Source of the DNA: an uncultured virus (IMG/VR IMGVR_UViG_3300007734_000752)
Lineage: Duplodnaviria; Heunggongvirae; Uroviricota; Caudoviricetes
Length of the DNA: 64,000 bases
Strand: one strand, 5' to 3'
IMG/VR virus record: IMGVR_UViG_3300007734_000752
Shown: positions 1 through 64,000 of the stretch, in pieces
How the letters are laid out: every line of letters starts with the position of its first letter
Position numbering within the stretch: the stretch's first letter is position 1
Made by a program: the position numbers and the translations under genes
The notes under the pieces: model-generated
The model's database searches: none
What the model was told of the DNA's origin: nothing
Seen by the model: the letters and a program-made list of their open reading frames with translations, nothing else

Positions 1-384
1 TCGGTCAGCGCGCCGTTGCCGGAACTCGACGTGGCGCCGCCCGGTGCCAAGAAGGGTTGGGAAACGCAGGTCGGCATGTCCCTCAAGTGCATTACGGGGG
101 AAGATGTCGGCATGGAAGCGCGGTTCACCACCACGTCCGTCGGTGGCAAGCGCGCGGTTCAGGAGCTGGCGGTGGCGATAGCAACGCAGGTGGATAAAGA
201 CCAAGCCGCCCCGGTGCCGGTCGTCACGCTGGGTTCTGAGCATTACCAACACAAGAGCTATGGCAAGATCTACACGCCAGCGTTTGCAGTGTTGCAGTGG
301 GTCAGCCTGACCGCTGACGAGCCAGCGCCGGTAGTGGAGCCAGAGGCGCCAGCCCCTAGCCGCCGTCGTCGGGTAGTAGCGTAA
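1..384 (+). CDS. 5'-truncated conserved phage protein upstream of PolA, possibly ssDNA-binding
   Basis: The frame is open from the window edge. Position matches the SSB-like gene preceding APSE-type polymerases. Confidence 0.5.
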   Translation, partial: SVSAPLPELDVAPPGAKKGWETQVGMSLKCITGEDVGMEARFTTTSVGGKRAVQELAVAIATQVDKDQAAPVPVVTLGSEHYQHKSYGKIYTPAFAVLQWVSLTADEPAPVVEPEAPAPSRRRRVVA

Positions 385-394
385 GGGGCGCAGC

Positions 395-2308
395 GTGATC
401 TGGCTTGATTTTGAGACACGATCACGCTGCGACTTACCTAGTCGTGGCGTTTATAATTACGTGCAGGATGCCAGCACCGAGGTGCTGTGCATGTCCTACG
501 CCGTTGACGATGGCGAGGTGGCTACTTGGTTGCCGGGTATGCCGTTCCCCGACATTGCTGGCCATCAAATCATGGCCCACAACGCCGCTTTCGAGCGGCT
601 TGTCTTTTGGTACGTCCTCTGCCCGGACGTAGGTGTGCCTGAACCGAAGCTGGCGCAGTTCTACTGCACCGCCGCGCAGGCCCGCGCTAACTGCCTGCCC
701 GGCAGTCTGGAGGACGTAGGCCGCGCCGTGTCGAGCAAGATGAAGAAAGACCACCGTGGTTCAGCATTGATACGGCTGCTGTCTGTCCCGCGCAAGGACG
801 GCACCTTCAACGACGACCCGACACTGATGGCCGAATTTTTTGCCTATTGCGAACAGGACGTGCGCGCCATGCGCGAGATCAGTAAGGCCATGCGCCCGCT
901 GTCCGACGACGAACTGGCCGACTACCATGCAAATGAAAAAATTAACGACCGTGGCGTGCTGGTGGACACTGACCTGTGCCGGGCCGCGATAGGCTACGCC
1001 GAGGCCGAGCTAATCGAGATACAAGAGATCGTGCGCGAGGTGTCGAAGGGCGAGCTTGCCAGCGTGCGGTCGCCCCGAATGCGACAGTGGGTGCAGGATA
1101 GGGTAGGCCCCGAGGCCGTGAAGCTGATGTGGACAGGCGAGAAGTACAGCATCGACAAGACCGTGCGCGCCAACCTGCTGACACTTGGCCCCGACGAGGT
1201 GCCCGCTGACGTTGCCGAGGTTATCCAGTGCGCCGATGACCTGTGGGCGTCGAGTGTGGCTAAGTTCAAGCGCCTGGCTGACCTGGCCGACGTGGAGGAC
1301 AACCGGGTGCGCGGCGCGTTCGTGTTCGCTGGTGGCTCGGCTACTGGTAGGGCAGCCAGCTACGGCGCGCAGGTGCATAACTTCACCCGCAAGACCGCCC
1401 GCGACCCCGCCGCCGTGCGGCAGGCGATGGTGCGGGGGCATCAAATTGTGCCATCATATGGCAAGCGCGTCACCGACGTTCTAAAGGGGATGCTACGCCC
1501 CGCGCTTGTCCCGGCGCCGGGTAAGGTGTTCGTCGTGGCGGACTGGTCGAGCATCGAGGGCCGCGTCAATCCGTGGCTGTCCAACTGCCTTGCAGGGGAA
1601 ACCAAGCTCGACGTGTTCCGCTCGGGCCGTGACCCGTACAAGGTCAACGCGATGGCGCTCTTTGGTGTGGCTTACGATGACGTGACGGGCGACCAGCGCC
1701 AGGTCGGCAAGGTGCAGGAACTCGCGCTGGGCTTCCTCGGTGGCGAAGGCTCGTTCGACACCTTTGGCCGTGTCTACGGTGTGCAGGTCGAGAATATCCC
1801 ACGCGCTATACGTGTCTGGCGCACGGCCAACCCTTGGGCGATGCGGCATGGGCAGGCGCTTGAAAACGCCTACACGTTCGCCATGCGAAACGTCGGGCGC
1901 GAGTTCCCCGCGGGCCGAGTAGTCTATATGTTCGACGGTCAGCACCTATGGTATGCGCTACCGTCAGGCCGGGTGCTGTGCTACCCGTTCGCCAAACTCG
2001 ATGGCGATGGAGTATCCTATCTCAAAGCGTCGTGGAAGCCCGCCGCCGATGCGACCGAGTGGCCGCGCGCACGTCTGTGGCGTGGTCTTGCCGTTGAGAA
2101 TGTAACCCAAGCCGTTGCTAATGACATACTGCGCCATGCGCTGCGCCGGCTGGAGGACGTGGTGCTGCACATACATGATGAAATTATAGTTGAGTGCGTG
2201 GACGACCGTGCTGCCGAGGTCGAGCGCGTGATGTGCGAACCGCCCGAGTGGGCTGTTGGGCTGCCGTTGGCAGCAGAGGTAAAGATAATGACGAGGTACG
2301 GAAAATAA
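395..2308 (+). CDS. Family A DNA polymerase (APSE-like)
   Basis: Exo I motif LDFET, HNAAFER, ATGR, motif A DWSSIEGR, motif B RQVGKVQELALGF, motif C HIHDE. Confidence 0.93.
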   Translation: MIWLDFETRSRCDLPSRGVYNYVQDASTEVLCMSYAVDDGEVATWLPGMPFPDIAGHQIMAHNAAFERLVFWYVLCPDVGVPEPKLAQFYCTAAQARANCLPGSLEDVGRAVSSKMKKDHRGSALIRLLSVPRKDGTFNDDPTLMAEFFAYCEQDVRAMREISKAMRPLSDDELADYHANEKINDRGVLVDTDLCRAAIGYAEAELIEIQEIVREVSKGELASVRSPRMRQWVQDRVGPEAVKLMWTGEKYSIDKTVRANLLTLGPDEVPADVAEVIQCADDLWASSVAKFKRLADLADVEDNRVRGAFVFAGGSATGRAASYGAQVHNFTRKTARDPAAVRQAMVRGHQIVPSYGKRVTDVLKGMLRPALVPAPGKVFVVADWSSIEGRVNPWLSNCLAGETKLDVFRSGRDPYKVNAMALFGVAYDDVTGDQRQVGKVQELALGFLGGEGSFDTFGRVYGVQVENIPRAIRVWRTANPWAMRHGQALENAYTFAMRNVGREFPAGRVVYMFDGQHLWYALPSGRVLCYPFAKLDGDGVSYLKASWKPAADATEWPRARLWRGLAVENVTQAVANDILRHALRRLEDVVLHIHDEIIVECVDDRAAEVERVMCEPPEWAVGLPLAAEVKIMTRYGK

Positions 2309-2370
2309 AAACGGCCCACGGTGGAGAAACCGTGAGCCGCCAAAGTCAACCGAAACAGGAGCATCATAGC

Positions 2371-4617
2371 ATGGATTTTATTGAGTTCGTTACAAGCCTT
2401 GCCCCCGAGGGCGAGACTGTTCTTTTTGTACAACAAAAAACAAAAGCGTGGATCCCGCAACTGCCGGGTATGCCCCGCGCCGAGGGCAAGGCGTGGTATG
2501 TCAGCAGCGGTTCGTTCATTCTTGACCGCATGACCGATGGCCTGTCGGCCAGCACCAGCAACTGCACTCACGTCACGTTCATCGCCGTGGACGATGTAGG
2601 CACCAAGAGCAAGGTGCCGCCGCTGCCCCCGACATGGATTATCGAGACATCACCCGGCAACTACCAATGGGCCTGGGTGCTGAGTGAGCAGGTGCCGGTG
2701 GCCGTGGCTGGCGCTGCCGAGCGCGCCTTTGCCGAGGCTGGTTACACCGACGGGGGCGCCATTAACGCGGTTCGCAACTGGCGTATACCCGGTTCGGTCA
2801 ACATCAAGCCGGGCCGCAACCGCTTCGTGTCTGTCCTGACCGAGTTCCACCCCGAGCGCGAGTTCACGCTTGAGCAGATATGCGCCGCCTTGGGCGTGAC
2901 GCCCGCCGAGGCCGACACCGCCACCGCGCGCCGTGTGGCGCTCGACGACGACGGCACCGACGACGTGCTGGCGTGGTTGTCCGAGGCAGGGCACCTGACC
3001 GCGCAGGGCAACGCCGCTGGCTGGTGGGGCGTGGTCTGTCCCAACAGCGAGGCCCACACCACTGGCGAGATTGAAGGCCGCTACATGCCGGTCAACCGCG
3101 CCTACACCTGTCTCCACGCCCACTGCGCCGAGTGGAACAGCGCCCGCTTTCTGGCTTGGGTGGCCGAGCAGGGGGGCCCGGCGCACGCTATGGGCCTGCG
3201 CGAGGAGTTGCTCGCCGCCGTGATGGCCACCACGTTGGCCAAGCTAACGCCGGGCGACATGTTTGGCAAGGATTCCGACGCAACCGCCGCCATTGCCTTA
3301 GTCGAGCGCCGCGAACTGGGCCGGGTCGAGAAGGCCGGGTGGTATGAGCGGTTCGCCTACATCCAAGACGACGAGTCGTACTTCGACCTGACCGACCGCC
3401 GCGAGGTGAGTCGTTCGACGTTTAACGCGCTGTACAGGCATATCAGTTGCAAGTCGATACACAACGAGCGCAAGGTCGAGGCATCGGTTTGCTTCGACGA
3501 GAACAGGCAAGACAAGGGCGCGCCCGCATTGGTCGGCATCACCTACGCCGCCGGCGAGACTGTCCTTTGCCACCGTGACGGTGACGTGTACGGCAACCGA
3601 TGGCGTGACGCCCGCCAGCCCGCCGGGGCCGGTGACGTGGCGCCGTGGCTCGCCCACTGCGCCGCCTTGATACCTATTGAAACCGAGCGCGAGCATATTT
3701 TCGACGTGATGGCGCACAAGTATCAGCACCCGAATACCAAGATCAACCACGCCGTGCTGCACGGCGGTGACGAGGGTTGCGGCAAGGATACCCTGTGGGC
3801 GCCGATGCTGTGGGCCGTTTGTGGGCCGTCGCTCCGCAACCGTGGCATCCTCGACAACGACACCCTTGGCTCGCAGTGGGGCTACCAGCTTGAGGCCGAG
3901 ATTATTATTTTGAACGAACTGAAGGAACCCGACGCCCGCGAGCGCCGGGCCCTGGCCAACAAGTTGAAGCCGATCATCGCCGCGCCGCCCGACATGATAC
4001 CGATCAATCGCAAGGGGCTGCACCCGTATCAGATGGTCAACCGCTGTTTCGTGCTGGCGTTCAGCAACGACCCGGTGCCGATTAGCTTGGCTACGCAAGA
4101 CCGCCGCTGGTTTTGCGTGTGGTCAGCCGCGCCCAGGATGCACCCGCCCACCGCCGCCCGCTTGTGGGCATGGTATCGGGCTGGTGGCTTCGCCGCCGTG
4201 ACGGGCTGGCTCGCCCGCCGGGATGTGACCGCGTTCAACCCCGCAGCCGCGCCCGCCATGACCGAGTTCAAGACCAACCTAATCGAGCATGGGATGAGCA
4301 TGGCCGAGTCGTACCTTGTCGAAATGCTACGCACCCGCCAGGGTGATTTTGCCTTGGGCGTGATCGGCTCGCCGTTCCACCTGCTTTGCGACCGCCTCAC
4401 GGGTAGCGCGCCCGGTGGCGTCCGTGTGCCACAGCAGGCATTGCTACACGCGCTTAAAGAAGCCGGCTGGCAAGACATGGGTCGCCTTGGCGCCGTGGGC
4501 CTGGGCACCAAAAAGCACGTTTTCGCCGCGCCGGACATGATGCACTTAAACAAGTCAGAGCTTAGGCGCATGGTCGAAACCGCGCCGCCGGCAGTGTCCG
4601 TCCGGCTGGTGAAATGA
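2371..4617 (+). CDS. Primase (RepB/AEP-like) fused to a P-loop helicase
   Basis: AGGAG RBS before ATG at 2371; DDVG, IETSPGNYQW and WRIPGSVN primase motifs; Cys/His zinc region; Walker A GDEGCGKDT; Walker B IIILNE. Confidence 0.85.
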   Translation: MDFIEFVTSLAPEGETVLFVQQKTKAWIPQLPGMPRAEGKAWYVSSGSFILDRMTDGLSASTSNCTHVTFIAVDDVGTKSKVPPLPPTWIIETSPGNYQWAWVLSEQVPVAVAGAAERAFAEAGYTDGGAINAVRNWRIPGSVNIKPGRNRFVSVLTEFHPEREFTLEQICAALGVTPAEADTATARRVALDDDGTDDVLAWLSEAGHLTAQGNAAGWWGVVCPNSEAHTTGEIEGRYMPVNRAYTCLHAHCAEWNSARFLAWVAEQGGPAHAMGLREELLAAVMATTLAKLTPGDMFGKDSDATAAIALVERRELGRVEKAGWYERFAYIQDDESYFDLTDRREVSRSTFNALYRHISCKSIHNERKVEASVCFDENRQDKGAPALVGITYAAGETVLCHRDGDVYGNRWRDARQPAGAGDVAPWLAHCAALIPIETEREHIFDVMAHKYQHPNTKINHAVLHGGDEGCGKDTLWAPMLWAVCGPSLRNRGILDNDTLGSQWGYQLEAEIIILNELKEPDARERRALANKLKPIIAAPPDMIPINRKGLHPYQMVNRCFVLAFSNDPVPISLATQDRRWFCVWSAAPRMHPPTAARLWAWYRAGGFAAVTGWLARRDVTAFNPAAAPAMTEFKTNLIEHGMSMAESYLVEMLRTRQGDFALGVIGSPFHLLCDRLTGSAPGGVRVPQQALLHALKEAGWQDMGRLGAVGLGTKKHVFAAPDMMHLNKSELRRMVETAPPAVSVRLVK

Positions 4618-4618
4618 G

Positions 4619-4643
4619 AAACGGCCCTTTCGGGCCGTTTTTT
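4619..4643. terminator. Intrinsic terminator between convergent genes
   Basis: AAACGGCCC-TTTC-GGGCCGTTT-TTT. Confidence 0.8.
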
Positions 4644-4697
4644 ACAAGTCGAACAGGATAGCGAGCAGGATTAGAATCAGGAACACGCCGAGCGCGA

Positions 4698-5282
4698 TCA
4701 TTCGCGCGCCCAGGCGCAATCAGCCACGGCTAAGGCGCTCGAACGCATCGGCATGACCACGCCCACCACGTCCGCAGTCAGATAGACCAGGCCGCTACCG
4801 TCGCCGCCAGGGAGCAGGTCGAACAGCCCCTTTTCGGAACCTAAGTCCTCCGCCGCCCGCTTGAACCGCACCAGCAAGTCAGGATCGAAGAACGACGGCT
4901 TGCCGTCCGGCGCCGCCGGTATCACTTTGCGATACATGGGGAACGTGCCCGCCACCGGCACGAACACCAGCGCCTCGCCGGTGGCGCGCGTCAGCCGGCA
5001 CTCACGCTCGCCGGGTATCAGGATAATCGGCAGGTTTTTGTTGCCCTTCCAGGCCAGCGCCGCCTTGACCACGTCCACCGGGATAATGCCCGTCCAGGTG
5101 TCCGTGTCCGGCTCGCCCGCCGCCCGCACCACCAGCAGCGCGTGGCCATCTGTGGCAACCAGGCGCACGCCCGCCGGCGACGCCTCGACCAGTACGCCGT
5201 GCAGCGTGAGCCGCTGGTCTTTCGGATCTGTGGCCGCGAACCGCGCCGCCGCCTTCAATTTGTTGCGGTCGAGCAGGATCAT
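4698..5282 (-). CDS. DNA polymerase III beta-clamp-like protein (partial clamp)
   Basis: LHGVLVE...LVATDGHAL...FPMYRKVIP resemble DnaN middle-domain motifs. Confidence 0.7.
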   Translation of the reverse strand: MILLDRNKLKAAARFAATDPKDQRLTLHGVLVEASPAGVRLVATDGHALLVVRAAGEPDTDTWTGIIPVDVVKAALAWKGNKNLPIILIPGERECRLTRATGEALVFVPVAGTFPMYRKVIPAAPDGKPSFFDPDLLVRFKRAAEDLGSEKGLFDLLPGGDGSGLVYLTADVVGVVMPMRSSALAVADCAWARE

Positions 5283-5617
5283 GGTTGCACCTGCTTAATC
5301 GTGGCGTTGAACTTCTCACTGCCGATACGCTCACATAGCGCCTCGAGCTGGGCCATCGCCGCCGCCCGCGCCTGCTTGCTGTTTAGGCCCTTGCTGGAGC
5401 AAGGTAACCCCTTGACCGTGCCCGTAACCCGGCACACCTTTGCGCCGATTACCGGGTGAGATACCGCCCACTCACGATACGCCGCCGGCGCCGCGCCCGC
5501 CTCACGGTGCAGGGTGAGCCGGTGCGTGGTGGCGCCGCAAATAAAAATAATGGGCGTATAGGGTACTGGCGAGCCGAAAGGCTGCCCCTTGCTGTCGTGC
5601 ATTGTGTACGTGTGCAT
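5279..5617 (-). CDS. Hypothetical early protein
   Basis: GAGG RBS, coupled to the next gene. Confidence 0.6.
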   Translation of the reverse strand: MHTYTMHDSKGQPFGSPVPYTPIIFICGATTHRLTLHREAGAAPAAYREWAVSHPVIGAKVCRVTGTVKGLPCSSKGLNSKQARAAAMAQLEALCERIGSEKFNATIKQVQP

Positions 5618-5699
5618 AGTGTAGTGTCCTCTAGTTTATTAATGACAGGCAAGCGCCCGCCCGGTGGCGCCCGGGTTACCAGGCGCCGCCAGCCGGGTA

Positions 5700-5906
5700 C
5701 TAATCTTCGAGCGCCGCTGTGGCGCGCTCGTGCCAGCTCACGTGCGTGTCGGTTTTATCCTGGTCAATCAAATCAACCGCATCGCGTATGATATTGCGTA
5801 ACTCGCAAGCCTGATTTTCCAGATCGATCACTTGCGCCAGCGCCGCCGCCAGGGCGGTATTGCCGCTGGCGTACGCCGCGCGTTCCTGTTCTTCGACTGT
5901 TAACAT
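5700..5906 (-). CDS. Hypothetical early protein
   Basis: ORF in the leftward operon. Confidence 0.55.
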   Translation of the reverse strand: MLTVEEQERAAYASGNTALAAALAQVIDLENQACELRNIIRDAVDLIDQDKTDTHVSWHERATAALED

Positions 5907-5908
5907 GA

Positions 5909-6025
5909 CTATTCCCCCAGCAATAGTTTTTTGAGCGCGCTAACAGTGCGCCCACTGCGCGCGGCTAACTCCGCCAGCGTAATATTGGTGCTATCGAATA
6001 ACGCAATTATTTCCTGATCGGTCAT
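5909..6025 (-). CDS. 38-aa HTH-like small protein (not in ORF track)
   Basis: Hand translation MTDQEIIALFDSTNITLAELAARSGRTVSALKKLLLGE; AAGGGG RBS. Confidence 0.45.
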   Translation of the reverse strand: MTDQEIIALFDSTNITLAELAARSGRTVSALKKLLLGE

Positions 6026-6114
6026 AATGTGAACCCCTTAAATTGATATTAACAGTGCTGCGATAATGAGCGCGCCGCATAGCGCGCCCATGGCCAGCCA
6101 TGCGATGGTATCGT

Positions 6115-6381
6115 TCATTCGCAGGCAACCAGGTAGGCGCTCATGCGGTTATACAAGTCGCGCTTTGTAACGTGGCCGCAACTAAACACGTCGCGCACGC
6201 CGCCGCTCTCGTTCATGGTTTGGTGTAAGCACACGCCGCCGTACGCGCCGCTCAAGTGATAATTGCCTTTTTGCCCTATCAGTTTATCGTTGACGTTCTC
6301 GTAGGGCTTTGCCGGTGTTTTTTTCGCGTTATTGATGCGCGCGCACATGAATTCCAATTGTTTTTGTGTTGTCCGTTCCAT
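6115..6381 (-). CDS. Hypothetical early protein
   Basis: GAGG RBS, operon position. Confidence 0.6.
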   Translation of the reverse strand: MERTTQKQLEFMCARINNAKKTPAKPYENVNDKLIGQKGNYHLSGAYGGVCLHQTMNESGGVRDVFSCGHVTKRDLYNRMSAYLVACE

Positions 6382-6453
6382 TTTATTGTCCTCTAATGTA
6401 GGTTATAGGCCAGTGTTGACCCGATAGCACACTGTCGCCAGTGTGCTATCAGA

Positions 6454-6939
6454 CTACGCTGCGACCGCTACCGGATTAGCCCAATCGGCTACCGTTTGCT
6501 CGGCAGCGTCACCGTACCACACAATATCGCCACCAGTGGCGCCAATGTAGCGACCTTTCGCATTACGGAAAAACACAGTTTTAGCGCCTAATGCTTTAGC
6601 TACTCTGTTAAGCCATTGGCCGTATGATTTTGTTTCGCCGTCCAGGCTTTGGATTTTAGCGAGCTTGCGATCAATAGGCGCAAGTGTCGCCAGCGCTTTT
6701 TTGGCCAGTGCTAAATCAATGCGATCATGGCATTCGATTGTCACTGCCATGCCGTACATGCCAGACCAGTGATAGCCGCGATTCGCTTGCGAGTGTAGGC
6801 GCACGTCGTGGAGCGGGTGATCGTAGCGGTCAACGGGTTCAGGTTGGCCGCTGGCGTTTAGCTCAGGCTTGCAAGCGTATGCCTTGATGTGGGCAAAATC
6901 ACCGTCGAATTCAGTATAGATACAGAGTGCGGTTTCCAT
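6454..6939 (-). CDS. Hypothetical early protein
   Basis: AGGAG RBS, operon position. Confidence 0.6.
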   Translation of the reverse strand: METALCIYTEFDGDFAHIKAYACKPELNASGQPEPVDRYDHPLHDVRLHSQANRGYHWSGMYGMAVTIECHDRIDLALAKKALATLAPIDRKLAKIQSLDGETKSYGQWLNRVAKALGAKTVFFRNAKGRYIGATGGDIVWYGDAAEQTVADWANPVAVAA

Positions 6940-6994
6940 AATTTACTCTCCTGAAGTGTATAAACATGCGCGCGGCTGCGTGCATGGGTGCTGC

Positions 6995-7288
6995 TTAGTC
7001 TTTTGAAACGATCGCGTCGCGCAGCTCGCGGACGATGGCGCTAAAAATATAAGCGCCAGTATAGTTGCCGTAATCGTAATTGTGTTGAGTTTGTTGGCGC
7101 AAATCGCGTACGCGCGCGCCGGGGGTTAACGCAATAAAACCATCAATTCCACGATCATAATCAACAAACACAATGCCGTAGCGCCTTTTTTCGTATTCAT
7201 CCATTGCGTCAACAATGGTGGCCGATATGCGCTGGCCGTGCTCAGTGTAGTGCGCGCCAGTATTCCAAACTGCTATTTTCTCGCTCAT
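6995..7288 (-). CDS. Hypothetical first early protein (likely start MSEKIAV)
   Basis: AGGAG RBS upstream of the ATG at 7288. Confidence 0.6.
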   Translation of the reverse strand: MSEKIAVWNTGAHYTEHGQRISATIVDAMDEYEKRRYGIVFVDYDRGIDGFIALTPGARVRDLRQQTQHNYDYGNYTGAYIFSAIVRELRDAIVSKD

Positions 7289-7331
7289 GCTGTCTCTCCT
7301 GGTGGGTTGTGTTTCGCTTTGCTGCGCGCCC

Positions 7332-7359
7332 ACTATATCACGGATTTTCGAAAATGCAA
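7332..7359 (-). promoter_or_regulatory. Sigma70-type early promoter
   Basis: Minus strand TTGCAT-16 nt-TATAGT with extended -10 TG. The palindrome ATTTTCGAAAAT (7344-7355) overlaps the spacer and -35. Confidence 0.6.
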
Positions 7360-7586
7360 GTCTTTTCTTTACGCATGGCAATATTACCCACGATTGGCAA
7401 TTTGACATTTGCGCATCGTCATAAGGGAAACATGGCAAATTGGCTATATTGTCATTCTAGTAATCACTTCAAAATTGTAGATGTTGTATAGTCCACACTG
7501 TAGTTGTGGGGCGGCTGCGACTTTCCGGCGGTGACAATACCGCCTAGAATGCCCATGTCGACCATGTCGACGTCGACCAGGCGCGC

Positions 7587-7869
7587 GTTAGTTAGTGCCC
7601 ACTACCGCCAGCTGCAAAGTAAGCGCCCACTAACTGGACTGGTAGTTAGTGCTTACTAGCTTGTAAGTTAATGCTCACTAACCTGGAAGTAAGTGCTTGC
7701 TAATGCTGCAATGCAGCATAAGTAAGCGCTCACTAACTTGTGTGTAAGCGCCCACTAACTTTGAAGTAAGCGCCCACTAACATAGATGTGAGTGCTTACT
7801 AGCTTGTAAGTTAGCGCTTACTAACTTGGAGGTGAGTGCTTACTAGCTTGGAAGTGAGTGCCCACTAAC
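7587..7869. repeat. Tandem array of 12 quasi-palindromic sites, mostly 22-bp period, resembling SlmA-binding sites
   Basis: Cores (e.g. GTAAGCGCTCAC, GTGAGTGCTTAC) start at 7591, 7619, 7645, 7667, 7689, 7722, 7744, 7766, 7788, 7810, 7832, 7854. Confidence 0.9.
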
Positions 7870-8034
7870 ATGGGGGGCGCCAGGGCCTTGCGCTGGCCGT
7901 GTCGGCCACGGCATCGTTTGTAAACAATTTTTATTTTTAAAAGTATCTTGCAAGCACTTAGCTTGCGCCCGTACATCTGATAGGTCAAATAGGCCAAATG
8001 GACAACACGTTTAAGTCCGTGGTATAACGCAGCC

Positions 8035-8529
8035 ATGTTCCAGTCACTCCCACTGGCTATACGACCTAGAGTTCAGGCGACAGAGGCGCGTCTGGATGCT
8101 ATATACAAAGCTGCATCTATGGGGTTAAAAGGAGATTCACTGGCACTGGCGTCAGGGATGCTGCCTTTAGAGTACCGGCAATTGTGCCAATTTGACCCAT
8201 TGGCCGAACTAGCGGCGCAGAAGGGCAAAGCGGACAACGAACTGCGCGCAGCGCAACGCTTGAACGAGGCGTCAGATCAGGGCGACGCCAAGGCCAGCCT
8301 GGCGATACTTACCCACGTTCACGGTTGGCAACAAACATCCAACGTCAACATAAATGTCGAGCAGCGGATTAGTATCATATCCGCGCTAGAAGAAGCCAAG
8401 TCAAGGGTGATCGAAGGTAGTGCTACAATAGACGAAACCCCCGAACGCATCAACGGTCGAGGGTTTCTAACCAATAACGATGAGGACACATCGCATGGCT
8501 ACCAACATTCTAACGCAAGCGCGGCTTAA
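8035..8529 (+). CDS. Terminase small subunit (putative)
   Basis: Position upstream of terL; HTH-like N-terminus; GDAKASLAIL..HGW helical pattern. Confidence 0.7.
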   Translation: MFQSLPLAIRPRVQATEARLDAIYKAASMGLKGDSLALASGMLPLEYRQLCQFDPLAELAAQKGKADNELRAAQRLNEASDQGDAKASLAILTHVHGWQQTSNVNINVEQRISIISALEEAKSRVIEGSATIDETPERINGRGFLTNNDEDTSHGYQHSNASAA

Positions 8530-9013
8530 AGAACTCTTGCGCTACGACCCGGCAACGGGGCTATTTACGTAATTGCAAAACAAAGGCACACAGCGCAAAA
8601 ACGCTATTGCCGGTTCGCGGCACACTACCGGTTACATCAATATTAGTATTGACAGCAAACTACACCGAGCGCATCGGCTTGTGTGGCTGTATGAGTATGG
8701 TTGTTTTCCCGACGGAGAGATTGACCACATAAACCGCGTTCCGTTTGACAACCGACGCGTTAATATACGAGTAGTGACGCGCAACCAAAACACGCAAAAT
8801 AGCGGCTTAGGGCGTAATAACACCTCGGGCCACCGAGGTATTGGCTGGAATAAACAGCAACAAAAATGGCGGGCACGAATAGGTATTGACGGAAAAAACA
8901 CCTATTTAGGGCGGTTTGATACGTTTGAAGATGCTGTGTCTGCGTATACTGACGCTGCAAGTATTTACCACGCATATAGGCTGCAATGCAAAAGCCAATC
9001 TACTCCACAATAG
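8495..9013 (+). pseudogene. HNH/AP2 homing endonuclease with an in-frame TAA at 8570-8572
   Basis: MATNILTQARLKELLRYDPATGLFT*LQNKG... continues in frame into AHRLVW, IDHINRVPFDNRRVN, NTSGHRGI and KWRARI..YLGRF. Confidence 0.8.
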
Positions 9014-10509
9014 ACGAAGAAAAACTGATGGTGGAGTTGTGGTCGCCCGCGCTGGCGGACGACCCCGAGGCGTTCGTGCTGTTTGCCTTCCCGTGGGGCC
9101 AGAAGAACACCCCGCTGCACAAGTTCAAAGGCCCGCGCAAGTGGCAGCGCGAAGTCCTGCGCGACATCAAGCAACATATAGCTAACAACAAAGGCAAGGT
9201 GCAGATGGACACCCTGCGAGAGGCGGTGTCATCTGGCCGGGGTATTGGCAAGTCAGCCTTAGTGTCTTGGTTGGTGCTGTGGATGCTGACCACCCGCATT
9301 GGCGGCAGCGTCATCATTAGCGCCAACTCGGAGAACCAGTTGCGCTCGGTAACCTGGGCCGAGCTGACCAAGTGGTCGGCTATGTCTATCAACAACCACT
9401 GGTTTGAGATCAGCGCAACTAAGCTGGTGCCGGCGCAGTGGCTGTGCGAGCTGGTCGAGCGGGACTTGAAAAAAGGCACACGTTATTGGGCGGCAGAGGG
9501 CAAGCTGTGGTCGGCGGAGAACCCCGACAGCTACGCCGGCGTGCATAACCAAGACGGCATGATGCTGATATTTGACGAGTCATCAGGCATCCCCAACCCC
9601 ATATGGGAGGTCGGCGCCGGGTTCTTTACTGAGAACACGCCGGACAGGTACTGGTTTGCCTTTAGCAACCCGCGCCGTAACGAGGGGTACTTTTTCGAGT
9701 GTTTTCACGCCAAACGGGCGTTTTGGAACACCCGCAGCGTGGACGCAAGGACGGTGGAGGACACCGACAAGCAGGTTTACGAGCAGATCATTGCCGAATA
9801 TGGCGAAGATAGCCCGCAGGCCAAGGTCGAGGTGTATGGTGAGTTCCCCGACGCGGGCGAGGATCAGTTCATCAAGCCCATGCTGGTCGAGGACGCCATG
9901 CAGCGGGCGCGATGGAAGGACACAACTGCGCCTATAGTATTAGGTATCGACCCGGCCAGAGGCGGCGCTGACTCTACGGTGCTGGTGGTGCGCCAGGGGC
10001 GGGACATTGTGGCCATCAAACGCTACTCGGGCGAGGACACCATGACCATAGTCGGGCGGGTGATCGACGCAATCGAGGAATATAAGCCTATTTTGTCGGT
10101 TATTGACGAAGGCGGGCTGGGGTACGGCATACTTGACAGGCTCACAGAGCAGCGTTATAAGGTGCGAGGGGTAAACTTTGGCTGGAAAGCCAAAAACTCT
10201 ATTATGTGGGGCAACAAGCGGGCTGAAATGTGGGGAACCATGAAGGACTGGCTGAAAACAGCGTCCGTTCCAGTTGATCGGCAGTTAAAAGCTGACCTGG
10301 TTGGCCCCATGAAGAAGCCTAACAGCAGCGGTACGATTTTCCTTGAAGGAAAGAAGGAAATGCGTAGTAGAGGGTTAGCTTCACCCGACGCCGCCGACGC
10401 GCTGGCGGTTACTTTTGCCTTCCCCGTTGCGCACCGCGAGTATCGGGAGCCAACCCGACGCACCGCGTCGTCTCACGCCAGCGTAACCAACTCTTGGATG
10501 GGTAGCTAG
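8986..10509 (+). CDS. terL: Terminase large subunit
   Basis: Walker A SGRGIGKS, Walker B LIFDE, SNP motif, nuclease LGIDPA and SPDAADAL. Confidence 0.93.
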   Translation: MQKPIYSTIDEEKLMVELWSPALADDPEAFVLFAFPWGQKNTPLHKFKGPRKWQREVLRDIKQHIANNKGKVQMDTLREAVSSGRGIGKSALVSWLVLWMLTTRIGGSVIISANSENQLRSVTWAELTKWSAMSINNHWFEISATKLVPAQWLCELVERDLKKGTRYWAAEGKLWSAENPDSYAGVHNQDGMMLIFDESSGIPNPIWEVGAGFFTENTPDRYWFAFSNPRRNEGYFFECFHAKRAFWNTRSVDARTVEDTDKQVYEQIIAEYGEDSPQAKVEVYGEFPDAGEDQFIKPMLVEDAMQRARWKDTTAPIVLGIDPARGGADSTVLVVRQGRDIVAIKRYSGEDTMTIVGRVIDAIEEYKPILSVIDEGGLGYGILDRLTEQRYKVRGVNFGWKAKNSIMWGNKRAEMWGTMKDWLKTASVPVDRQLKADLVGPMKKPNSSGTIFLEGKKEMRSRGLASPDAADALAVTFAFPVAHREYREPTRRTASSHASVTNSWMGS

Positions 10510-10767
10510 GTGAAAAAAAGCGTATCTTTAGCCATTGGTCGAGGCGAGAAGCTCCCGGTTAGCAAGGGCGCCGGCCTGACCGCCAAGGGTAGGGCTAAGT
10601 ACAATGCGGCAACGGGCAGCAATCTGAAAGCCCCGGCGCCCAGCCCCAAGACTGCCGCCGACAAGGGCCGCAAAGCGTCATTTTGCGCCCGAATGTCTGG
10701 CGTGGTGGCCAAGGCCAAAGGCCCGGCAGAACGTGCAAAAGCCTCTCTTAAACGGTGGAAATGCTGA
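10510..10767 (+). CDS. Small basic conserved phage protein
   Basis: GLTAKGRA..N, RKASFCARM and C-terminal RWKC; homologous to 39446..39700. Confidence 0.75.
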   Translation: MKKSVSLAIGRGEKLPVSKGAGLTAKGRAKYNAATGSNLKAPAPSPKTAADKGRKASFCARMSGVVAKAKGPAERAKASLKRWKC

Positions 10768-10768
10768 C

Positions 10769-10915
10769 ATGAAACCTGGACTCTACGCCAACATCAACGC
10801 AAAACAGGCTCGCATCGCTACGGGCAGCAAAGAGAAGATGCGTAAGCCCGGCGCACCCGGCGCACCGACTGCCAAGGCGTTCAAAGAGTCGGCCAAAACT
10901 GCGAAGAAGAGGTAG
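10769..10915 (+). CDS. Small basic protein (MKPGLYANI...)
   Basis: 48 aa, Lys/Ala-rich, coupled gene order. Confidence 0.65.
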   Translation: MKPGLYANINAKQARIATGSKEKMRKPGAPGAPTAKAFKESAKTAKKR

Positions 10916-10917
10916 CC

Positions 10918-11067
10918 ATGCCCCTAGTCAAGTCAAAGTCACCCGCCGCCTTCCGTAAGAACATCAAGGCCGAGGTCGCTGCGGGCAAGCCGGTCAAGCA
11001 GGCCGTTGCCATTGCATCCGCAGTCAAACGCGGCGCGATGATGAAAAAGAAGGCAGGGCGTGGCTGA
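10918..11067 (+). CDS. Small basic protein (MPLVKSKS...KQAVAIA), not in ORF track
   Basis: Hand translation, 49 aa, GAGG RBS. Confidence 0.65.
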   Translation: MPLVKSKSPAAFRKNIKAEVAAGKPVKQAVAIASAVKRGAMMKKKAGRG

Positions 11068-11404
11068 TCCGAAATTCGTTGATATTTCAAAGTTTACGCC
11101 TAACGAACAGGCGGCTTTGCAATATCATCGCAACCATTTGACCGGCGGCACGGGGTTAAAGAACGCGGATGGTTCGACCACTACGTTCATGGGTTCTGTT
11201 GTGGATACGCCAAGCGGCGGCGCAATGATCCTCCCAACGTATTGGCACGGTGAAATTAGGGACGTACCGCAAGCGATGAAGTTTGCAACCAAAAGCGGCG
11301 TAACCTTTCCAGAGTACAAGTCGGTGAAAGACGCTCTGGCGGCGGAACAACGGATGCATAAAATTATGGAACAAGACGTTGAATCCTACGGGGCGGCTAA
11401 ATAG
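11060..11404 (+). CDS. Hypothetical protein
   Basis: Fills the gap and is coupled to the portal gene. Confidence 0.55.
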   Translation: MADPKFVDISKFTPNEQAALQYHRNHLTGGTGLKNADGSTTTFMGSVVDTPSGGAMILPTYWHGEIRDVPQAMKFATKSGVTFPEYKSVKDALAAEQRMHKIMEQDVESYGAAK

Positions 11405-13617
11405 TGGCATATCAAGACACAGGCATCAACGAAGCAGGCGCAGTCTCGTCAGGCGGCACCAAGTCTGACCGTGACAACGGCGAGATGCTGGCGACCATGC
11501 GTACCCGCCTGACGATGGCGATCTCCGCGTATTCGGATTCCCGTGAGGACGAACTGGACGACCTGCGCTTTCGTGCTGCAAGCCCCGACAACCAGTGGCA
11601 GTGGCCTGCTGATGTGCTGGCGACACGCGGCTCGGTGCAGGGACAGACGATCAACGCTCGGCCATGCCTGACTATTAACAAGCTGCCGCAGCATGTGCTG
11701 CAAGTGACCAACGACCAGCGGCAGAACCGGCCTTCGGGTAAGGTGATACCGGCTGACGACAAGGCCGACATTGAGGTTGCCGAGATATTCAACGGTTTGG
11801 TGCGGCACATTGAGTATATCTCGGATGCTGACGTAGCTTATGACACCGCCTGCGACAACCAGGTAACGTTTGGTGAAGGTTACTTCCGCATCCTGACCGA
11901 GTATTGCGACGACAGCACTTTTGAGCAAGACCTGCGGATTGGGCGTATTCGTGACAGTTTCAGCGTGTACATGGATCCGACAATTCAAGACCCCTGCGGG
12001 TCGGATGCTGAGTGGTGCTTCATCAATCAAGAAATCACCAAAGACGCGTACGAGCGTGAGTTTCCCAACGCGGCAACGCTGTCCAGCCTGCAATACGGCG
12101 TAGGCGACGGGCAACTGAACGCGTGGATTAACCAAGACACGGTGAGGATTGCCGAGTATTTCTACATCAAGCACGAAGCCAAGAAACTCAATCAATACCC
12201 CGGTGGAATGACCGCAATGGCGGGGTCACCGGAGGCAAAGCAAATTGAAATGATGGGTTTGGCTGCAACAAAAACCCGTGATGTAGACGTTCGGACGGTT
12301 AAATGGTGCAAAACCAACGGCTTTGAGGTGCTGGAAGAACGCGATTGGGCGGGCAAATACATCCCCGTAATCCGCGTAATTGGCAACGAATTTGAGATTG
12401 ATGGCCGGATGTACGTTAGCGGGTTGGTGCGGAATGCCAAAGACGCGCAGCGCATGTATAACTATTGGGTCAGCCAGGAAGCCGAGATGCTGGCGCTGGC
12501 ACCCAAAGCACCGTTTATTGGCTACGGCGGTCAGTTTGAGGGCTACGAGCAGCAATGGAAAACGGCCAACATCAACAACTGGCCGTACCTTGAAGTCAAT
12601 CCAGATGTGACCGATGGGCAAGGCGGCGTGCTGCCGTTGCCGCAACGCTCACAGCCGCCGATGGCGTCCAGCGGCCTGCTGCAAGCCAAAGCAGGCGCCG
12701 CCGATGACATTAAGAGCGCAACCGGGCAGTACGATAGCAGTCTTGGCGCCACCAGCAACGAACGCTCGGGGCGGGCTATTCTGGCGCGGGAAAAGCAGTC
12801 GGACACCGGCACATACCACTACGTTGACAACTTGGCGCGCGCTATTCGCTACGCGACCCGGCAACTGGTGGATCTGATTCCAAAGATATACGACACGCAA
12901 CGCATTGCGCGGATTATCGGCATGGACGGTGAAACTGACCAAGCCATGATCGACCCGATGCAACCGATGCCGGTTAAGAAGATTCAGAACGAGCAAGGCA
13001 TCGTTATCAAGAAGATTTACAACCCCAATGTCGGCAAGTACGACGTTGCGGTGACTGTTGGCCCGAGCTACATGACCAAGCGGCAGGAATCGCTCGACGC
13101 CATGAGCCAACTGCTGCAAGGCAACCCGCAACTGTGGGCTGTGGCCGGCGACCTGTTCATCAAGCACATGGACTGGCCGGGCGCGCAAGAGATGGCAGCG
13201 CGGTTTGCCAAGACTATCGACCCCAAGCTGCTGTCTGACGAGGACGATCCGGCGCTGCAAGCGGCTAACCAGCAGATGCAAGCGATGGGCCAGGAAATGC
13301 AGCAGATGCACCAGATGCTACAAAACGTCAGCCAGTCGATGGAAGCGCAGACGTTGAAGGTTAAAGAGTTTGATAGCCAAGTCAAAGCATACGACGCGGA
13401 GACTAAGCGTATCAGCGCGGTGCAGGCCGGAATGTCGCCAGAGCAGATTCAAGACATCGTTATGGGCACCGTCCACGGCATGATTACGTCGGGCGATCTG
13501 ATTAACGAGATGCCGGGGCGTGACCAAGACATGATGCCGCAAGACATGATGCAGAACATGCAACAGATGCCGCCGGATATGGAACAAATGCCGCCACCGC
13601 AAGGGATGCCACAGTGA
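11404..13617 (+). CDS. Portal protein (P22-like)
   Basis: RPCLTINKL, AKDAQRMYNYW, SGRAI and a Gln/Met-rich C-terminal barrel; lies after terL. Confidence 0.9.
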   Translation: MAYQDTGINEAGAVSSGGTKSDRDNGEMLATMRTRLTMAISAYSDSREDELDDLRFRAASPDNQWQWPADVLATRGSVQGQTINARPCLTINKLPQHVLQVTNDQRQNRPSGKVIPADDKADIEVAEIFNGLVRHIEYISDADVAYDTACDNQVTFGEGYFRILTEYCDDSTFEQDLRIGRIRDSFSVYMDPTIQDPCGSDAEWCFINQEITKDAYEREFPNAATLSSLQYGVGDGQLNAWINQDTVRIAEYFYIKHEAKKLNQYPGGMTAMAGSPEAKQIEMMGLAATKTRDVDVRTVKWCKTNGFEVLEERDWAGKYIPVIRVIGNEFEIDGRMYVSGLVRNAKDAQRMYNYWVSQEAEMLALAPKAPFIGYGGQFEGYEQQWKTANINNWPYLEVNPDVTDGQGGVLPLPQRSQPPMASSGLLQAKAGAADDIKSATGQYDSSLGATSNERSGRAILAREKQSDTGTYHYVDNLARAIRYATRQLVDLIPKIYDTQRIARIIGMDGETDQAMIDPMQPMPVKKIQNEQGIVIKKIYNPNVGKYDVAVTVGPSYMTKRQESLDAMSQLLQGNPQLWAVAGDLFIKHMDWPGAQEMAARFAKTIDPKLLSDEDDPALQAANQQMQAMGQEMQQMHQMLQNVSQSMEAQTLKVKEFDSQVKAYDAETKRISAVQAGMSPEQIQDIVMGTVHGMITSGDLINEMPGRDQDMMPQDMMQNMQQMPPDMEQMPPPQGMPQ

Positions 13618-13976
13618 AATGCACCGACTTTATGGGGATGCTGTTCTTAGCGCGAGACGTAGCGCACAGCGTCCACCTCAACACCCGCAGCTACTCCAAG
13701 CATGTAGCCTTGAACATCTTCTACGAACGTATCGTAGGCGCTGCTGACGACTTTGCCGAAGCCTACCAAGGGCGGCATGGTCTGATTGGCCCTATCTCGC
13801 TTATGTCAGCCAAGAAAACAGCCAACATCATCGAGTTTCTGGAAGATCAGTTGAAGGAAATTGAAGCGGCTCGGTATGACGTTGTGGATAAGTCGGATAC
13901 CTCATTGCAACAACTTATAGACAATATCGTAGAAGTCTACTTGCGAACCTTGTACAAATTGCGCTTCTTGGCATAG
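13614..13976 (+). CDS. Ferritin/Dps-like four-helix phage protein (DUF5856-like)
   Basis: AHSVHLNTRSYSKHVALNIFYE...DDFAEAYQG...LYKLRFL pattern. Confidence 0.6.
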   Translation: MKCTDFMGMLFLARDVAHSVHLNTRSYSKHVALNIFYERIVGAADDFAEAYQGRHGLIGPISLMSAKKTANIIEFLEDQLKEIEAARYDVVDKSDTSLQQLIDNIVEVYLRTLYKLRFLA

Positions 13977-13984
13977 GATAAATC

Positions 13985-14263
13985 ATGGCCTCAAACTACC
14001 TGAACATCAGCGCAACCACGCAAATCAAAGTTGGTGCCGGTAAACTCAAAGGCATTATGTGCAGCACTGCATCTGCCACGCCCACGATTGCGGTTTATGA
14101 CTCGGCGACTGCGGCTACAAACGCGGTAACGATAATTGCGGAATTTGTACCCGGCGCGCATACAATGTATTCACTAACTGGGGATGATGGCGGCATCTGG
14201 TTTAACAAAGGCTTGTATGTAGTGATCAGCGGCACCGTTGGTGTCACGTTCATTTACGAATAG
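13985..14263 (+). CDS. Small beta-rich virion protein (paralog 1)
   Basis: IKVGAGKLKGI...F.KGLYV. Confidence 0.7.
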   Translation: MASNYLNISATTQIKVGAGKLKGIMCSTASATPTIAVYDSATAATNAVTIIAEFVPGAHTMYSLTGDDGGIWFNKGLYVVISGTVGVTFIYE

Positions 14264-14271
14264 GAACAAAC

Positions 14272-14565
14272 ATGGCCCATTATTATCAGTTGAGCGTGAC
14301 TGCCAGTGTGCCAAACAAGACCACTATTAAGGTGGGATTTGGAAAACTTAAGGGCATATTTTGTAGCTCTGCATCCGCCACGCCTCGCGTGACTGTGCAT
14401 GATTCCGCAACCCAGACAGCAGCAGATGGCACAATTATTAGCCTGTTAACCCCGCAAGCCAGCGAGAACTATCCGTTGAGTGGGGCTGATAGCGGTATTG
14501 GATTTAGCCGTGGCCTGTATGTGTTGGCTACAGGCACGATGGAATTGACTTTTGTTTACGAATAA
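14272..14565 (+). CDS. Small beta-rich virion protein (paralog 2)
   Basis: IKVGFGKLKGI...FSRGLYV. Confidence 0.7.
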   Translation: MAHYYQLSVTASVPNKTTIKVGFGKLKGIFCSSASATPRVTVHDSATQTAADGTIISLLTPQASENYPLSGADSGIGFSRGLYVLATGTMELTFVYE

Positions 14566-14607
14566 CCGCACTGGCGCGGAACGCCAGGGATTCCAAGGAA
14601 TCAAGCC

Positions 14608-15369
14608 ATGTCTGAAGAAGTAATAGCGGAAGTACCCGCGCCGGAACAGGTCGCTACGGCAGCACCTGAGCCTGAGATAGCAGCGCCGGAAGCAGCACCC
14701 GAAGTTGAGTCTAAGGTATTCACACAAGAGGACTTAGACGCAGCCATCGGCAAGAGGCTTGCAAGAGAACAGCGAAAGTGGGAACGCGAAGCAAGGCAGG
14801 CCGAAGCACCAAAGCCCGTCCCTGTAGAGCATGTAAAGCCGGAACAGTTTACGACGACCGAGGAATACGTTGACGCACTGACGACTTCCAAGGCAGCGCA
14901 GATTGTCCACCAGCAACAGTACGCGAAACAGCAACAGGAGTTGCTTGGTAACTATCACGAAAAGGAAGAAGATGCGCGGGGCAAATACGAGGACTTTGAA
15001 CAAGTTGCGTACAACCCCAAGCTACCGATTACTAACGTGATGGCTCAGACAATTCAAGCCTCGGATAACGGCCCGGATATTGCATACTATCTCGGCACAA
15101 ACCCCAAGGAAGCTGACCGCATTTCTCGACTTGAACCGTTCTTGCAGGCCAAAGAAATAGGAAGATTGGAAGCGAAGGTTGCTTCTGAACCCGTAACAAA
15201 ACGTACATCCAGCGCACCTGCGCCGATTTCACCTGTTACCGCTCGCGGAGGTCACTCCGGCAGTTTTGATACCACAGACCCAAGGTCAATAAAAACCATG
15301 ACCACAAGCCAGTGGATTGAAGCTGATAGAGCAAGACAGGTGAAAAAGCAGGAAGCGAGAACCCGCTAG
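14608..15369 (+). CDS. Scaffolding protein
   Basis: Acidic N-terminus, coiled coil, GPDIAYYLG; directly upstream of the coat gene. Confidence 0.8.
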   Translation: MSEEVIAEVPAPEQVATAAPEPEIAAPEAAPEVESKVFTQEDLDAAIGKRLAREQRKWEREARQAEAPKPVPVEHVKPEQFTTTEEYVDALTTSKAAQIVHQQQYAKQQQELLGNYHEKEEDARGKYEDFEQVAYNPKLPITNVMAQTIQASDNGPDIAYYLGTNPKEADRISRLEPFLQAKEIGRLEAKVASEPVTKRTSSAPAPISPVTARGGHSGSFDTTDPRSIKTMTTSQWIEADRARQVKKQEARTR

Positions 15370-15408
15370 AAGAATCTTACTTCTAACATCCTTAAAGGAA
15401 AACACAAA

Positions 15409-16617
15409 GTGTCTAATTCATTATTGACAATCGATATGATAACAAGGAAGTGCCTTGAAATTCTCGAGAACAACCTGGTTATTTCGCGCAATTGCAACAA
15501 AGAGTACGACGACAGCTTCGCTGTTGAAGGTGCCAAGATCGGCTCGACCCTGCGGATTCGTCTGCCGGATCGTGCCTTGGTGACTGACGGGGCCGCCCTG
15601 CAAGTTCAGGACGACAACGAGCAATACACCACGCTGACGGTATCAAGCCAGAAGCACATTGGCATCAACTTCACCAGCGCCGAACTGACGATGCAGTTGG
15701 ATGACTTTGCGGAACGTGTTCTGAAGCCGCGTATCAGCCAATTGGCGTCGAGTGTAGATGCTGACGTTGCTAACGCCTACAAGTCTATTTTCAACACCGT
15801 AGGCACTCCCGGCACCACGCCTGCCACCGCTCTGGTTCTGTTGCAAGCGCAGCAGAAGCTGAACGAATCGGCTACGCCTATGTCGCCGCGCTACGCAACC
15901 GTAAACCCTGCCGCTAACGCTGGCCTGGTAAACGGCTTGAGTGGTTTCTTCAACCCGGCTGGCACGATTTCCCGCCAGTTCAAGACCGGCATGATGGGTG
16001 AGGGTGTTCTCGGCTACGACGAAATGAACATGTCGCAGTCGATTGTCAACCACACCACGGGCAACTTCCCGGCTTCGCCTATCGTTGCCACCACTGTGTC
16101 AACGCAAGGGCAAGCAACGCTGGACATTAGCTTTAGCAGCGGCACCAAAACTGTTAAACAAGGCGATATATTTACCATTGCCGCCGTGTATGCGGTTAAC
16201 CCGCAAACCCGTCTTAGCACTGGTAGCTTGCAACAGTTTGTTGTGACTGCGGATAACAGCGTTACGTCCAACACCACGATGACCCTTGCTATTTCACCGG
16301 CCATCTACACCGCAACAAACGCGCTGGCAACGGTGGATAGTTTCCCCGCCTCGTCTGCGGTTATTACGTTTGTCGGAACCGCGTCTACCGTGTATCCGCA
16401 AAACTTGGTTTATCACAAGAATGCAATCACGCTGGCTACGGCTGACCTCTTGCTTCCGCAAGGTGTCGATATGGCTTCGCGTCAAGTGCATAACGGTATC
16501 TCGATGCGTATCGTGCGTCAGTACGATATTAACAACGACCGTATGCCTTGCCGTGTCGATGTGCTGTATGGTTTTAATACCATTCGCCCACCGATGGCCT
16601 GCCGGATGTGGGGCTAA
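15409..16617 (+). CDS. Major capsid protein (P22 gp5-like)
   Basis: KIGSTLRIRLP and RVDVLYG motifs; position. Confidence 0.9.
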   Translation: MSNSLLTIDMITRKCLEILENNLVISRNCNKEYDDSFAVEGAKIGSTLRIRLPDRALVTDGAALQVQDDNEQYTTLTVSSQKHIGINFTSAELTMQLDDFAERVLKPRISQLASSVDADVANAYKSIFNTVGTPGTTPATALVLLQAQQKLNESATPMSPRYATVNPAANAGLVNGLSGFFNPAGTISRQFKTGMMGEGVLGYDEMNMSQSIVNHTTGNFPASPIVATTVSTQGQATLDISFSSGTKTVKQGDIFTIAAVYAVNPQTRLSTGSLQQFVVTADNSVTSNTTMTLAISPAIYTATNALATVDSFPASSAVITFVGTASTVYPQNLVYHKNAITLATADLLLPQGVDMASRQVHNGISMRIVRQYDINNDRMPCRVDVLYGFNTIRPPMACRMWG

Positions 16618-16671
16618 ACAAACCGCTCCCGCTTAGCGCGGGGGCAACTTAACATTTTAGGAGATTCAATC

Positions 16672-17097
16672 ATGGCACTTCCCTCAGTTGGTGGTGGTTA
16701 TCAGCTTACCGATGGCAACCAGAATGAAATGGAATTTATTCCGCAAAATACACCGGCAACCGCCTCGGTTACCGCAACGCTGACCGTAGCGCAACTGGCA
16801 GCGGGTATTCTTACCGTCAACCAGGCAGGCGCTGCGGCTTGCACCCTGACGCTCCCTACCGGGACGCTGATGGACGCAACCTTCACCAACATGCAGAACA
16901 ACGCATCTTTTGATTTTTCCGTCATTAACATTTCGACGGTGGACGCTGAAGATGCAACGCTTGCGGTTGGTACGGGCTGGACTGCGGTTGGCAACGTTAC
17001 GGTTGCAGCTAATAGCGCCGTTTCTACCATTTCGTCGGCGCGGTTTCGCGCTCGCCGGACTGCGACTGCAACTTGGACGCTGTATCGTTTGTCTTAA
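16672..17097 (+). CDS. Putative head decoration or virion protein
   Basis: Thr/Ala-rich, follows the capsid gene. Confidence 0.6.
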   Translation: MALPSVGGGYQLTDGNQNEMEFIPQNTPATASVTATLTVAQLAAGILTVNQAGAAACTLTLPTGTLMDATFTNMQNNASFDFSVINISTVDAEDATLAVGTGWTAVGNVTVAANSAVSTISSARFRARRTATATWTLYRLS

Positions 17098-17150
17098 GCA
17101 ACAACACCTTGCGGTGTAACAGCCGCGAGGTGGTTTTTAAGGGTTAAAAT

Positions 17151-17324
17151 ATGGTCATCTACCTGCGACACCCGATACACGGCAGCAAGGTTGCTATTGC
17201 AGATGCCGAAGCTGACGCCGACGAAAAAAATGGTTGGGAGCGTTACGAACTTGGCGCGTTGTTGACGCCTGTAAACGAACTGGCTAAACCTCGCGGCAGG
17301 CCGCGTAAGGAGCTTGAAGAATGA
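17151..17324 (+). CDS. 57-aa protein with an AT-hook-like PRGRPRK motif (not in ORF track)
   Basis: Hand translation MVIYLRHPIHGSKVA...PRGRPRKELEE; stop overlaps the next ATG. Confidence 0.6.
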   Translation: MVIYLRHPIHGSKVAIADAEADADEKNGWERYELGALLTPVNELAKPRGRPRKELEE

Positions 17325-18034
17325 CCACAACGGCTGGCGATCAGATCAACGGGGCGTTACGACTGATTGGTCAATTGGCCGAGGGTGAAACGCCTTCTGC
17401 GGCAACGTCAGCCGATGCGTTGACCGCAATGAACCAGATGCTCGATAGCTGGTCTTCTGAACGTCTGTCTGTGTTCTCAACGCAAGACCAAGTATTTACT
17501 TGGCCTGCGTCTACCGCAGCCCGAACGCTTGGGCCAACGGGCGATTTTGTCGGCAATCGTCCGGTATTGGTGGACGATTCAACGTATTTTCGTGACCCGT
17601 CAAACAATATCAGTTTTGGCATTAAGCTAATAAACCAAGCGCAGTACAACGGTATTGCGGTAAAGACAGTCACCAGCACTTACCCGCAGGTCTTGTTTGT
17701 AAACATGACCATGCCAAACATAGAGATGGTAATCTATCCGGTGCCGACTAAGGCGTTGGATTGGCACATCATTAGCGTAACCGAGCTAACAGAACCGGCT
17801 ACATTAGCAACCACACTGGTGGTGCCGCCAGGCTACCTGCGAGCATTCCGGTTCAATCTAGCGTCTGAGATTGCCGCCGAGTTTGGCGTAGAGCCGCCGC
17901 CCCAAGTGCAACGGATTGCTATGTCGAGCAAACGCAACATCAAGCGGATCAACAACCCCGACGACGTAATGAGCCTGCCGTATAGCATAGTGGCGACTCG
18001 CCAGCGGTTTAACATTTACGCAGGAAATTACTAA
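17321..18034 (+). CDS. Head-tail adaptor (P22 gp4-like)
   Basis: INGALRLIG..EGETP..DAL.AMNQMLDSW and FNLASEIAAEFG. Confidence 0.8.
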   Translation: MTTTAGDQINGALRLIGQLAEGETPSAATSADALTAMNQMLDSWSSERLSVFSTQDQVFTWPASTAARTLGPTGDFVGNRPVLVDDSTYFRDPSNNISFGIKLINQAQYNGIAVKTVTSTYPQVLFVNMTMPNIEMVIYPVPTKALDWHIISVTELTEPATLATTLVVPPGYLRAFRFNLASEIAAEFGVEPPPQVQRIAMSSKRNIKRINNPDDVMSLPYSIVATRQRFNIYAGNY

Positions 18035-18035
18035 C

Positions 18036-18650
18036 ATGGCTAATATCGCAATTTCTGCTCTACCCGTTGCAACGACTCAAGCTGGCGCTGATGTGTTGCC
18101 AATCGTGCAAGCAACGACCAGCACGACAAAACAACTGTCGGTCACCAATCTGTTTACCAGCCCGACGTTTGTCACGCCATCACTGGGGGTGGTTGCTAGT
18201 GGCGTTATTAGCGCCTGCACCAGCACCGGACAGGTGTTGACCACGCCTAGTATCGGCGCGGCGACCGGCACCAGCCTGAGTACCACGGGCAATCAAGTCA
18301 TCAGCAGCACAGGCAAACATGGTTACGCTACTGGTTCTGGTGGAACGGTTACTCAAGCCACCAGCAAAGCCACCGGCGTGACGTTGAGCAAATCAACCGG
18401 CCAGATTACGTTGAACGCCGCCGCGCTTGCCTCAGATACCACGGTCAGCTTTACCTTGACCAATACCGTTATCGAAGCTGGCGACATCCTGATAATGAAC
18501 CACATTAGCGCAGGCACTGCGGGTTCTTACCTGCTCAATGCTCAATCTGCGGCGGGTTCGGCCAGCATTAACGTGCGGAACATCACCGCCGGTTCGTTAT
18601 CTGAAGCCATTGTGATTGCGTTTGCGGTCATCAAAGCGGTTACGGCGTAA
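18036..18650 (+). CDS. Virion fibre-like protein; C-terminal domain shared with 50741..51493
   Basis: ISALP N-terminus; near-identical C-terminal half in segment B. Confidence 0.7.
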   Translation: MANIAISALPVATTQAGADVLPIVQATTSTTKQLSVTNLFTSPTFVTPSLGVVASGVISACTSTGQVLTTPSIGAATGTSLSTTGNQVISSTGKHGYATGSGGTVTQATSKATGVTLSKSTGQITLNAAALASDTTVSFTLTNTVIEAGDILIMNHISAGTAGSYLLNAQSAAGSASINVRNITAGSLSEAIVIAFAVIKAVTA

Positions 18651-20288
18651 TTGAAAACGCCCATCCTCGGCGGCAGCTATGTCGCTCGGTCAATCAATGC
18701 GGCAGATAACCGCATGGTCAACCTGTTTCCCGAAGCGGTGCCGGAAGGCAGCGGTGGGAAAGAGGCGGGCTTCCTGCTGCGGTGTCCTGGCTTGCGGTTG
18801 CTTGCAACCGTTGGTGATGGCCCTATTCGCGGCCTGTGGGTCACCAATGGCATTGCCTATGTAGTGTCCGGCAGTGAGTTCTACAGCCTAAACACAAGTT
18901 GGGTGACTACGCTAATAGGTTCCGTGTCAGGCACCGGCCCGGTCAGCATGGCCGACAACGGCACCCAGATATTCATCGCCTGCAACCCAGCTAGTTACAT
19001 CTACAACGTATCCACGTTGGCGTTTGCACAAATTACCGACGTAGACTTTCCCGGCGCTGGCTCGGTTGGTTACTTGGATGGTTACTTTGTATTCAACGAG
19101 CCAAACTCGCAAAAGTTTTGGGTAACCAGCCTGCTGGACGGCACAGCCATAGACCCGCTGGATTTTGCCAGCGCGGAAGGCTATCCCGACGATGTGGTGG
19201 CCTTGATCGTAGACCACCGCGAGATATTCCTATTCGGCAACACCAGCGTCGAGGTTTGGTATGACGCGGGAACGCCTGACTTTCCATTAGCGCGGATTCA
19301 AGGCGCGTTTATGGAGGTAGGGTGCGAGGCAGCGTATTCGGTAGCCAAGCTGGACAACAGCGTGTTCTGGCTGGGTTCGGATGCTCGCGGGCGTGGGATA
19401 GTCTACCGGGCTAACGGCTACACGCCTGCGCGTATCTCGACCAACGCTGTTGAATACGCCATCCAAAGCTACGGCAACATCACCGATGCCATCGGCTACA
19501 CCTATCAGCAAGACGGGCACCCGTTTTATGTGCTGATATTCCCGTCTGCCGAAACCACATGGGTTTACGATGTTTCTACTCAGTTGTGGCACGAACGCGC
19601 AGGGTTTGAAAGCGGACAATTTGTCCGGCACCGCAGCAATTGCCAGATGTCGTTTAACGACGAGATTGTGGTAGGCGACTACGAAGATGGGCGGGTCTAT
19701 GCTTTTGATCTCGATGTTTACGCTGACGATGACCAGATTCAGAAGTGGTTGCGGTCGTGGCGGGCATTGCCAGCAGGTCAAAACAACCTCAAGCGCACCG
19801 CACACCACAGCCTACAGTTGGATGCGGAAACGGGTATTGGGCTTAACGCCTATCCTGCTTACGATGCCGAAGATTTAGCCACCGAATCCGGTAACATCAT
19901 TGTGGCCGAGTTTGTGCAGGGTTATCTGACTACGCAAGCCAGCGACCAGTTAGTTACCGAGGCCAATGACGGTAACGAACCGCTGGTGACTCAAGTGCAA
20001 CCTGCCGAGGATTACAACGGTTATGCGCTGGAAACCGAAGCCTACACTGCGGCACCGGGTTACGATCCGCAGGTCATGCTGCGCTGGTCGGACGACGCGG
20101 GGCATACCTGGTCAAACGAACATTGGAACTCAATGGGTAAGCTGGGGGCTTACGGCACCCGCACCATCTGGCGCAGGCTTGGCATGACCGAGAAGATCCG
20201 CGACAGGGTTTATGAGGTGTCGGGCACCGATCCGGTAAAAATTGCCATTATGGGCGCTGAACTGTTTGTTACTCCGACTAATGCCTAA
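18651..20288 (+). CDS. DNA stabilisation / tail hub protein (P22 gp10-like)
   Basis: Beta-propeller-like repeats, LRWSDDAGHTWS, WRRLG. Confidence 0.85.
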   Translation: MKTPILGGSYVARSINAADNRMVNLFPEAVPEGSGGKEAGFLLRCPGLRLLATVGDGPIRGLWVTNGIAYVVSGSEFYSLNTSWVTTLIGSVSGTGPVSMADNGTQIFIACNPASYIYNVSTLAFAQITDVDFPGAGSVGYLDGYFVFNEPNSQKFWVTSLLDGTAIDPLDFASAEGYPDDVVALIVDHREIFLFGNTSVEVWYDAGTPDFPLARIQGAFMEVGCEAAYSVAKLDNSVFWLGSDARGRGIVYRANGYTPARISTNAVEYAIQSYGNITDAIGYTYQQDGHPFYVLIFPSAETTWVYDVSTQLWHERAGFESGQFVRHRSNCQMSFNDEIVVGDYEDGRVYAFDLDVYADDDQIQKWLRSWRALPAGQNNLKRTAHHSLQLDAETGIGLNAYPAYDAEDLATESGNIIVAEFVQGYLTTQASDQLVTEANDGNEPLVTQVQPAEDYNGYALETEAYTAAPGYDPQVMLRWSDDAGHTWSNEHWNSMGKLGAYGTRTIWRRLGMTEKIRDRVYEVSGTDPVKIAIMGAELFVTPTNA

Positions 20289-22065
20289 CCTCAACATCAC
20301 CAACATCCCCGCGCCAAGGGTGCCGTTCATTGACGAACGCACCGGCCTTATGGCGCGGGAATGGTATCGTTTTTTTCTTAATCTTTTTGTCCTGACCGGC
20401 AGCGGTAATAACCCTATCACGCTGGAAGAATTGCAGCTTGGGCCACCTAACCAGCCTGACCTAGCCGAGCTGCTGATTCAGATCAATCAGAACATCGCCC
20501 CGCAATACGAAGATCAATCGGGCGATTTTCTAGCCACGCTCGACACCGCGCAACTGATGTCGATGATGTCGCAGTTTGCAAATGCAGAAGCGGCCATCCA
20601 AGGGGCGTATCTTCAGCCGGTTGTGCAGACCGGCACCATTGCCAACTACAACCTTGACGGTAGCCCAACGGCGGGTGGCATAGCCTACGGCACCGGGCCA
20701 GCACTTGCGGTAAGCGCAGCGGGCACATTGGGCCAGGTGCTAACCAGTGCAGGTGCGGGAACGCCAACATGGGCGGCACCTACAACCGGCACTGTATCCA
20801 GCGTGTCGGTGGTGTCGGCCAACGGGCTGGCTGGAACCGTAGCGACAGCAACCACAACCCCAGCGATCACGCTCTCCACGACCATCACCGGGCTGCTCAA
20901 GGGCAACGGCACCGCGATCAGCGCGGCCACCAGCGGCACAGACTACGCGCCGGCAACCAGTGGCACCTCGATCCTCTACGGCAACGGGGCTGGCGGGTTC
21001 AGCAACGTCACCATCGGATCCGGCGTTGCCTTTGCTGGCGGCACTTTGTCTGCGACCGGCTCGGGCGGCACTGTAACGAGCGTGACCGGAACGGCACCCG
21101 TTGTGTCGTCTGGTGGTGCTACGCCTGCAATCTCAATGGCCGCTGCAACAACGAGTGTTAATGGTTACTTGACCAGCACCGACTGGACAACCTTTAACAA
21201 CAAGCAAGCCGCGCTGGTCAGCGGCACCAACATCAAGACAGTCAACGGCACGACACTGCTTGGCTCTGGCGATCTTGGCACGATCACCTATGCTTACGGC
21301 GGCACCGGCCAGACGACCGTCACAACCGGCGATCTGCTCTACGGCTCGGCATCAAATGTCTGGTCAAAATTGGGTATCGGCACTACAGGCCAGATTTTGC
21401 GTGTTGTGTCCGGCGCACCGGCTTGGGGAACGGATTACGTTGGCACCGTGACTAGTGTAGGCGGCACCGGAACGGTCAACGGCCTGACGCTGACTGGCAC
21501 TGTCACCAGCTCTGGCAATCTGACGCTAGGTGGCACGCTTGATCTATCCTCGCCTCCGGCTATTGGCGGAACATCAGCGGCAAGTGGCAAATTCACCACA
21601 TTAAGCGCGTCAGATACCATTACTCCAAGTCAAACTACCGGCATTGTCGGCACAACAACCACAAATGACGCACAGGCGGGGAGTGTCGGTGAATCCATTA
21701 TGTCTAGCTCTGCGCTCACAAATTACCCTGCGACCGGCACTTGGGGCGATCTAACTGCAATCTCTTTGACTGCTGGTGATTGGGATATTGCTGCGGTGAC
21801 TCAGCAAACTACACCAGGCACAATGACTGGCGAGACTCGGCTAGGAATTTCGGTCACATCTGGTAATTCTGCAACTGGTTTGACTATAGGCTATAACCGG
21901 TTAACCTTTCCAAATGCAACAGTAGCTGCTGATTCTGGTGCTTCAATTCCGATGTATCGTTTGCAACTTGGGTCAACAACAACGGTATACCTTAAATTTT
22001 TTACAGAATACAGCACCGGAACGCCAAAAGCACTTGGAACAATCATTGCACGACGCAGACGTTAA
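20281..22065 (+). CDS. Tail fibre protein
   Basis: Gly/Thr/Ser-rich GTVTSV repeats; likely start at ATG 20281. Confidence 0.8.
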   Translation: MPNLNITNIPAPRVPFIDERTGLMAREWYRFFLNLFVLTGSGNNPITLEELQLGPPNQPDLAELLIQINQNIAPQYEDQSGDFLATLDTAQLMSMMSQFANAEAAIQGAYLQPVVQTGTIANYNLDGSPTAGGIAYGTGPALAVSAAGTLGQVLTSAGAGTPTWAAPTTGTVSSVSVVSANGLAGTVATATTTPAITLSTTITGLLKGNGTAISAATSGTDYAPATSGTSILYGNGAGGFSNVTIGSGVAFAGGTLSATGSGGTVTSVTGTAPVVSSGGATPAISMAAATTSVNGYLTSTDWTTFNNKQAALVSGTNIKTVNGTTLLGSGDLGTITYAYGGTGQTTVTTGDLLYGSASNVWSKLGIGTTGQILRVVSGAPAWGTDYVGTVTSVGGTGTVNGLTLTGTVTSSGNLTLGGTLDLSSPPAIGGTSAASGKFTTLSASDTITPSQTTGIVGTTTTNDAQAGSVGESIMSSSALTNYPATGTWGDLTAISLTAGDWDIAAVTQQTTPGTMTGETRLGISVTSGNSATGLTIGYNRLTFPNATVAADSGASIPMYRLQLGSTTTVYLKFFTEYSTGTPKALGTIIARRRR

Positions 22066-22076
22066 AGGACTAAATA

Positions 22077-23654
22077 ATGGCACTCACAAAAGTTTCCTAC
22101 AGCATGATCAATGGCGCAGTCCTTAATGTATTTGATTACGGTGCGACTGGCGATGGAACTACTGATGATACAACGGCTATTCAAGCGGCTATTACGGCAG
22201 CGGAAAGTAACCAGCAATATCGCGGAATCTTTTTCCCCGTAGGCACCTATAAAATAACGGACACGCTTCGCATAAAGAAAACGCAGAGCTGGTTCGGTGC
22301 TGGCCCTGTTATTTCAGGCCCAGATTCTGATTACACGACTGATGCTGATTTGCCTAATGTGGTCACGGGTGGCGTGGTTATTTGGCAATCGCAAATAAAC
22401 AAAGATGGGTTGCTTGTTCGGCAAGACCCCGTAAACACCTACCGCGTTGTGTTGGGAATGGAAAACATTACGTGGGTTGGGGCGATCACAAGCGCAGGCG
22501 TTGGCCCAGGCGGTACAACTGGAAACGGTATCGTTGTCGATCCTCAAAGCGTCGCGTTTAATGTTGAATGCCATTTTTACAATGTCAACATCACGTATTT
22601 TAGAGAGCGTGGTTTAAAGTTGGTAGAAGGATATTACGGGTCAACTTTCAATGTCATGTCTGTAAATGGGAATGGCAAGACAGGCATTGCTGCTATAGGC
22701 ACAAGTCAAGGCGAGTATTCATTCTCAAATATCCGATGTTTTGGAAATGGTTTGTTAGGCAGCGGTGAGACCGAAGAAGCTGGAATGGTGATTGATTCTG
22801 GTGGTGCTGGAATAACTTTACAAAGAATTTCTTGCACATCAAATGCTCGTGTCGGGTTGTACATAGCAGGCGTTCAGCATCAGTTAATAGATTATCAATC
22901 TGAATCTTTTGGCAATGCAAACAACGCAAATCAACGAAATTTAATTATTTACAATTGCCAGCCTAGTGTTTTAAGGGCTAACTTTTCGCCTATGGCTGGA
23001 TTTTTAGGCATTTGCGTAGATTTGCGTACTGCAACAAACGGCTTGCTGATGGGTTTAAATTTCTATTCCGCTGTTGATTCGACGGGCTATCAAGTCTACG
23101 AAGATGCGTCCAGCGGCACAAACGTCATTGTTGGTTCAAGTGCAATTGCTCCGGTATACAAACAAATTCAACCCTATACGTTGTTTGGTTTTGGCGCGGA
23201 TGCGTATGGCTACGGCACACAAACAAATAACAACGCCACCGCAGGCAACGTAGGCGAACTTATCACTGCCACGGTTGCTGCTGGCGCTGCTGTTTCTTTG
23301 GTGACTGCCACGGCTAGAACGGTCACATCAATCAGCTTGACCCCCGGCGATTGGGATGTATCAGCGGTGGGTGACTTTACACTAACAGGCGCAACGACCA
23401 GTTATTTTAGAACTGGTGTTAATGTCACTACTAACTCAATGCCTAGTCAAATAGGTGGATCAGGTATTGGAACTGATCCAATGGTGAGATTGCCTTTGGT
23501 TTTGACCACAACCACAAGCGACTATGGACAAGGATTGCCACCGGTAAGAATTAGTTTGGCAGCAACAACAACCATTTATTTGGTGTGCGAGGCAACATTT
23601 GCCGCGGGTTCGGTTTCAGCATTTGGCACTATTCGCGCAAGACGGATGCGTTAA
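22077..23654 (+). CDS. Tailspike with a pectate-lyase-like beta-helix
   Basis: NVFDYGATGDGTTDDTTAIQAAI and FFPVGTY. Confidence 0.85.
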   Translation: MALTKVSYSMINGAVLNVFDYGATGDGTTDDTTAIQAAITAAESNQQYRGIFFPVGTYKITDTLRIKKTQSWFGAGPVISGPDSDYTTDADLPNVVTGGVVIWQSQINKDGLLVRQDPVNTYRVVLGMENITWVGAITSAGVGPGGTTGNGIVVDPQSVAFNVECHFYNVNITYFRERGLKLVEGYYGSTFNVMSVNGNGKTGIAAIGTSQGEYSFSNIRCFGNGLLGSGETEEAGMVIDSGGAGITLQRISCTSNARVGLYIAGVQHQLIDYQSESFGNANNANQRNLIIYNCQPSVLRANFSPMAGFLGICVDLRTATNGLLMGLNFYSAVDSTGYQVYEDASSGTNVIVGSSAIAPVYKQIQPYTLFGFGADAYGYGTQTNNNATAGNVGELITATVAAGAAVSLVTATARTVTSISLTPGDWDVSAVGDFTLTGATTSYFRTGVNVTTNSMPSQIGGSGIGTDPMVRLPLVLTTTTSDYGQGLPPVRISLAATTTIYLVCEATFAAGSVSAFGTIRARRMR

Positions 23655-23669
23655 TTTTAAGGAACAAAT

Positions 23670-23747
23670 ATGAGCGTTAATCTTTCAGCGTTTGGTGGCG
23701 TCGGCTGGCAACAAACAAAGATTACTGGAGGCACTCTAAATGACTAG
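23670..23747 (+). pseudogene. Truncated tail-associated gene at the A/B junction
   Basis: AAGGA RBS, then MSVNLSAFGGVGWQ, then an abrupt change to QTKITGGTLND*. Confidence 0.55.
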
Positions 23748-24021
23748 TACCGTTTTTGTAGATAAAGTTACCGTCATACAAGCTTCTTGGCTTAATGATG
23801 TTAATAGTGTTGTATATAATTTAGTCTCCGGTAAAACCACACAGACTGCTACAGCAGGTCAGACAGTCTTTACTGTACCTGCCTATACTCTGGGCGGCTC
23901 TATGAGTGTGTGGATTAACGGCATATTGCAGCAATACAACGCTGCTTATACTGAGACTAATACAACTACTATTACCTTCTCAGAAGGCTTAACTGTAGGT
24001 TTAGTAGTAACTACAGACTAA
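23740..24021 (+). CDS. Small virion or tail protein (segment B)
   Basis: SWLNDVN N-terminus; TATAGQTVF...VWINGILQ domain; GGAGG RBS. Confidence 0.65.
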   Translation: MTSTVFVDKVTVIQASWLNDVNSVVYNLVSGKTTQTATAGQTVFTVPAYTLGGSMSVWINGILQQYNAAYTETNTTTITFSEGLTVGLVVTTD

Positions 24022-24111
24022 AAAACCAGCGTGTAAAAAAGGTAAACTAGGAGGGAAACCCTTTATACCCGCAAGGGAGAATTGCGGGGCTGTTACACGC
24101 TGGCACAAACA

Positions 24112-24540
24112 TTATACTTGAGTTAACGCTTCTCGGATAAACCCAAGTATCCTTTCAGGACTCTTGAAGTCACACCACTCGATACCTTCTTTGTCACACC
24201 ACTGGGAGTAGGTTGTTTTTGAGGTCTTATAGATCTTGTTTTGGTGCCGTTGGAAGACAACAAGTATCCTAGTCGTTGGATATTGTTGCTTGATAAAGCA
24301 GAGTTTTTTTCTTCCGGCTGCATCAAGGAGACCCTTAGTCTCAATATACCATCCCTCCTTAATTGTCCAATCTGGGTGGTATCTTCTTTTTTCAGGCGGT
24401 GTAACAAAGGGCAGAACACTTGTTTCATAGCCTAGAGTATACCCATTTACAATGCAGAGGTTATTGAAGCTGGTCTCAAACTTGGATCGGTGCTTCTTTT
24501 TGGGGTATTTCTTCTTTATTGGCTTCTTCTTTTTTAGCAT
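24112..24540 (-). CDS. T7 endonuclease I-like Holliday junction resolvase
   Basis: RSKFE, YHPDW, IETKG PD-(D/E)XK motifs. Confidence 0.85.
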   Translation of the reverse strand: MLKKKKPIKKKYPKKKHRSKFETSFNNLCIVNGYTLGYETSVLPFVTPPEKRRYHPDWTIKEGWYIETKGLLDAAGRKKLCFIKQQYPTTRILVVFQRHQNKIYKTSKTTYSQWCDKEGIEWCDFKSPERILGFIREALTQV

Positions 24541-25204
24541 GGTCTTTTGGTGGCTCCCAGATTTGATTAGCTTCTCTCCAAACCCACAGTAACTTGCAGT
24601 TTTTGTGTAGCCTCTCATCGTCGTTATACGCGGCTCTACACGCTTCATAGTACTCTTCTGGTAAGAGACCCTCAAGAAGCCTGCCAGCCTTCACTGGGCC
24701 TATTCCTGACAAGCCAAAGACGTTATCTGTGCGGTCTCCAGTAAGCACTTGAAGGTAGAACCGTCTGAATCCCTCGTCCTGGGTGATTTTAACCATTTCT
24801 TTCTTAACGAAGTTGTAGTGCCAGCCTGGTACTTGAAGCAAGTCTTTGTCTATGGAGCAGATGACCGTGCCTTCAGCCTTCTGTTCCATTCCTAGCCCAT
24901 CGTCAGCTTCGTAGCCTTTGCAGACTTGAGCTTGCCAATTTGTTACTAGGAACTCTTTGGTTGCATCCAGATGTTGTGGGCGGATAACATCCTTTCGGTT
25001 TGCTTTGTACTCAGGATCTACCTTCATCCTGAAGTTGTCTTCCCGGACTCCAGAAAGAAAGACCTTATGGCCTGTTGCGTTAACCTCATCAAGGATGTCC
25101 CTCATCATGACTCTGGTGCGTATAAAGGCTATATCCCTGTCCTCGTTCTCCGCTGATGCTGCACAGCGATAAGCAACGATGTCGCCATCAATCAAAGCTA
25201 ACAT
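24476..25204 (-). CDS. 5'-3' exonuclease (T7 gp6-like)
   Basis: LIDGD, YKANR, EADD, SIDKDL, GDRTDN..G..GIGP. Confidence 0.9.
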   Translation of the reverse strand: MLALIDGDIVAYRCAASAENEDRDIAFIRTRVMMRDILDEVNATGHKVFLSGVREDNFRMKVDPEYKANRKDVIRPQHLDATKEFLVTNWQAQVCKGYEADDGLGMEQKAEGTVICSIDKDLLQVPGWHYNFVKKEMVKITQDEGFRRFYLQVLTGDRTDNVFGLSGIGPVKAGRLLEGLLPEEYYEACRAAYNDDERLHKNCKLLWVWREANQIWEPPKDHAKKEEANKEEIPQKEAPIQV

Positions 25205-25299
25205 TATTGTTTCTCCTAGTTGTTTATTGCTCCCCCAAAAGGGTTGCCGTGGGGCAACCTTTCGGGGTTGTTGCCCCGCTTTGCGCGGGGTTGTTGTTG

Positions 25300-25836
25300 C
25301 TAGGCTGCTTCTTTGGGTACTTCTTCAGCTTCGCTTTCTTTCTTTGCTGCTGCTAGATCCAAGTCACCTGCTGTGTAAGCTTCAAACTGCCTAGCCATCT
25401 TGATGATTAACTCCGAAGTAACCAGATCAAGATCAAAAGGTTTACCGCCCCTAGCTCCAATATAAAGATCTGTAGCACGAGCTAAGGCATTTTGACGAAT
25501 AATGGAACGATCCCCATGAAGAGCTGGGATAGGAAACACTCTAGTGGAATAACTGCCTCCACCACCAGTAGAGCTGGGTTTGATACTAGTAACACTAGCT
25601 ACAGGTGCTGCACCAGGTTCTCCCTTAGCTGTAACGGTAACGCTCTTAGTCTCTAAGCCGTAGGTGCCTGTTTCACCATCAAAAGAAATAGTATCTCCAA
25701 CGTTACAAGAAGGCTTTTTAAACCCATGCTTAAGCCAATACCCATCTACCTTTAGTGAATAGGTTGGCTTAACTCCAAACCGCGTAGTAACGTCCTTTGT
25801 GGTGATTGACTCTACAACTCCAGTCATTGCTGTCAT
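25300..25836 (-). CDS. Putative ssDNA-binding protein
   Basis: OB-fold-like N-terminus, acidic tail, located between PolA and the exonuclease. Confidence 0.5.
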   Translation of the reverse strand: MTAMTGVVESITTKDVTTRFGVKPTYSLKVDGYWLKHGFKKPSCNVGDTISFDGETGTYGLETKSVTVTAKGEPGAAPVASVTSIKPSSTGGGGSYSTRVFPIPALHGDRSIIRQNALARATDLYIGARGGKPFDLDLVTSELIIKMARQFEAYTAGDLDLAAAKKESEAEEVPKEAA

Positions 25837-27836
25837 ATTGTTCTCTCTTTCATTTCGTACCAGTTTTTACCCACTGAGCACCCTGCTGTTAGCTTTAGGG
25901 CTAGTGGGAATCCGAAAGTCTTCTCAAAATATACATGTGTGCTTGTCAATACATCGAATACCTCCTTTATGGTTGGTTCAAGATAAGCGTCTAACACATC
26001 AAATAGTATGGAGTCATGTACCGTATTTACAAGCTTTACTCCAATATGATTTTTAAATCTTCTGTAAAGAATACCGAGCATCATTGGAACAATGTCGCCT
26101 GTTGCTAGTCCCTGTACGGGATAGTTTTTTAGTTCTGTGGGGCTGAACGTGTACTCTTTTTTGGTTGCCCAAGTTGGGCCTGAGTCAGCGTATTTATTTT
26201 TGTATTGCTTGAATACATAAATTCTACCAGTCTCGCTTTGAAATCTCCATGTTTTACTAAACTCATAGCCATCAATTACGCTGTCGTGCAAACCTTCTTC
26301 TTCGGCTGTTTCAGCCATGTTTGTATGCCATCGCTTGACGCTTGGGTACCTACCGTAAAATGTTTCTATAAACTTTTTAGAGATGTCTATATCACACCCA
26401 GCATTGTCAGCTAGGGTCTTAGCACCAGCACCATAGATCAAACCAAAGGTAAGACGCTTAAACCATTTACGTTCGTCTTTGAGTGGTTCCACGTGAAACA
26501 TATCCTTGTATAGTTCTGTATGGATGTCACGGCCTGCATTGATGTCTGTAATAAGTTGGTTGTCTTTTGTTACGTGAGCTAGTACAGCAACCTCAAGCTG
26601 AGAGAAGTCAAACTCAACTAAGCTGCCTTCTGCTCCATACCTAGAAAAGAAAACCTTTTTAATAGGGTTATTGCTAATATTTTGTAGGTTAGGACTGCTA
26701 GAACTAAGTCTACCTGTTGATGTAGCTACATGAGTTAGTCTGCCGTGGATACAATACTGTCTGCGTGATTCTATGCCATTGTCTATTACGTGCTTACTTA
26801 GACCTTGTACATAAGTACTTAGTTGTTTTGTTAGGTCTCTATGTTGTAGTAGTTTGTTTGTTATTTCTTTTACTACTGTTTCTTTAGTACTAGTATTTAT
26901 ATATGTAAGTACTTTCTCATCTACTGAGACCTTGCCAGTTTTTTCACTTTTCCATTCGTCAAGAGGAGCAACATCAGAAAAAGGCGTTGTAGCAAATAGA
27001 GCAGTTACTTTTTTGGTTTTTGGTTTACCGTTTTTGTACATCCCAACAACTTCTTTGGAGTCAACTTTCTTAATACCACCAAAGAAAAACTTACTCCACT
27101 GAAGAGAACTATTGACATCTTCAATCTGGTAAAACGCAGTAGCAGACAATTTACTTAAATAGTCTTTAAGAATTATTTCATTATCAGCAAACTTTATGGC
27201 TACTTCAGCAGCGTAAGTTTTGTAGTAATTCATGTCTACAGCTAGGCCGTTGTACATCATCTCAGTAGTAGCGTGTATAGCTTCCATCTGGCTGATAATA
27301 AGATTCAACATACCTCTTTCAGTAGCTTCTATCATTTGCTTTTCAGCTATTTGGTGTGTGTTAAAGACATCTCTATTTAGATAGCCTTCCAAAAGCTCAA
27401 AAGGAACTTTGTCAGCACCAAGACCCTTATTAAAATAATCAGTAATAGCAGAGTCTTTAACAGGCAGACCATACTTTACAGCCATGCTATCTAGGGAAGG
27501 AAACTTGAGCTGTTGCCCTGAAAGCAGATACTCAGCAAGCTGTATATCCCAAAGACGATTCTTTTGTAGTTCCACTTTACAGTTAGAGTCTTTGTACAGG
27601 TATTGCAAGTCAAACGAGATGTTGCAACCAATTATAAAGTCGTATTCGTGAGACTTTAGCCAGTAAGTAAAATCTTTAAGAAAGGTTTCTGGGTATGCTC
27701 TATAGAATAAACCATCCCCTTCCGTACACAGTGTTCCTAGTAACACAATCTTATTCCCAGGATACATTGGATGGGCTTTATCCAGCTCTCCAGGTGCATC
27801 CATTGTTGTTTCTACATCAAGTGTGAGCAATCTCAC
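25833..27836 (-). CDS. Family A DNA polymerase
   Basis: LDVET, TGRLSSSSPNLQN, DFSQLE, KRLTFGLIYG, NYPVQG, TVHDS. Confidence 0.95.
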   Translation of the reverse strand: MRLLTLDVETTMDAPGELDKAHPMYPGNKIVLLGTLCTEGDGLFYRAYPETFLKDFTYWLKSHEYDFIIGCNISFDLQYLYKDSNCKVELQKNRLWDIQLAEYLLSGQQLKFPSLDSMAVKYGLPVKDSAITDYFNKGLGADKVPFELLEGYLNRDVFNTHQIAEKQMIEATERGMLNLIISQMEAIHATTEMMYNGLAVDMNYYKTYAAEVAIKFADNEIILKDYLSKLSATAFYQIEDVNSSLQWSKFFFGGIKKVDSKEVVGMYKNGKPKTKKVTALFATTPFSDVAPLDEWKSEKTGKVSVDEKVLTYINTSTKETVVKEITNKLLQHRDLTKQLSTYVQGLSKHVIDNGIESRRQYCIHGRLTHVATSTGRLSSSSPNLQNISNNPIKKVFFSRYGAEGSLVEFDFSQLEVAVLAHVTKDNQLITDINAGRDIHTELYKDMFHVEPLKDERKWFKRLTFGLIYGAGAKTLADNAGCDIDISKKFIETFYGRYPSVKRWHTNMAETAEEEGLHDSVIDGYEFSKTWRFQSETGRIYVFKQYKNKYADSGPTWATKKEYTFSPTELKNYPVQGLATGDIVPMMLGILYRRFKNHIGVKLVNTVHDSILFDVLDAYLEPTIKEVFDVLTSTHVYFEKTFGFPLALKLTAGCSVGKNWYEMKERTI

Positions 27837-27987
27837 TTTTATCTCCTAGTTGGTCTTCATTTATGTGTTTTAAAGCTTCTTCTTGTTCTTTGATCCACTC
27901 TTCTTCGAGTTGCTGTTTGTGTTTTATTGTTGTTTTCTTTTTTTCTTTAGCAAGATCTTCGGTGTACCACCGCCTAGAGTTACTCAT
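27817..27987 (-). CDS. 56-aa charged hypothetical protein (not in ORF track)
   Basis: Hand translation MSNSRRWYTEDLAKEK...; fills the helicase-PolA gap. Confidence 0.45.
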   Translation of the reverse strand: MSNSRRWYTEDLAKEKKKTTIKHKQQLEEEWIKEQEEALKHINEDQLGDKSEIAHT

Positions 27988-29245
27988 ATCTTGCTCTTAG
28001 TGCGTCAATCTTAACCATATACTGGCCGTGCCGTTCTTCTTCTACTTGATGCTTGCCACCACCGGGTAGTTTATTCTTGGGTATATTGATTGTTCTTAGT
28101 AACGTTTCTTCTGGGGTACTTGGTGTTTGATACTTACCGATAGTAATGATTGCGTCAGCTTCACCTGGCTTGTCTGTTTTAGATCCACGTAGAGAATCCA
28201 TGCCAATAAACGGAGGATCTTTTAATGAGTCTACATTACCGTTTAGTTGACTAGCAGCAATCACAGGGCCGTATTCACGAGCACACTCTCGACCCCATTT
28301 ATAGATACGACCTAACCTAAGATCTTCACGTTCTTCTTTGTGAAACCCTGAGATCTTATCTAAAGTATCAAAGATAATCATTCCTGGATTAACGTCTTTA
28401 AACAAAGCTGTTAGAGTCTTTACGTCGTTAGTATCGCCTTTAGTAATGATTACTTTCTTGGCGTTACCGCCCATGTAAGTAATGTACTCTGCCATCATTT
28501 TGTCTTTGTTTTCAACTAGCTCTTTAGTTGTTTTTCCAAGAGCTGCTTGAACAACTCTGAAGAACACAGCTTCGCTTTCTTCTTCGTTGTTAACCCAAAC
28601 AATAGGACGATCTTTAGGTAGTTGGGGAGCTATGTAGCTAGCTTCACTAGCTAGAAACGTTGTTTTACCAACCTCTACACGAGCAGCAACAATAACAAAG
28701 TTGCCTATACGAAGAAGGCCAAGACTACGGTTAAGAGCCATAAGTCGCCACTCATAGCCAGTAGAAACAATACGATCAACAATAACCCCGATGTCAGGTA
28801 TGACAAACATTTCTTCTTTGTCTACATACCGTTCAACATTACGCAGTGCTTCTACTGTAAGAGAGTTAATGGCTTCTATGTTAGAAGACCCATCTCGAAC
28901 TTTGCCACACTCATCAGCAATTCGAGCAACGTAATCCATTTCGATTAGAGTCTTAATGACCTCATCGTAGGCTAGCGTTGGTGTAAACGTTTCCATCTTC
29001 TTGATTATGTTACGAATTATAGAAATTTTATCAGCAGTTAGACGCATTGCATACGTAGCAAACAAATAACTACTAAATGGTTCCCAAGTGATACTAGTAA
29101 CACCAGGAAAAACTTTATAAAACTCTCCTATTGTTTCGAGGATTGTTACAGTTTCAGATTGTATTACGTGGTTCTTTATGTACGGCCTGTACTTGTCGTA
29201 GTTGTGCTTTGATTCAGCACATAAAAACAGTATGTCAAAGTCCAA
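27980..29245 (-). CDS. DnaB-like SF4 helicase
   Basis: ARVEVGKTT, IIFD, ASQLN, GEADAII. Confidence 0.88.
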   Translation of the reverse strand: MDFDILFLCAESKHNYDKYRPYIKNHVIQSETVTILETIGEFYKVFPGVTSITWEPFSSYLFATYAMRLTADKISIIRNIIKKMETFTPTLAYDEVIKTLIEMDYVARIADECGKVRDGSSNIEAINSLTVEALRNVERYVDKEEMFVIPDIGVIVDRIVSTGYEWRLMALNRSLGLLRIGNFVIVAARVEVGKTTFLASEASYIAPQLPKDRPIVWVNNEEESEAVFFRVVQAALGKTTKELVENKDKMMAEYITYMGGNAKKVIITKGDTNDVKTLTALFKDVNPGMIIFDTLDKISGFHKEEREDLRLGRIYKWGRECAREYGPVIAASQLNGNVDSLKDPPFIGMDSLRGSKTDKPGEADAIITIGKYQTPSTPEETLLRTINIPKNKLPGGGKHQVEEERHGQYMVKIDALRARYE

Positions 29246-30062
29246 GATGTTTCCTCAAGTTGTCTGGAGTTAAATTTTTAGGTTCAGGAACAAGACTGCT
29301 TGTCATGTTTTTAATTTCTATTTGAGATGGTAAGCAAACCAATAGTCTTTGCAGTATTTTTAATGATGCTTTTTGTCCTGGTTCATCTGGATCTAACCAA
29401 ATAATTACTTTTTTAAAATTACTTAGTTTGTTTATTGTTGTGTCTGATATAGATGTTTTTAATAACGCCACTGAAGAATAAGGAGATTCTTTCCATACAC
29501 GATAAGCACTTGTATAGTCTTCAGTAATAGCTATTACATCTCCACCCCTATTCAGCCAAGATACATCTTCATCTGCTTTTCTGTAATATATTGTTTTATA
29601 TTTAGATCTGCTTGGATCAAATGTTCTTAGTTGATAGCCATATTGTTTGTTACCAAAATCAAAAATGGGAAGATAGAGTTGACCACAAAATTCTTTAAAA
29701 TGTTGTTTGTCTTCTTCGGTACTTATTGGGTATATGTGGTGTTTATGTAGCCAGCTAATAATACTAGTACTACATACATCTTTAGGTTTAAAAGTAACCC
29801 CTTCAATAATACGCACTACTTTTGGCATGTCGTCTATTTCGTTAAACAACCACTTCCTGAGCACTGTGCCATCAGTAGAAAGCTCTCGCCAAAACCCATG
29901 ATTAGAACAATGGTGACAGTACGCCACCACTCCTCCAACCACGTGTTTAATATAGAGCCTCTTCTTACGATCTACGCCAGCATCACAGTCTTCATGATCT
30001 ATGTTTATCTGCTCTCCTATAGCTAATTTGCTATAGGATTGCAGTAACTTTTTATCAATCAT
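29235..30062 (-). CDS. DNA primase (zinc finger + TOPRIM)
   Basis: HEDC...CHHC, ITED, WLDPDEPG. Confidence 0.85.
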   Translation of the reverse strand: MIDKKLLQSYSKLAIGEQINIDHEDCDAGVDRKKRLYIKHVVGGVVAYCHHCSNHGFWRELSTDGTVLRKWLFNEIDDMPKVVRIIEGVTFKPKDVCSTSIISWLHKHHIYPISTEEDKQHFKEFCGQLYLPIFDFGNKQYGYQLRTFDPSRSKYKTIYYRKADEDVSWLNRGGDVIAITEDYTSAYRVWKESPYSSVALLKTSISDTTINKLSNFKKVIIWLDPDEPGQKASLKILQRLLVCLPSQIEIKNMTSSLVPEPKNLTPDNLRKHLGL

Positions 30063-31192
30063 TAGGACGTTTTAGTGCCGTAGATTTTACGGAAAAGTTC
30101 TTTAGAGACTTTTTGTTGTGTTTCAGTAAGCTTGTTTGTGTAAGAAAGATCAATAGCAGTAGTTAGGGCATAGCCATATACGTATTTCTTACAGATTGCT
30201 TGAAGTGCTCTGGGGGACATTGTGAGTGTAAATTGCCCAGAAGAATATCCCTGACGAATTAGATTGGCAAACTTAACCAAGTTCTTGATCCAGTCGCTAG
30301 GAATACTTGAAAACTTACCACTGAGCATCTTACATTCAACAGCTTCAGGCATGTAACTCATTTTTACTGTGGTTCCAAACCGATCTAACGTAGCTGTATT
30401 CTGTACGTTTGTGCCACTATGAGCACCTGTATCATCGCCTTGTCCTTGTGTATTACCAAGAGCAACAATGCGAAACCTGTTCTCAGGCGTAATAAACTTC
30501 TCAGCAGATGTTCCAGGCATCTCTTTAAGGAACAACTTACCTTTCTCTTCCAGAAGCCACTGGAGACCCATGCTGATCTCAGAAGGGGTAACGTCCCACT
30601 CATCCCAAGCAAACACGGCTCCGTAGCGTACAGCCTCTGTCAGAGTGCCATCTACCCAGTAAGTAGAACCATCTTTAGCTTGTTGCTGCCCAAAGATCAT
30701 TGAGCTGTCCATATCGCCTGTGCAGTTCAACCGAAAGAACGGGCGACAGGTATAAGCACAAAGCTGTTCAATGCAAGAACTCTTACCTGCTGCTGTTGGG
30801 CCGTACACTAGCACTTTATCGTTGTTTTCCCAAGCTAGCAGAATGTCTTTGGTAACTGTTGCATTAAGAACATAGTCGGGGTCTACGTCTGGAATGAAAG
30901 CTCGAATACGTTCATCCCAATCTTCCGGCTTATACACAGCAACTGGAAAACTAGAATCAAAAGTAAGTAATGGAAACAACTTCTTTGCATCTACATGTTT
31001 TTCACTAACATGAAACTCAGGTGTTACTGTAGTAACTTTTTTAGTTGGTACTGCTTCAGGCGAAGACAAATCAAGCGGATCATCCTCAAATACAGGAGTA
31101 GTGGCTTTCTCTGTTAATGTACGTTTGGTTAGAGCATCTTTGATAGCATCTTTAACCAAATCTTCAACAGGTTTAACTAAAAGGCTAGTCAT
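30062..31192 (-). CDS. CobS/MoxR-like AAA+ ATPase
   Basis: GPTAAGKS, WDEWD, ATLDRF, MSPR. Confidence 0.88.
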   Translation of the reverse strand: MTSLLVKPVEDLVKDAIKDALTKRTLTEKATTPVFEDDPLDLSSPEAVPTKKVTTVTPEFHVSEKHVDAKKLFPLLTFDSSFPVAVYKPEDWDERIRAFIPDVDPDYVLNATVTKDILLAWENNDKVLVYGPTAAGKSSCIEQLCAYTCRPFFRLNCTGDMDSSMIFGQQQAKDGSTYWVDGTLTEAVRYGAVFAWDEWDVTPSEISMGLQWLLEEKGKLFLKEMPGTSAEKFITPENRFRIVALGNTQGQGDDTGAHSGTNVQNTATLDRFGTTVKMSYMPEAVECKMLSGKFSSIPSDWIKNLVKFANLIRQGYSSGQFTLTMSPRALQAICKKYVYGYALTTAIDLSYTNKLTETQQKVSKELFRKIYGTKTS

Positions 31193-33071
31193 TTAGTAAT
31201 TTCCTCTCTATAAGTTCAAGTAACTTGGTGGGTATTTCTTCTGGCGTATTCACTGTAGAACAGTGTTTGTAATACCTAAATACTGACTCATCACACAAAC
31301 CTAAACCATATATCTCAACTCGTTTGTTTTTTTCTATCTCTTGTATTACTTGTTTTGTATACGGTGCTAAACCACTACAATGACGACTTGCAGAAGGTTG
31401 CCCGTCAGACATTACAATTAACAACCGTTTCTTTTCTTTGCGCCTAACAAGTCTGTCGTATGCCCAAAGAATTGAATCACCATCGGGATTGCCTGTCATA
31501 TGCGCTGAACTTGCACCTATGTTTTTAATTAAGTCTTCTTTAGATACTCTTAGAGCTGCAAAAGATTTATAAACATAGCTAATTGGATGAAACATATCAG
31601 TGCTGCCTGAGTGCATATCAGTAAAACCAAGAATCTCAACAGGGACTTTAAGAACATTAAATACTTCATTAAGAAGAACAGCAGCTTCACAAGCAAATAA
31701 CACCTTATCTCCAGCCATACTTCCTGACATATCAATTAACACAGTTACAGAAGCATCAAGAACAGTATTAGTAACTTTCTTTTTAAATATGCGTTCAGAA
31801 AATCCAGGCACTTTAAGTGCCAATCTAGCTAACCTTGCGTAGTCCATTTTGCCTTGCTTGGTGCCATACTCATACTGGCTTTTTGCTCGTATTTGGATTA
31901 ACCGACGTACTTGTTGAGCAAAATTATCAATACGGGCTACTTTACTTTCAACTCTATCGTTAAAATTTCTAATAAAAAACTTAGCACATCCTGTTTCTTT
32001 GTTTAGAAGCCCTACTACTTTGCCGGTTGTAGTGGTATCTTTTATATAATCAACAACTTCAAAGTCATCAACTGAGGCAGAAGGCCACTCATCTGATATG
32101 CCTGATTCATCTATGGCATAAAGAAGACCAGTCTTATTCATGCGTTCTTCATTTACTGTGTCGTGTGTAGATACAAGTTTTGTGTCTACGTCTTTAATTT
32201 CTACACGAATAATTTTCCACTCATCTTCAGTGATTTTCTTAGGCTCATCGCTTGATTTAGCAGTTTCAGGTTTACCTAAACTTTCTTCTTCTGGGCCTTT
32301 TTTGTCAGTTATTGCTGGTTTTTCTACTGGTTTGTCGTCTTCTGTTTTTGTTTCTGTTGGTTTCTCCTTCGGAGATTCTTTTTCTTCTTTTTCAGGTGGT
32401 TTGGGAGATTCCTTAACTCGTTTCTCCTCACCGTCAGGATCGCCTCCTAAAGCCCTAAAGATGTCTTTGGCTAGGTCATAGGTCATTGCTGACCCTATCT
32501 TCTTTCTAGGCTCTTCCTGAGCGTCCAGGAGCCTATTTGAAAAGGGTTCTAGAGTTTTATCTATCTCCTCATTAGTTTTAAACCTACTTCCAGACAGCTC
32601 ACACTGAGGAAACAACCTAGAACTAATTCTGGTATCCCACTTAATAAGGGATTTGATGATTTTGTTTAAAGGACTAGCTTCTTCTTCTGTTTTTCCCCGT
32701 ATTTTGTCAAGTATGAGAGGACAAGACTTATCCCAAAGCTCCCTAAACCCTTCATATTCAGTTGCTTCCAAGGCGTTAACCCTAGAATCTTCTAGAATAT
32801 TCCAGATAAAACCAAGAGGGCTTGTATCAGCACTTATTTTCTTTTCTCGAAGAATCCCAAAGTCTGAATACAGATCATGAGCTACTTCGTGATCTGTACT
32901 AGCCATGATGTCGTCTAACTGCTCTTGGGTTGTGTGCAAAGTAATTCTTGGCAAGTAGATTGTTTCTCCATCGTGCCTTGGTTGGCACTTATCTTCAAAT
33001 ACAACTCGGAGATTTGCTCTGCCTGCTGAAGCTTTTACGTACCTAGCTACGTCTAAGCCCTGAAGTAACAT
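31185..33071 (-). CDS. CobT-like protein: N-terminal HExxH domain and C-terminal vWA
   Basis: DHEVAH, NILEDSR, MIDAS DMSGSM, MSDGQP. Confidence 0.85.
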   Translation of the reverse strand: MLLQGLDVARYVKASAGRANLRVVFEDKCQPRHDGETIYLPRITLHTTQEQLDDIMASTDHEVAHDLYSDFGILREKKISADTSPLGFIWNILEDSRVNALEATEYEGFRELWDKSCPLILDKIRGKTEEEASPLNKIIKSLIKWDTRISSRLFPQCELSGSRFKTNEEIDKTLEPFSNRLLDAQEEPRKKIGSAMTYDLAKDIFRALGGDPDGEEKRVKESPKPPEKEEKESPKEKPTETKTEDDKPVEKPAITDKKGPEEESLGKPETAKSSDEPKKITEDEWKIIRVEIKDVDTKLVSTHDTVNEERMNKTGLLYAIDESGISDEWPSASVDDFEVVDYIKDTTTTGKVVGLLNKETGCAKFFIRNFNDRVESKVARIDNFAQQVRRLIQIRAKSQYEYGTKQGKMDYARLARLALKVPGFSERIFKKKVTNTVLDASVTVLIDMSGSMAGDKVLFACEAAVLLNEVFNVLKVPVEILGFTDMHSGSTDMFHPISYVYKSFAALRVSKEDLIKNIGASSAHMTGNPDGDSILWAYDRLVRRKEKKRLLIVMSDGQPSASRHCSGLAPYTKQVIQEIEKNKRVEIYGLGLCDESVFRYYKHCSTVNTPEEIPTKLLELIERKLLND

Positions 33072-33082
33072 AATTTAGGTTC

Positions 33083-33550
33083 CTATGTAAGTGAACACGA
33101 TTTAAGTTCATCCCGCATAATTACTAAGTGCGCTTCAACAGCTTCACGCTCTGCTGGAGTTAGTTTTTTAATGTTATTAATAACAATTAAACAAGATGCT
33201 TGAACTTTTTTAAATAGATTTACATCTGTTGGGCTTTTAAGGTGCTTAAGCAATACTTGAATATGGCTCTTACCTAGTATTTCTCCGTTAACCCCAGTAA
33301 GAGAGATGCTTTCCTTTAAAGCAGAAAGCACAACGCTTTTGGCAGATCTCCAAGGACTAGGCATTGAGCTAATTTTGTATTCGCTTTTAATCAGTTTTTC
33401 AATTTCTTTGAGTTCTTTTTGAAAGCTGCTATATTCAGGATTACCAAAGCTGGCTGTAACCATCTTTGTCCAACAGTTATCGCTACTAGCGTCTGAAGCT
33501 AGGCTGTTTGTTGCTGCGTCATATAACAACGACTCATGTAATACACTCAT
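33083..33550 (-). CDS. Hypothetical protein
   Basis: Operon position, RBS. Confidence 0.6.
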   Translation of the reverse strand: MSVLHESLLYDAATNSLASDASSDNCWTKMVTASFGNPEYSSFQKELKEIEKLIKSEYKISSMPSPWRSAKSVVLSALKESISLTGVNGEILGKSHIQVLLKHLKSPTDVNLFKKVQASCLIVINNIKKLTPAEREAVEAHLVIMRDELKSCSLT

Positions 33551-33552
33551 GG

Positions 33553-35966
33553 TTAATGTCCTTTAAGGTGATGGGTAAGACCTAAGACACTTGCTAAAAA
33601 CAGAGCGTCATGTTGTGTGCCCATTCCTTGGGCTATACGGGCAAGACACTCTAAACAACGTTGTTCTAGTTCTTGTTGATCCTGGGCTTGTTGTTGGTTT
33701 TCGTAGTCATCGTTAAATTCAGGTAAGTTGCTCTCGTTCACTTTGGTTCTCCTTTACCTAGGTTTGCTACAAGCACTTCTTCAACGCGGCAGTCAGTCGC
33801 TCAATTCGCTGAACGTTGTACAACACAATCGATTCTGCGTAATCCCGCGCAGTCTCTGCCAGCAGCAAGTCCCGCCTCGCCGCGTCCAATTCCCTCGCCA
33901 TCAGTTCTTCGCAAGTTGCGGGGACGTATATTTTTTTTATCCAGCTAATGAATTTCATGTGTTCTCCTTAATCTCTTTGTCGATGGCGGCATCAAGTGCA
34001 TCACCCGCCAGCACGTTACCCTCGTTCACAGAATCACTAACGCCATCGTCGTTGACATTGCAAGTCCACACGTTTACTTCTATGCGCGGGGTGGTGCAAT
34101 CTTCTACAGGTCTTGCTTTAAGCCACTGATACCTTTTTGCATCGCGTTCAAACTTCAAATAGTTTTCAACCATTGGATGAAGCCCTTGCTTTGTAACGCG
34201 GTATTTATTAAATACTTTTTCTAAATTAGTCATCTTGCCTCCTTTTTACTGCGTTCGTGCCACTCGTGGACTAGCTGTTTGTGAGTTGCGCTTGGTTGCA
34301 TCCTGCCTTTATCGCACATGCCGTTGAGCCAGCCGTGGTAGTAATCGGTATTCTTTTCGACCGATGGCTCGTGACCGTCGCCGTTAAATCCAGCAAAATA
34401 GCCTGACACCAAATCCCGACTATCAAGATTGTCTAAAGTGATTAAATCAGCAATAGGCTCTCTGTCCATTGTTCATTTCCTCAGTGTTGTAAATATTGCC
34501 CAGAGCATGATAGCGCCGACAATCAGTAGGGCGATTGCTGGTGAAAACTCTACGAGAAGGTCAATCATTTTTCTCTCCTATCCCATGATGCCGTTCAATC
34601 TTACGGATGTCCTCCATACAACAATCTCTTTCCAGATCAAGCGCTCTTAATTCTTCCAACGTCAGCGGACTCGGTATCTTGTGCGTAAGGTTTTGAACAT
34701 CGCTACACATGACCTTGACCGCGTTGAACCCCTCAGTATCATTTCTATCCGCAAGGTCATACGCTACCTGCATGATTCGTATTCTTATCGGTTCAAACTC
34801 TTCGTTTGTCATGTGTTCTTCTCCTTCAGCAACAATTTAATATGCGATACGGAGGAATGACCTTCGTTTGTCCCAAGTGCATCGCTAATTTCGTGAAGTT
34901 CATTTAGTTGCGCCGCGCTCTCGCTCCTCAACTTTTTCACCTCCAGCAAAGCACACTCGTAGTGCTTCGGCCCGGCGTCGTAGCATCCTACATAATGTGT
35001 TGTTGTCATACATCCTCCGCCCGCGCCGCATTGCGCTCCATCTGCTTAATATCTTTCGGCGGCAGCACATTAGCCCCCTGCGCGACCATGCGCTTGTATT
35101 CCGTTTTGCTGTGCGCTTGAACGGGTAGCGACTTAATATACTCATCCATTTCGAGTACGCCATTTCGCAGCGTTTTAACTCCTACTGGCGATACCCGTGC
35201 CTCTTGATCTAGTGAGTTTATCGCTAACAGCACTGCGTCGGCGCGATACTGGAATTTGCTCATGTTTTCTCCTCAATAAGCTCCAACAGGTGTGCGGCAA
35301 GGTCTTTTATCTGCTGCTCGTGCTTTAGCACCAGCGCAGCCATGTCGTTGTGGCTCAACATCATTGCATCCAGTGGTTTTAATATTTCTTTAATCTCAAG
35401 GCCGTCAGCATAGTTCTGCTGGGGCCAACAATTTAGGCCGCGCTTGAGACAAGCTATGACTGCTGGTGTTAATTTAATTTCCATTTGTCGCCTTCAGTAT
35501 TTTTGGGGTTTTAACCATGTCTAATCCGTCCTTCTTTTATGCCCTGCTCATACAAGGCACGTAGGTTAAAAACAACTATGCGTGATAGGCCCTTTGCACG
35601 TATTTCGACCACCTCATCCTTTAGGGTTATGACAAGATGCCGTTTACCGTTGTCCATCGTAAACGCTTGAACCTCCCGCGTTACTTCTGATTTAAGTTTT
35701 GTAGTCATCGTCATTCATTTTTCACTACATGTATTTGTGGTGACAACGCATCCATAAAAGTCATTTTATTTTTCCTCCACTGTTACAGTATATTTTTTGC
35801 CAAAACAATCTTTGACCTTGATAGTTTTTTTGGTGGATTGAAAACTTCCTTCATTGGTTAAATCCAACTCAGGGTGGCTAACGCTAGACAGCAGATGATC
35901 TGTATCGTTAGCTTTGAGAGTGCTTACAATCACGTGAGCAATGTAGTCGCAATAAACCAGGTTCAT
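33553..35966 (-). other. Cluster of about 11 short, coupled hypothetical early ORFs (33553-33741, 33767-33958, 33955-34233, 34230-34469, 34561-34812, 34809-35009, 35006-35263, 35260-35484, 35511-35714, 35766-35966)
   Basis: Overlapping ATGA stop/start junctions and GGAG RBSs. Confidence 0.65.
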
Positions 35967-36078
35967 ATTGAGCTATTCCTTTGTAACATATTGATTTAAA
36001 TGTGAGCAACCATTACATAAACAATGATAATTAAATCTCAATTGCATCCTAGTTATTCAAGGACGCAATTAAAAGTAA

Positions 36079-36300
36079 TTACTCTTTAGTAGTAAAGTAA
36101 TCAGCAAACCTGTGATACACGTTGTTAAAAGCAAGCTGAGCATCAATTGGAGTTTCAAAAGCCATATGAGGCTCTTCCATTTCATTAGTCAAAGCAACCA
36201 TTTCTTCGTTAGCAGCAATCTCATCTTCCTCAACGATGATTGTTTCTACTACATCATCAAACTCTTGCGATACGATAAAGTCATATTTGATACGTGCCAT
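36079..36300 (-). CDS. Acidic hypothetical early protein
   Basis: AGGAG RBS; very Asp/Glu-rich. Confidence 0.55.
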   Translation of the reverse strand: MARIKYDFIVSQEFDDVVETIIVEEDEIAANEEMVALTNEMEEPHMAFETPIDAQLAFNNVYHRFADYFTTKE

Positions 36301-36431
36301 TGTAGTTCTCCTAGTTATTTATATATAAGAACGAGAGCGACGAGCCGCCTCTCACCCCCGCAGGGGGCGGCGAGGAAGCTCTCGATTTATTATTTTTGTT
36401 ATTAGTAACAAGCAAGCCGCAGGCCACAGCT

Positions 36432-36614
36432 TTATCGTGGCCTAGGCTTGCCGCTGTTAGCTTTAGTTGATGGTTCTATTATTGTTGCAGACATAATTAG
36501 TGCTCTTTCCACACGTTCTTTTATTAGTTGTTTTGGTAAATCTTTTTCTAAAGCATCTAATAAAGTATTTTGCATTACTATAAATGCACCTTTTTCTCGT
36601 TTATTCATTGTCAT
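36432..36614 (-). CDS. Hypothetical protein
   Basis: GGAGG RBS, coupled. Confidence 0.5.
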   Translation of the reverse strand: MTMNKREKGAFIVMQNTLLDALEKDLPKQLIKERVERALIMSATIIEPSTKANSGKPRPR

Positions 36615-36829
36615 CTAACAAGTCCTCCTTTGTTGTTGATTCCTTTTAGATCGCTAAGGTTGGTAATAAGTGTGTAGTTTGATTTATGAAGAGGTGCTAT
36701 ACACCAGCGCTCTCTGATCTTTTTGGCATCTATGTCTCCACAATAGATACAGCTTTTGTATCCAAGAGCTTGTCTATCTGGGTTAACTTCTAACCCACAG
36801 TGGATACAGTCAATCATGTTGGCTTTCAC
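36611..36829 (-). CDS. C4 zinc-finger protein, DksA/TraR-finger-like
   Basis: CIHCGLEVNPDRQALGYKSCIYC. Confidence 0.55.
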   Translation of the reverse strand: MKANMIDCIHCGLEVNPDRQALGYKSCIYCGDIDAKKIRERWCIAPLHKSNYTLITNLSDLKGINNKGGLVR

Positions 36830-36964
36830 ATTCTGTGTCAGTCATACAACCAAGATCATTAGCCAGATAAGTGTGTATTACCAAAGCACCAAAGATAACC
36901 AAGATGATTGCGTTAAGAATCATTACTTTGTGGATAAATTTCATGTGTGAGTAGCCTTTAATAG

Positions 36965-37276
36965 TTAAGAGATAGGGTATTTAGGATCTAGTTTATTGTC
37001 CCAACGATTTTCGTATCGTCCTTTCCAAGCTCTACCTGGCTCCGCTTGAAAGTCGCTGTTACTAGTAACAAGTTCAAACAAGTGTTCGTAATCACATTGT
37101 TTGTACGAGGTACCGTAGAACTGCATGTACTCTTTTACTTGCTCACGAGTAAGAGCATGTTCTACTACCCGCACTCCGTTATTGAAGAGGAAGTCAGATA
37201 CTCCGTGGGCAGCTATGTTTGCTGCCATGAGCATCCCTTCTTTGGGATCTTTGTAGCTGATGATGTTGTAGAGCAT
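36965..37276 (-). CDS. Hypothetical early protein
   Basis: GGAG RBS. Confidence 0.6.
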   Translation of the reverse strand: MLYNIISYKDPKEGMLMAANIAAHGVSDFLFNNGVRVVEHALTREQVKEYMQFYGTSYKQCDYEHLFELVTSNSDFQAEPGRAWKGRYENRWDNKLDPKYPIS

Positions 37277-37290
37277 TGTTGGTCTCCAAT

Positions 37291-37320
37291 AAAAAAAAAG
37301 AAAAGGGAGCCGAAGCTCCC
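37291..37320 (-). terminator. Intrinsic terminator with a UUCG loop
   Basis: Minus strand GGGAGC-TTCG-GCTCCC followed by TTTTCTTTTTTTTT. Confidence 0.85.
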
Positions 37321-37337
37321 CTTTCGGGGATTACCCT

Positions 37338-37571
37338 TTACTCGACTCGCTTGGCACGCTCCGCAGCTTGTGCCTTACCTTTCTCTTTGATCTCCACCAA
37401 CTCGTTTATAACGCCCTTAAGATCCATGCCGAGGGGATTGTCGTAACGATACATCACGTAATCAACATCCTTCAGCAGCCCAAGCGCTAAGTGAAGCTTC
37501 AACCCAGATCCAGCTTCCCGTGTCATATTGTTGAATGCTTTGAAGTCAAAGTTGTTTTGATTAGCAGCCAT
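37338..37571 (-). CDS. Hypothetical first early protein (start MAANQNN)
   Basis: GGAG RBS before the ATG at 37571. Confidence 0.6.
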   Translation of the reverse strand: MAANQNNFDFKAFNNMTREAGSGLKLHLALGLLKDVDYVMYRYDNPLGMDLKGVINELVEIKEKGKAQAAERAKRVE

Positions 37572-37603
37572 TTTGTTTCTCCGTTTGTTTATGTTTCTTG
37601 AGG

Positions 37604-37948
37604 GAAGCCCCCTCGCAGAAAGCCCCCCAACACACACCGCCGAAGCTACGGAAAGAAGCCCTTATCACGGCAGGCAGACATGCCTTGCGGGGTTTCGAGA
37701 CCGAGATATACCGGAGGACACGAAGGCGGGACGGTGCCGACGAAGGAGGACACCGCCAGCCGTAGTGCCGGAGGATATGCTCTCGGTTGAGCCGCTAGGC
37801 GATGGCTGCGTGCAAGCCTACGTAGTTGCGCCTAGCCCTCGCCAAGCGAAGCGCAGGACGAGGGGTTGGACGCGTAGGCTGGTGTGATTCCCCAGCAGGT
37901 CTTACGAAGTACGGCTATCACCCGACTGGGGGGGGCTGCGGGGGCTTC
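37604..37948 (+). ncRNA. Candidate multi-helix structured RNA of about 345 nt (or ssDNA structure)
   Basis: GC-rich island closed by a long-range stem, with nested helices, two GAA/GUA internal loops and G-U pairs on the + strand. Confidence 0.55.
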
Positions 37949-38325
37949 AATCAAGATACGTAAACGTTAAACGGGGATACAAAATGTTTGGCTGGTAATC
38001 AAATACAACACCGACTACAAAGCCCCCAATTATGTGACTGGGGGAATGCAGGTTCTGGTCGTATGAAAGCTGAACAAGCATTGGGCTACTGAGGGAACGT
38101 TGACGAAGCGATGTGTCAATACGACTCCCAAGGCTTGAATCACCAGGAAGCGTTATAAGGGGTCTGGAGGAATCAATAGGGATAGGTGATGGCTCACCCA
38201 GGGGCATTGCCTAGCAGTCGCAAGCAGGCCATCCCTGATGGGGTACAAGGCCATGTCTGTGTAGGGATAGTAGATGCTAGTCTATGGGGTAACAGATGGA
38301 TAGTTAGTGGGAGTAATAGATAAGG

Positions 38326-38407
38326 TAAGTCATTGAGTTATAAGGTGATTGCAATAAAGCCCTTTATAATTAAGGACTTACGTCACTTATCCACAGACTT
38401 ATCCACA
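38326..38407. promoter_or_regulatory. Two perfect DnaA boxes plus two IHF-like sites
   Basis: TTATCCACA at 38387 and 38399; 12/13 matches to WATCAANNNNTTR at 38326-38338 (-) and 38368-38380 (+). Confidence 0.6.
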
Positions 38408-38694
38408 GGTTATAGAGCTGAATACATCAGCCCCTTGTGGTCAGCTACCCCCATCTTCCCTGGCTGAGTAGTGTGTATGGGGAGGGAAAAGAATTCTTTT
38501 ATATATTTTATATATAACAACTTATAACTACTCTTATAGTTTATAAACAAGGGGAGGTATATAACTACTATAGTAGTAATAATAATACAACACTATAAAA
38601 ACACTACTACAGTACATATACTATATATAACTACTATATATAGTACTACCCTAGAGTCTCAATCCCGTAAGGGCCTAAATAGAGAAGATACAAT

Positions 38695-38733
38695 CCTTAC
38701 GCCAACCTTACAGTTGGCTTACAAAAACCTTAC
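38695..38733. repeat. Four (C/G)CTTAC direct repeats at an 11-bp period
   Basis: Starts at 38695, 38706, 38717, 38728. Confidence 0.7.
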
Positions 38734-38882
38734 AAAGGCTTTTGCCATCCTTATAAAGTGACTGCCTTCTTTTTTTAATTTTTTTTTGGAAAAAACAAAA
38801 AGCCCTTTTAAAGGGGGAATTTGCTTGTTCCCTCAAAACTGTGGTTTACTTCAAACCTTATCTAGTTATGGGGTTTGTAGCA

Positions 38883-39431
38883 ATGCGTAGAGGAACATCA
38901 AAGTGGAATCCACACAAGAAGGCTCGGTGGACAGAGCAACAGAAGCTACAAGCCGTAGCAACCTACGTCATGCTAGGCAATCTGACTGAGACAGCTTTAG
39001 CTACAGAGATCCCTCGGTACACTCTTAGAGAGTGGAAAGTAAAGGACTGGTGGAAAGACCTAGTTAACCAGATCAGGGAAGAGGATGTCCAGCAACTGGA
39101 CAGTAACCTCCAAAGGGTTATCCAGAAGGCTCTAAAAGCTACAGAAGACCGTCTGGATGCTGGTGAATACCAATACGACCCAAAGACTGGCAAGGTCATT
39201 AGAATCCCGGTTAAGGCCAACATAGCGCTTAAAATCACAACAGAGCTACTCACCAAACAAGAACACATGAGAGACAAGCCAGAGCGTATGGAGGTTGAAA
39301 AAACCATTGACGCTAGGTTGGCTAAGTTGGCTGATGAGTTTGTTAAGTTCTCCTCTGCAAGAACTATCAGTGGTAAAGCTTCTAATAATTTAACAGCTAT
39401 AGAAGCTGTAGTAGTCTCTCCTTCTTCTTAA
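38883..39431 (+). CDS. Terminase small subunit (putative)
   Basis: HTH-like N-terminus (LTETALATEIPRYTLREWK); first gene of the late arm; start uncertain. Confidence 0.65.
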   Translation: MRRGTSKWNPHKKARWTEQQKLQAVATYVMLGNLTETALATEIPRYTLREWKVKDWWKDLVNQIREEDVQQLDSNLQRVIQKALKATEDRLDAGEYQYDPKTGKVIRIPVKANIALKITTELLTKQEHMRDKPERMEVEKTIDARLAKLADEFVKFSSARTISGKASNNLTAIEAVVVSPSS

Positions 39432-39445
39432 AAGGGTTAAACATT

Positions 39446-39700
39446 ATGGCTAAGAGTCCTGCTTGGCAACGCAAAGAAGGCAAGAACCCCAAAGGGGGGC
39501 TAAATGCTAAAGGCAGAGCTTCGTACAACGCAGCTAATCCAGGTAAGCCTGGGCTTAAAGCACCCCAACCTAAAGGAGGTAGTCGTAAGGCTTCCTTCTG
39601 TGCAAGGATGGGCGGCATGAAAAAGAAGCTTACTTCTGCTAAAACAGCTAATGACCCTAACAGCCGTATCAACAAGAGTCTTAGGGCTTGGAAGTGTTAG
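39446..39700 (+). CDS. Small basic conserved phage protein
   Basis: GGLNAKGRASYN, RKASFCARM, AWKC; homolog of 10510..10767. Confidence 0.75.
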   Translation: MAKSPAWQRKEGKNPKGGLNAKGRASYNAANPGKPGLKAPQPKGGSRKASFCARMGGMKKKLTSAKTANDPNSRINKSLRAWKC

Positions 39701-39705
39701 AGGTT

Positions 39706-39894
39706 ATGGCTACCAAACCTAAATCTACAGTAAACGCTGCTGGCAACTACACTAAGCCCACTCTTCGTAAAAAGATTGTGGCCCAAGTAAAAGCTGCTGC
39801 TGTACAAGGTACAGGCGCTGGTCAGTGGTCTGCTCGTAAAGCACAACTTGTGGCTAAAAAGTACAAATCTAAAGGCGGAGGGTACAAATCATGA
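39706..39894 (+). CDS. Small basic protein (GQWSARKAQL...GGGY)
   Basis: Conserved-looking motif, GAGG RBS. Confidence 0.7.
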   Translation: MATKPKSTVNAAGNYTKPTLRKKIVAQVKAAAVQGTGAGQWSARKAQLVAKKYKSKGGGYKS

Positions 39895-40040
39895 GTAAAA
39901 ACGCAACTCACTATCTACCGGATGGTAAGGTCTACAAGGGCAAACTCCATAAGACAGGCAATGTTTTGATGACTGGAGCAAAACATACAGCTACAAGTAA
40001 AGTTCTAAGCCATACGCCCCCTAAAACCCCAAAAAAATGA
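39891..40040 (+). CDS. Small basic His/Lys-rich protein (not in ORF track)
   Basis: Hand translation MSKNATHYLPDGKVYKG...; ATGA coupling at both ends. Confidence 0.65.
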   Translation: MSKNATHYLPDGKVYKGKLHKTGNVLMTGAKHTATSKVLSHTPPKTPKK

Positions 40041-40270
40041 AGAATCCGCAGCAATCTCTTAAAAGTTGGGGTGACCAGAAGTGGCATACCAAGTCAGGCA
40101 AGCCCTCATCAAAGACAGGTGAGAGGTATTTGCCAGAAAAAGCCATTAAAGCCCTAACTGTTGCAGAATACGCTGCAACTACAAGGGCTAAACGCAAAGG
40201 TAAGGCAGCAGGTAAGCAGTTTGCCGCCCAACCCAAAGCGATTGCAAAGAAAACAGCAGGATACAGATAA
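40037..40270 (+). CDS. Small basic protein (DUF5872-like)
   Basis: QQSLKSW..QKW.TKSGK...GERYLP. Confidence 0.7.
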   Translation: MKNPQQSLKSWGDQKWHTKSGKPSSKTGERYLPEKAIKALTVAEYAATTRAKRKGKAAGKQFAAQPKAIAKKTAGYR

Positions 40271-40446
40271 TGGCTAAAGAGAACTGGATTGCTAAAGCAA
40301 CAAAAAACAAAGGTGGCTTACATCGCAGTCTTGGAATACCGATGGGTACAAAGATTCCTGCTGCTAAACTCTCTGCTGCTGCTTCTAAAAGCGGCAAAGT
40401 AGGCAAACAAGCCAGATTAGCTAAGACCCTCAAGGGCTTTAAATAA
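40270..40446 (+). CDS. Small basic protein (not in ORF track)
   Basis: MAKENWIAKA...GLHRSLGIP...ARLAKTLKGFK. Confidence 0.65.
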   Translation: MAKENWIAKATKNKGGLHRSLGIPMGTKIPAAKLSAAASKSGKVGKQARLAKTLKGFK

Positions 40447-40529
40447 AGAGTTCGTGTCTTTTTCTCTAAAAGGCTGAGCAACGTAGCTGTTACTAGTAAC
40501 ACCAACCCCAAAAAAGGAACGGAAATAAC

Positions 40530-40670
40530 ATGGCTAAAATGATGATGAAGAAGCACCCCGATGAAAAAGAAGACAAAGCCCCCATTAAAAAAATGATGAA
40601 GGCTTCTGCTGGTGCAAAAAAACCAATGGCTCCCAAAGCTAAATCTAAGATGGCTAAAAAGGGCTACTAA
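40530..40670 (+). CDS. Small Lys/Met-rich protein (not in ORF track)
   Basis: MAKMMMKKHPDEKEDKA...KKGY. Confidence 0.6.
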   Translation: MAKMMMKKHPDEKEDKAPIKKMMKASAGAKKPMAPKAKSKMAKKGY

Positions 40671-40679
40671 GCCCTTAGT

Positions 40680-42206
40680 ATGGCTGAAAGCCGTTTATCC
40701 GCAGAGGTTCTTGAAGGGTTTATCTGTAGTGTCCTGAGAAGGAACTTTGATGATCCTGCGGATAACGCTGAGTTTCACAGAGAAATCTGGCAATACGTTT
40801 GTTCTCCAAGCTCTAAAGTAGCCATTGCAGCACCGCGTAACCACGCCAAAAGCACCGTAGTAACCCACGCCTATACCCTAGCGGCTGTCCTATTCAGAGA
40901 ACAGACTTACGTAATTATTGTCTCTGATACTGTTGGTCAATCCGTACAGTTCCTCGGAGACATCAAAAAGGAACTGTTAGAGAATGAAGATCTTAGAAAT
41001 TTGTTTGGTGTCAGAGAGTTCCTTAAAGACACTGAAGACGACCTTATTTGCAGCATGGATGACGGGCACTTGTTTCGTATTCAAGCTAAGGGGTCTGAAC
41101 AAAAACTAAGGGGCTTGAAGTGGAAGAACCGTAGGCCGGGGCTTATCGTTGGGGACGACATGGAAAACGATGAGATTGTTATGAACCGAGACAGGCGGTT
41201 GAAGTTTAAACGCTGGTTCTATGGAGCTTTGCTTCCAGCCCTGTCTGACAAAGGTAAGATTAGGTTAGTAGGCACTATTCTTCATCTTGACAGTCTTCTT
41301 GAGAACCTGATGCCTAGCAGTCTTCTTAAGACTATTTCAGGAGGCCACAAGAGCCTTATTCGAGAAGACTTAAAGGAGTACACAGACATAAGGCTGTCTT
41401 GGAAGTCTATCAAGTACCGAGCACACACAGACGACTACAGCAAACTTCTCTGGCCCCAAAAGAAATCTGCCAAAGAATTTAGAGCTATGAAGGAAGACTA
41501 CGCTAGACAGGGACTGTCTGATGTCTACAGCCAGGAAATGTTTAATGTCCCTGTAGATGAAGCAGACACCTTTTTTAAAAAGCAAGACTTTGTAGCTATG
41601 ACTGGAGACCACAAAAAGAAAAAACTTTTGTATTACATCACTTGTGATTTAGCAGTATCTCAGTCTCAGAAGGCTGACTATTCAGCTTTTTGTGTTGCAG
41701 GGATGGACGATGAGAACAAACTTCATCTAGTCCATGTTGTAAAAGAGAGACTTGACTCTTTACAAATAGTGGATACTATGCTTGCGTTACAGAGGATCTA
41801 TAAGCCGGTACTCTTTGGAATCGAAAAGGGTGTCATTCAGAAGTCGATAGGCCCATATCTTAATGAGGCAATGCAAGAGCGCAACGAGTACATCAGCATA
41901 GCTCTACTAGCTCCGTCTGCTGACAAACTTACCCGCGCTAGAAGCATACAAGCCAGAATGAGAGCTGGGGCTGTAAGATTTGACAAAGACTCTGATTGGT
42001 ACCAGTCTTTTGAGGATGAATTACTTAGGTTTCCACGTGATAGGCACGATGACCAGGTAGATGCGTGGGCATACTTGGGATTGATGCTTGATAAAATGTG
42101 GGAGACCCCCTCCGAAAAAGAAGACGAGGACGAAGAGTACCGCCTTATGGTTCGTAAGCTTCAGTCTGACGATATGGTGGGCAGAAGCCCCGTTACCGGA
42201 TACTAG
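40680..42206 (+). CDS. terL: Terminase large subunit
   Basis: APRNHAKST, IVGDDME, VGT, DLA..ADYSA, HDDQVDA. Confidence 0.92.
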   Translation: MAESRLSAEVLEGFICSVLRRNFDDPADNAEFHREIWQYVCSPSSKVAIAAPRNHAKSTVVTHAYTLAAVLFREQTYVIIVSDTVGQSVQFLGDIKKELLENEDLRNLFGVREFLKDTEDDLICSMDDGHLFRIQAKGSEQKLRGLKWKNRRPGLIVGDDMENDEIVMNRDRRLKFKRWFYGALLPALSDKGKIRLVGTILHLDSLLENLMPSSLLKTISGGHKSLIREDLKEYTDIRLSWKSIKYRAHTDDYSKLLWPQKKSAKEFRAMKEDYARQGLSDVYSQEMFNVPVDEADTFFKKQDFVAMTGDHKKKKLLYYITCDLAVSQSQKADYSAFCVAGMDDENKLHLVHVVKERLDSLQIVDTMLALQRIYKPVLFGIEKGVIQKSIGPYLNEAMQERNEYISIALLAPSADKLTRARSIQARMRAGAVRFDKDSDWYQSFEDELLRFPRDRHDDQVDAWAYLGLMLDKMWETPSEKEDEDEEYRLMVRKLQSDDMVGRSPVTGY

Positions 42207-42221
42207 TCAAAAGAGAGAGAT

Positions 42222-44327
42222 ATGGAATACACCTACAATCTAAAAACAGATGATCTGATCTACGAACCAAACATTGCAGATCTTCTAACTGAAGACCAAC
42301 TACAAAGTATTGGCAATCAAATAGTACAAGACTTTGATGCAGATCTTCAGAGTCGCACAGTCTGGGAAAAGAAAATGGAGGCCAGTATGAAGCTGGCGCT
42401 CCAAGTGACCGAGACAAAGAACTTTCCTTGGCCTAACGCCAGTAACATCAAGTTTCCTCTTGTTACCATTGCAGCTCTTCAGTATCACGCTAGAGCCTAT
42501 CCGACTCTTATCAATGGAGACACTCCGGTTAAATGCCGCGTAATTGGCGAAGACTCAGACGGAGAAAAAACCAAACGAGCAGAACGTATCGAAACTCACA
42601 TGAGTTACCAGATACTGGAAGAGGATGAAGCGTGGGAATCTGAGATGGACAAAGCTCTCATAACACAACCAATCATTGGCTGTGCTTTTAAAAAGAGCAT
42701 GTTTGATCCTATACGTGGTAAGAACATCAGCGAGAACATACTTGCTAAAGATCTAGTAGTTAACTACTGGACTAAGACCTTAGAAACAGCTCCTAGAATT
42801 ACTCATGTATTGTTTTACAGTAAGAATGATATTTATGAACGTGTAGTACGAGGTCTTTGGAAAGATGTTGGCGTTGAGCGCCCTACTGAATCTGGCAGTC
42901 TTGGAGAGAATCGAACTCTCAATGCAGCCAGCATTAAAGCCCAAGGGCTAACGCCGCCCCAACCAAATGACCACAGTACCCCTTACGAAATCCTTGAGCA
43001 GCATCGCTACTTTGATTTTGATGGTGATGGGTACGAAGAACCCTATATCATTTATGTGCGTAGAGATACTCGTAAAGTAGCTCGCATCGTAGCTCGTTAC
43101 TTTGAAAGTAGTATCCAGCGTAACGATAAGGGTGTGATCCTTTGCATAACGCCGGAACACTGTTTTACTAAATACCCCTTTATTCCCAGCCCTGATGGGG
43201 GCTTCTATGATCTGGGTTTCGGTGTTCTTCTTGGGCCTCTTAACGAATCTATTAACACCCTCATCAATCAGCTTGTTGATGCTGGAACAATGTCTGTCAC
43301 AGCCGGTGGTTTTCTTAGCCGAGGAATCAAAGTACGAGGTGGCAATTATTCCTTTACGCCTTTGGAGTGGAAACACGTAGATAGCACTGGAGATGACCTT
43401 AAGAAGGGAATTATGCCCCTTCCAGTTCGTGAGCCTAGCCAAGTTTTGTTTACTCTTCTTAGCCTTCTAATTAACTACGGAGAACGTACAGGCGGGGCAG
43501 TAGACATCCTTGTAGGACAAAGCCCCGGCCAAAACACTCCTGCTGAGACTAGCCGCACAGTAGCTGAAGAAGGCAAGAAAGTCTTCAATGGAATCTTTAA
43601 ACGTACTTACCGATCTCTTAAAAACGAGTTCCGTAAGCTTTACCGCCTTAACCAGTTGCACATTACCGAGAATATGACTTTTATTTCTGAAGCTACGGAT
43701 AGGGGCGTAATTCTGGTTAAGGACTATGAAGGAGACTCTAGTGATGTAAGGCCATCAGCAGACCCAAGCATCACTTCTGACACCATGCGGCTACAACAAG
43801 CTATGGCACTGCAAGCAGCAGTTACCGCAAATCCGGGCTTGTACAATCGCTACGAAGTTGAAAAACGATTTCTTAAAGCTATTCGAGTGCAAGACATTGA
43901 CCTCTTGTTGCCTGACCCTACTGGCCCAAATAAAATTGAACCTGGAGTTGATCCTAAACTACAAATCGAACAAATTAAAGCTAAGACAGCAGAAGCTGCT
44001 ATTGACCTCAAGATGAAACTTGGGCTATTGAAAATAATGAAAGATGCTGAAATAGCCCAAGCTAAAATCTTTAAGTTAGAAGCAGAGGCCAAACTAATAG
44101 AAACAGAAGTTGGTACAGTTGAAAGCAAACAAAAAATAAGCGAAATAAATACTGCTATTAGTCTACAACGAGAACGTCGTGAGGGGATTCTTAGCAGTGT
44201 TGAGACCATGACTAAAGCTTTTGGAATGATGGGAGGAGCCGAACAGCCCCAATCACCAATGCCAGAAGAGCCAGTATTGCCTGAACAAACAATGCCGCAA
44301 CAACAAGCAATGGAGCAACCTGTATGA
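42222..44327 (+). CDS. Portal protein
   Basis: 701 aa after terL; FPWPNASN; INQLVDAG; coiled-coil C-terminus. Confidence 0.85.
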   Translation: MEYTYNLKTDDLIYEPNIADLLTEDQLQSIGNQIVQDFDADLQSRTVWEKKMEASMKLALQVTETKNFPWPNASNIKFPLVTIAALQYHARAYPTLINGDTPVKCRVIGEDSDGEKTKRAERIETHMSYQILEEDEAWESEMDKALITQPIIGCAFKKSMFDPIRGKNISENILAKDLVVNYWTKTLETAPRITHVLFYSKNDIYERVVRGLWKDVGVERPTESGSLGENRTLNAASIKAQGLTPPQPNDHSTPYEILEQHRYFDFDGDGYEEPYIIYVRRDTRKVARIVARYFESSIQRNDKGVILCITPEHCFTKYPFIPSPDGGFYDLGFGVLLGPLNESINTLINQLVDAGTMSVTAGGFLSRGIKVRGGNYSFTPLEWKHVDSTGDDLKKGIMPLPVREPSQVLFTLLSLLINYGERTGGAVDILVGQSPGQNTPAETSRTVAEEGKKVFNGIFKRTYRSLKNEFRKLYRLNQLHITENMTFISEATDRGVILVKDYEGDSSDVRPSADPSITSDTMRLQQAMALQAAVTANPGLYNRYEVEKRFLKAIRVQDIDLLLPDPTGPNKIEPGVDPKLQIEQIKAKTAEAAIDLKMKLGLLKIMKDAEIAQAKIFKLEAEAKLIETEVGTVESKQKISEINTAISLQRERREGILSSVETMTKAFGMMGGAEQPQSPMPEEPVLPEQTMPQQQAMEQPV

Positions 44328-44587
44328 GTATTCCTGTAACTAGACAGGACTATGAGGATTGGGCAACTAATCCTTGTACTTTAAAATTTATGAAGAAGCT
44401 TAAGGAAGAACGCGAGCAAATGAAGGAGGGGCTAGTGAGTGATATTTACGAACACCCTGAAGTAGTAAAAGGAATGTGCAAATCAATCGCACTTATTTTA
44501 AATTTAGAGTATGAGGACTTACATGAGCCAAAGTATGACAGTCAGCGGAATCAACCCGGTGGGACACAGGATTTTGATCTTACCTAG
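44324..44587 (+). CDS. Hypothetical protein
   Basis: Coupled to the portal gene. Confidence 0.6.
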   Translation: MSIPVTRQDYEDWATNPCTLKFMKKLKEEREQMKEGLVSDIYEHPEVVKGMCKSIALILNLEYEDLHEPKYDSQRNQPGGTQDFDLT

Positions 44588-44891
44588 AGACATAGCAGAA
44601 AAAACAGCAAGCGGTATTATTCTCGCTACAGAACAAGGGCGAGAGCGAGAACAGATGTCAAACACTACTGGCATAGTTATGTCAATGGGCGAAAGCTGCT
44701 ACGAAGAAGCAGAAAAACCTTGGTGTGCAGTTGGAGACAAGATAGCTTTTGCTAAGTACGCAGGACTTTTGTATGTAGGCAAAGACAGTAAAAAGTACCG
44801 GATTATTAACGACACCGACGTTACGGCTGTATTGGATTCTGACGTTGAGTTAGTTGATCCGTATCTTGTTACTAAGAACATGACGAGTTAG
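44511..44891 (+). CDS. groES: GroES-like co-chaperonin
   Basis: PVGHRILI, EKTASGIIL, VGDKI.F.KYAG, IINDTDV; true start probably a few codons downstream. Confidence 0.88.
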   Translation: MRTYMSQSMTVSGINPVGHRILILPRDIAEKTASGIILATEQGREREQMSNTTGIVMSMGESCYEEAEKPWCAVGDKIAFAKYAGLLYVGKDSKKYRIINDTDVTAVLDSDVELVDPYLVTKNMTS

Positions 44892-44917
44892 TTGACTAGG
44901 GCATTTAAAAGGAGTAT

Positions 44918-45781
44918 ATGATGGCTGAAAATGAAGCTAGTAACCAAGGAGTTTCTGAGACAGAGGGTTCTGAAGTAGACGCAAGTGTCATTCAGGAAGC
45001 TGTGTCACAGGGTTGGGTCTCTAAGGAAAAGTACCGTGGTGATGAAAAAGACTGGGTTGATGCCGAGACTTTTGTTAAGCGAGGTAGAGAAATTCTTCCT
45101 ATCCTTAGGAAGAACAATGAAAACCTTCTTAAAGAACTTAACCAAACCAAAGAGAACCTGAAAGAATTCAAACAAGCAGCAGACGAATTCAAAAAGTTTC
45201 AAAAAGCAACCTACGACCGTAAAGCCAAAGACCTAGAAAACCAAGTTGAGCAGTTGCGCGAAGCACGTGCTCAAGCTATTTCTGATGGTGACGGTAAGCG
45301 AGTAAATGCTCTTGACGATGCCATTGACACCGCCAAAGAGGAAGTTAAGCAAGCTAAGGATGACAGTGTTAAGGTGGCAGAGGTCAAACCAACGCCTAAC
45401 ATAACTAGCACTATTGATCCTTCACTTCAATCTTGGCTAGATAGTAATGACTGGTTTGGAAAAGACAAGAGGCATACCTCAATAGCTAACGCTCTTGGCG
45501 AGACAATCAGGCAGGAAATGCCCCACCTTACAGGTAAAGCATTCCTTCAAAAGCTAGATGAAGTTCTGGAAGAAGAGTTGCCACAACGGTTTGGTAAGAC
45601 TCAACGAACCCCCAACTTTACTGCTGAGTCAGGCAGCAATAGGCCAAGACCAAATCAGGGAAACGGAAAACGTGGCTATAACGATCTTCCTTCAGAAGCT
45701 AAACAAGCTTGCGACAGATTTGTTAAGCAAAAGCTAATGACTAAAGAACAGTACGTACAAGAGTACGACTGGTCTTCCTAA
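44918..45781 (+). CDS. Scaffolding protein (putative)
   Basis: Acidic coiled coil upstream of the capsid genes. Confidence 0.7.
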   Translation: MMAENEASNQGVSETEGSEVDASVIQEAVSQGWVSKEKYRGDEKDWVDAETFVKRGREILPILRKNNENLLKELNQTKENLKEFKQAADEFKKFQKATYDRKAKDLENQVEQLREARAQAISDGDGKRVNALDDAIDTAKEEVKQAKDDSVKVAEVKPTPNITSTIDPSLQSWLDSNDWFGKDKRHTSIANALGETIRQEMPHLTGKAFLQKLDEVLEEELPQRFGKTQRTPNFTAESGSNRPRPNQGNGKRGYNDLPSEAKQACDRFVKQKLMTKEQYVQEYDWSS

Positions 45782-45800
45782 CTAGAAAGGAGTTACTATC

Positions 45801-46316
45801 GTGTCTCGCGCTAAAACTATTGAAGATAAACGTGATGAAGCTATGGCAGAAATTGCCCAACGTCGTCAAGCAATCAATGAACCTACTCCAGCTAGCAATG
45901 GTGCCACTCGCCGCAAACGTGGCGTGTTTAATGGAACTAAGGGTAAACTGTCTGTAGACGCAAATATTCCAGGTTATCATTTGCACATTATGAATGATGA
46001 CAAGACAAGGATTCAAGACGCACTGGATAACGGCTATGTGTTCGTTAAGCCAGAAGAAGTTGAGGGACTCTCGGATAACGTGGTTGCCAGAAATGGCGAC
46101 TTAGGAGATAGCAGGATACGTTTCTTGGTTGGCTCTAGAGATAAAGGCGACCCAATGTACGGATACCTGATGAAGATTCAGCAAGAATGGTTTGAGGAAG
46201 ATCAAGCTGAACTTCAAATAAAAAACGATAAGATTGATTCTGCCATTAGGAAAGGCAACATTACTGGGGTTGACCCAATGTTGTATGTTCCAAAAGACGG
46301 TATCAAGCTTTCTTAA
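45801..46316 (+). CDS. Hypothetical head-module protein
   Basis: GGAG RBS, position. Confidence 0.65.
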   Translation: MSRAKTIEDKRDEAMAEIAQRRQAINEPTPASNGATRRKRGVFNGTKGKLSVDANIPGYHLHIMNDDKTRIQDALDNGYVFVKPEEVEGLSDNVVARNGDLGDSRIRFLVGSRDKGDPMYGYLMKIQQEWFEEDQAELQIKNDKIDSAIRKGNITGVDPMLYVPKDGIKLS

Positions 46317-46340
46317 ACTTTATCTTTGGAGTAATTTAAT

Positions 46341-47018
46341 ATGGCTAATACCAACAAAATTAACGGGTTTAGTCCCGTTGGTTATTTGAATGGTGCCGCC
46401 TACTCTGGTCAAGCTCGTATGTACGCTATCCCTACTGCGGATACCACTGCTTCCTATGCTATCGGTGACGTTGTTCAGTCAGCCGCTGGTTCGGATGCAA
46501 ACGGTCTTCCGTATGTTATCAAAGTTCCGGTTGCTAATGCTTCCAACTTTGTAGCTCTTGGGGTTGTCGTAGGTGTGAGTGTGGCCGATGCGGGTGTGTC
46601 ACTGGTCGGTACTTCTCTTAGTTTAGAAACTACGTATATTGTATCTGGCACTCGTACTGCTGTTCGATACGTCTATGTAGCAGATGATCCTAATCTGTTG
46701 TTTGAAGTTAGTGCTGGTACAACTGCTACGAATGTCACGCTTGCCAAAATGCGATATAACTCTGGCATTGCGTCAAACTATTCGGGTGCAGATCAAACCT
46801 ATGCTATTAGTCAGAACACGTATTTGGCTCCGTCTTCGCCGTACTCAAACATTATTCTGTCGAGTGCTACGATGAATACAACCAACACGTTGCCCGTTCA
46901 AATGCTGGGCCTGTCTCAAAAGCCCGATAATGCGATTGGAGCTTATGCTCGAATCCTTTGTCGGTTTAATAATCACGAGTTTGGTGTTGCCACTGGCACA
47001 AACTTCACTGGTCTGTAA
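46341..47018 (+). CDS. Putative capsid decoration or cement protein
   Basis: GFSPVG..., VADDPNL; precedes the capsid gene. Confidence 0.6.
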   Translation: MANTNKINGFSPVGYLNGAAYSGQARMYAIPTADTTASYAIGDVVQSAAGSDANGLPYVIKVPVANASNFVALGVVVGVSVADAGVSLVGTSLSLETTYIVSGTRTAVRYVYVADDPNLLFEVSAGTTATNVTLAKMRYNSGIASNYSGADQTYAISQNTYLAPSSPYSNIILSSATMNTTNTLPVQMLGLSQKPDNAIGAYARILCRFNNHEFGVATGTNFTGL

Positions 47019-47030
47019 GGGGAAACTATT

Positions 47031-47951
47031 ATGGCTGGAATTATTACAACTGGTAGTCACCCCAAAGCACTTTGGCCTGGAGTCAAGGCGTGGTGGGGGC
47101 AAGTTTATGACGAACATAAGACCGAATATACTGATCTGTTTGATACTGACAACTCGAATCAAAACTACGAGGAAGATGTTCAACTGACCAGTTTTGGTTT
47201 GGTTCCGATTAAAAATCAAGGCCAAGCGGTTACGTATGACTCAGAAGTTCAAGGCTTTGTTACCCGCTATACGCACATCGCGTATGCAATGGGTTACATC
47301 GTTACGAAAGAAGAGCTGGACGACAACCTGTACGAAACGATTTCTCGTAAACGTGCATCAGCTTTGGCTATGTCTTTCCGTCAAACGAAAGAAAATGTTG
47401 CAGCTAACATCTACAACCGTGCATTTAACAGCACGTACAAAGGTGGCGATGCGGTTGAGCTTTGCTCTACTAGTCACCCAAATACGACTGGCGGTACGTG
47501 GGCCAATAAGCCTTCCGTAGATGCTGACTTGAGTGAAGCAGCTCTGGAAGATGCAATGATTGCAATTATGGGTTTTCAAAATGATCGTGGTCTGTTGATC
47601 TCGGTTATGCCCCAAACCTTGCACATTGCTCGGAACGAGGTGTTTAACGCACAACGTATTTTAAACAGCTCGTACCAACCGGGTAATGCTAACAACGACA
47701 TCAACGTAATTAAGTCTGGGAACTATATTCCCGGTGGTTTTAAATGTAACCACTACTTTACGGCTGCTCATGCTTGGTTTATTCGGAATAGCATTCCGGG
47801 TAAAACTGGTATGAAGCACTATGAGCGCGTTAGCATTATGTTTGACCAAGACAATGATTTTGATACCATGAATGCGAAAGCTAAGGGGTATGAGCGTTAT
47901 TCGTTTGGTTGGAGTGATCCCCGCGCTATCTGGGGTGTTAACGGCCCGTAA
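47031..47951 (+). CDS. Major capsid protein
   Basis: HPKALWPGVKAW...ERYSFGWSDPRAIWG; followed by a hairpin. Confidence 0.85.
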   Translation: MAGIITTGSHPKALWPGVKAWWGQVYDEHKTEYTDLFDTDNSNQNYEEDVQLTSFGLVPIKNQGQAVTYDSEVQGFVTRYTHIAYAMGYIVTKEELDDNLYETISRKRASALAMSFRQTKENVAANIYNRAFNSTYKGGDAVELCSTSHPNTTGGTWANKPSVDADLSEAALEDAMIAIMGFQNDRGLLISVMPQTLHIARNEVFNAQRILNSSYQPGNANNDINVIKSGNYIPGGFKCNHYFTAAHAWFIRNSIPGKTGMKHYERVSIMFDQDNDFDTMNAKAKGYERYSFGWSDPRAIWGVNGP

Positions 47952-48171
47952 CAAATTAATTTGTTACTAATAACACGGAGAGGGATAAACCCCTCTTCGT
48001 GTATTACTCAAAGGAGCTACAATGAGTTTTGAACGAGAAAAAGAAAAAGGAAAGCGTCCTACGCCTTCTGTTCCTAAACGTAGTAAGTAGTACAACACTC
48101 TAATGATGATGCTGCCTTTACTATAGGCGGTGTTGTTTAAAGAACACTGTTATCAACAAAGGAGAAATACA

Positions 48172-49155
48172 ATGGCACTTCCTCTAGGCCCAGCTTCAAA
48201 CTATCCCGGTGGTTTTAACAACGTAACCATCCGTAATGTTCCAATCACTCAGTCCCATCCTGGACAAGTGTATTGGGTATCTAACACTACTACTGTTTTG
48301 CCAGGACAAGTTGGCGGTTCTGATGGCAATCCTGGTACTTTTAATGCTCCGTTTAGCACTCTTTGCTATGCTATTACTCGCTGTACTGCTAATCGTGGTG
48401 ACATTATTTTTATAAAACCAGGTCACGCTGAAACTATTTCTACTGCCACTGCTCTAGCTTTTGATATTGCTGGTGTAGCAATTGTTGGTCTAGGTGCTGG
48501 TACTAAGCGTCCTACCTTTACTTTGGGTACGGCAGCAACAACCACTATTGCTGTGTCTGCTGATAACGTATCAATTTCTAATTGCCGTTTTATTGGTAAT
48601 TTCTTGAGCATTACTTCATGCTTTACCGTTGCTGCTGCTGCATATTTCACCATAGACAACTGTGCGTTTACTGATACAAGTGCCATTCTTGGTTTCTTGT
48701 CAGCAGTTAAAACTACTGTGTCTACCAATTCTGACTTCTTACAAGTATCTAATTGCTTTATTAAGTCTGATGCTACAACCAAGTCTGTTGCTCCTATTGT
48801 TGTGCTCAATACAATGACTGGTCTAACACTGGCTGATAACGTTGTGGTTCAAACTGTTGCTCAGAACAACGTTTCTCAGTTCTTGAGTCACGCTGCTCTT
48901 GTGATGACTGCTGCTCTTATTTCAGGTAACAAGATATACAGTGTTAATACAGACAGTGCTACTGGTGCTTTCTTGGTTACTACTTCTGCTGCTACTGGCT
49001 CAGGTATTATTCAAAACAACGTAGTTCGTGGTCTAGATGTTGCTGCTGCTCTAATGATTACTGCTGCCGCTGTTCAATATGGATTGTTTAATAATCTCTA
49101 TATTGGGGACGTAGGTTTCTCTGGGTTTGTACTTCCTGCTATTGGTACTGATTAA
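48172..49155 (+). CDS. Virion protein with a beta-helix-like domain
   Basis: AGGAG RBS; GSDGNPGT..PF.T; GDIIFIKPGH. Confidence 0.65.
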   Translation: MALPLGPASNYPGGFNNVTIRNVPITQSHPGQVYWVSNTTTVLPGQVGGSDGNPGTFNAPFSTLCYAITRCTANRGDIIFIKPGHAETISTATALAFDIAGVAIVGLGAGTKRPTFTLGTAATTTIAVSADNVSISNCRFIGNFLSITSCFTVAAAAYFTIDNCAFTDTSAILGFLSAVKTTVSTNSDFLQVSNCFIKSDATTKSVAPIVVLNTMTGLTLADNVVVQTVAQNNVSQFLSHAALVMTAALISGNKIYSVNTDSATGAFLVTTSAATGSGIIQNNVVRGLDVAAALMITAAAVQYGLFNNLYIGDVGFSGFVLPAIGTD

Positions 49156-49170
49156 CGTTTAAGTAAAACA

Positions 49171-49881
49171 ATGGACTGGATGGACGAAGCGGCAACAAAG
49201 ATGCAGCGGTGGTTTCAACCAACACCGCTGCGTCCAAATTGGGGAGTTGCAGCAGGAGGCCCAGACATAGAAGACCATGTTGCGCTTCCTTTTCACCCCT
49301 CAGATTTATCTTTACGACAAGCTCCAGAGTCATCACTTACTGCAAAACACGTAACTGATATTGCGCGTGCTCGTCGTCTAGCAGAAAGCCACGGAGTACT
49401 TACTCCTGAATTAGGAGAGTACTTTCTTCCAATGGCTATGGCGGAAGGGTGGGGATCAACTATGGGCGTTAAAACTGACAATGCGTTTTATGCTTCGCCT
49501 CGATTTAAAACGATGGTTAATCAAATGGAACTCAAAGAAGGTAAAGACTATTCTTTGAAGAAAATAAAAGGGGAGCCGCACATAGCTCCTCACGTGACTG
49601 AAGAAAATGGGCCTCGGTGGGCTGCAACAATTTTAGGAGAAAAGTCCCGCCTAAAAGGAGTTATGACTGCTGAAGATGCAGTTAAACGCTATAATGGGCA
49701 AGGCACTGCAACGGAATATGTGGGTTACGACGATACTCCTGTGCCAGCAGACGTAAATGTTTATTTGAAAAAAGTACAGAAAGCGAAGGAGTTGTTGGAA
49801 CACCCAAAAAATTCTGTACTCTCTAATCATTTTAATAGTCAATATGGAAGTTTACGTTCTCGTCTTGCGCCGGGTAAATAA
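49171..49881 (+). CDS. Hypothetical protein, possibly lysozyme/transglycosylase fold
   Basis: AMAE...AVKRYNGQG...YLKKV pattern. Confidence 0.4.
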   Translation: MDWMDEAATKMQRWFQPTPLRPNWGVAAGGPDIEDHVALPFHPSDLSLRQAPESSLTAKHVTDIARARRLAESHGVLTPELGEYFLPMAMAEGWGSTMGVKTDNAFYASPRFKTMVNQMELKEGKDYSLKKIKGEPHIAPHVTEENGPRWAATILGEKSRLKGVMTAEDAVKRYNGQGTATEYVGYDDTPVPADVNVYLKKVQKAKELLEHPKNSVLSNHFNSQYGSLRSRLAPGK

Positions 49882-49931
49882 AACATTATGTGTTTTAACC
49901 GTAAGCGCGGCTTTTATTAAAGGAAGTAATT

Positions 49932-50324
49932 ATGGCTAACGTAATTAGTACTCAGATATTAGAAGACGGGGAAAGAAATGCAGTAGTAAAAATTACAGGA
50001 GTGCTAGACACATCTAATGCGTCAGCTACCACCATAGTTGATCCTGCTAGTTACTCTCCTGTTCCTACTCAGTTTCGTATAGACCAGATCGACTATTCTA
50101 TGTCTGGTTCTTTACAAATTCGTCTTTTTTGGGACGCAACCGCAGACGTAGATATTCTTCCTATTTCTGGTCGTGGCACTATGAATTTTAAAAATTTTGG
50201 TGGCCTATCAAACAATGCTGGAGCTGGCAAAACAGGCAAGATTCAACTATCAACTAACGGTTGGACTGCTGGTACTGAAGTCTTTTCAGTAGTGCTTAGA
50301 TTAGTTAAACAAGATCCCCAGTAA
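49932..50324 (+). CDS. Hypothetical virion protein
   Basis: AGGA RBS, position. Confidence 0.6.
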   Translation: MANVISTQILEDGERNAVVKITGVLDTSNASATTIVDPASYSPVPTQFRIDQIDYSMSGSLQIRLFWDATADVDILPISGRGTMNFKNFGGLSNNAGAGKTGKIQLSTNGWTAGTEVFSVVLRLVKQDPQ

Positions 50325-50336
50325 AGCTAATTAATC

Positions 50337-50744
50337 GTGTCCCTAGGAAACGTATATAGCAGTGGAGATTGGGATGCTATTTGCGATGTTTGCGGAAGAA
50401 AGTATAAGAATACTGACTTACGCAAGCGTTGGGATGGTCTTATGGTTTGTTCCCAGGACTATGAGGAACGCCAACCACAAGACTTTGTAAGAGCCAGAGC
50501 TGACCAGATAGCTGTGCCTTGGTCTAGGCCAGAAGCAGAAGATCAATTTATAGCTGTCTGCACTGTAGAAGGAGGCACGGCTATAGCCGGGTTAGCTATG
50601 GGGAGCTGTGCTATTTGTGGCACTTCTAAAGATTTCCCAGATGGTTATGCTTTTTGTACATACGATACCCACCTAGGACAAGCAGACTACGGAGAAGCTG
50701 ACTGTGCTTACTCAGATAACTTTAACGGGGCATACGTATCATGA
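50337..50744 (+). CDS. Cys-rich hypothetical protein
   Basis: ICDVCG...KRWDGLMVC...PQDF. Confidence 0.6.
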   Translation: MSLGNVYSSGDWDAICDVCGRKYKNTDLRKRWDGLMVCSQDYEERQPQDFVRARADQIAVPWSRPEAEDQFIAVCTVEGGTAIAGLAMGSCAICGTSKDFPDGYAFCTYDTHLGQADYGEADCAYSDNFNGAYVS

Positions 50745-51493
50745 GTGAAAGCAAAACATTTATTAGCGGTACGTTAATTAACTCTGGGTGGCTTAACGCA
50801 GTTGATGCAACTACGTATGAAGCTCTTGGAGATGGAAGCCTTAATCCTCCGACTACTGGAGCACAAATTGTAACTAATTTAAGTTTAGCTACACAGACTA
50901 CAGCACAAACACTAACTAATAAAACACTAACTAGCCCAGTTCTTGTAGCTCCAGCATTGGGTACTGTTGCCAGCGGCGTTATTAGCGCCTGCACCAGCAC
51001 CAGTATGGTAATGGCTACGCCGTTGTTAGGCACGCCAACTAGCGGCAATTTGTCGAATTGCACCAGCACCTCGATGGTGTTGACAACACCGGTAATTGAT
51101 GTGGCAACCGGTACCAGTCTTAGCACTACAGGCAACCAAGTCATCAGCAGCACTGGCAAGCAAGGCTACGCTACTGGTGCGGGTGGGACGGTTACCCAAG
51201 CTACGAGCAAAGCAACTGGCGTGACGTTGAGCAAATCAACCGGCCAGATTACGCTGAATGCTGCGGCTCTTGCCTCTGATACCACGGTCAGTTTTACCTT
51301 GACCAATACCGTTATCGAAGCTAGCGACATCCTGATAATGAACCACATCAGCGCAGGCACTGCGGGTTCGTACCTGCTTAATGCACAGTCTGCTGCGGGT
51401 ACAGCCAGCATTAACGTGCGAAACATCACTGCCGGTTCGTTATCTGAGGCCATTGTGATTGCTTTTGCAGTCATCAAAGCAGTCATAGCTTAA
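50741..51493 (+). CDS. Virion fibre-like protein; C-terminal domain shared with 18036..18650
   Basis: SGWLN N-terminus, TLTNKTLTSP repeat, shared C-terminus. Confidence 0.7.
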   Translation: MSESKTFISGTLINSGWLNAVDATTYEALGDGSLNPPTTGAQIVTNLSLATQTTAQTLTNKTLTSPVLVAPALGTVASGVISACTSTSMVMATPLLGTPTSGNLSNCTSTSMVLTTPVIDVATGTSLSTTGNQVISSTGKQGYATGAGGTVTQATSKATGVTLSKSTGQITLNAAALASDTTVSFTLTNTVIEASDILIMNHISAGTAGSYLLNAQSAAGTASINVRNITAGSLSEAIVIAFAVIKAVIA

Positions 51494-51539
51494 AGTTAAT
51501 GGTTTTACTGTGGTAATTATTTGCTAGGAAATAAATAAA

Positions 51540-51728
51540 ATGATTCTACAACTTCTCAAATCAAAGACTGTCTGGTATGCAATCATTATTGCCGTACTGT
51601 CTATTGTTCAAGGCTACGTTGGTTTGTTACCAGTAACACCAGTAGCTCAGATGATAGTAGGTATTGCTATATCGGTAGGCATTGTATTGTTACGCCTTAT
51701 TACAACTACTTCTATAGCAAACAAATAA
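51540..51728 (+). CDS. Small two-TM membrane protein (holin-like)
   Basis: Two hydrophobic helices, KSKTVW, LRLITT. Confidence 0.6.
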   Translation: MILQLLKSKTVWYAIIIAVLSIVQGYVGLLPVTPVAQMIVGIAISVGIVLLRLITTTSIANK

Positions 51729-51961
51729 TGGAAAACCAGCATCTCATAAACACGCTTATTGGTGGCGGCTTTGCAATCCTTGGCTGGTTTGCGCGTGAAC
51801 TGTGGGGTGCGGTTAAAGAACTGCGAGCCGACCTTGCAACGCTGCGTGAAGATTTACCAAAAGAGTACGTTGCAAAAGACGATTACCGCGAAGACATCAG
51901 AGAAATCAAAGCAATGCTTGCAAAGATATTTGAGAAACTTGAAAACAAGGCTGACAAATGA
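51728..51961 (+). CDS. Single-TM coiled-coil protein of the lysis region
   Basis: N-terminal TM followed by a coiled coil. Confidence 0.6.
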   Translation: MENQHLINTLIGGGFAILGWFARELWGAVKELRADLATLREDLPKEYVAKDDYREDIREIKAMLAKIFEKLENKADK

Positions 51962-52500
51962 AAAAAATACTTCTGCTGGTTTTGCTCTCTAGCAATGCCC
52001 TTGCGGGCGACCTAAACGTTATGATGTGTAACGGAGAGTTTGCGCTGTGCGCTGCGTCTGCCAGTGTACCGACTGGAAAAACAATCCGTGTAGATGGTAA
52101 GGAATTTCAAGAAGGTATGGCAGTTTGCCCAGTGTTAAAGGGCAAAGCTATTGCCAACTTTAATCTGATGAAGGGTAGTTGCCAAGCACCACCGGGTAAA
52201 GTCTGGTCACTTTTCTCGACGGTTACTGAGTATCCACAAGCTCCGTCTTGGGCAGTAGTCACAATGACTCCAAGAACGTTTGTCACCAACACTGAACCCG
52301 GTGGCGGCATGAGTAACCAGTGGAGCTTTTTGTGCGACAAGCAAGCTAAGAAAGTTAATGGCGTACAGCTTGCCAACTGCTACGGGCCTATCAATGAAAG
52401 TCCGTGGACAAATGGGCACGTAACTCCAGGCACTGCATCATTCACCGCTGCACCAGTAGGGGCTGCAAATCCTGTTGGCGCTAATATTCCAAGCAAATGA
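51958..52500 (+). CDS. Secreted Cys-rich hypothetical protein
   Basis: Signal peptide MKKILLLVLLSSNALA; six Cys. Confidence 0.6.
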   Translation: MKKILLLVLLSSNALAGDLNVMMCNGEFALCAASASVPTGKTIRVDGKEFQEGMAVCPVLKGKAIANFNLMKGSCQAPPGKVWSLFSTVTEYPQAPSWAVVTMTPRTFVTNTEPGGGMSNQWSFLCDKQAKKVNGVQLANCYGPINESPWTNGHVTPGTASFTAAPVGAANPVGANIPSK

Positions 52501-52931
52501 ACCCGCTGCTCATTTCAGGGCTGTTCTCTGCTGCTCAGTCGCTAATTTCTAGGTTTTTTCCAGACCCTGAGAAACAAGCAGAGGCCCAACGTTCGCTTCT
52601 CCAAATGCAGCAAAATGGGGAACTAGCGTTGCTTGCGTCTGAGACTGACCTTGCGAAGTTGCAGATACAAGTAAACGTTGAAGAAGCTAAAAGCACGAAC
52701 TGGTTTGTTGCAGGGTGGCGACCCGGTATCGGTTGGGTGTGTGGAGCAGGGCTGGCGTATGCCTCTTTGATTGAACCGTTTGCAAGGTTCATCGCAAAGG
52801 TTTGGTTTGGGTATACCGGCGAGTTCCCTGTCATCAGCACCGATTTAACTTTGCAGATTTTGATGGGCATGTTGGGTCTAGGGGCGATGCGGTCAGTTGA
52901 GAAAATTAAAAGTGCTGAGGATAAACGATGA
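52497..52931 (+). CDS. Holin (3TM, gene-transfer-release family-like)
   Basis: FVAGWRPGIGWVC...GMLGLGAMRSVEK. Confidence 0.85.
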   Translation: MNPLLISGLFSAAQSLISRFFPDPEKQAEAQRSLLQMQQNGELALLASETDLAKLQIQVNVEEAKSTNWFVAGWRPGIGWVCGAGLAYASLIEPFARFIAKVWFGYTGEFPVISTDLTLQILMGMLGLGAMRSVEKIKSAEDKR

Positions 52932-53146
52932 GCGACCCGTGGAAACACCGTAGTCAGGGAATGAAATGCGGAACTTGTATGTGGTTTGTACCAAAAATAA
53001 CAATTCTTCCTGGTACTATAGACACACCAAACCCTGTGTATAACATTGGTCGTTGTCGTCGTCATGCGCCTTCGATAAGCGGTTATCCTGTGGTATTTGT
53101 TAATGATTGGTGCGGCGACCATCGGCTTGATGAGAACAAGATTTAA
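52928..53146 (+). CDS. Small Cys-rich hypothetical protein
   Basis: CGTC...GRCRRHAP...DWCG. Confidence 0.6.
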   Translation: MSDPWKHRSQGMKCGTCMWFVPKITILPGTIDTPNPVYNIGRCRRHAPSISGYPVVFVNDWCGDHRLDENKI

Positions 53147-53147
53147 T

Positions 53148-53660
53148 ATGAAAAATAACTTTGAAAAATCTCTAGCTCTAGTGTTGCAACACGAAGGTGG
53201 ATACGTTCACCACGCTTTAGACCTCGGTGGCAGGACGAATCTTGGCGTTACTCAGCGAGTGTGGGAGGATTATGTCGGTCATCCAGTTGACGAGCAGGCA
53301 ATGCGAAAGCTCACGAAAGAAGTGGTGGCTCCGCTCTACCGCAAGCAATATTGGGATGTTTGCCATTGCGACGACCTGCCTGCTGGGGTTGATTATCTTG
53401 CCTTTGATTTTGCTGTCAATGCTGGTTCTTTTCGTTGCATCAAAACTATTCAACGCGCCCTAAATATAACGGCTGATGGTGTCATCGGCCCCGTAACCGT
53501 GAAGGCTATTCAAGATACAAATGCAGAAGATTTTATTAACAGTTTCTCAGCAGCTAAAGAAAGGTTTTATCGCAGTCTGGCGAATTTTCAGACTTTTGGC
53601 AGAGGTTGGTTCAATCGCGCTGCGGAAAGCAAGAAAGCTGCCGAGGAAATGATTGTTTAA
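53148..53660 (+). CDS. Endolysin, glycoside hydrolase family 108
   Basis: HEGGY...GGRTNLGVT, FDFAVN, ADGVIGP, FGRGWFNR. Confidence 0.9.
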   Translation: MKNNFEKSLALVLQHEGGYVHHALDLGGRTNLGVTQRVWEDYVGHPVDEQAMRKLTKEVVAPLYRKQYWDVCHCDDLPAGVDYLAFDFAVNAGSFRCIKTIQRALNITADGVIGPVTVKAIQDTNAEDFINSFSAAKERFYRSLANFQTFGRGWFNRAAESKKAAEEMIV

Positions 53661-53687
53661 CCCCATTTATCATAGGCGACAAACGTA

Positions 53688-54428
53688 ATGCCTACTTCTA
53701 CATATTCAATTACTAGAGATCAAATCATTCTTTCAGCTTTACGTAAGATAGGAGTAGTTGAGCCTGGAGATACGTCAGCCACCATAGATGCTGCTATAGT
53801 TACAAACTGTGCTCAGGCGCTTAACCTTATGGTTAAGCAATGGATGACAGAAGGCATTAAACTTTGGACAGTTACTGAATACACACTCCCTCTAGTAGCT
53901 AGTCAGACTGAATACACTATTGGCCCTAGTGGGCCTGGTTTGGTTGCTGATAGGCCGTTACGTCTTATCCAAGGTGTTATTAGGAACATTGCCGTAACCC
54001 CATACATAGACACACCCCTACAGATTCTAAGCAAACAAGAGTACATGACTCTTGGCTCTAAGTTTTCTACTGGTATAGCCAATTCTGTATATTTAAACCC
54101 AGGAACTACATCTGCTTCGGTCAAGTTTTTCCTGACTCCAGATACCTCTACAGCAACTAACTACCAAGCTATTCTGACCTGCCAAAGACCTATCTACGAC
54201 ATCTCTTCAGCTTCATCTGTTCCAGATTTTCCTAATGAGTGGATGCAAGCTCTTGTTTGGGGGTTAGCTGACCAGCTTTCGCTTGAGTTTGGACTGCCTA
54301 TTAACCACAGGCAAGAAGTAATGCTGCGAGCTGAGAAATACAAAGACCAACTAACAAGCTGGGACATTGAGAATGAGAGCACTTTCTTTCAACCTGATGC
54401 TCGTAACTTTACTTCTTTTGGTAGATAA
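53688..54428 (+). CDS. Head-tail adaptor protein
   Basis: IILSALRKIG...ALNLMVKQW; pattern similar to 17321..18034. Confidence 0.75.
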   Translation: MPTSTYSITRDQIILSALRKIGVVEPGDTSATIDAAIVTNCAQALNLMVKQWMTEGIKLWTVTEYTLPLVASQTEYTIGPSGPGLVADRPLRLIQGVIRNIAVTPYIDTPLQILSKQEYMTLGSKFSTGIANSVYLNPGTTSASVKFFLTPDTSTATNYQAILTCQRPIYDISSASSVPDFPNEWMQALVWGLADQLSLEFGLPINHRQEVMLRAEKYKDQLTSWDIENESTFFQPDARNFTSFGR

Positions 54429-54433
54429 CTATT

Positions 54434-56110
54434 ATGTCAATGGTTCGTATACCTTTAACTCAACCTATACGCTCTAGAACAGCTTCTACAGCCAAAGACT
54501 CTAGAAGTGTTAACTGCTACTTTGAAGGGTCTGTTCAAGGCCAACGAGAAAACATTAAACGTCCAGGGCTGCTGAACACCACAATAACGCCTGCTATGGC
54601 TGCTGGACAGGCACAAGGCATATATAAATGCGTTAATGGGTATCTGTGGATTGTCATTAATAACGCCATCTATCGCATAGATTCTAATTTTGCATCTGTA
54701 GCCAGCGGAACTGTAACAGGAACAGTGCAAAATGTTTATTTTGCTGAATCTTCTAACGATGATTTTTTGTTTTTTCACAACGGAACTAACGGGTATGTAT
54801 CTTCAGCCGAAGGTGCTTTTGCAGTAATAGCTGCGGGAAGAATATATGAAGTAAGTATTCTTACTGGTGGTGCTGGGTACGTTACTCCTACTTGCACTTT
54901 TAGTGCTCCGCCTAGCGGCACTACTGCTACTGGAACAGTAGACTCAACCGGAGGGGTAGTTACGGGAGTAACCATAACTAATTATGGATCTGGGTATGTT
55001 TCAGCTCCTACCTGCACTATTAACCCTGTAGGTGGTGGTTCTGGTGCTACTGCACTAGTGTCTCTTAATGGTTTTCCTTCTGGTGCTGGAGCTTTAGCTA
55101 GTGGCTCAGTGTTCTTAGATGGGTACACTGTAGTTGCTACTAAGTTAGGTCAAATATACAACTCTGATCCTAATGATCCTTTTCTTTGGAATCCTTTAAA
55201 CACAGTTGCTGTTGAGTCTGATCCAGATCCTGTAGTAGCTATTGTTAAGCACTTAAACTTTATAATTGCTTATGGTTCGTGGAGTACCGAGTTCTTCTAT
55301 AACGCAGCTAATGCTGAAGGTAGCCCTTTCCTAAGACAAGACTCATACAAAAACGAGATTGGGTGTGCTGATGGAAATAGTGTGGTGCAATACCAACAAA
55401 GTGTTATTTATGTTGGCAAATCAAAAACCTATGGAAAGTCTGTATATAAACTAGATGGGTTTACTCCTGAAAAGATTTCAGACCAATACATAGAGAAGTA
55501 TCTTAACGCTGACACTGATACTGAGATTCAAGCATTTGCTTTTAGGATAGCTGGTCACACATTTTATGTGATGACTTTGCCTAATCTAGATAAAACTTTT
55601 GTTTATGATACAGACCAAAAAATCTGGTATGAGTGGACTTCATACTATAGTGGAGCTGAACATGCGTATAAAGTGTGGACAGCAACTGAATTCTTTGTGG
55701 GAACCTATGGAGTAGATTCAACTAGTGGCGCTCTATATAAAGTAGACACTAATACCTACTCAGATAATTCACAGCCCATTTATTGGCGAGTTGTTACTAA
55801 TAACTTAGATGCTGGAACTAGACACAGAAAGTTTTTTGAATCTGGAGAAGTAATTGGCGATAAGGTAAGTGGGACAATGAGTGTTAACTTTTCTGCTAAT
55901 GACTACAACAACTTCTCTGCGGTTAGATCAATAGCTTTGAATGACCCCAGAAGTATTATTTGGCAGTTAGGTCAGTCTAGGTATAGGGCGTATCAGTTTT
56001 TAGTTACAGCAGACATACCACTACGTTTATCTGACTTTGAAATGTCTGTACAAGCTGGCGAACAAGCCTCTGATCCTCAACTAGAAGCTGTAGCTGCTCA
56101 ACAAAGTTAA
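54434..56110 (+). CDS. Tail hub / DNA stabilisation protein (gp10-like) with an inserted GSGY-type domain
   Basis: KRPGL, FLDGY, HTFYV; internal GGAGY...GSGY module. Confidence 0.75.
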   Translation: MSMVRIPLTQPIRSRTASTAKDSRSVNCYFEGSVQGQRENIKRPGLLNTTITPAMAAGQAQGIYKCVNGYLWIVINNAIYRIDSNFASVASGTVTGTVQNVYFAESSNDDFLFFHNGTNGYVSSAEGAFAVIAAGRIYEVSILTGGAGYVTPTCTFSAPPSGTTATGTVDSTGGVVTGVTITNYGSGYVSAPTCTINPVGGGSGATALVSLNGFPSGAGALASGSVFLDGYTVVATKLGQIYNSDPNDPFLWNPLNTVAVESDPDPVVAIVKHLNFIIAYGSWSTEFFYNAANAEGSPFLRQDSYKNEIGCADGNSVVQYQQSVIYVGKSKTYGKSVYKLDGFTPEKISDQYIEKYLNADTDTEIQAFAFRIAGHTFYVMTLPNLDKTFVYDTDQKIWYEWTSYYSGAEHAYKVWTATEFFVGTYGVDSTSGALYKVDTNTYSDNSQPIYWRVVTNNLDAGTRHRKFFESGEVIGDKVSGTMSVNFSANDYNNFSAVRSIALNDPRSIIWQLGQSRYRAYQFLVTADIPLRLSDFEMSVQAGEQASDPQLEAVAAQQS

Positions 56111-56112
56111 CT

Positions 56113-56571
56113 ATGACTATTACTTATGCTAAAGAAACTTATGCAGATATTATTGAAGACATAAAACCTTTGTTAGAAACCCATTGGCAAGAAGTAGCCA
56201 ACTATAAAGACAAAGTGCCTTTAAAGCCCGACTTCAGTAAATATCAACTATTAGAAAAAAATAAAGCTTTAGTTATAGTGGCTTGTAGAGATAAAGAAAA
56301 ACTTATTGGATATTCAATATTTTTTCTTAGTAGGCATCTGCACTACACTACTTGTCTAGTAGCCAGTAACGACGTATTGTTTCTTACTAAAGCATTTCGT
56401 AAGGGCAGAGCTGGTATTAAACTTATTCAAGAATCAGAACGACTCTTAAAAAATATGGGTGTTAATAGAGTCATTTGGCACATTAAGCCAAAAAATAATT
56501 TTAGTCCTATTTTGATTCGTATGGGGTACATACAAGAAGAAATCATTATGGGAAAATTTTTAGGAGATTGA
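56113..56571 (+). CDS. GNAT-fold acetyltransferase-like protein
   Basis: VLFLTKAFRKGRAGIKL. Confidence 0.7.
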   Translation: MTITYAKETYADIIEDIKPLLETHWQEVANYKDKVPLKPDFSKYQLLEKNKALVIVACRDKEKLIGYSIFFLSRHLHYTTCLVASNDVLFLTKAFRKGRAGIKLIQESERLLKNMGVNRVIWHIKPKNNFSPILIRMGYIQEEIIMGKFLGD

Positions 56572-56572
56572 C

Positions 56573-57613
56573 ATGGCGATTTCAGCCGCTGCTACTGTTT
56601 TTGAAGTTATAGGCGAAACATTTATTGCTGAAGCATTTATTGCTGATGCTGCTACTGGCCTAGTTATGGATGCAGCTACTGGGGCACTTGTAGAAGGCCT
56701 TGCTGTTGATGCAGCTACTGGAGCAATAGTAGATGCTGCTACAGGAGCAGTAATAGATGCTACTACTGGAGCAGTTGCAGAGGCCGCAGTAACCGCAGGC
56801 GTAGAAAGTGCGCTGCCTGCCGACATTAACGACTTTACATCTAAGTGGTATGAAAGTGCTTTTCCTAAGAGTTCTAATTTGGTTGCTGATCCGGCTTCTG
56901 AATGGACGTTTGATAAATTTACAAAGGGAATAACAGACAATCCCATTAGATCTGCCTTATCTGCTGGGCAGATATTGAGTGGAATCTCTACTGCTAATAA
57001 GGCTATGTCTCCAGAGCAAGCTAGAGCTATGGCTGATCCCTTTTCATCTTCTAGACAACAGTATGTAAACCAACTTAATGCTGTAATGGCTAATCCTTCT
57101 TTAGCTATGTCCCAACCTGGGTATCAGTTCCAACGGCAACAAGGCGAACAAGCAATAGACAGAAAGTTAGCAGCTAGGGGTATGGGATCATATACCCCCG
57201 ATGGTAGAGGCTCTGCTTCTGGTGGTGCTGATATTGCCCGCATGAAGTATGGACAAGAGTATGCCTTAGGCTCATACAATGACTATGTTAAGCAGTTGTC
57301 TGGGCTAGCTGGGGCTACTCAAGCTCCTGGTGTAGGTGGTCAAGCAGCTCTAAGTGCTCAAGCTGCTGCTGCTAAGGCCGCAACAGAGGGATGGAGCGCT
57401 ATTAATCAGGGCATAGGCACTATGGACAAAATTATGAAAGTCGCCCCAACTGCCCCAAATAATTCTGGTTGGAGTACTCCAGCTACTCCTGGATTTCAAG
57501 GAGCATTTCCTGGTGGTGTGCCTTGGTCAGATATGCCTGCTTATAGTGGCAGTGTTCCTAATAACACCATTAGTGACAGTGGAGGTTGGTCTTTACAAGA
57601 ATTTGGTTTCTGA
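56573..57613 (+). CDS. Internal virion / DNA transfer protein
   Basis: Ala/Gly-rich; PGYQF..QQG motif; DAATG repeats. Confidence 0.7.
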   Translation: MAISAAATVFEVIGETFIAEAFIADAATGLVMDAATGALVEGLAVDAATGAIVDAATGAVIDATTGAVAEAAVTAGVESALPADINDFTSKWYESAFPKSSNLVADPASEWTFDKFTKGITDNPIRSALSAGQILSGISTANKAMSPEQARAMADPFSSSRQQYVNQLNAVMANPSLAMSQPGYQFQRQQGEQAIDRKLAARGMGSYTPDGRGSASGGADIARMKYGQEYALGSYNDYVKQLSGLAGATQAPGVGGQAALSAQAAAAKAATEGWSAINQGIGTMDKIMKVAPTAPNNSGWSTPATPGFQGAFPGGVPWSDMPAYSGSVPNNTISDSGGWSLQEFGF

Positions 57614-57643
57614 GGCGCAACCTAATTTAAAGGAATTACTACT

Positions 57644-58912
57644 ATGCCAATGTTAATGACAGAGATTGAGCAAGGACAAAAAGCTGCCCTCAATCTAGAT
57701 CTAAATCCCTATCGTGCTCAAGCAGAGTTAGAGCGCATACCTCTTGAAACACAGAAATTACAACAAACTCTTGAGACTGGAAAGACTACTCAAGCAACTG
57801 CTGCTTTACAGTTAAGAGCACTCTTAAGTGAAGAGCAAAGTAACACTCAGTTTAAGACTGCTGTAGAGCAAATGGTTAAGTCTGGCGGGCTTGATAGTAC
57901 ACGACCCATTTCTGAGCAAGCCTTAAAACTATCTCAGATTGCTTACGGGCAAGGTAACTTTGATTTGGGCAGGAAATTTAGTGCTGATGGTGAAAGAGCA
58001 ACTCAGCATGAAGCACAAGCTGAAGTTAATACTTATAAGATAGGACAAAGAAAGTTAGAAACTTTGGGCACTCTTTTAAAAACTCTAGCTCCTGATGGTA
58101 GTGATTTAGATTCTGCTATAAATAGTGGAATTAAATTAAAGTTGCTGCCCCCGGAACAACTTGAAAGTTTTAGAGAACAAGGTAAACAAGCTATTGCTAT
58201 TAGCCCAGCAGCCTATACTGCTTGGCAAGCTGGTCTAACTAAAAAATTAAGAACACACGAACAAGAAAAAATAGCTGTTGAAGAAGCAAAATTAGCTGCA
58301 AAAATCATTGAAGATGAAAAAAAAGATAAGTTAAATACCCGTAGATTTGAAGCTCTACTTAGTCAACGAGGTGCTGCTCGAACTAGCGGAGATGATAGAG
58401 CAGCAGTACGCTTAGATACAAACATGTTAGCAAGTGCTCGTAGGCAACTAGAATACATTACTGACGACATTAGGGACGTAGATCGTGAGCTAGCAAAACT
58501 TCCCCCTAAACCTACTACAACTGAATGGCTTAGTAGCAAAGTAGTAGCCGACCCCAATGCTGAGGCTAGAAAAGAGCTGCTTGACAGAAAAACTATACTT
58601 AAAGAGCGACAAGAAAAATACGCAAAAGAAGAAGCAGAAGCTCTTAAGAACTTACGTAAAGATGGTGGTAAAGACAAAACTTCAGAACCAAAAACAAACG
58701 ATGCGCCTCCTGCTTCCTTTACGCCAGAAGGCAGAAATACTTTTGATACTCGTCCCGCTTCTCCTAATGTAGCAGCACCTACTGCTCCTGCTACTTCTGG
58801 GTTAATACGTCCTGCCGATGTGCCTAGAGATTGGGTAGTACGACAAGACGGTAAGGGAAACAGAGCTTGGGTAAGTCCTGATGGCAAACAATTTAAAGAG
58901 ATAACAAGATAA
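57644..58912 (+). CDS. Internal virion protein
   Basis: Gln/Lys/Ala helical; AAGGA RBS; position. Confidence 0.65.
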   Translation: MPMLMTEIEQGQKAALNLDLNPYRAQAELERIPLETQKLQQTLETGKTTQATAALQLRALLSEEQSNTQFKTAVEQMVKSGGLDSTRPISEQALKLSQIAYGQGNFDLGRKFSADGERATQHEAQAEVNTYKIGQRKLETLGTLLKTLAPDGSDLDSAINSGIKLKLLPPEQLESFREQGKQAIAISPAAYTAWQAGLTKKLRTHEQEKIAVEEAKLAAKIIEDEKKDKLNTRRFEALLSQRGAARTSGDDRAAVRLDTNMLASARRQLEYITDDIRDVDRELAKLPPKPTTTEWLSSKVVADPNAEARKELLDRKTILKERQEKYAKEEAEALKNLRKDGGKDKTSEPKTNDAPPASFTPEGRNTFDTRPASPNVAAPTAPATSGLIRPADVPRDWVVRQDGKGNRAWVSPDGKQFKEITR

Positions 58913-61900
58913 TGGCCTTTGATCTCTCTACTGCTAGGCCCATTGATGAATCTCGCCCTAGTAGCGCGGGGGGATTTGATCTATCTACTGCTCGTCCTAT
59001 AGACGACCCTACTGTTACTAGTAACACAGACGCAGGAGCTTTATCTGCTTTTGGAAGTGGTGCTGCTACTGGAGTTGTCCCTGGGCTAACTGGTTTAGCT
59101 GGATTTGGTGCTGGGATGAAAGCCTCTGCCCCCTACGCACTGAGGGCTGCTGCTGCGTTTCCTGTACCACATCCACTAGCTAAAGCTGCTGTTGGTGGTG
59201 GAGTAGCTCTTCTTGGTGGGTTTGCTGGTGCAGGAATAGGCGGCGGTGTAGCTTCTATAGCACAAGACATGCTTTACAAGATTGTAGATCCAGAAGGATA
59301 CGCTAAAAACAAGCTTGCTCAAGCACAACATCCTACTGCCTATGGAATAGGTAACATAGTAGGCAGCTCTGTAGGTATGAGTCCTAAAGCTCTACCTGAA
59401 ATAGCGGGCAAAGTCTTTACTAAGCCTGTAGTTCAACGTGGAGTTAGTGCTGGACTAGGTGGTGGAATAAACGTAGCACAACAAGCTATGACTAAAGACC
59501 ACATAGATTGGACAGAAGCCGCTGCTGCTACTGCTGTTGGTGCTGCTCTTCCAGGGTTTAATCCTTTAGGTAGTGCAGCTTTTCGTGCTGGAGAACGGCT
59601 TGTTCCTGGGAGTCGTCAACCTGTTGAGATGGGTATTGGGCCTAGAGACCCTGAGCCTGAAGTAGCTTCACCAGGTATTACTCCTAAGCCACCAGAGCCT
59701 CCTGCCCCCACTAGGACAGAGGCGACTGGTCGTATTGACGCTAATCTACGTGAGGCAGAACTATCTACAGATCCAGGTAAGAGGCTTAAAGAAGCTGCTT
59801 TTAAAGATACTGGTAACAATGACACCATTATTCCCCAAGGAAAAGGTCATGATGATTTTCTTAAAACAGATCCTAGGTTAGAACGAGGCTACTTAACAGA
59901 AGACAATACTTTTGTTACTCCCCAAGAAGCTAAGATTATTGCTGAGAACCAGCACTCTGATTTGCTTACAAAGGGCGTTGATCCTAAAGAAGGATTTCAT
60001 TCTACTGACTTTGGCCCTGAGCGCATGGATGCGCTTAAGCCCAAAGAAGAATCTAAGTCTGTTGCCCAAGAACTAGGAATACGTAACGACAGCAGAAGTA
60101 ATTTCTTTGAAGACGTAGAAAACTACAAACTTAGCCTATTAGACAAAGAGCAAAAGCTGGATAGTGCTGCTGCTTCTATGTCTCAAGAAGATCTTATTGC
60201 TGCCAATAGTGCTCTAGCTGCTGAGAAAACAAAACTAGCTGAAGCTAGCAAAGAAGTTCCAGAACTAATAATTAAAGACAAACAAAAAGCTACTTGGCAA
60301 GAAACTCATGATGTTTTAGCAGGAGCTAAAACTATTGGTGAGGGTATAGATCGTTTGCTAAAAGAAGGAGTTGGCAGCAAGACTGTCCAACTAACGCTTA
60401 GGGTTTTAGGGCAATCAAAGTATATCCGTGATGCAGATCTTTCTATAAGCAGTGAAGCCAAACTTATAGATGGAAGACCTGCTCTTGGTCAATACATCAG
60501 CGGAGGAGCCAGTAAATCTCATGAAACTCGGCTATATGAAGGTGGCGGGCTAGGTACTTTTATTCATGAAGCAGTTCATGCTGGAGCACAACGTCTTCTT
60601 TATAACAAAACATCTGAGGCTGCAAAAGAACTAATTAAAATATTTAAAAAGTTTGAAGATATTGGAGAAGGTGAATACCAAACTGCACTAAAACAACACC
60701 TTATAGATAATCCTAATGCTACGCCTTTTGAATTAAACGAGTTTAGTTATAAAAATAGGCGCTACGGACTAACTGATGTTCATGAATTTGTTTCTGAAGC
60801 ACTAAGTAACCATAACTTTAAACAGTTCTTGTCTGAGTTTAAATCAGACGGTTCTAATGGAGTTGCTAGTAACTTATGGAAAGACCTTAAGAACAGCATC
60901 TATGATGGTCTTGGAGTTCCTAGAAAAGATCGTACTGCATTAGATGATGTGTTAGGACACACAGAGACTCTTTTAAAAGAATCTGAAAACTTTACTAGAA
61001 GTGAGTTAGATGGCAGAAGCTTGCCTTCTAAAGGCTCAGCTCCTTTTGAATCTATTGGTGATACGGGCATAATTAAAGAAGCTTATGCTAAATTAAAAAC
61101 TTGGAGTAAAGACAGAGAACAAAAAATAATAAATAATCACACTAATGATTACGGCACTATTGTTAACGATAAAGAATTAAAATCTGATCTTGATCGACTT
61201 AAAACAGAAAGTCTTTTTGAATACAAAAGAATTAAAAACGAGTTATTAGAAAATAAAAATAGAAAATTATTTTCTGAATTAAAAGAAAACGAAGTAGTTC
61301 ATTACACACCAGAAGAAAACATACCTTCTATATTAGAAGGCGGCTTAGACACAACCAAGCCCCCTAAATTTTCTTTTGGAAACGACTCCAGTGGGAAAAT
61401 GGGGCCAGAAGGAACCTATTACTTTACTAAAGACATAGTACAGTGGGCATTTCACGGTAAAGAACGTACTGGAATGAGTCGTGTAAAAGCAACTTTAGAG
61501 CCTAATTTAAATATACTAACTATAGACTCCATAGATGCTGCAAAAAAAGCTGGACTTGAGAAAGATAGCGTAAGTGACTTTATTAGTGGTGCTAAAAATA
61601 ATGGTTATGATGGTGTAAGGTTTAAGTATTCTGAAGAAGGTTGGAAATCTGATTATGAGTATAGCCAGTGGACTGGTGGCAGTGGTAAAGATGATTTTTT
61701 AATATTTAATAAAGACTCTTTTGTTTCTAATGAAAAAGGTAATCCTAAATTAACACTAGCTTCTAGAAGTACTGACGCACCCGGTGCACCTACTTCTGCT
61801 GTAGGCCCCAAACGCTATGATCCGCGCAATGTAGTTGACGAAGCAGACCTTAAAATTAAAGGTAAAGAACTCTATGCTGCTGAAGGTGCTGATGCTGCTC

Positions 61901-64000
61901 GTAAATTCTTTACTGACTATGAAACCTATAGAGATACTTGGCTTAATCCTGTTAAAGAGGTTGAGGATTTTGTAGAGATCAACATTAATAACAAGATGGC
62001 TGATGAGAGGATTGTTATTAATAACAGTAACGACCTCAAGGCTTTAGTACCTGATGCTGTTGCTAGGGAACAAGTTTCTATAGCTATTGATGCTAAGAAT
62101 ACAAAGTCTCTTACAGGTGCTGCTAAAGAAGCAGCGGATAAATATACTGGCTGGATGAAAGACATTGGAGAACGCGCTTTAAAAGAAGGGGTTGTTAAAG
62201 GACTTCTTGAGAACTACGTTACTCACATTGTTAACTGGAAAGACTTGCCCAAAGGAGCTTTGGATACATTTCTTGCTGATGTATTTGGTAAGAAGTTTGA
62301 AGGTGAACCAAGCGGCATGACGCCAGAAAGCAGGTTTGGTAAAGAACGTACTGTAGAAACCTTTCATCAATTAGATCTGGCCCTAAAATACATAAATGAA
62401 CGTATAGAAGCGGCGGGTAAGTCTGACTTTAGGTTAGAAGTTAAGACTAAAGATATTGCAGAAATTTATAAACAATACGCATCTTCAATGGAGAAAGCCA
62501 TTGAGAACAAGAAGCTTGTTGATAGTGTTCGTCAAATTAGAAATGTAAAGGGAGAGTCTTTAGTACGTAGAATTACTGAAGAAGACCCCCTGCCTCGTGG
62601 TTGGACAACAATTGATGATCGACAGTTTGCTGGCTTTGCAGTACACCCTGACCTTGCTCCTGCCCTTAAGTTTGCTTTTGAAGCTAAAGGCGGGATGATC
62701 TTAAATGCTCTCTACAATGTTTCTCAAATAACTAAACGTTTAAATGTTATAGCTTCTTTGTTCCACGCAAAAAGTCTTATGGAAGTGCTTAACAGCACCC
62801 ATACTCCTATAGTTACGCCAATAAAAGAGATTGCTCTTGGTATAACTGACAAGTCACTAGGAACAGAATTATCTGGAATTAGAAAAGCAGTCAATGAGTT
62901 TAAAGAAGGTGGGTTAGGCAGTAGTGTAGACAAATGGCAACGTGGTGGGCTGGTTCTTGAAACACCTGGCGATGTTTCTAAGGGAGTGATTGCTAATGCA
63001 GGTAAGTTTGCTGACAGTATGATCTCTAAGTTTGGCCCTAAAACACACATACTAGAATCAGCACTTACTGCTACTGAGAAATACACCTTAGGCGTTTTTG
63101 ATAAAGTTACTTGGGACTACCTGCACACTGGCGGCAAGCTAATGACTGCTGAAGCCTACCTAACTAAGGCTAGAGAACAAGCAACTAAAGATGGTGTTCC
63201 TTTTGATGAAGCTGCTTCTCGTAAAGAAATAACAAGTTTCATTAATAAATCTTTTGGTGGATTAAACTGGTTTCAAGAAGCCCGTAGTGCTGAAACAGAG
63301 TTTGGCAAACGTATGGCTATGGCTGCGTATTCTCCAGAAGGACGTAAAGCTTTACAGATAATGTTGTTTGCTCCTGACTGGACTATCTCAACAATCAAAG
63401 CCTTTACCTCAGCTCTTCCTAAGGGGTTTAATCCCACTAAATGGCACCCCATAGAGGGAGTCAAGGGGATGGGTACACCTAGTACCCAAGCTGATTACGC
63501 TAGGTTGTATCAGTTTAAAACTGCTTTGACTTATTTGACTTTGATTAATGGCATCAATCTAATTACAGCAAACCGTCCTATTTGGGAGAACAAAGATCCA
63601 ACTCGTATTGAATGGCCTGATGGAACTAGTATGCAAGCCATGAAGCACGCTATGGAACCCTATCATTGGTTAGCTGACCCAACTAAAACCTTAAGCAATA
63701 AGCTGGGATTTGTGCCCAAATCTGCTGTTATTGGGCTAACAGGTAGTGAGTATGCAAGCCCAAGTGCTCCCAAATTAGTTGATCCTTCTCTAACTAACCG
63801 CGCTATTGCTATTGGTAAGCAAGCTTTGCCTTTCCAAATCTCTGCTGCTATGTCTGCACCAGAGGGGGAGGGAACTAAGAGAGCGTTACTAGGAACAATT
63901 GGGTTGCCTGTCTATGGGAAAACCGTAGAACAGCGTAAGATAGCTCGTAAAGAACGTTATGAAGCAGTACGTGAACAACGTGAAAAATACAGAGAACGTG
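58912..64000 (+). CDS. Large internal virion (ejection) polyvalent protein, 3'-truncated, more than 1,690 aa; absent from ORF track
   Basis: ATG at 58912 overlaps the previous stop; FDLSTARPID repeat; no stop in the stretches read by hand, open at the window end; HEAVH at 60565; ART-like domain 61294-61720. Confidence 0.85.
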   Translation, partial: MAFDLSTARPIDESRPSSAGGFDLSTARPIDDPTVTSNTDAGALSAFGSGAATGVVPGLTGLAGFGAGMKASAPYALRAAAAFPVPHPLAKAAVGGGVALLGGFAGAGIGGGVASIAQDMLYKIVDPEGYAKNKLAQAQHPTAYGIGNIVGSSVGMSPKALPEIAGKVFTKPVVQRGVSAGLGGGINVAQQAMTKDHIDWTEAAAATAVGAALPGFNPLGSAAFRAGERLVPGSRQPVEMGIGPRDPEPEVASPGITPKPPEPPAPTRTEATGRIDANLREAELSTDPGKRLKEAAFKDTGNNDTIIPQGKGHDDFLKTDPRLERGYLTEDNTFVTPQEAKIIAENQHSDLLTKGVDPKEGFHSTDFGPERMDALKPKEESKSVAQELGIRNDSRSNFFEDVENYKLSLLDKEQKLDSAAASMSQEDLIAANSALAAEKTKLAEASKEVPELIIKDKQKATWQETHDVLAGAKTIGEGIDRLLKEGVGSKTVQLTLRVLGQSKYIRDADLSISSEAKLIDGRPALGQYISGGASKSHETRLYEGGGLGTFIHEAVHAGAQRLLYNKTSEAAKELIKIFKKFEDIGEGEYQTALKQHLIDNPNATPFELNEFSYKNRRYGLTDVHEFVSEALSNHNFKQFLSEFKSDGSNGVASNLWKDLKNSIYDGLGVPRKDRTALDDVLGHTETLLKESENFTRSELDGRSLPSKGSAPFESIGDTGIIKEAYAKLKTWSKDREQKIINNHTNDYGTIVNDKELKSDLDRLKTESLFEYKRIKNELLENKNRKLFSELKENEVVHYTPEENIPSILEGGLDTTKPPKFSFGNDSSGKMGPEGTYYFTKDIVQWAFHGKERTGMSRVKATLEPNLNILTIDSIDAAKKAGLEKDSVSDFISGAKNNGYDGVRFKYSEEGWKSDYEYSQWTGGSGKDDFLIFNKDSFVSNEKGNPKLTLASRSTDAPGAPTSAVGPKRYDPRNVVDEADLKIKGKELYAAEGADAARKFFTDYETYRDTWLNPVKEVEDFVEININNKMADERIVINNSNDLKALVPDAVAREQVSIAIDAKNTKSLTGAAKEAADKYTGWMKDIGERALKEGVVKGLLENYVTHIVNWKDLPKGALDTFLADVFGKKFEGEPSGMTPESRFGKERTVETFHQLDLALKYINERIEAAGKSDFRLEVKTKDIAEIYKQYASSMEKAIENKKLVDSVRQIRNVKGESLVRRITEEDPLPRGWTTIDDRQFAGFAVHPDLAPALKFAFEAKGGMILNALYNVSQITKRLNVIASLFHAKSLMEVLNSTHTPIVTPIKEIALGITDKSLGTELSGIRKAVNEFKEGGLGSSVDKWQRGGLVLETPGDVSKGVIANAGKFADSMISKFGPKTHILESALTATEKYTLGVFDKVTWDYLHTGGKLMTAEAYLTKAREQATKDGVPFDEAASRKEITSFINKSFGGLNWFQEARSAETEFGKRMAMAAYSPEGRKALQIMLFAPDWTISTIKAFTSALPKGFNPTKWHPIEGVKGMGTPSTQADYARLYQFKTALTYLTLINGINLITANRPIWENKDPTRIEWPDGTSMQAMKHAMEPYHWLADPTKTLSNKLGFVPKSAVIGLTGSEYASPSAPKLVDPSLTNRAIAIGKQALPFQISAAMSAPEGEGTKRALLGTIGLPVYGKTVEQRKIARKERYEAVREQREKYRER

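Follow-up and report, generated by a model that had tools for sequence, protein, structure and literature searches.

The stretch of DNA analysed here, referred to as the window, comprises 64,000 nucleotides and does not represent one genome. Positions 1 to about 24,000 ("segment A", 50-63% G+C) represent a portion of a podophage genome, and a second phage with about 42% G+C follows from about 24 kb onward. The window sequence is present, in the form of assembled contigs, in 20 public runs from 7 studies, and the part of the podophage genome that is missing from the window is supplied by a 98.9%-identical strain (G004). Segment A contains the genes of a family-A DNA polymerase (395-2308) and a primase-helicase (2194-4617), a block of small leftward genes (4698-7438), and the genes of a P22-type portal (11404-13617), a coat protein (15409-16617) and the tail. 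The carrier of the repeat array described below is an uncultured lytic podophage.

The leftward genes are separated from the packaging genes by a gap of 600 bp, which harbors the array. On the left side of this gap the early module (ORFs 5700-7438) is variable and without assigned function. Its first leftward ORF (6995..7438, minus strand) encodes 147 amino acids without known family and is not common to the loci with an array of the window type; its sole matches are a 28-residue stretch in locus L004 and 107 residues in locus L015, the latter of which carries a different array. On the right side a putative small terminase of 164 residues (8035..8529, plus strand) begins 166 bp after the last array unit. 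It is named by its position before terL, has no Pfam or PHROG match and resembles, weakly and in its C-terminal part, the protein annotated as terS in phage DSL-LC05; its conservation from residue 1 extends to relatives with every array type. The gene of the large terminase (8986..10509, plus strand; phrog_2, PF03237) displays 69.5% nucleotide identity to terL of the same phage, and an HNH endonuclease gene (8573..9013, plus strand; PF13392, phrog_99) is inserted between putative terS and terL. In a preliminary description of this DNA the array had been placed before terS; the position upstream of terL stands, but terS itself is only putative. The absence of a TetR gene from segment A, stated there as well, is borne out by the TetR_N profile, which matches none of the 24 ORFs of segment A, none of the 35 ORFs of segment B and nothing in the record of strain G004.

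The array is composed of 12 same-strand copies of a 20-bp quasi-palindrome at 7587-7869, with no copy elsewhere in the 64-kb window. The pattern GTNAGYGCYYACTA, with at most one mismatch allowed, gives 13 matches in the window, all of them inside 7591-7867; 12 are located on the plus strand and the remaining one is the most symmetric copy read in reverse. Dinucleotide shuffles lead to an expectation of 0.50 matches, and 13 matches were reached in none of 100 shuffles. The start-to-start spacings of the cores are 28, 26, 22, 22, 33, 22, 22, 22, 22, 22 and 22 bp. Both the number of copies and their spacings, as listed in the preliminary description, are exactly reproduced by the pattern scan, and the period of 22 is also called by Tandem Repeats Finder. 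Each unit is made up of the 20-bp site and a 2-bp spacer, as exemplified by GGAAGTGAGTGCCCACTAAC, with high information content at defined positions of the units and low information content in the linker. The left sub-array (7587..7704, plus strand) contains units 1-5 with 20-mers starting at 7587, 7615, 7641, 7663 and 7685 at the irregular spacing of 28, 26, 22 and 22 bp, and the right sub-array (7718..7869, plus strand) contains units 6-12 with 20-mers starting at 7718, 7740, 7762, 7784, 7806, 7828 and 7850 in a strict 22-bp period. The helical phasing on which the preliminary description laid emphasis is not conserved. Since the sites of other phages are spaced by 22 to about 30 bp, the 22-bp phasing is simple close packing.

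Between the two sub-arrays a perfect palindrome, ATGCTGCA-A-TGCAGCAT (that is, ATGCTGCAATGCAGCAT; 7703..7719), can be read in the sequence. It divides the array into 5 + 7 units, accounts for the sole 33-bp spacing and belongs to the class TGYTGCA-N-TGCARCA; related palindromes adjoin the arrays of relatives as well as those of unrelated phages. Directly 3' of the array a G-run and GC-rich hairpins are found (7870..7912, plus strand), with a terminator-like stem-loop at 7896-7912. This segment is conserved in L003, L008 and L025, and the predicted fold of the GC-rich stretch is not significant (z = -1.05). The adjacent AT-rich tract ACAATTTTTATTTTTAAAAG (7918..7945), also conserved in relatives, may represent a DNA-unwinding element or part of the terS promoter region. 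On the other side of the array, two leftward sigma-70-like promoter candidates are located at 7534..7561, 26 bp from the first unit, and at 7454..7481 (both minus strand). Both are weak (9/12 matches), and the scan for promoters and terminators does not rise above shuffles (promoters: 2 found vs 1.6 expected). The TGGCAA repeats at 7376-7444 were considered as sigma-54 promoters and rejected after a manual count, the spacing from GG to GC being unfit. A reading of the window array as Chi sites was discarded as well, since the 900 bp preceding terS contain 0 Chi-like octamers, and DnaA boxes (at most one mismatch) are absent from the 1300 bp that precede terS in the window.

The units closely resemble SlmA-binding sites (SBS). 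The SBS 12-mer consensus is given as GTGAGTACTCAC in PMC3020112 and the SBScons oligonucleotide as AAGTAAGTGAGCGCTCACTTACGT in PMC4423959; the consensus given in the preliminary description matches both printed sequences. According to PMC3020112, G, T, A and G are strongly preferred at half-site positions 1, 2, 4 and 5, position 3 is tolerant and position 6 is a pyrimidine. When compared to the inner 20-mer of SBScons, the copies at 7718-7737 and 7806-7825 agree in 17 of 20 positions each, as had been claimed. All 12 units agree in 13-17 positions (mean 14.8) and the units 1-5 of the left sub-array in 13-16. The validated natural E. coli sites SBS17 and SBS12 themselves score 15/20 on this 20-mer. 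Outside the array, 7 positions of the window reach at least 13/20, the maximum being 14. The scores are based on the consensus and two oligonucleotides.

The core pattern GTRAGYRCTYAC is fully matched by three of the 12 cores, namely those that begin at 7722, 7788 and 7832, whereas six cores deviate by one mismatch and three by two. Within the inner-left half-site G, T and A are present at positions 1, 2 and 4 in all 12 units and G at position 5 in 11 of them, while position 3 is free; these conserved and free positions agree with the published mutational analysis (PMC3020112). The outer-right CTAAC is nearly invariant and the outer-left half-site is degenerate. In the inner-right half-site CCCAC replaces CTYAC in five of the 12 units (C for T at core position 9), which hits a required A/T position, and changes at this position impair SlmA binding according to PMC3020112. 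With the chromosomal SBS of E. coli, V. cholerae and K. pneumoniae the phage units have in common the 12-bp core, the 20-bp palindrome and four half-sites of the GTNAG type. Both the 12-bp core and the extended 20-bp palindrome of the SBS class are thus found, and as far as can be judged from the sequence the units would be members of this class. On the chromosome, SBS are solitary and dispersed (24-52 in E. coli, PMC4726725; 5 full matches to GTRAGYRCTYAC in the whole chromosome of E. coli K-12). Unlike these, the phage has 12 abutting sites within 283 bp and no gene of its own for their reader.

The resemblance to SlmA sites is genuine and is strengthened by the comparison with other phages. 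The pair of 16-bp window-type units is found in 26 IMG/VR stretches, among them G001 and G002 (66-73% nucleotide identity to the window) and the quite different phage G003. The preliminary description had proposed a search for similar arrays in phage genomes, and with the 20-bp pattern GTWAGTGAGYRCTYACTWAC the SlmA-type unit was detected in at least 123 uncultured viral contigs of IMG/VR, where chance would account for "a few" by our own estimate. In G002, which represents a second lineage, full 20-bp palindromes such as GTTAGTGAGTACTCACTAAC are present that contain the exact 12-mer GTGAGTACTCAC. The pattern of conservation was derived from 135 neighbouring units of other viral contigs, none of which is itself a search match and which were selected with at most 6 mismatches. 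Positions 1, 2, 4 and 5 are conserved in all four half-sites, position 3 is freely variable and the centre is Y/R in 99-100%, a pattern that follows the published mutational rule for SlmA. No match to the array was obtained by BLAST in GenBank phages or in PLSDB plasmids, BLAST being weak for 20-bp sites.

Three or more units are present in 43 of the 80 loci fetched by GTWAGTGAGYRCTYACTWAC, and in 33 of the 80 a window-type terS is located 94-334 bp after the last unit. From the 46 loci without a match to the window-type terS, 15 further loci were drawn for annotation, in 11 of which the array is immediately flanked by terminase genes of other families (phrog_38 with phrog_1482 or phrog_51, a 330-residue phrog_15-like protein and a 454-residue phrog_2 protein). 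The six array-bearing whole genomes belong to different groups with 40-58% G+C. Each has one cluster of sites, with a single extra site in one genome, and no protein family is common to all six.

A different picture emerges from the sister phages. From the hundreds of IMG/VR sequences related to terL, 80 loci with 80-98% identity were retrieved, and a repeat array is located at the same spot in every relative with enough upstream sequence. The unit of the window is present in seven of these 80 loci. The array units of the sister phages are mutually unrelated (CCACCTGGCC, CCGGCCTGT, GGCCTGCT, CCGATGGA, GACCGGCT, CATGACCCAC, TTGCCTAGGCAATGG and others), and in close relatives the unrelated unit types number more than ten, including repeats as simple as CCTG runs. 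DnaA-box clusters occupy the spot in relatives L025, L051, L084, L101 and L155, and sister phages carry there the Chi octamer of the E. coli type in runs confined to one strand, which have no counterpart in the window. Contigs often break at the array spot, and what look like "direct terminal repeats" in G007 and G008 turned out to be assembly overlaps inside arrays. The window is homologous to G006-G008 up to about 4.3-5.7 kb and again from 7869-7872 onward, immediately behind the last unit; relative to these three genomes the array and the early module are exchanged together. The homology of the flank to relatives continues through the G-run, the GC hairpins, the AT-rich tract and the terS promoter region.

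In the loci compared, the array type is uncoupled from phage phylogeny, since L008/G006 is a close relative with an unrelated array whereas the distant G001 and G002 share the same motif. The presence of arrays of different units at the same spot implies that the general job of this spot is not specific for SlmA, and the swap of array types among near-identical phages suggests a fast-evolving interface with the DNA-binding machinery of the host.

Arrays of short repeats next to terS are known from lambda cosB, P1 pac and SPP1 pac, and those next to an AT-rich tract from the iteron origins of R6K and RK2. By analogy, the units could be read by a protein of the phage itself, be it TerS at a pac site, the primase or another initiator at iterons, or an early regulator, and their likeness to SBS would then be coincidental. 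The position immediately before the putative terS is indeed classical for cos and pac sites, and 22-bp repeats with a nearby AT-rich tract at 7918-7945 recall plasmid origins. However, the array type does not covary with the putative TerS or with the primase. The identity of terS to that of the window, in alignments from residue 1, is 68-86% in loci with the same array and 67-85% in loci with other arrays, so that the two ranges fully overlap. In L010, L014, L016 and L022, all with a window-type array, terS is 68-70% identical. In L005, L007, L008 and L018 it is 84-85% identical, and none of these shares the array of the window (L007 and L008 carry unrelated units, L005 and L018 have 172 bp and 106 bp of upstream sequence only). 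Despite its unrelated array, L008/G006 matches the window at 84% identity across the full 164 residues of terS and at 92% across the C-terminal 498 residues of the primase. TerS as reader of a pac or cos site and the primase as iteron reader were rejected for this lack of covariation. Because the array type is uncoupled from both proteins, the pac-site and iteron readings fail their defining test, in which respect the array is unlike those of lambda cosB, P1, SPP1, R6K and RK2. These two readings, which had been offered as alternatives in the preliminary description, are thereby weakened.

Within the early module no ORF was found that is limited to window-type loci, and the leftward neighbours of window-type arrays differ (L003, L004, L010, L014/16, L022, G001). 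The 68-residue ORF 5700-5906 is present in five window-type loci, but also in loci with other arrays, and was dismissed as reader. In a whole-genome comparison of the window and G004 together with G001, G002, G003 and G005 against G006-G009, no ORF tracks the array type. The TetR_N profile matches none of ten whole records with such arrays, five of which are at least 96% complete, and tblastn with two SlmA proteins returned nothing convincing in 80 loci and ten genomes; a TetR operator accompanied by an element-encoded TetR repressor is accordingly not what is found here. The variable early module, which relative to G006-G008 travels with the array, may still hide a private small DNA-binding protein in this one phage, but the 20-bp motif spans different terminase families and genomes without a common protein family. 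Matches of 14/16 to 17/20 to one known site are improbable by chance, but with approximately 250,000 windows screened in the whole scan coincidence keeps some weight. A phage-encoded reader is therefore regarded as quite unlikely. Instead, a complex 20-bp palindrome that persists in phages without a shared gene suggests that the host provides the reader, and a host TetR-type protein is the likely candidate.

On the host side, a beta-proteobacterial MAG (G011) includes a contig from a phage that belongs to the window's group (69% identity in terL) and has an SBS-like array. Its units, such as GTAAGTGAGTGCTCACTAAC, agree with SBScons in 18 of 20 positions by manual count and are interleaved with DnaA-box-like words. 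The same MAG encodes SlmA, with TetR_N and SlmA-like_C domains and a score of 273.7 bits vs the curated cut-off of 120 for NF007015; the protein is 46% identical to E. coli SlmA and its recognition helix VSEAALYRHF is identical. In the order of G011, SlmA scores above the cut-off in 112 of 151 sampled genomes, a tally that includes one unpublished genome (G038). The sole other genome with a close terL relative among 401 sampled in this order is G105, which has no SlmA match and whose phage contig carries a GCTGACGC array without any SBS-like unit. The contrast between the two agrees with the SlmA idea, one case against one. With regard to the check proposed earlier, whether predicted hosts possess slmA, orthologues of SlmA exist in a candidate host clade, the order of G011. 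Since such sites make sense only in hosts with SlmA, SBS-like arrays may in turn give a clue to the host.

The motif is also found in bacterial genomes. A search of 596 Gb of bacterial genomes for exact copies of the 20-mer GTTAGTGAGYRCTCACTAAC gave 32 contigs with one copy each, mostly of actinomycetes and with no proteobacterial enrichment, which gives no indication of the phage host. In the one contig examined, from Dactylosporangium (L130), the copy is flanked by a TetR_N gene and an NmrA-like gene in divergent orientation and is the operator of another TetR. This context implies that the motif represents a TetR-type operator class and is not private to SlmA. The L130 operator belongs to the same 20-bp palindrome class and its TetR has a helix of the type SEA-LY-HF; whereas L130 has one such operator, placed between the TetR gene and a divergently oriented target, 12 are present in the phage, which lacks a TetR gene. 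Strict 12-mer SBS cores in the 151 genomes of the candidate order show no excess over a reversed control, a comparison of low power because E. coli itself gives 5 matches vs 2 in the control. The extended flanks are absent in all of 20 chromosomal 12-mer matches inspected.

The array accordingly resembles, and in our interpretation probably is, a series of twelve tightly packed operators of the TetR type that belong to the SBS class. As the phage encodes no TetR protein, the reader would most likely be the nucleoid-occlusion factor SlmA of the host, and binding of a host SlmA-type protein to the array is considered probable. In E. coli, SlmA antagonises FtsZ only when it is SBS-bound; a cell contains about 300-400 molecules of it, and binding involves a dimer of dimers. 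Delocalised to the SBS of a multicopy plasmid SlmA inhibits Z rings, and division is delayed when an SBS array is placed in the terminus region (PMC4117426, PMC4726725). The preliminary description had taken it as established that extra multicopy sites block division. This applies to the inhibition of Z rings, but colony formation of E. coli with multicopy SBS plasmids was blocked only together with an approximately 4-fold overproduction of SlmA (PMC4117426). With two dimers per site, the 12 sites of each phage genome copy would hold about 48 SlmA monomers, so that a few replicating copies could capture the SlmA of the cell and pull its few hundred molecules off the nucleoid onto phage DNA. 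Since DNA-bound SlmA is the active FtsZ antagonist, its spread through the cytoplasm would be expected to antagonise FtsZ, and division of the host would be delayed or blocked during infection, by DNA alone. We infer this division block purely from the known behaviour of SlmA, and put forward only tentatively, as a possibility, that the trans effect on host division is the main pay-off of the array.

SlmA or another host TetR-type protein might also bind the array in the service of the phage in cis, any effect on division being incidental. Coated with protein and located beside the packaging start and a possible origin, it could act as an architectural element, as an insulator or switch of the divergent early and late promoters, or as a marker or shield of the pac DNA end. 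The arrays are mostly located just upstream of terminase genes, as detailed above for the 33 of 80 and the 11 of 15 loci, and form a single cluster in each of the six whole genomes but for the one extra site. In addition, the same spot in relatives harbors DnaA boxes, one-strand Chi-like runs, G- and AT-rich tracts and the conserved palindrome, the window array begins 26 bp from a leftward promoter candidate, and V. cholerae SlmA has been reported as a transcriptional activator in a preprint (10.1101/141812). Twelve sites, however, far exceed the needs of a promoter switch, and the region upstream of terS is the largest non-coding stretch, so that the position may merely reflect tolerated spare DNA. 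Taken by itself a role in cis is rated as rather unlikely, yet it is nearly as likely as the trans effect on division and, given the near-constant position next to terminase genes, a serious alternative to it. Even less can be said for the view that the array has no dedicated reader, being a tandem repeat kept by slippage or recombination or a piece of spacer or structural DNA, or that an unrelated host factor is involved. The hypervariability of the spot, with its many unrelated unit types down to simple repeats, and the frequent breaks of contigs would fit such an origin. Yet the window units are informative at defined positions where the linker is not, and a complex 20-bp palindrome kept across phages of 40-58% G+C without shared genes is not expected of drift, which makes this explanation very improbable.

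To our knowledge, all phage tools for stopping host division are proteins. T7 Gp0.4 is one such inhibitor of FtsZ, and lambda Kil is another. An array acting by SlmA capture would serve the same presumed goal as Kil, the arrest of host division (PMC11762379); unlike Kil, which is a protein and acts on FtsZ, the phage DNA would redeploy an inhibitor of the host. In this respect it resembles multicopy SBS plasmids (p2SBSK, two sites) and terminus SBS arrays, with which extra SBS delocalise active SlmA (PMC4117426, PMC4726725). Constructs of the p2SBSK type are man-made and were used with SlmA overproduction, whereas the phage array is natural, has 12 sites and would be amplified as the phage replicates. 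A further parallel exists to Chi-rich lambdoid phages (PMC12315714), whose DNA also carries many copies of a word read by the host, albeit another word, read by another machine (RecBCD) and with another effect. In the openly available literature searched by title and abstract, no description of SlmA sites on phage DNA was found. Both the sites and the mechanism are known as such; new is their natural setting without an element-encoded reader.

SlmA capture by the array may be one instance of a wider and so far undescribed phage habit, in which interchangeable arrays of host-factor sites, matched to the host, are kept in non-coding DNA beside the packaging genes. The sites meant here are SlmA sites, DnaA boxes and Chi-like words. 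This combination of a DNA-only division inhibitor with a general habit is somewhat doubtful at present. A DNA-only device that redeploys a host protein would, if real, constitute a new class of host takeover that is invisible to gene-based annotation, and it would explain the recurrent non-coding repeat arrays near the packaging genes of uncultured phages.

The window joins two different phages, one occupying nucleotides 1–24000 (segment A, the podophage part) and the other nucleotides 24000–64000 (segment B). With a G+C content of about 42%, segment B encodes a T7-type endonuclease I, PolA, a DnaB-like helicase and a Toprim primase as enzymes of DNA metabolism, together with CobT/AAA proteins, GroES and one protein of more than 1696 amino acids. 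Its structural and lysis genes comprise an SU10-type portal with adaptor, a holin and an endolysin, and its terL is located at 40680–42206. Neither a TetR gene nor a unit resembling the published SlmA-binding site (SBS-like unit) is found in segment B.

About 2 kb upstream of this terL, in gene-poor surroundings, segment B harbors a tandem pair of perfect DnaA boxes (two copies of ACTTATCCACAG), after which come a G-rich patch and AT-rich repeats of 13 bp (38385–38408 and 38558–38642), a layout which looks like an origin. It is similar to the layout beside the arrays in relatives of segment A, several of which carry DnaA-box clusters directly flanking the array, namely the viral loci L025 (5020–5235), L051, L084, L155 and L101/L106/L090. 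In L025 six DnaA boxes with at most one mismatch lie within about 220 bp, L101 and L106 contain one perfect TTATCCACA box each, and in L084 and L155 SBS-like units alternate with DnaA boxes. No DnaA boxes are found in the corresponding region beside the window's own array.

A palindrome of the class TGYTGCA-N-TGCARCA is present alongside the array in the window (7703–7719); the same class also occurs beside other array types in the sister phages, i.e. the terL relatives, as well as in the unrelated phages L191 and L184. In L184, from an unrelated phage group, palindromes TGCACCAAATTGGTGCA, which fit the NtrC enhancer-site consensus, are interspersed among SBS-like units at approximately 2200–2560, preceding a phrog_15-like terminase gene. 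In addition, a TGGCAAT-type 12-mer is found in four copies in the window (7376–7444 and 8185–8196), located in the early promoter region and within the putative terS, with some copies arranged as inverted pairs (GGCAATATTGCC in relatives). This motif is kept across the sister phages irrespective of array type and may be an operator for a conserved phage regulator.

The packaging region of the window and of L004, L014, L016 and L102 has been invaded by homing-endonuclease-type genes. The window has an HNH gene (8573–9013) that separates the putative terS from terL; some relatives encode a protein of 218–220 amino acids between array and terS (L004, 2182–2841; L014, 4425–5078; also L016 and L102), the N-terminus of which looks by eye like a NUMOD4-type motif. 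Likewise by eye, a promoter-like pair TGGACA (18 nt) TATAAC, not flagged under the stricter rule of the promoter scan, was spotted at 7990–8037, ending 6 nt upstream of the putative terS ATG. If used, it would render the packaging operon mRNA leaderless or nearly so.

The direct terminal repeats assigned by IMG/VR to the complete genomes G007 and G008 (the records of loci L007 and L009; 127 and 117 bp) consist mostly of array units, and several further contigs terminate in the last few hundred bases before terS. Both observations point to assembly breaks at the arrays rather than true ends.

At the spot occupied in the window by the SlmA-type array, sister phages carry tandem 7-bp repeats upstream of terS which read as a Chi octamer of the E. 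coli type, either GCTGGTGG or GCCGGTGG. Each of the five loci counted (L007/G007, L008/G006, L013, L015 and L023) contains 2–7 copies, in sum 19 on the plus strand versus 0 on the other. These runs may shield the pac-generated DNA end from RecBCD.

What the first reader, a model, noticed from the sequence alone, without database searches (positions are those of the whole stretch)
37604..37948. Candidate novel structured RNA of about 345 nt at the head of the early arm
Seen: a GC-rich island closed by GAAGCCCCC..CGCAG..CCCCCCA pairing with TGGGGGG..CTGCG.GGGGCTTC. Nested helices include CACACC-GCC-GAA-GC / GC-GTA-GGC-T-GGTGTG, ACCGAG-ATAT..CCGG / CCGG..ATAT..CTCGGT, CAC-GAA-GGC / GCC-GTA-GTG, GCTAGGCG..TGGCTGCGT / ACGTAGTTG-CGCCTAGC, CCCTCG/CGAGGG and AGGCA-GACA-TGCCT. 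Two GAA/GUA (E-loop-type) internal loops, a GNRA loop and G-U pairs all favour the + strand, antisense to the early genes. AGCCTACG (about 37816) can alternatively pair with CGTAGGCT (about 37873), suggesting a switch or pseudoknot. I do not recognise the family. Alternatives: an ssDNA origin or promoter (a GCGAAGC mini-hairpin is present), or an antitermination element, since a strong terminator follows the first early gene.
Basis: partly seen in the sequence, partly recalled or inferred. Interest (0 to 1): 0.75.

Follow-up and report, generated by a model that had tools for sequence, protein, structure and literature searches.

The report
Folded core inside phage quasi-palindrome
A strongly folded, GC-rich 345-base stretch beside the first early gene of an uncultured freshwater phage is real and conserved. 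It is the centre of a 0.9-kb mirror-image repeat made of that gene and a decayed backwards copy of it. Its job, probably RNA-based control of early genes, is still unproven.

Summary
Window 37604-37948 folds far better than shuffles on both strands (RNA z -5.4 and -5.1). Related phages carry a folded GC-rich island in the same slot, in six sequence types of 190-446 nt. In the alignable types, 11 of 44 consensus pairs show compensatory changes. In the closest pair the core changes far less than third codon positions.

1. The island is the core of a quasi-palindrome of about 880 bp. The left arm (37343-37612) is the whole first early gene with its ribosome site. The right arm (37940-38220) is a decayed inverted copy, 66-78% alike. 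The arms co-evolve within each genome over long times, but the right arm drifts at about the neutral rate over short times.

2. Strand asymmetry favours the + strand: unpaired bases are 37-50% A, there are GNRA and GNA loops, and tandem G.A loops.

No + strand promoter was found, and the minus strand should be transcribed as the early leader. I favour a + strand countertranscript (0.35) over a leader-only element (0.30) or a DNA-level origin or recombination structure (0.20). No transcript data could be obtained.

The parts
37604..37948 (+). GC 0.64, closed by helices P1/P2, branched interior.
   Evidence: Folds. Covariation. In window vs L012, 340 of 345 alignment columns are identical, against 6-10% change at third codon positions.
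37343..37612 (-). Left arm of the quasi-palindrome: the first early gene cassette (ribosome site plus whole ORF) and the 5' strand of P1.
   Evidence: Smith-Waterman against the reverse complement of 37940-38220: 206 of 291 columns identical, score 119, shuffles at most 26. blastn 70% over 254, E 2e-17. Distal part alone scores 60, shuffles at most 24.
37940..38220 (+). Right arm: decayed inverted copy of the first early gene, with stops and frameshifts, plus the 3' strand of P1.
   Evidence: tblastn of the gene-1 protein gives 48% over 27 aa with an in-frame stop. It differs from L012 at 24 of 273 alignment columns, about the third-codon-position rate.
37556..37612 (.). Best-paired inner stem, 5' half. 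It covers the Shine-Dalgarno (37579-37582), the start codon (37569-37571) and the first codons of gene 1. It pairs with 37940-38003.
   Evidence: the repeat finder I1, I3 and I5 are 85-93% complementary. MFE.
37338..37571 (-). First early gene, 77 aa, no known family. The model is a three-helix protein.
   Evidence: ORF and translation. 21 unnamed homologs without Pfam. AF2 pLDDT 85.3. No Foldseek match at E <= 0.001.
37300..37336 (-). Strong intrinsic terminator directly after gene 1. No room for a promoter before gene 2 (36965-37276).
   Evidence: scan_promoters_terminators: 11-pair stem with a T-run. Sequence.
37600..37614 (+). Small local hairpin GAGGG-AAGCC-CCCTC that competes with P1 for the C-run. 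Present in most types.
   Evidence: Read from the sequence. The same hairpin in L004 was flagged at 863-847.
38385..38408 (+). Two direct copies of ACTTATCCACAG (DnaA-box-like). No such box seen in type E (L005).
   Evidence: the repeat finder D7. L005 sequence.
38696..38755 (+). Three iteron-like 17-nt repeats spaced 21-22 bp.
   Evidence: the repeat finder D1.
38481..38660 (.). AT-rich block with TATATAACTACTATA repeats, preceded by a GGGGAGGGAAAAG motif. Conserved across all types and, in part, in distant relatives. Origin-like or promoter-like.
   Evidence: Alignment A6..
38821..38850 (+). Candidate rightward promoter before the TerS-like gene: TTGCTT, 18 nt, TGgTTTACT.
   Evidence: Read by eye. 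The CTGTGGTTTACT block is conserved in A6. It did not pass the consensus scan.

Best explanation
The island is the conserved, independently folding core of a quasi-palindrome of about 880 bp at the head of the phage's early arm. One arm is the live first early gene. The other arm is a decayed inverted copy of it. My preferred reading is that the core is a structured RNA shaped by selection on the + strand. That makes it a rightward countertranscript, or rightward leader, running opposite to the early leader. Its 5' flank is the exact complement of the ribosome site and start codon of gene 1, so such an RNA would pair with the early mRNA. It would block translation of gene 1 and mark the duplex for cleavage, helping to switch early expression off. 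The matching right arm lets the RNA close on itself into a long stalk that frames the folded core. Shown: the fold, its conserved position, compensatory changes, low divergence of the core, the strand asymmetry and the arm architecture. Inferred: that the + strand is transcribed at all, where transcription starts, and the antisense action.
For: Fold z -5.4. A folded GC-rich island occupies the same slot in six sequence types of relatives. P1/P2 are fully re-written but still paired between the window and type B. 11 of 44 consensus pairs changed on both sides and 93.1% of cells are paired. 0 of 500 shuffles reach this, and slid controls give 1-5 pairs and 36-47% paired. Window vs L012: core 5 of 345 columns differ, against 6.1% and 10.4% at third codon positions of TerL and gene 1. 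Cues for the + strand: unpaired bases are 37-50% A and 7-19% U in 8 of 8 sequences. Loops include C[GAAA]G, C[GGAA]G, C[GUAA]G, C[GCAA]G, C[GAA]G and C[GGA]G. CGAAG counts are 5,3,3,1,0,1,1,3 and CUUCG is 0 in all. The + MFE is lower than the minus MFE in 8 of 10 sequences. Isolated G.U versus A.C mismatches are 11 versus 4, one sequence per type. RNAalifold gives + -25.0 (covariation -1.41) against minus -21.6 (+0.81). Purine content on the + strand jumps from 0.41-0.44 in the left arm to 0.54-0.60 in the core in 6 of 6 types. The core orientation relative to gene 1 is the same in all aligned lineages.
Against: No sigma-70-like promoter lies upstream on the + strand at a conserved place. Only weak hits at -80, -47, -31 and -11 in different types, and none in 3 of 9 sequences. 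No terminator follows on the + strand. Gene 1 needs a promoter to the right of the core, so the minus strand should be transcribed, whereas + strand transcription is only assumed. Covariation is as good for the minus strand: 12 of 43 pairs, score 0.299. G.U counts over whole MFEs do not favour either strand, and two sequences (L027, L004) go the other way. Most G.U cases are left-arm U with right-arm G, which the G-rich composition of the right flank could explain. Only six sequences in four deep lineages entered the covariation count, and the structure was derived from the same alignment. Cores of types E and F cannot be aligned to the window's core.
Confidence: 0.35

Rival explanations
1. 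Leader-only reading. The functional molecule is the leftward early transcript. The core and right arm form its long 5' leader, and the arm pairs with the Shine-Dalgarno, start codon and coding region of gene 1. This keeps read-in transcripts untranslated until they are processed, as in fold-back inhibition or the RNase III leader hairpin of lambda N. Alternatively the folded leader makes RNA polymerase read through the strong terminator after gene 1, a put- or nut-like antitermination.
For: No promoter-like site lies in the core or in the roughly 30 nt between P1 and the start codon, so the minus strand of the core should be in the early leader (inference). The inner stem covers SD, AUG and the first codons in types W, B, C, D and E, even where gene 1 proteins show no BLASTP similarity. 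A strong terminator follows gene 1 in the window and types B and E, with gene 2 directly behind it in the window. The minus strand folds at z -5.1 and has equal covariation support.
Against: On the minus strand the unpaired bases would be about 46% U and 12% A. GNRA and G.A motifs become pyrimidine loops. The minus MFE is weaker in 8 of 10 sequences. The right arm changes at about the neutral rate between close relatives: 24 of 273 columns against 6-10% at third positions. Compensation is 0 of 11 and 1 of 8 left-arm changes, which argues against steady selection for pairing. Type F has no arm.
Confidence: 0.3
2. DNA-level element. The quasi-palindrome with its hairpin-rich core belongs to the replication origin or a recombination hot spot. 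It would act as extruded or single-stranded hairpins, for example priming or loading signals as in the inverted ssi sites of RSF1010 oriV. The arms would be kept alike by gene conversion.
For: Both strands fold. The arms show concerted evolution over long times but neutral-like drift over short times, as episodic gene conversion predicts: window/B 49 compensated of 250 columns, E/E2 46 of 84 left-arm changes. Cumulative GC skew has its minimum here and purine skew flips at the core edge. DnaA-box-like repeats, iterons and an AT-rich block lie within 0.5-0.8 kb. The phage encodes PolA, a DnaB-like helicase, a primase and an exonuclease. The core is rich in C-GAA-G mini-hairpins.
Against: The skew flip also coincides with the switch in gene direction. 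Arms only 66-78% alike would not extrude as a cruciform. No process that would expose the + strand specifically was identified. No initiator binding sites are evident in the core. More distant relatives with the same AT-rich block lack the core.
Confidence: 0.2
3. Fossil or selfish insert. The core is a foreign or mobile GC-rich insertion, and the arms are a by-product of fold-back or template-switch duplication at its strong hairpin, with no present function.
For: The GC content is alien to the surroundings (0.64 against about 0.40-0.48). Size and sequence turn over quickly between types, 190 to 446 nt. The right arm drifts like a neutral sequence. The element is absent from deeper relatives.
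Against: There is a single copy in the window, and no match in phage or plasmid collections. The position and orientation are fixed in all carriers. The core is far more conserved than third codon positions in the closest pair. No repeated unit lies inside. Retaining about 0.6 kb of junk in several lineages of a 44-46 kb phage is unlikely.
Confidence: 0.1

Closest known systems
Countertranscript (cis-antisense) RNAs covering a ribosome site: P22 sar, IS10 RNA-OUT, R1 CopA, ColE1 RNA I (recalled, not from a call)
   Same: A folded RNA made from the strand opposite a leader and overlapping the SD and start codon of the first gene. Mirror-image structures exist on both transcripts.
   Different: Those RNAs are 60-110 nt with known promoters and terminators. 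Here the fold is 190-446 nt plus gene-length arms, no promoter or terminator was found, and no transcript has been shown.
Fold-back inhibition and leader hairpins: IS10 read-through protection, hok fbi, lambda N-leader RNase III hairpin (recalled)
   Same: An upstream segment complementary to the SD and AUG of the downstream gene on the same transcript. As in lambda, it is the first early gene and is followed by a terminator.
   Different: Here the complementary segment is a decayed copy of the whole gene (240-320 nt) and encloses a conserved branched core. The strand cues point to the opposite strand.
HK022 put RNA and other cis-acting antitermination RNAs (recalled)
   Same: A structured RNA ahead of the first terminator of an early operon would explain how genes behind the terminator at 37300-37336 are reached.
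   Different: put is about 70 nt with two stem-loops. No sequence or model comparison was possible, and the strand cues disagree.
Inverted-repeat origins with single-strand initiation hairpins (RSF1010 oriV ssiA/ssiB) and ssDNA promoters (Frpo; passages of PMC11541004 read)
   Same: A large imperfect inverted repeat with GC-rich hairpins next to iterons and an AT-rich block, with strand-specific hairpin motifs.
   Different: Frpo needs -35/-10 boxes in the stem, and none were found here. Tailed phages inject double-stranded DNA. The arms here are a gene and its pseudo-copy.
Large ornate phage-borne ncRNAs such as GOLLD and ROOL (recalled)
   Same: A big, GC-rich, multi-helix non-coding RNA candidate in phage genomes with GNRA loops and unknown function.
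   Different: No Rfam match at any threshold used. It is smaller, confined to one freshwater phage clade, and framed by a gene-length inverted repeat.

Membership tests
Any Rfam 15 family (4227 models) | Covariance-model score at or above the family's gathering score | tested here: not met
   0 matches in the window. Only tRNAs in five related loci. At E <= 10 nothing lies inside 37604-37948. One chance-level miRNA hit (E 0.42) falls in the type F core. Nothing at E <= 1 in types B, C, D and E.
tRNA / tmRNA (a GGAATTCGAC-like word prompted the check) | ARAGORN or Rfam detection of a tRNA-like domain and tag reading frame | tested here: not met
   No tRNA or tmRNA in the window. Only tRNA-Ile elsewhere in L028 and L029.
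Cis-antisense countertranscript | Own promoter on the strand opposite the target leader | tested here: not met
   No conserved sigma-70-like site on the + strand left of the core. The host and its promoter consensus are unknown, so this is weak negative evidence.
Cis-antisense countertranscript | Overlap with the SD and start codon of the target | tested here: met
   The paired region starts at 37556 and covers SD 37579-37582 and ATG 37569-37571.
Cis-antisense countertranscript | A transcript of the + strand exists | not testable with these tools
   No RNA run was listed for this sequence.
Fold-back / leader sequestration of a ribosome site | An upstream segment on the same strand complementary to SD and AUG | tested here: met
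   Arms 37569-37586 / 37969-37986 are 89% complementary and 37556-37570 / 37989-38003 are 93%. The same holds in types B, C, D and E.
Fold-back / leader sequestration of a ribosome site | The complementarity is under selection | tested here: inconclusive
   There is long-term co-variation of the arms. Between close relatives the right arm drifts at about the neutral rate, with 0 of 11 and 1 of 8 left-arm changes compensated.
Frpo-type ssDNA promoter | -35 and -10 hexamers formed within the stem, next to the expressed gene | tested here: not met
   No promoter-like site in 37200-38600 except one on the minus strand at 38662-38633. The relaxed scan also found none in the stems.
N4-type hairpin promoters for a virion RNA polymerase | The phage encodes a virion RNA polymerase | tested here: inconclusive
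   No Pfam family matched the large ORF 58912-63999 (1696+ aa) and PHROGs gave only one family of unknown function at 4e-07. Its only PDB sequence hit is an ejection protein at E 0.0096. No fold was run. C-GRA-G triloops are present on the template strand.
MITE / transposable element | Several copies, terminal inverted repeats and target-site duplication | tested here: not met
   Single copy in the 64-kb window. No match in phage or plasmid collections. The 'terminal repeats' are a gene and its pseudo-copy. No host genome is held.

The most novel reading that the evidence does not exclude
This would be a new class of phage control module, a 'gene in a hairpin'. A fast-evolving ornate RNA core of 190-446 nt is framed by a gene-length stalk. 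One strand of the stalk is the live first early gene and the other a pseudo-copy, kept alike by repeated gene conversion. The early gene, its antisense partner and a structured RNA would then form one self-complementary unit that times or silences the first gene expressed after infection.
Probability: 0.25. Interest if true: 0.8.

Novelty: new variant of a known kind. Interest (0 to 1): 0.62.

Why it matters
Large structured non-coding elements in phages are few and mostly unexplained. This one sits at the junction between early and structural arms, where early expression, and probably replication, are set. If RNA-based, it adds an unassigned structured RNA with an unusual frame: a live gene paired to its own decayed mirror copy. 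That would give a tractable case of how phages time their first gene. If DNA-based, it marks an origin or recombination structure for a poorly known clade of freshwater phages. The arm-to-arm concerted evolution is also a clean natural example of inverted-repeat homogenisation in a small genome.

Tried and rejected
- Rfam at the gathering and E-value thresholds gave nothing for any type.
- tRNA/tmRNA: none.
- blastn of the region against phage records and of the core against plasmid records: no match.
- No whole genome is held for the window.
- RNA runs: no RNA holder listed.
- My first motif scan was mis-specified, with one N too many, and found nothing.
- The corrected scans found only known relatives plus chance hits: 2 of 4 loci were chance, as read. 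In one search, 21 of 25 were chance or coding, as read.
- Neither more distant TerL relative in GenBank (2 of 2 examined) nor the one in a genome bin has a GC-rich core.
- N4-like promoter idea: no RNA polymerase was recognised. No fold was run.
- Frpo-like idea: no -35/-10 in the stems. Passages of PMC11541004 were read.
- REP-like or repeated hairpin units: none.
- Extra copies in the window: none.
- Promoter scans on both strands gave no positionally conserved site.
- Gene-1 protein: no Pfam or PHROG, 21 unnamed homologs, three-helix model without a structural match.
- The DnaA-box-like repeats are absent in type E, so they are not a conserved part.
- Two literature searches on palindromes and fold-back inhibition gave nothing pertinent; only the listings were seen.
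- Earlier scan notes by place and by sequence returned nothing.

Full report
**Context.** From about 22 kb onward the window is a phage of about 44 kb.
- A leftward arm (24.1-37.6 kb, minus strand) encodes an exonuclease, a family-A DNA polymerase, a DnaB-like helicase, a primase, a CobS/CobT-like pair and many small ORFs.
- A rightward arm starts with a TerS-like gene (38868), followed by TerL (40680) and a portal gene.
- Near-identical and related genomes of 44-47 kb exist in metagenomes. Two IMG/VR records are rated complete.
- The finding lies in the 1.3-kb gap between the two arms.
- The first early gene is 37338-37571 on the minus strand (77 aa). Its SD is at 37579-37582, and I corrected its start from my first guess.
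- A strong terminator at 37300-37336 follows it, with gene 2 directly behind.

- 37604-37948 folds at -166.4 kcal/mol on the + strand (z -5.41, 0 of 100 shuffles as good) and -160.9 on the minus strand (z -5.09).
- DNA parameters give z -5.48 and -4.67.
- The alternative 8-mer pairing partners exist.
- Nothing in Rfam matches, at the gathering thresholds or at E <= 10 inside the element. There is no tRNA or tmRNA.
- Phage and plasmid collections hold nothing similar.

**Relatives.** Flanking proteins and TerL brought in related loci. A folded GC-rich island occupies the same slot, starting 30-55 nt from the start codon of the first early gene. It comes in six sequence types:
- W: the window, and L012 at 98.8%.
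- B: L002, L013, L015. The core is 89% like W over 274 nt, but the closing helices are completely different in sequence and still paired.
- C: L003, L017. Shorter.
- D: L029, L027.
- E: L005, L006, L004. About 190 nt and not alignable to W.
- F: L028. About 446 nt.

Three more distant TerL relatives keep the AT-rich block but have no GC-rich core: two GenBank phages and one contig in a genome bin.

**Covariation and constraint.**
- On the six alignable sequences (W, L012, B, C and two D, so four deep lineages), the RNAalifold consensus has 44 pairs.
- 11 pairs changed on both sides and 93.1% of cells are paired. No shuffle of 500 reaches this. Sliding the partners gives 1-5 such pairs and 36-47% paired.
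- Caveat: the structure was derived from the same alignment, and the sample is small.
- Between the window and L012 the core differs at 5 of 345 columns. Several are matched length changes in the C-run and G-run of P2.
- Third codon positions differ by 6.1% in TerL and 10.4% in gene 1. This suggests purifying selection on the core in that pair.
- For the two D sequences the core differs at 20 of 248 columns, close to the 9.5-9.7% at third positions, so the constraint is not shown there.

**The element is larger than reported.**
- The inverted repeat continues outward: 37556-37612 pairs with 37940-38003 at 85-93%. This covers the SD, the start codon and the first codons of gene 1.
- Further out, the whole left flank 37343-37612 aligns to the reverse complement of 37940-38220. 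206 of 291 columns are identical, and the Smith-Waterman score is 119 against at most 26 in 100 shuffles.
- The distal parts alone, leaving out about 70 nt next to the core, still score far above noise:

| Sequence | Distal score |
|---|---|
| W | 60 |
| B | 145 |
| C | 66 |
| D (L029) | 33 |
| D (L027) | 39 |
| E | 125 |
| E2 (L004) | 209 |
| F | 16 (noise) |

  Shuffles reach at most 24-30 and the direct-orientation control gives 14-35.
- blastn gives E 2e-17 to 4e-64 for W, B, C, E and E2, and nothing for D and F.
- The arms stop at the terminator and do not extend further.
- The right arm is a pseudo-copy of gene 1. tblastn finds 48% over 27 aa with an in-frame stop in W, 41% over 58 aa with a stop and a frame change in E, and a fragment in B. 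It finds nothing in C, D and F.
- So the locus is [gene 1 cassette] - [core] - [decayed inverted gene 1 cassette], about 880 bp in the window.

**How the arms evolve.**
- Within a genome the arms are 66-78% alike. That is more than the same arm between types.
- For W against B, left-left identity is 57%, right-right 39% and cross-genome left-right 44-50%. 49 of 250 columns changed in both arms together, and 2 are shared old mismatches.
- For E against L004 the cores are 165 of 189 columns identical, but the left arms only 184 of 303. 46 of 84 left-arm changes are matched in the right arm, all along its length.
- Between close relatives the picture is different. 0 of 11 (W/L012) and 1 of 8 (the D pair) left-arm changes are matched.
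- In those close pairs the right arm changes at 24 of 273 and 60 of 256 columns. That is at or above the third-codon-position rate.
- I read this as episodic homogenisation (gene conversion or re-duplication) followed by near-neutral decay, not steady selection for pairing. Type D would be nearly decayed, and F has lost the arm or never had one.
- This weakens any model that needs the full-length arm duplex. The inner roughly 60 bp could still matter: in the first 50 columns outward of P1, identity is 36-37 of 50 in W, C, B and E2, 32 in E and 28-31 in D.

**Which strand.** Covariation cannot tell. The minus-strand consensus does as well: 12 of 43 pairs changed on both sides and 86.7% of cells paired. 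Other cues favour the + strand.
1. Unpaired bases are 37-50% A and only 7-19% U in 8 of 8 sequences of all six types.
2. Hairpin loops include four canonical GNRA loops closed by C-G, and many GAA or GGA triloops. On the minus strand only one loop becomes a canonical UUCG.
3. CGAAG occurs 5, 3, 3, 1, 0, 1, 1 and 3 times, and its complement never.
4. The GAA/GUA internal loops become pyrimidine mismatches on the other strand.
5. The + MFE is lower in 8 of 10 sequences, by 37 kcal/mol in type B. L027 goes the other way and L004 ties.
6. Isolated G.U against A.C mismatches are 11 against 4, one sequence per type.
7. The RNAalifold covariation term is -1.41 for + and +0.81 for minus.
8. Purine content on the + strand flips from 0.41-0.44 to 0.54-0.60 exactly at the left edge of the core in 6 of 6 types.

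Points against the + strand:
- Whole-fold G.U counts are balanced.
- Most wobbles are left-arm U with right-arm G, which the G-rich right flank could produce without selection.
- I found no positionally conserved + strand promoter and no + strand terminator.
- Gene 1 has no room for a promoter between the core and its SD, and the core holds no promoter-like site. The early promoter must therefore lie to the right, and the minus strand of the core should be transcribed as a leader. This step is inference.

**Explanations.**
- I put about 0.65 on an RNA-level function. Within that I slightly prefer a + strand countertranscript or rightward leader (0.35), because only it accounts for the consistent RNA-like asymmetry and the fixed orientation of the core. 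It would be antisense to the ribosome site of gene 1, and the right arm would give it a closing stalk.
- The leader-only model (0.30) has the natural transcript. It also fits the gene order leader - gene 1 - terminator, which invites fold-back silencing, RNase III processing or put/nut-like antitermination. But it leaves the asymmetry and the neutral drift of the arm unexplained.
- A DNA-level origin or recombination structure (0.20) fits the arm dynamics, the folding of both strands, the skew minimum, and the nearby DnaA-box-like repeats, iterons and AT-rich block. No mechanism exposing the + strand was identified.
- A functionless insert (0.10) is disfavoured by the conservation of the core, its single copy and its fixed position.

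**Not testable here.** No RNA run was listed, and the tool that could fetch DNA for the 21 further gene-1 homologs was closed. The strand and the transcripts remain open.

**Known families.** All named resemblances (sar, RNA-OUT, CopA, RNA I; IS10 fold-back inhibition, hok, lambda N leader; HK022 put; RSF1010 ssi; GOLLD/ROOL) are recalled from memory, not tested. The exception is Frpo, for which I read passages of PMC11541004. Its defining -35/-10 in the stem is not met.

**Earlier notes of this scan.** The notes from other genomes describe GC-rich folded islands at the head of leftward prophage operons, and a 'framed' fast-changing core. They are analogies only and were not tested here.

Noticed in passing
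window 1-22070: The left part of the window has a much higher GC content (0.52-0.64 against about 0.42). It carries its own set of phage genes: family-A polymerase, primase, RusA-like resolvase, TerL, portal, major head protein and an Hc3-like connector. The window therefore seems to hold two related phage genomes or a chimeric contig. The boundary is unclear: a relative of the second phage still matches 21082-21199.
   Followed up: partly
window 7600-7870: The divergent intergenic region of the first, high-GC phage has about ten copies of a 17-nt repeat (AGTAAGCGCCCACTAAC and variants) in both orientations. It has no GC-rich folded core, so it looks like an iteron or operator array.
   Followed up: no
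window 38385-38408: Two exact direct copies of ACTTATCCACAG (DnaA-box-like). They are present in types W and C but absent in type E.
   Followed up: partly
window 38696-38755: Three iteron-like 17-nt repeats (CTTACnnnnnCCTTACA) at 21-22 bp spacing, upstream of the TerS-like gene.
   Followed up: no
window 38470-38660; L032 4840-4870; L033 5250-5270: A G-run motif (GGGGAGGGAAAAG and variants) is followed by AT-rich TATATA repeats. It is conserved across all six types and recognisable in two distant GenBank relatives that lack the core. It is probably the conserved origin or promoter block of this phage group.
   Followed up: partly
L028 4321-4399; L029 4316-4393: Types D and F carry a tRNA-Ile (GAT) between the AT-rich block and the TerS-like gene. 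The window does not.
   Followed up: no
window 30062-33071: A CobS-like AAA ATPase and a CobT-like protein sit side by side in the early arm.
   Followed up: no
window 58912-63999: An open reading frame of at least 1696 aa runs off the window. It has no Pfam family. It has a weak PDB sequence hit to a phage ejection protein (E 0.0096). Relatives are 1505 and 1893 aa, with a well conserved C-terminal half and a divergent N-terminal half.
   Followed up: partly
window 38023-38044: A hairpin CCCCCAGTCACATAATTGGGGG with a weak T-rich tail lies on the minus strand just outside the inner stem. It was flagged as terminator-like. I did not find it in type C.
   Followed up: no
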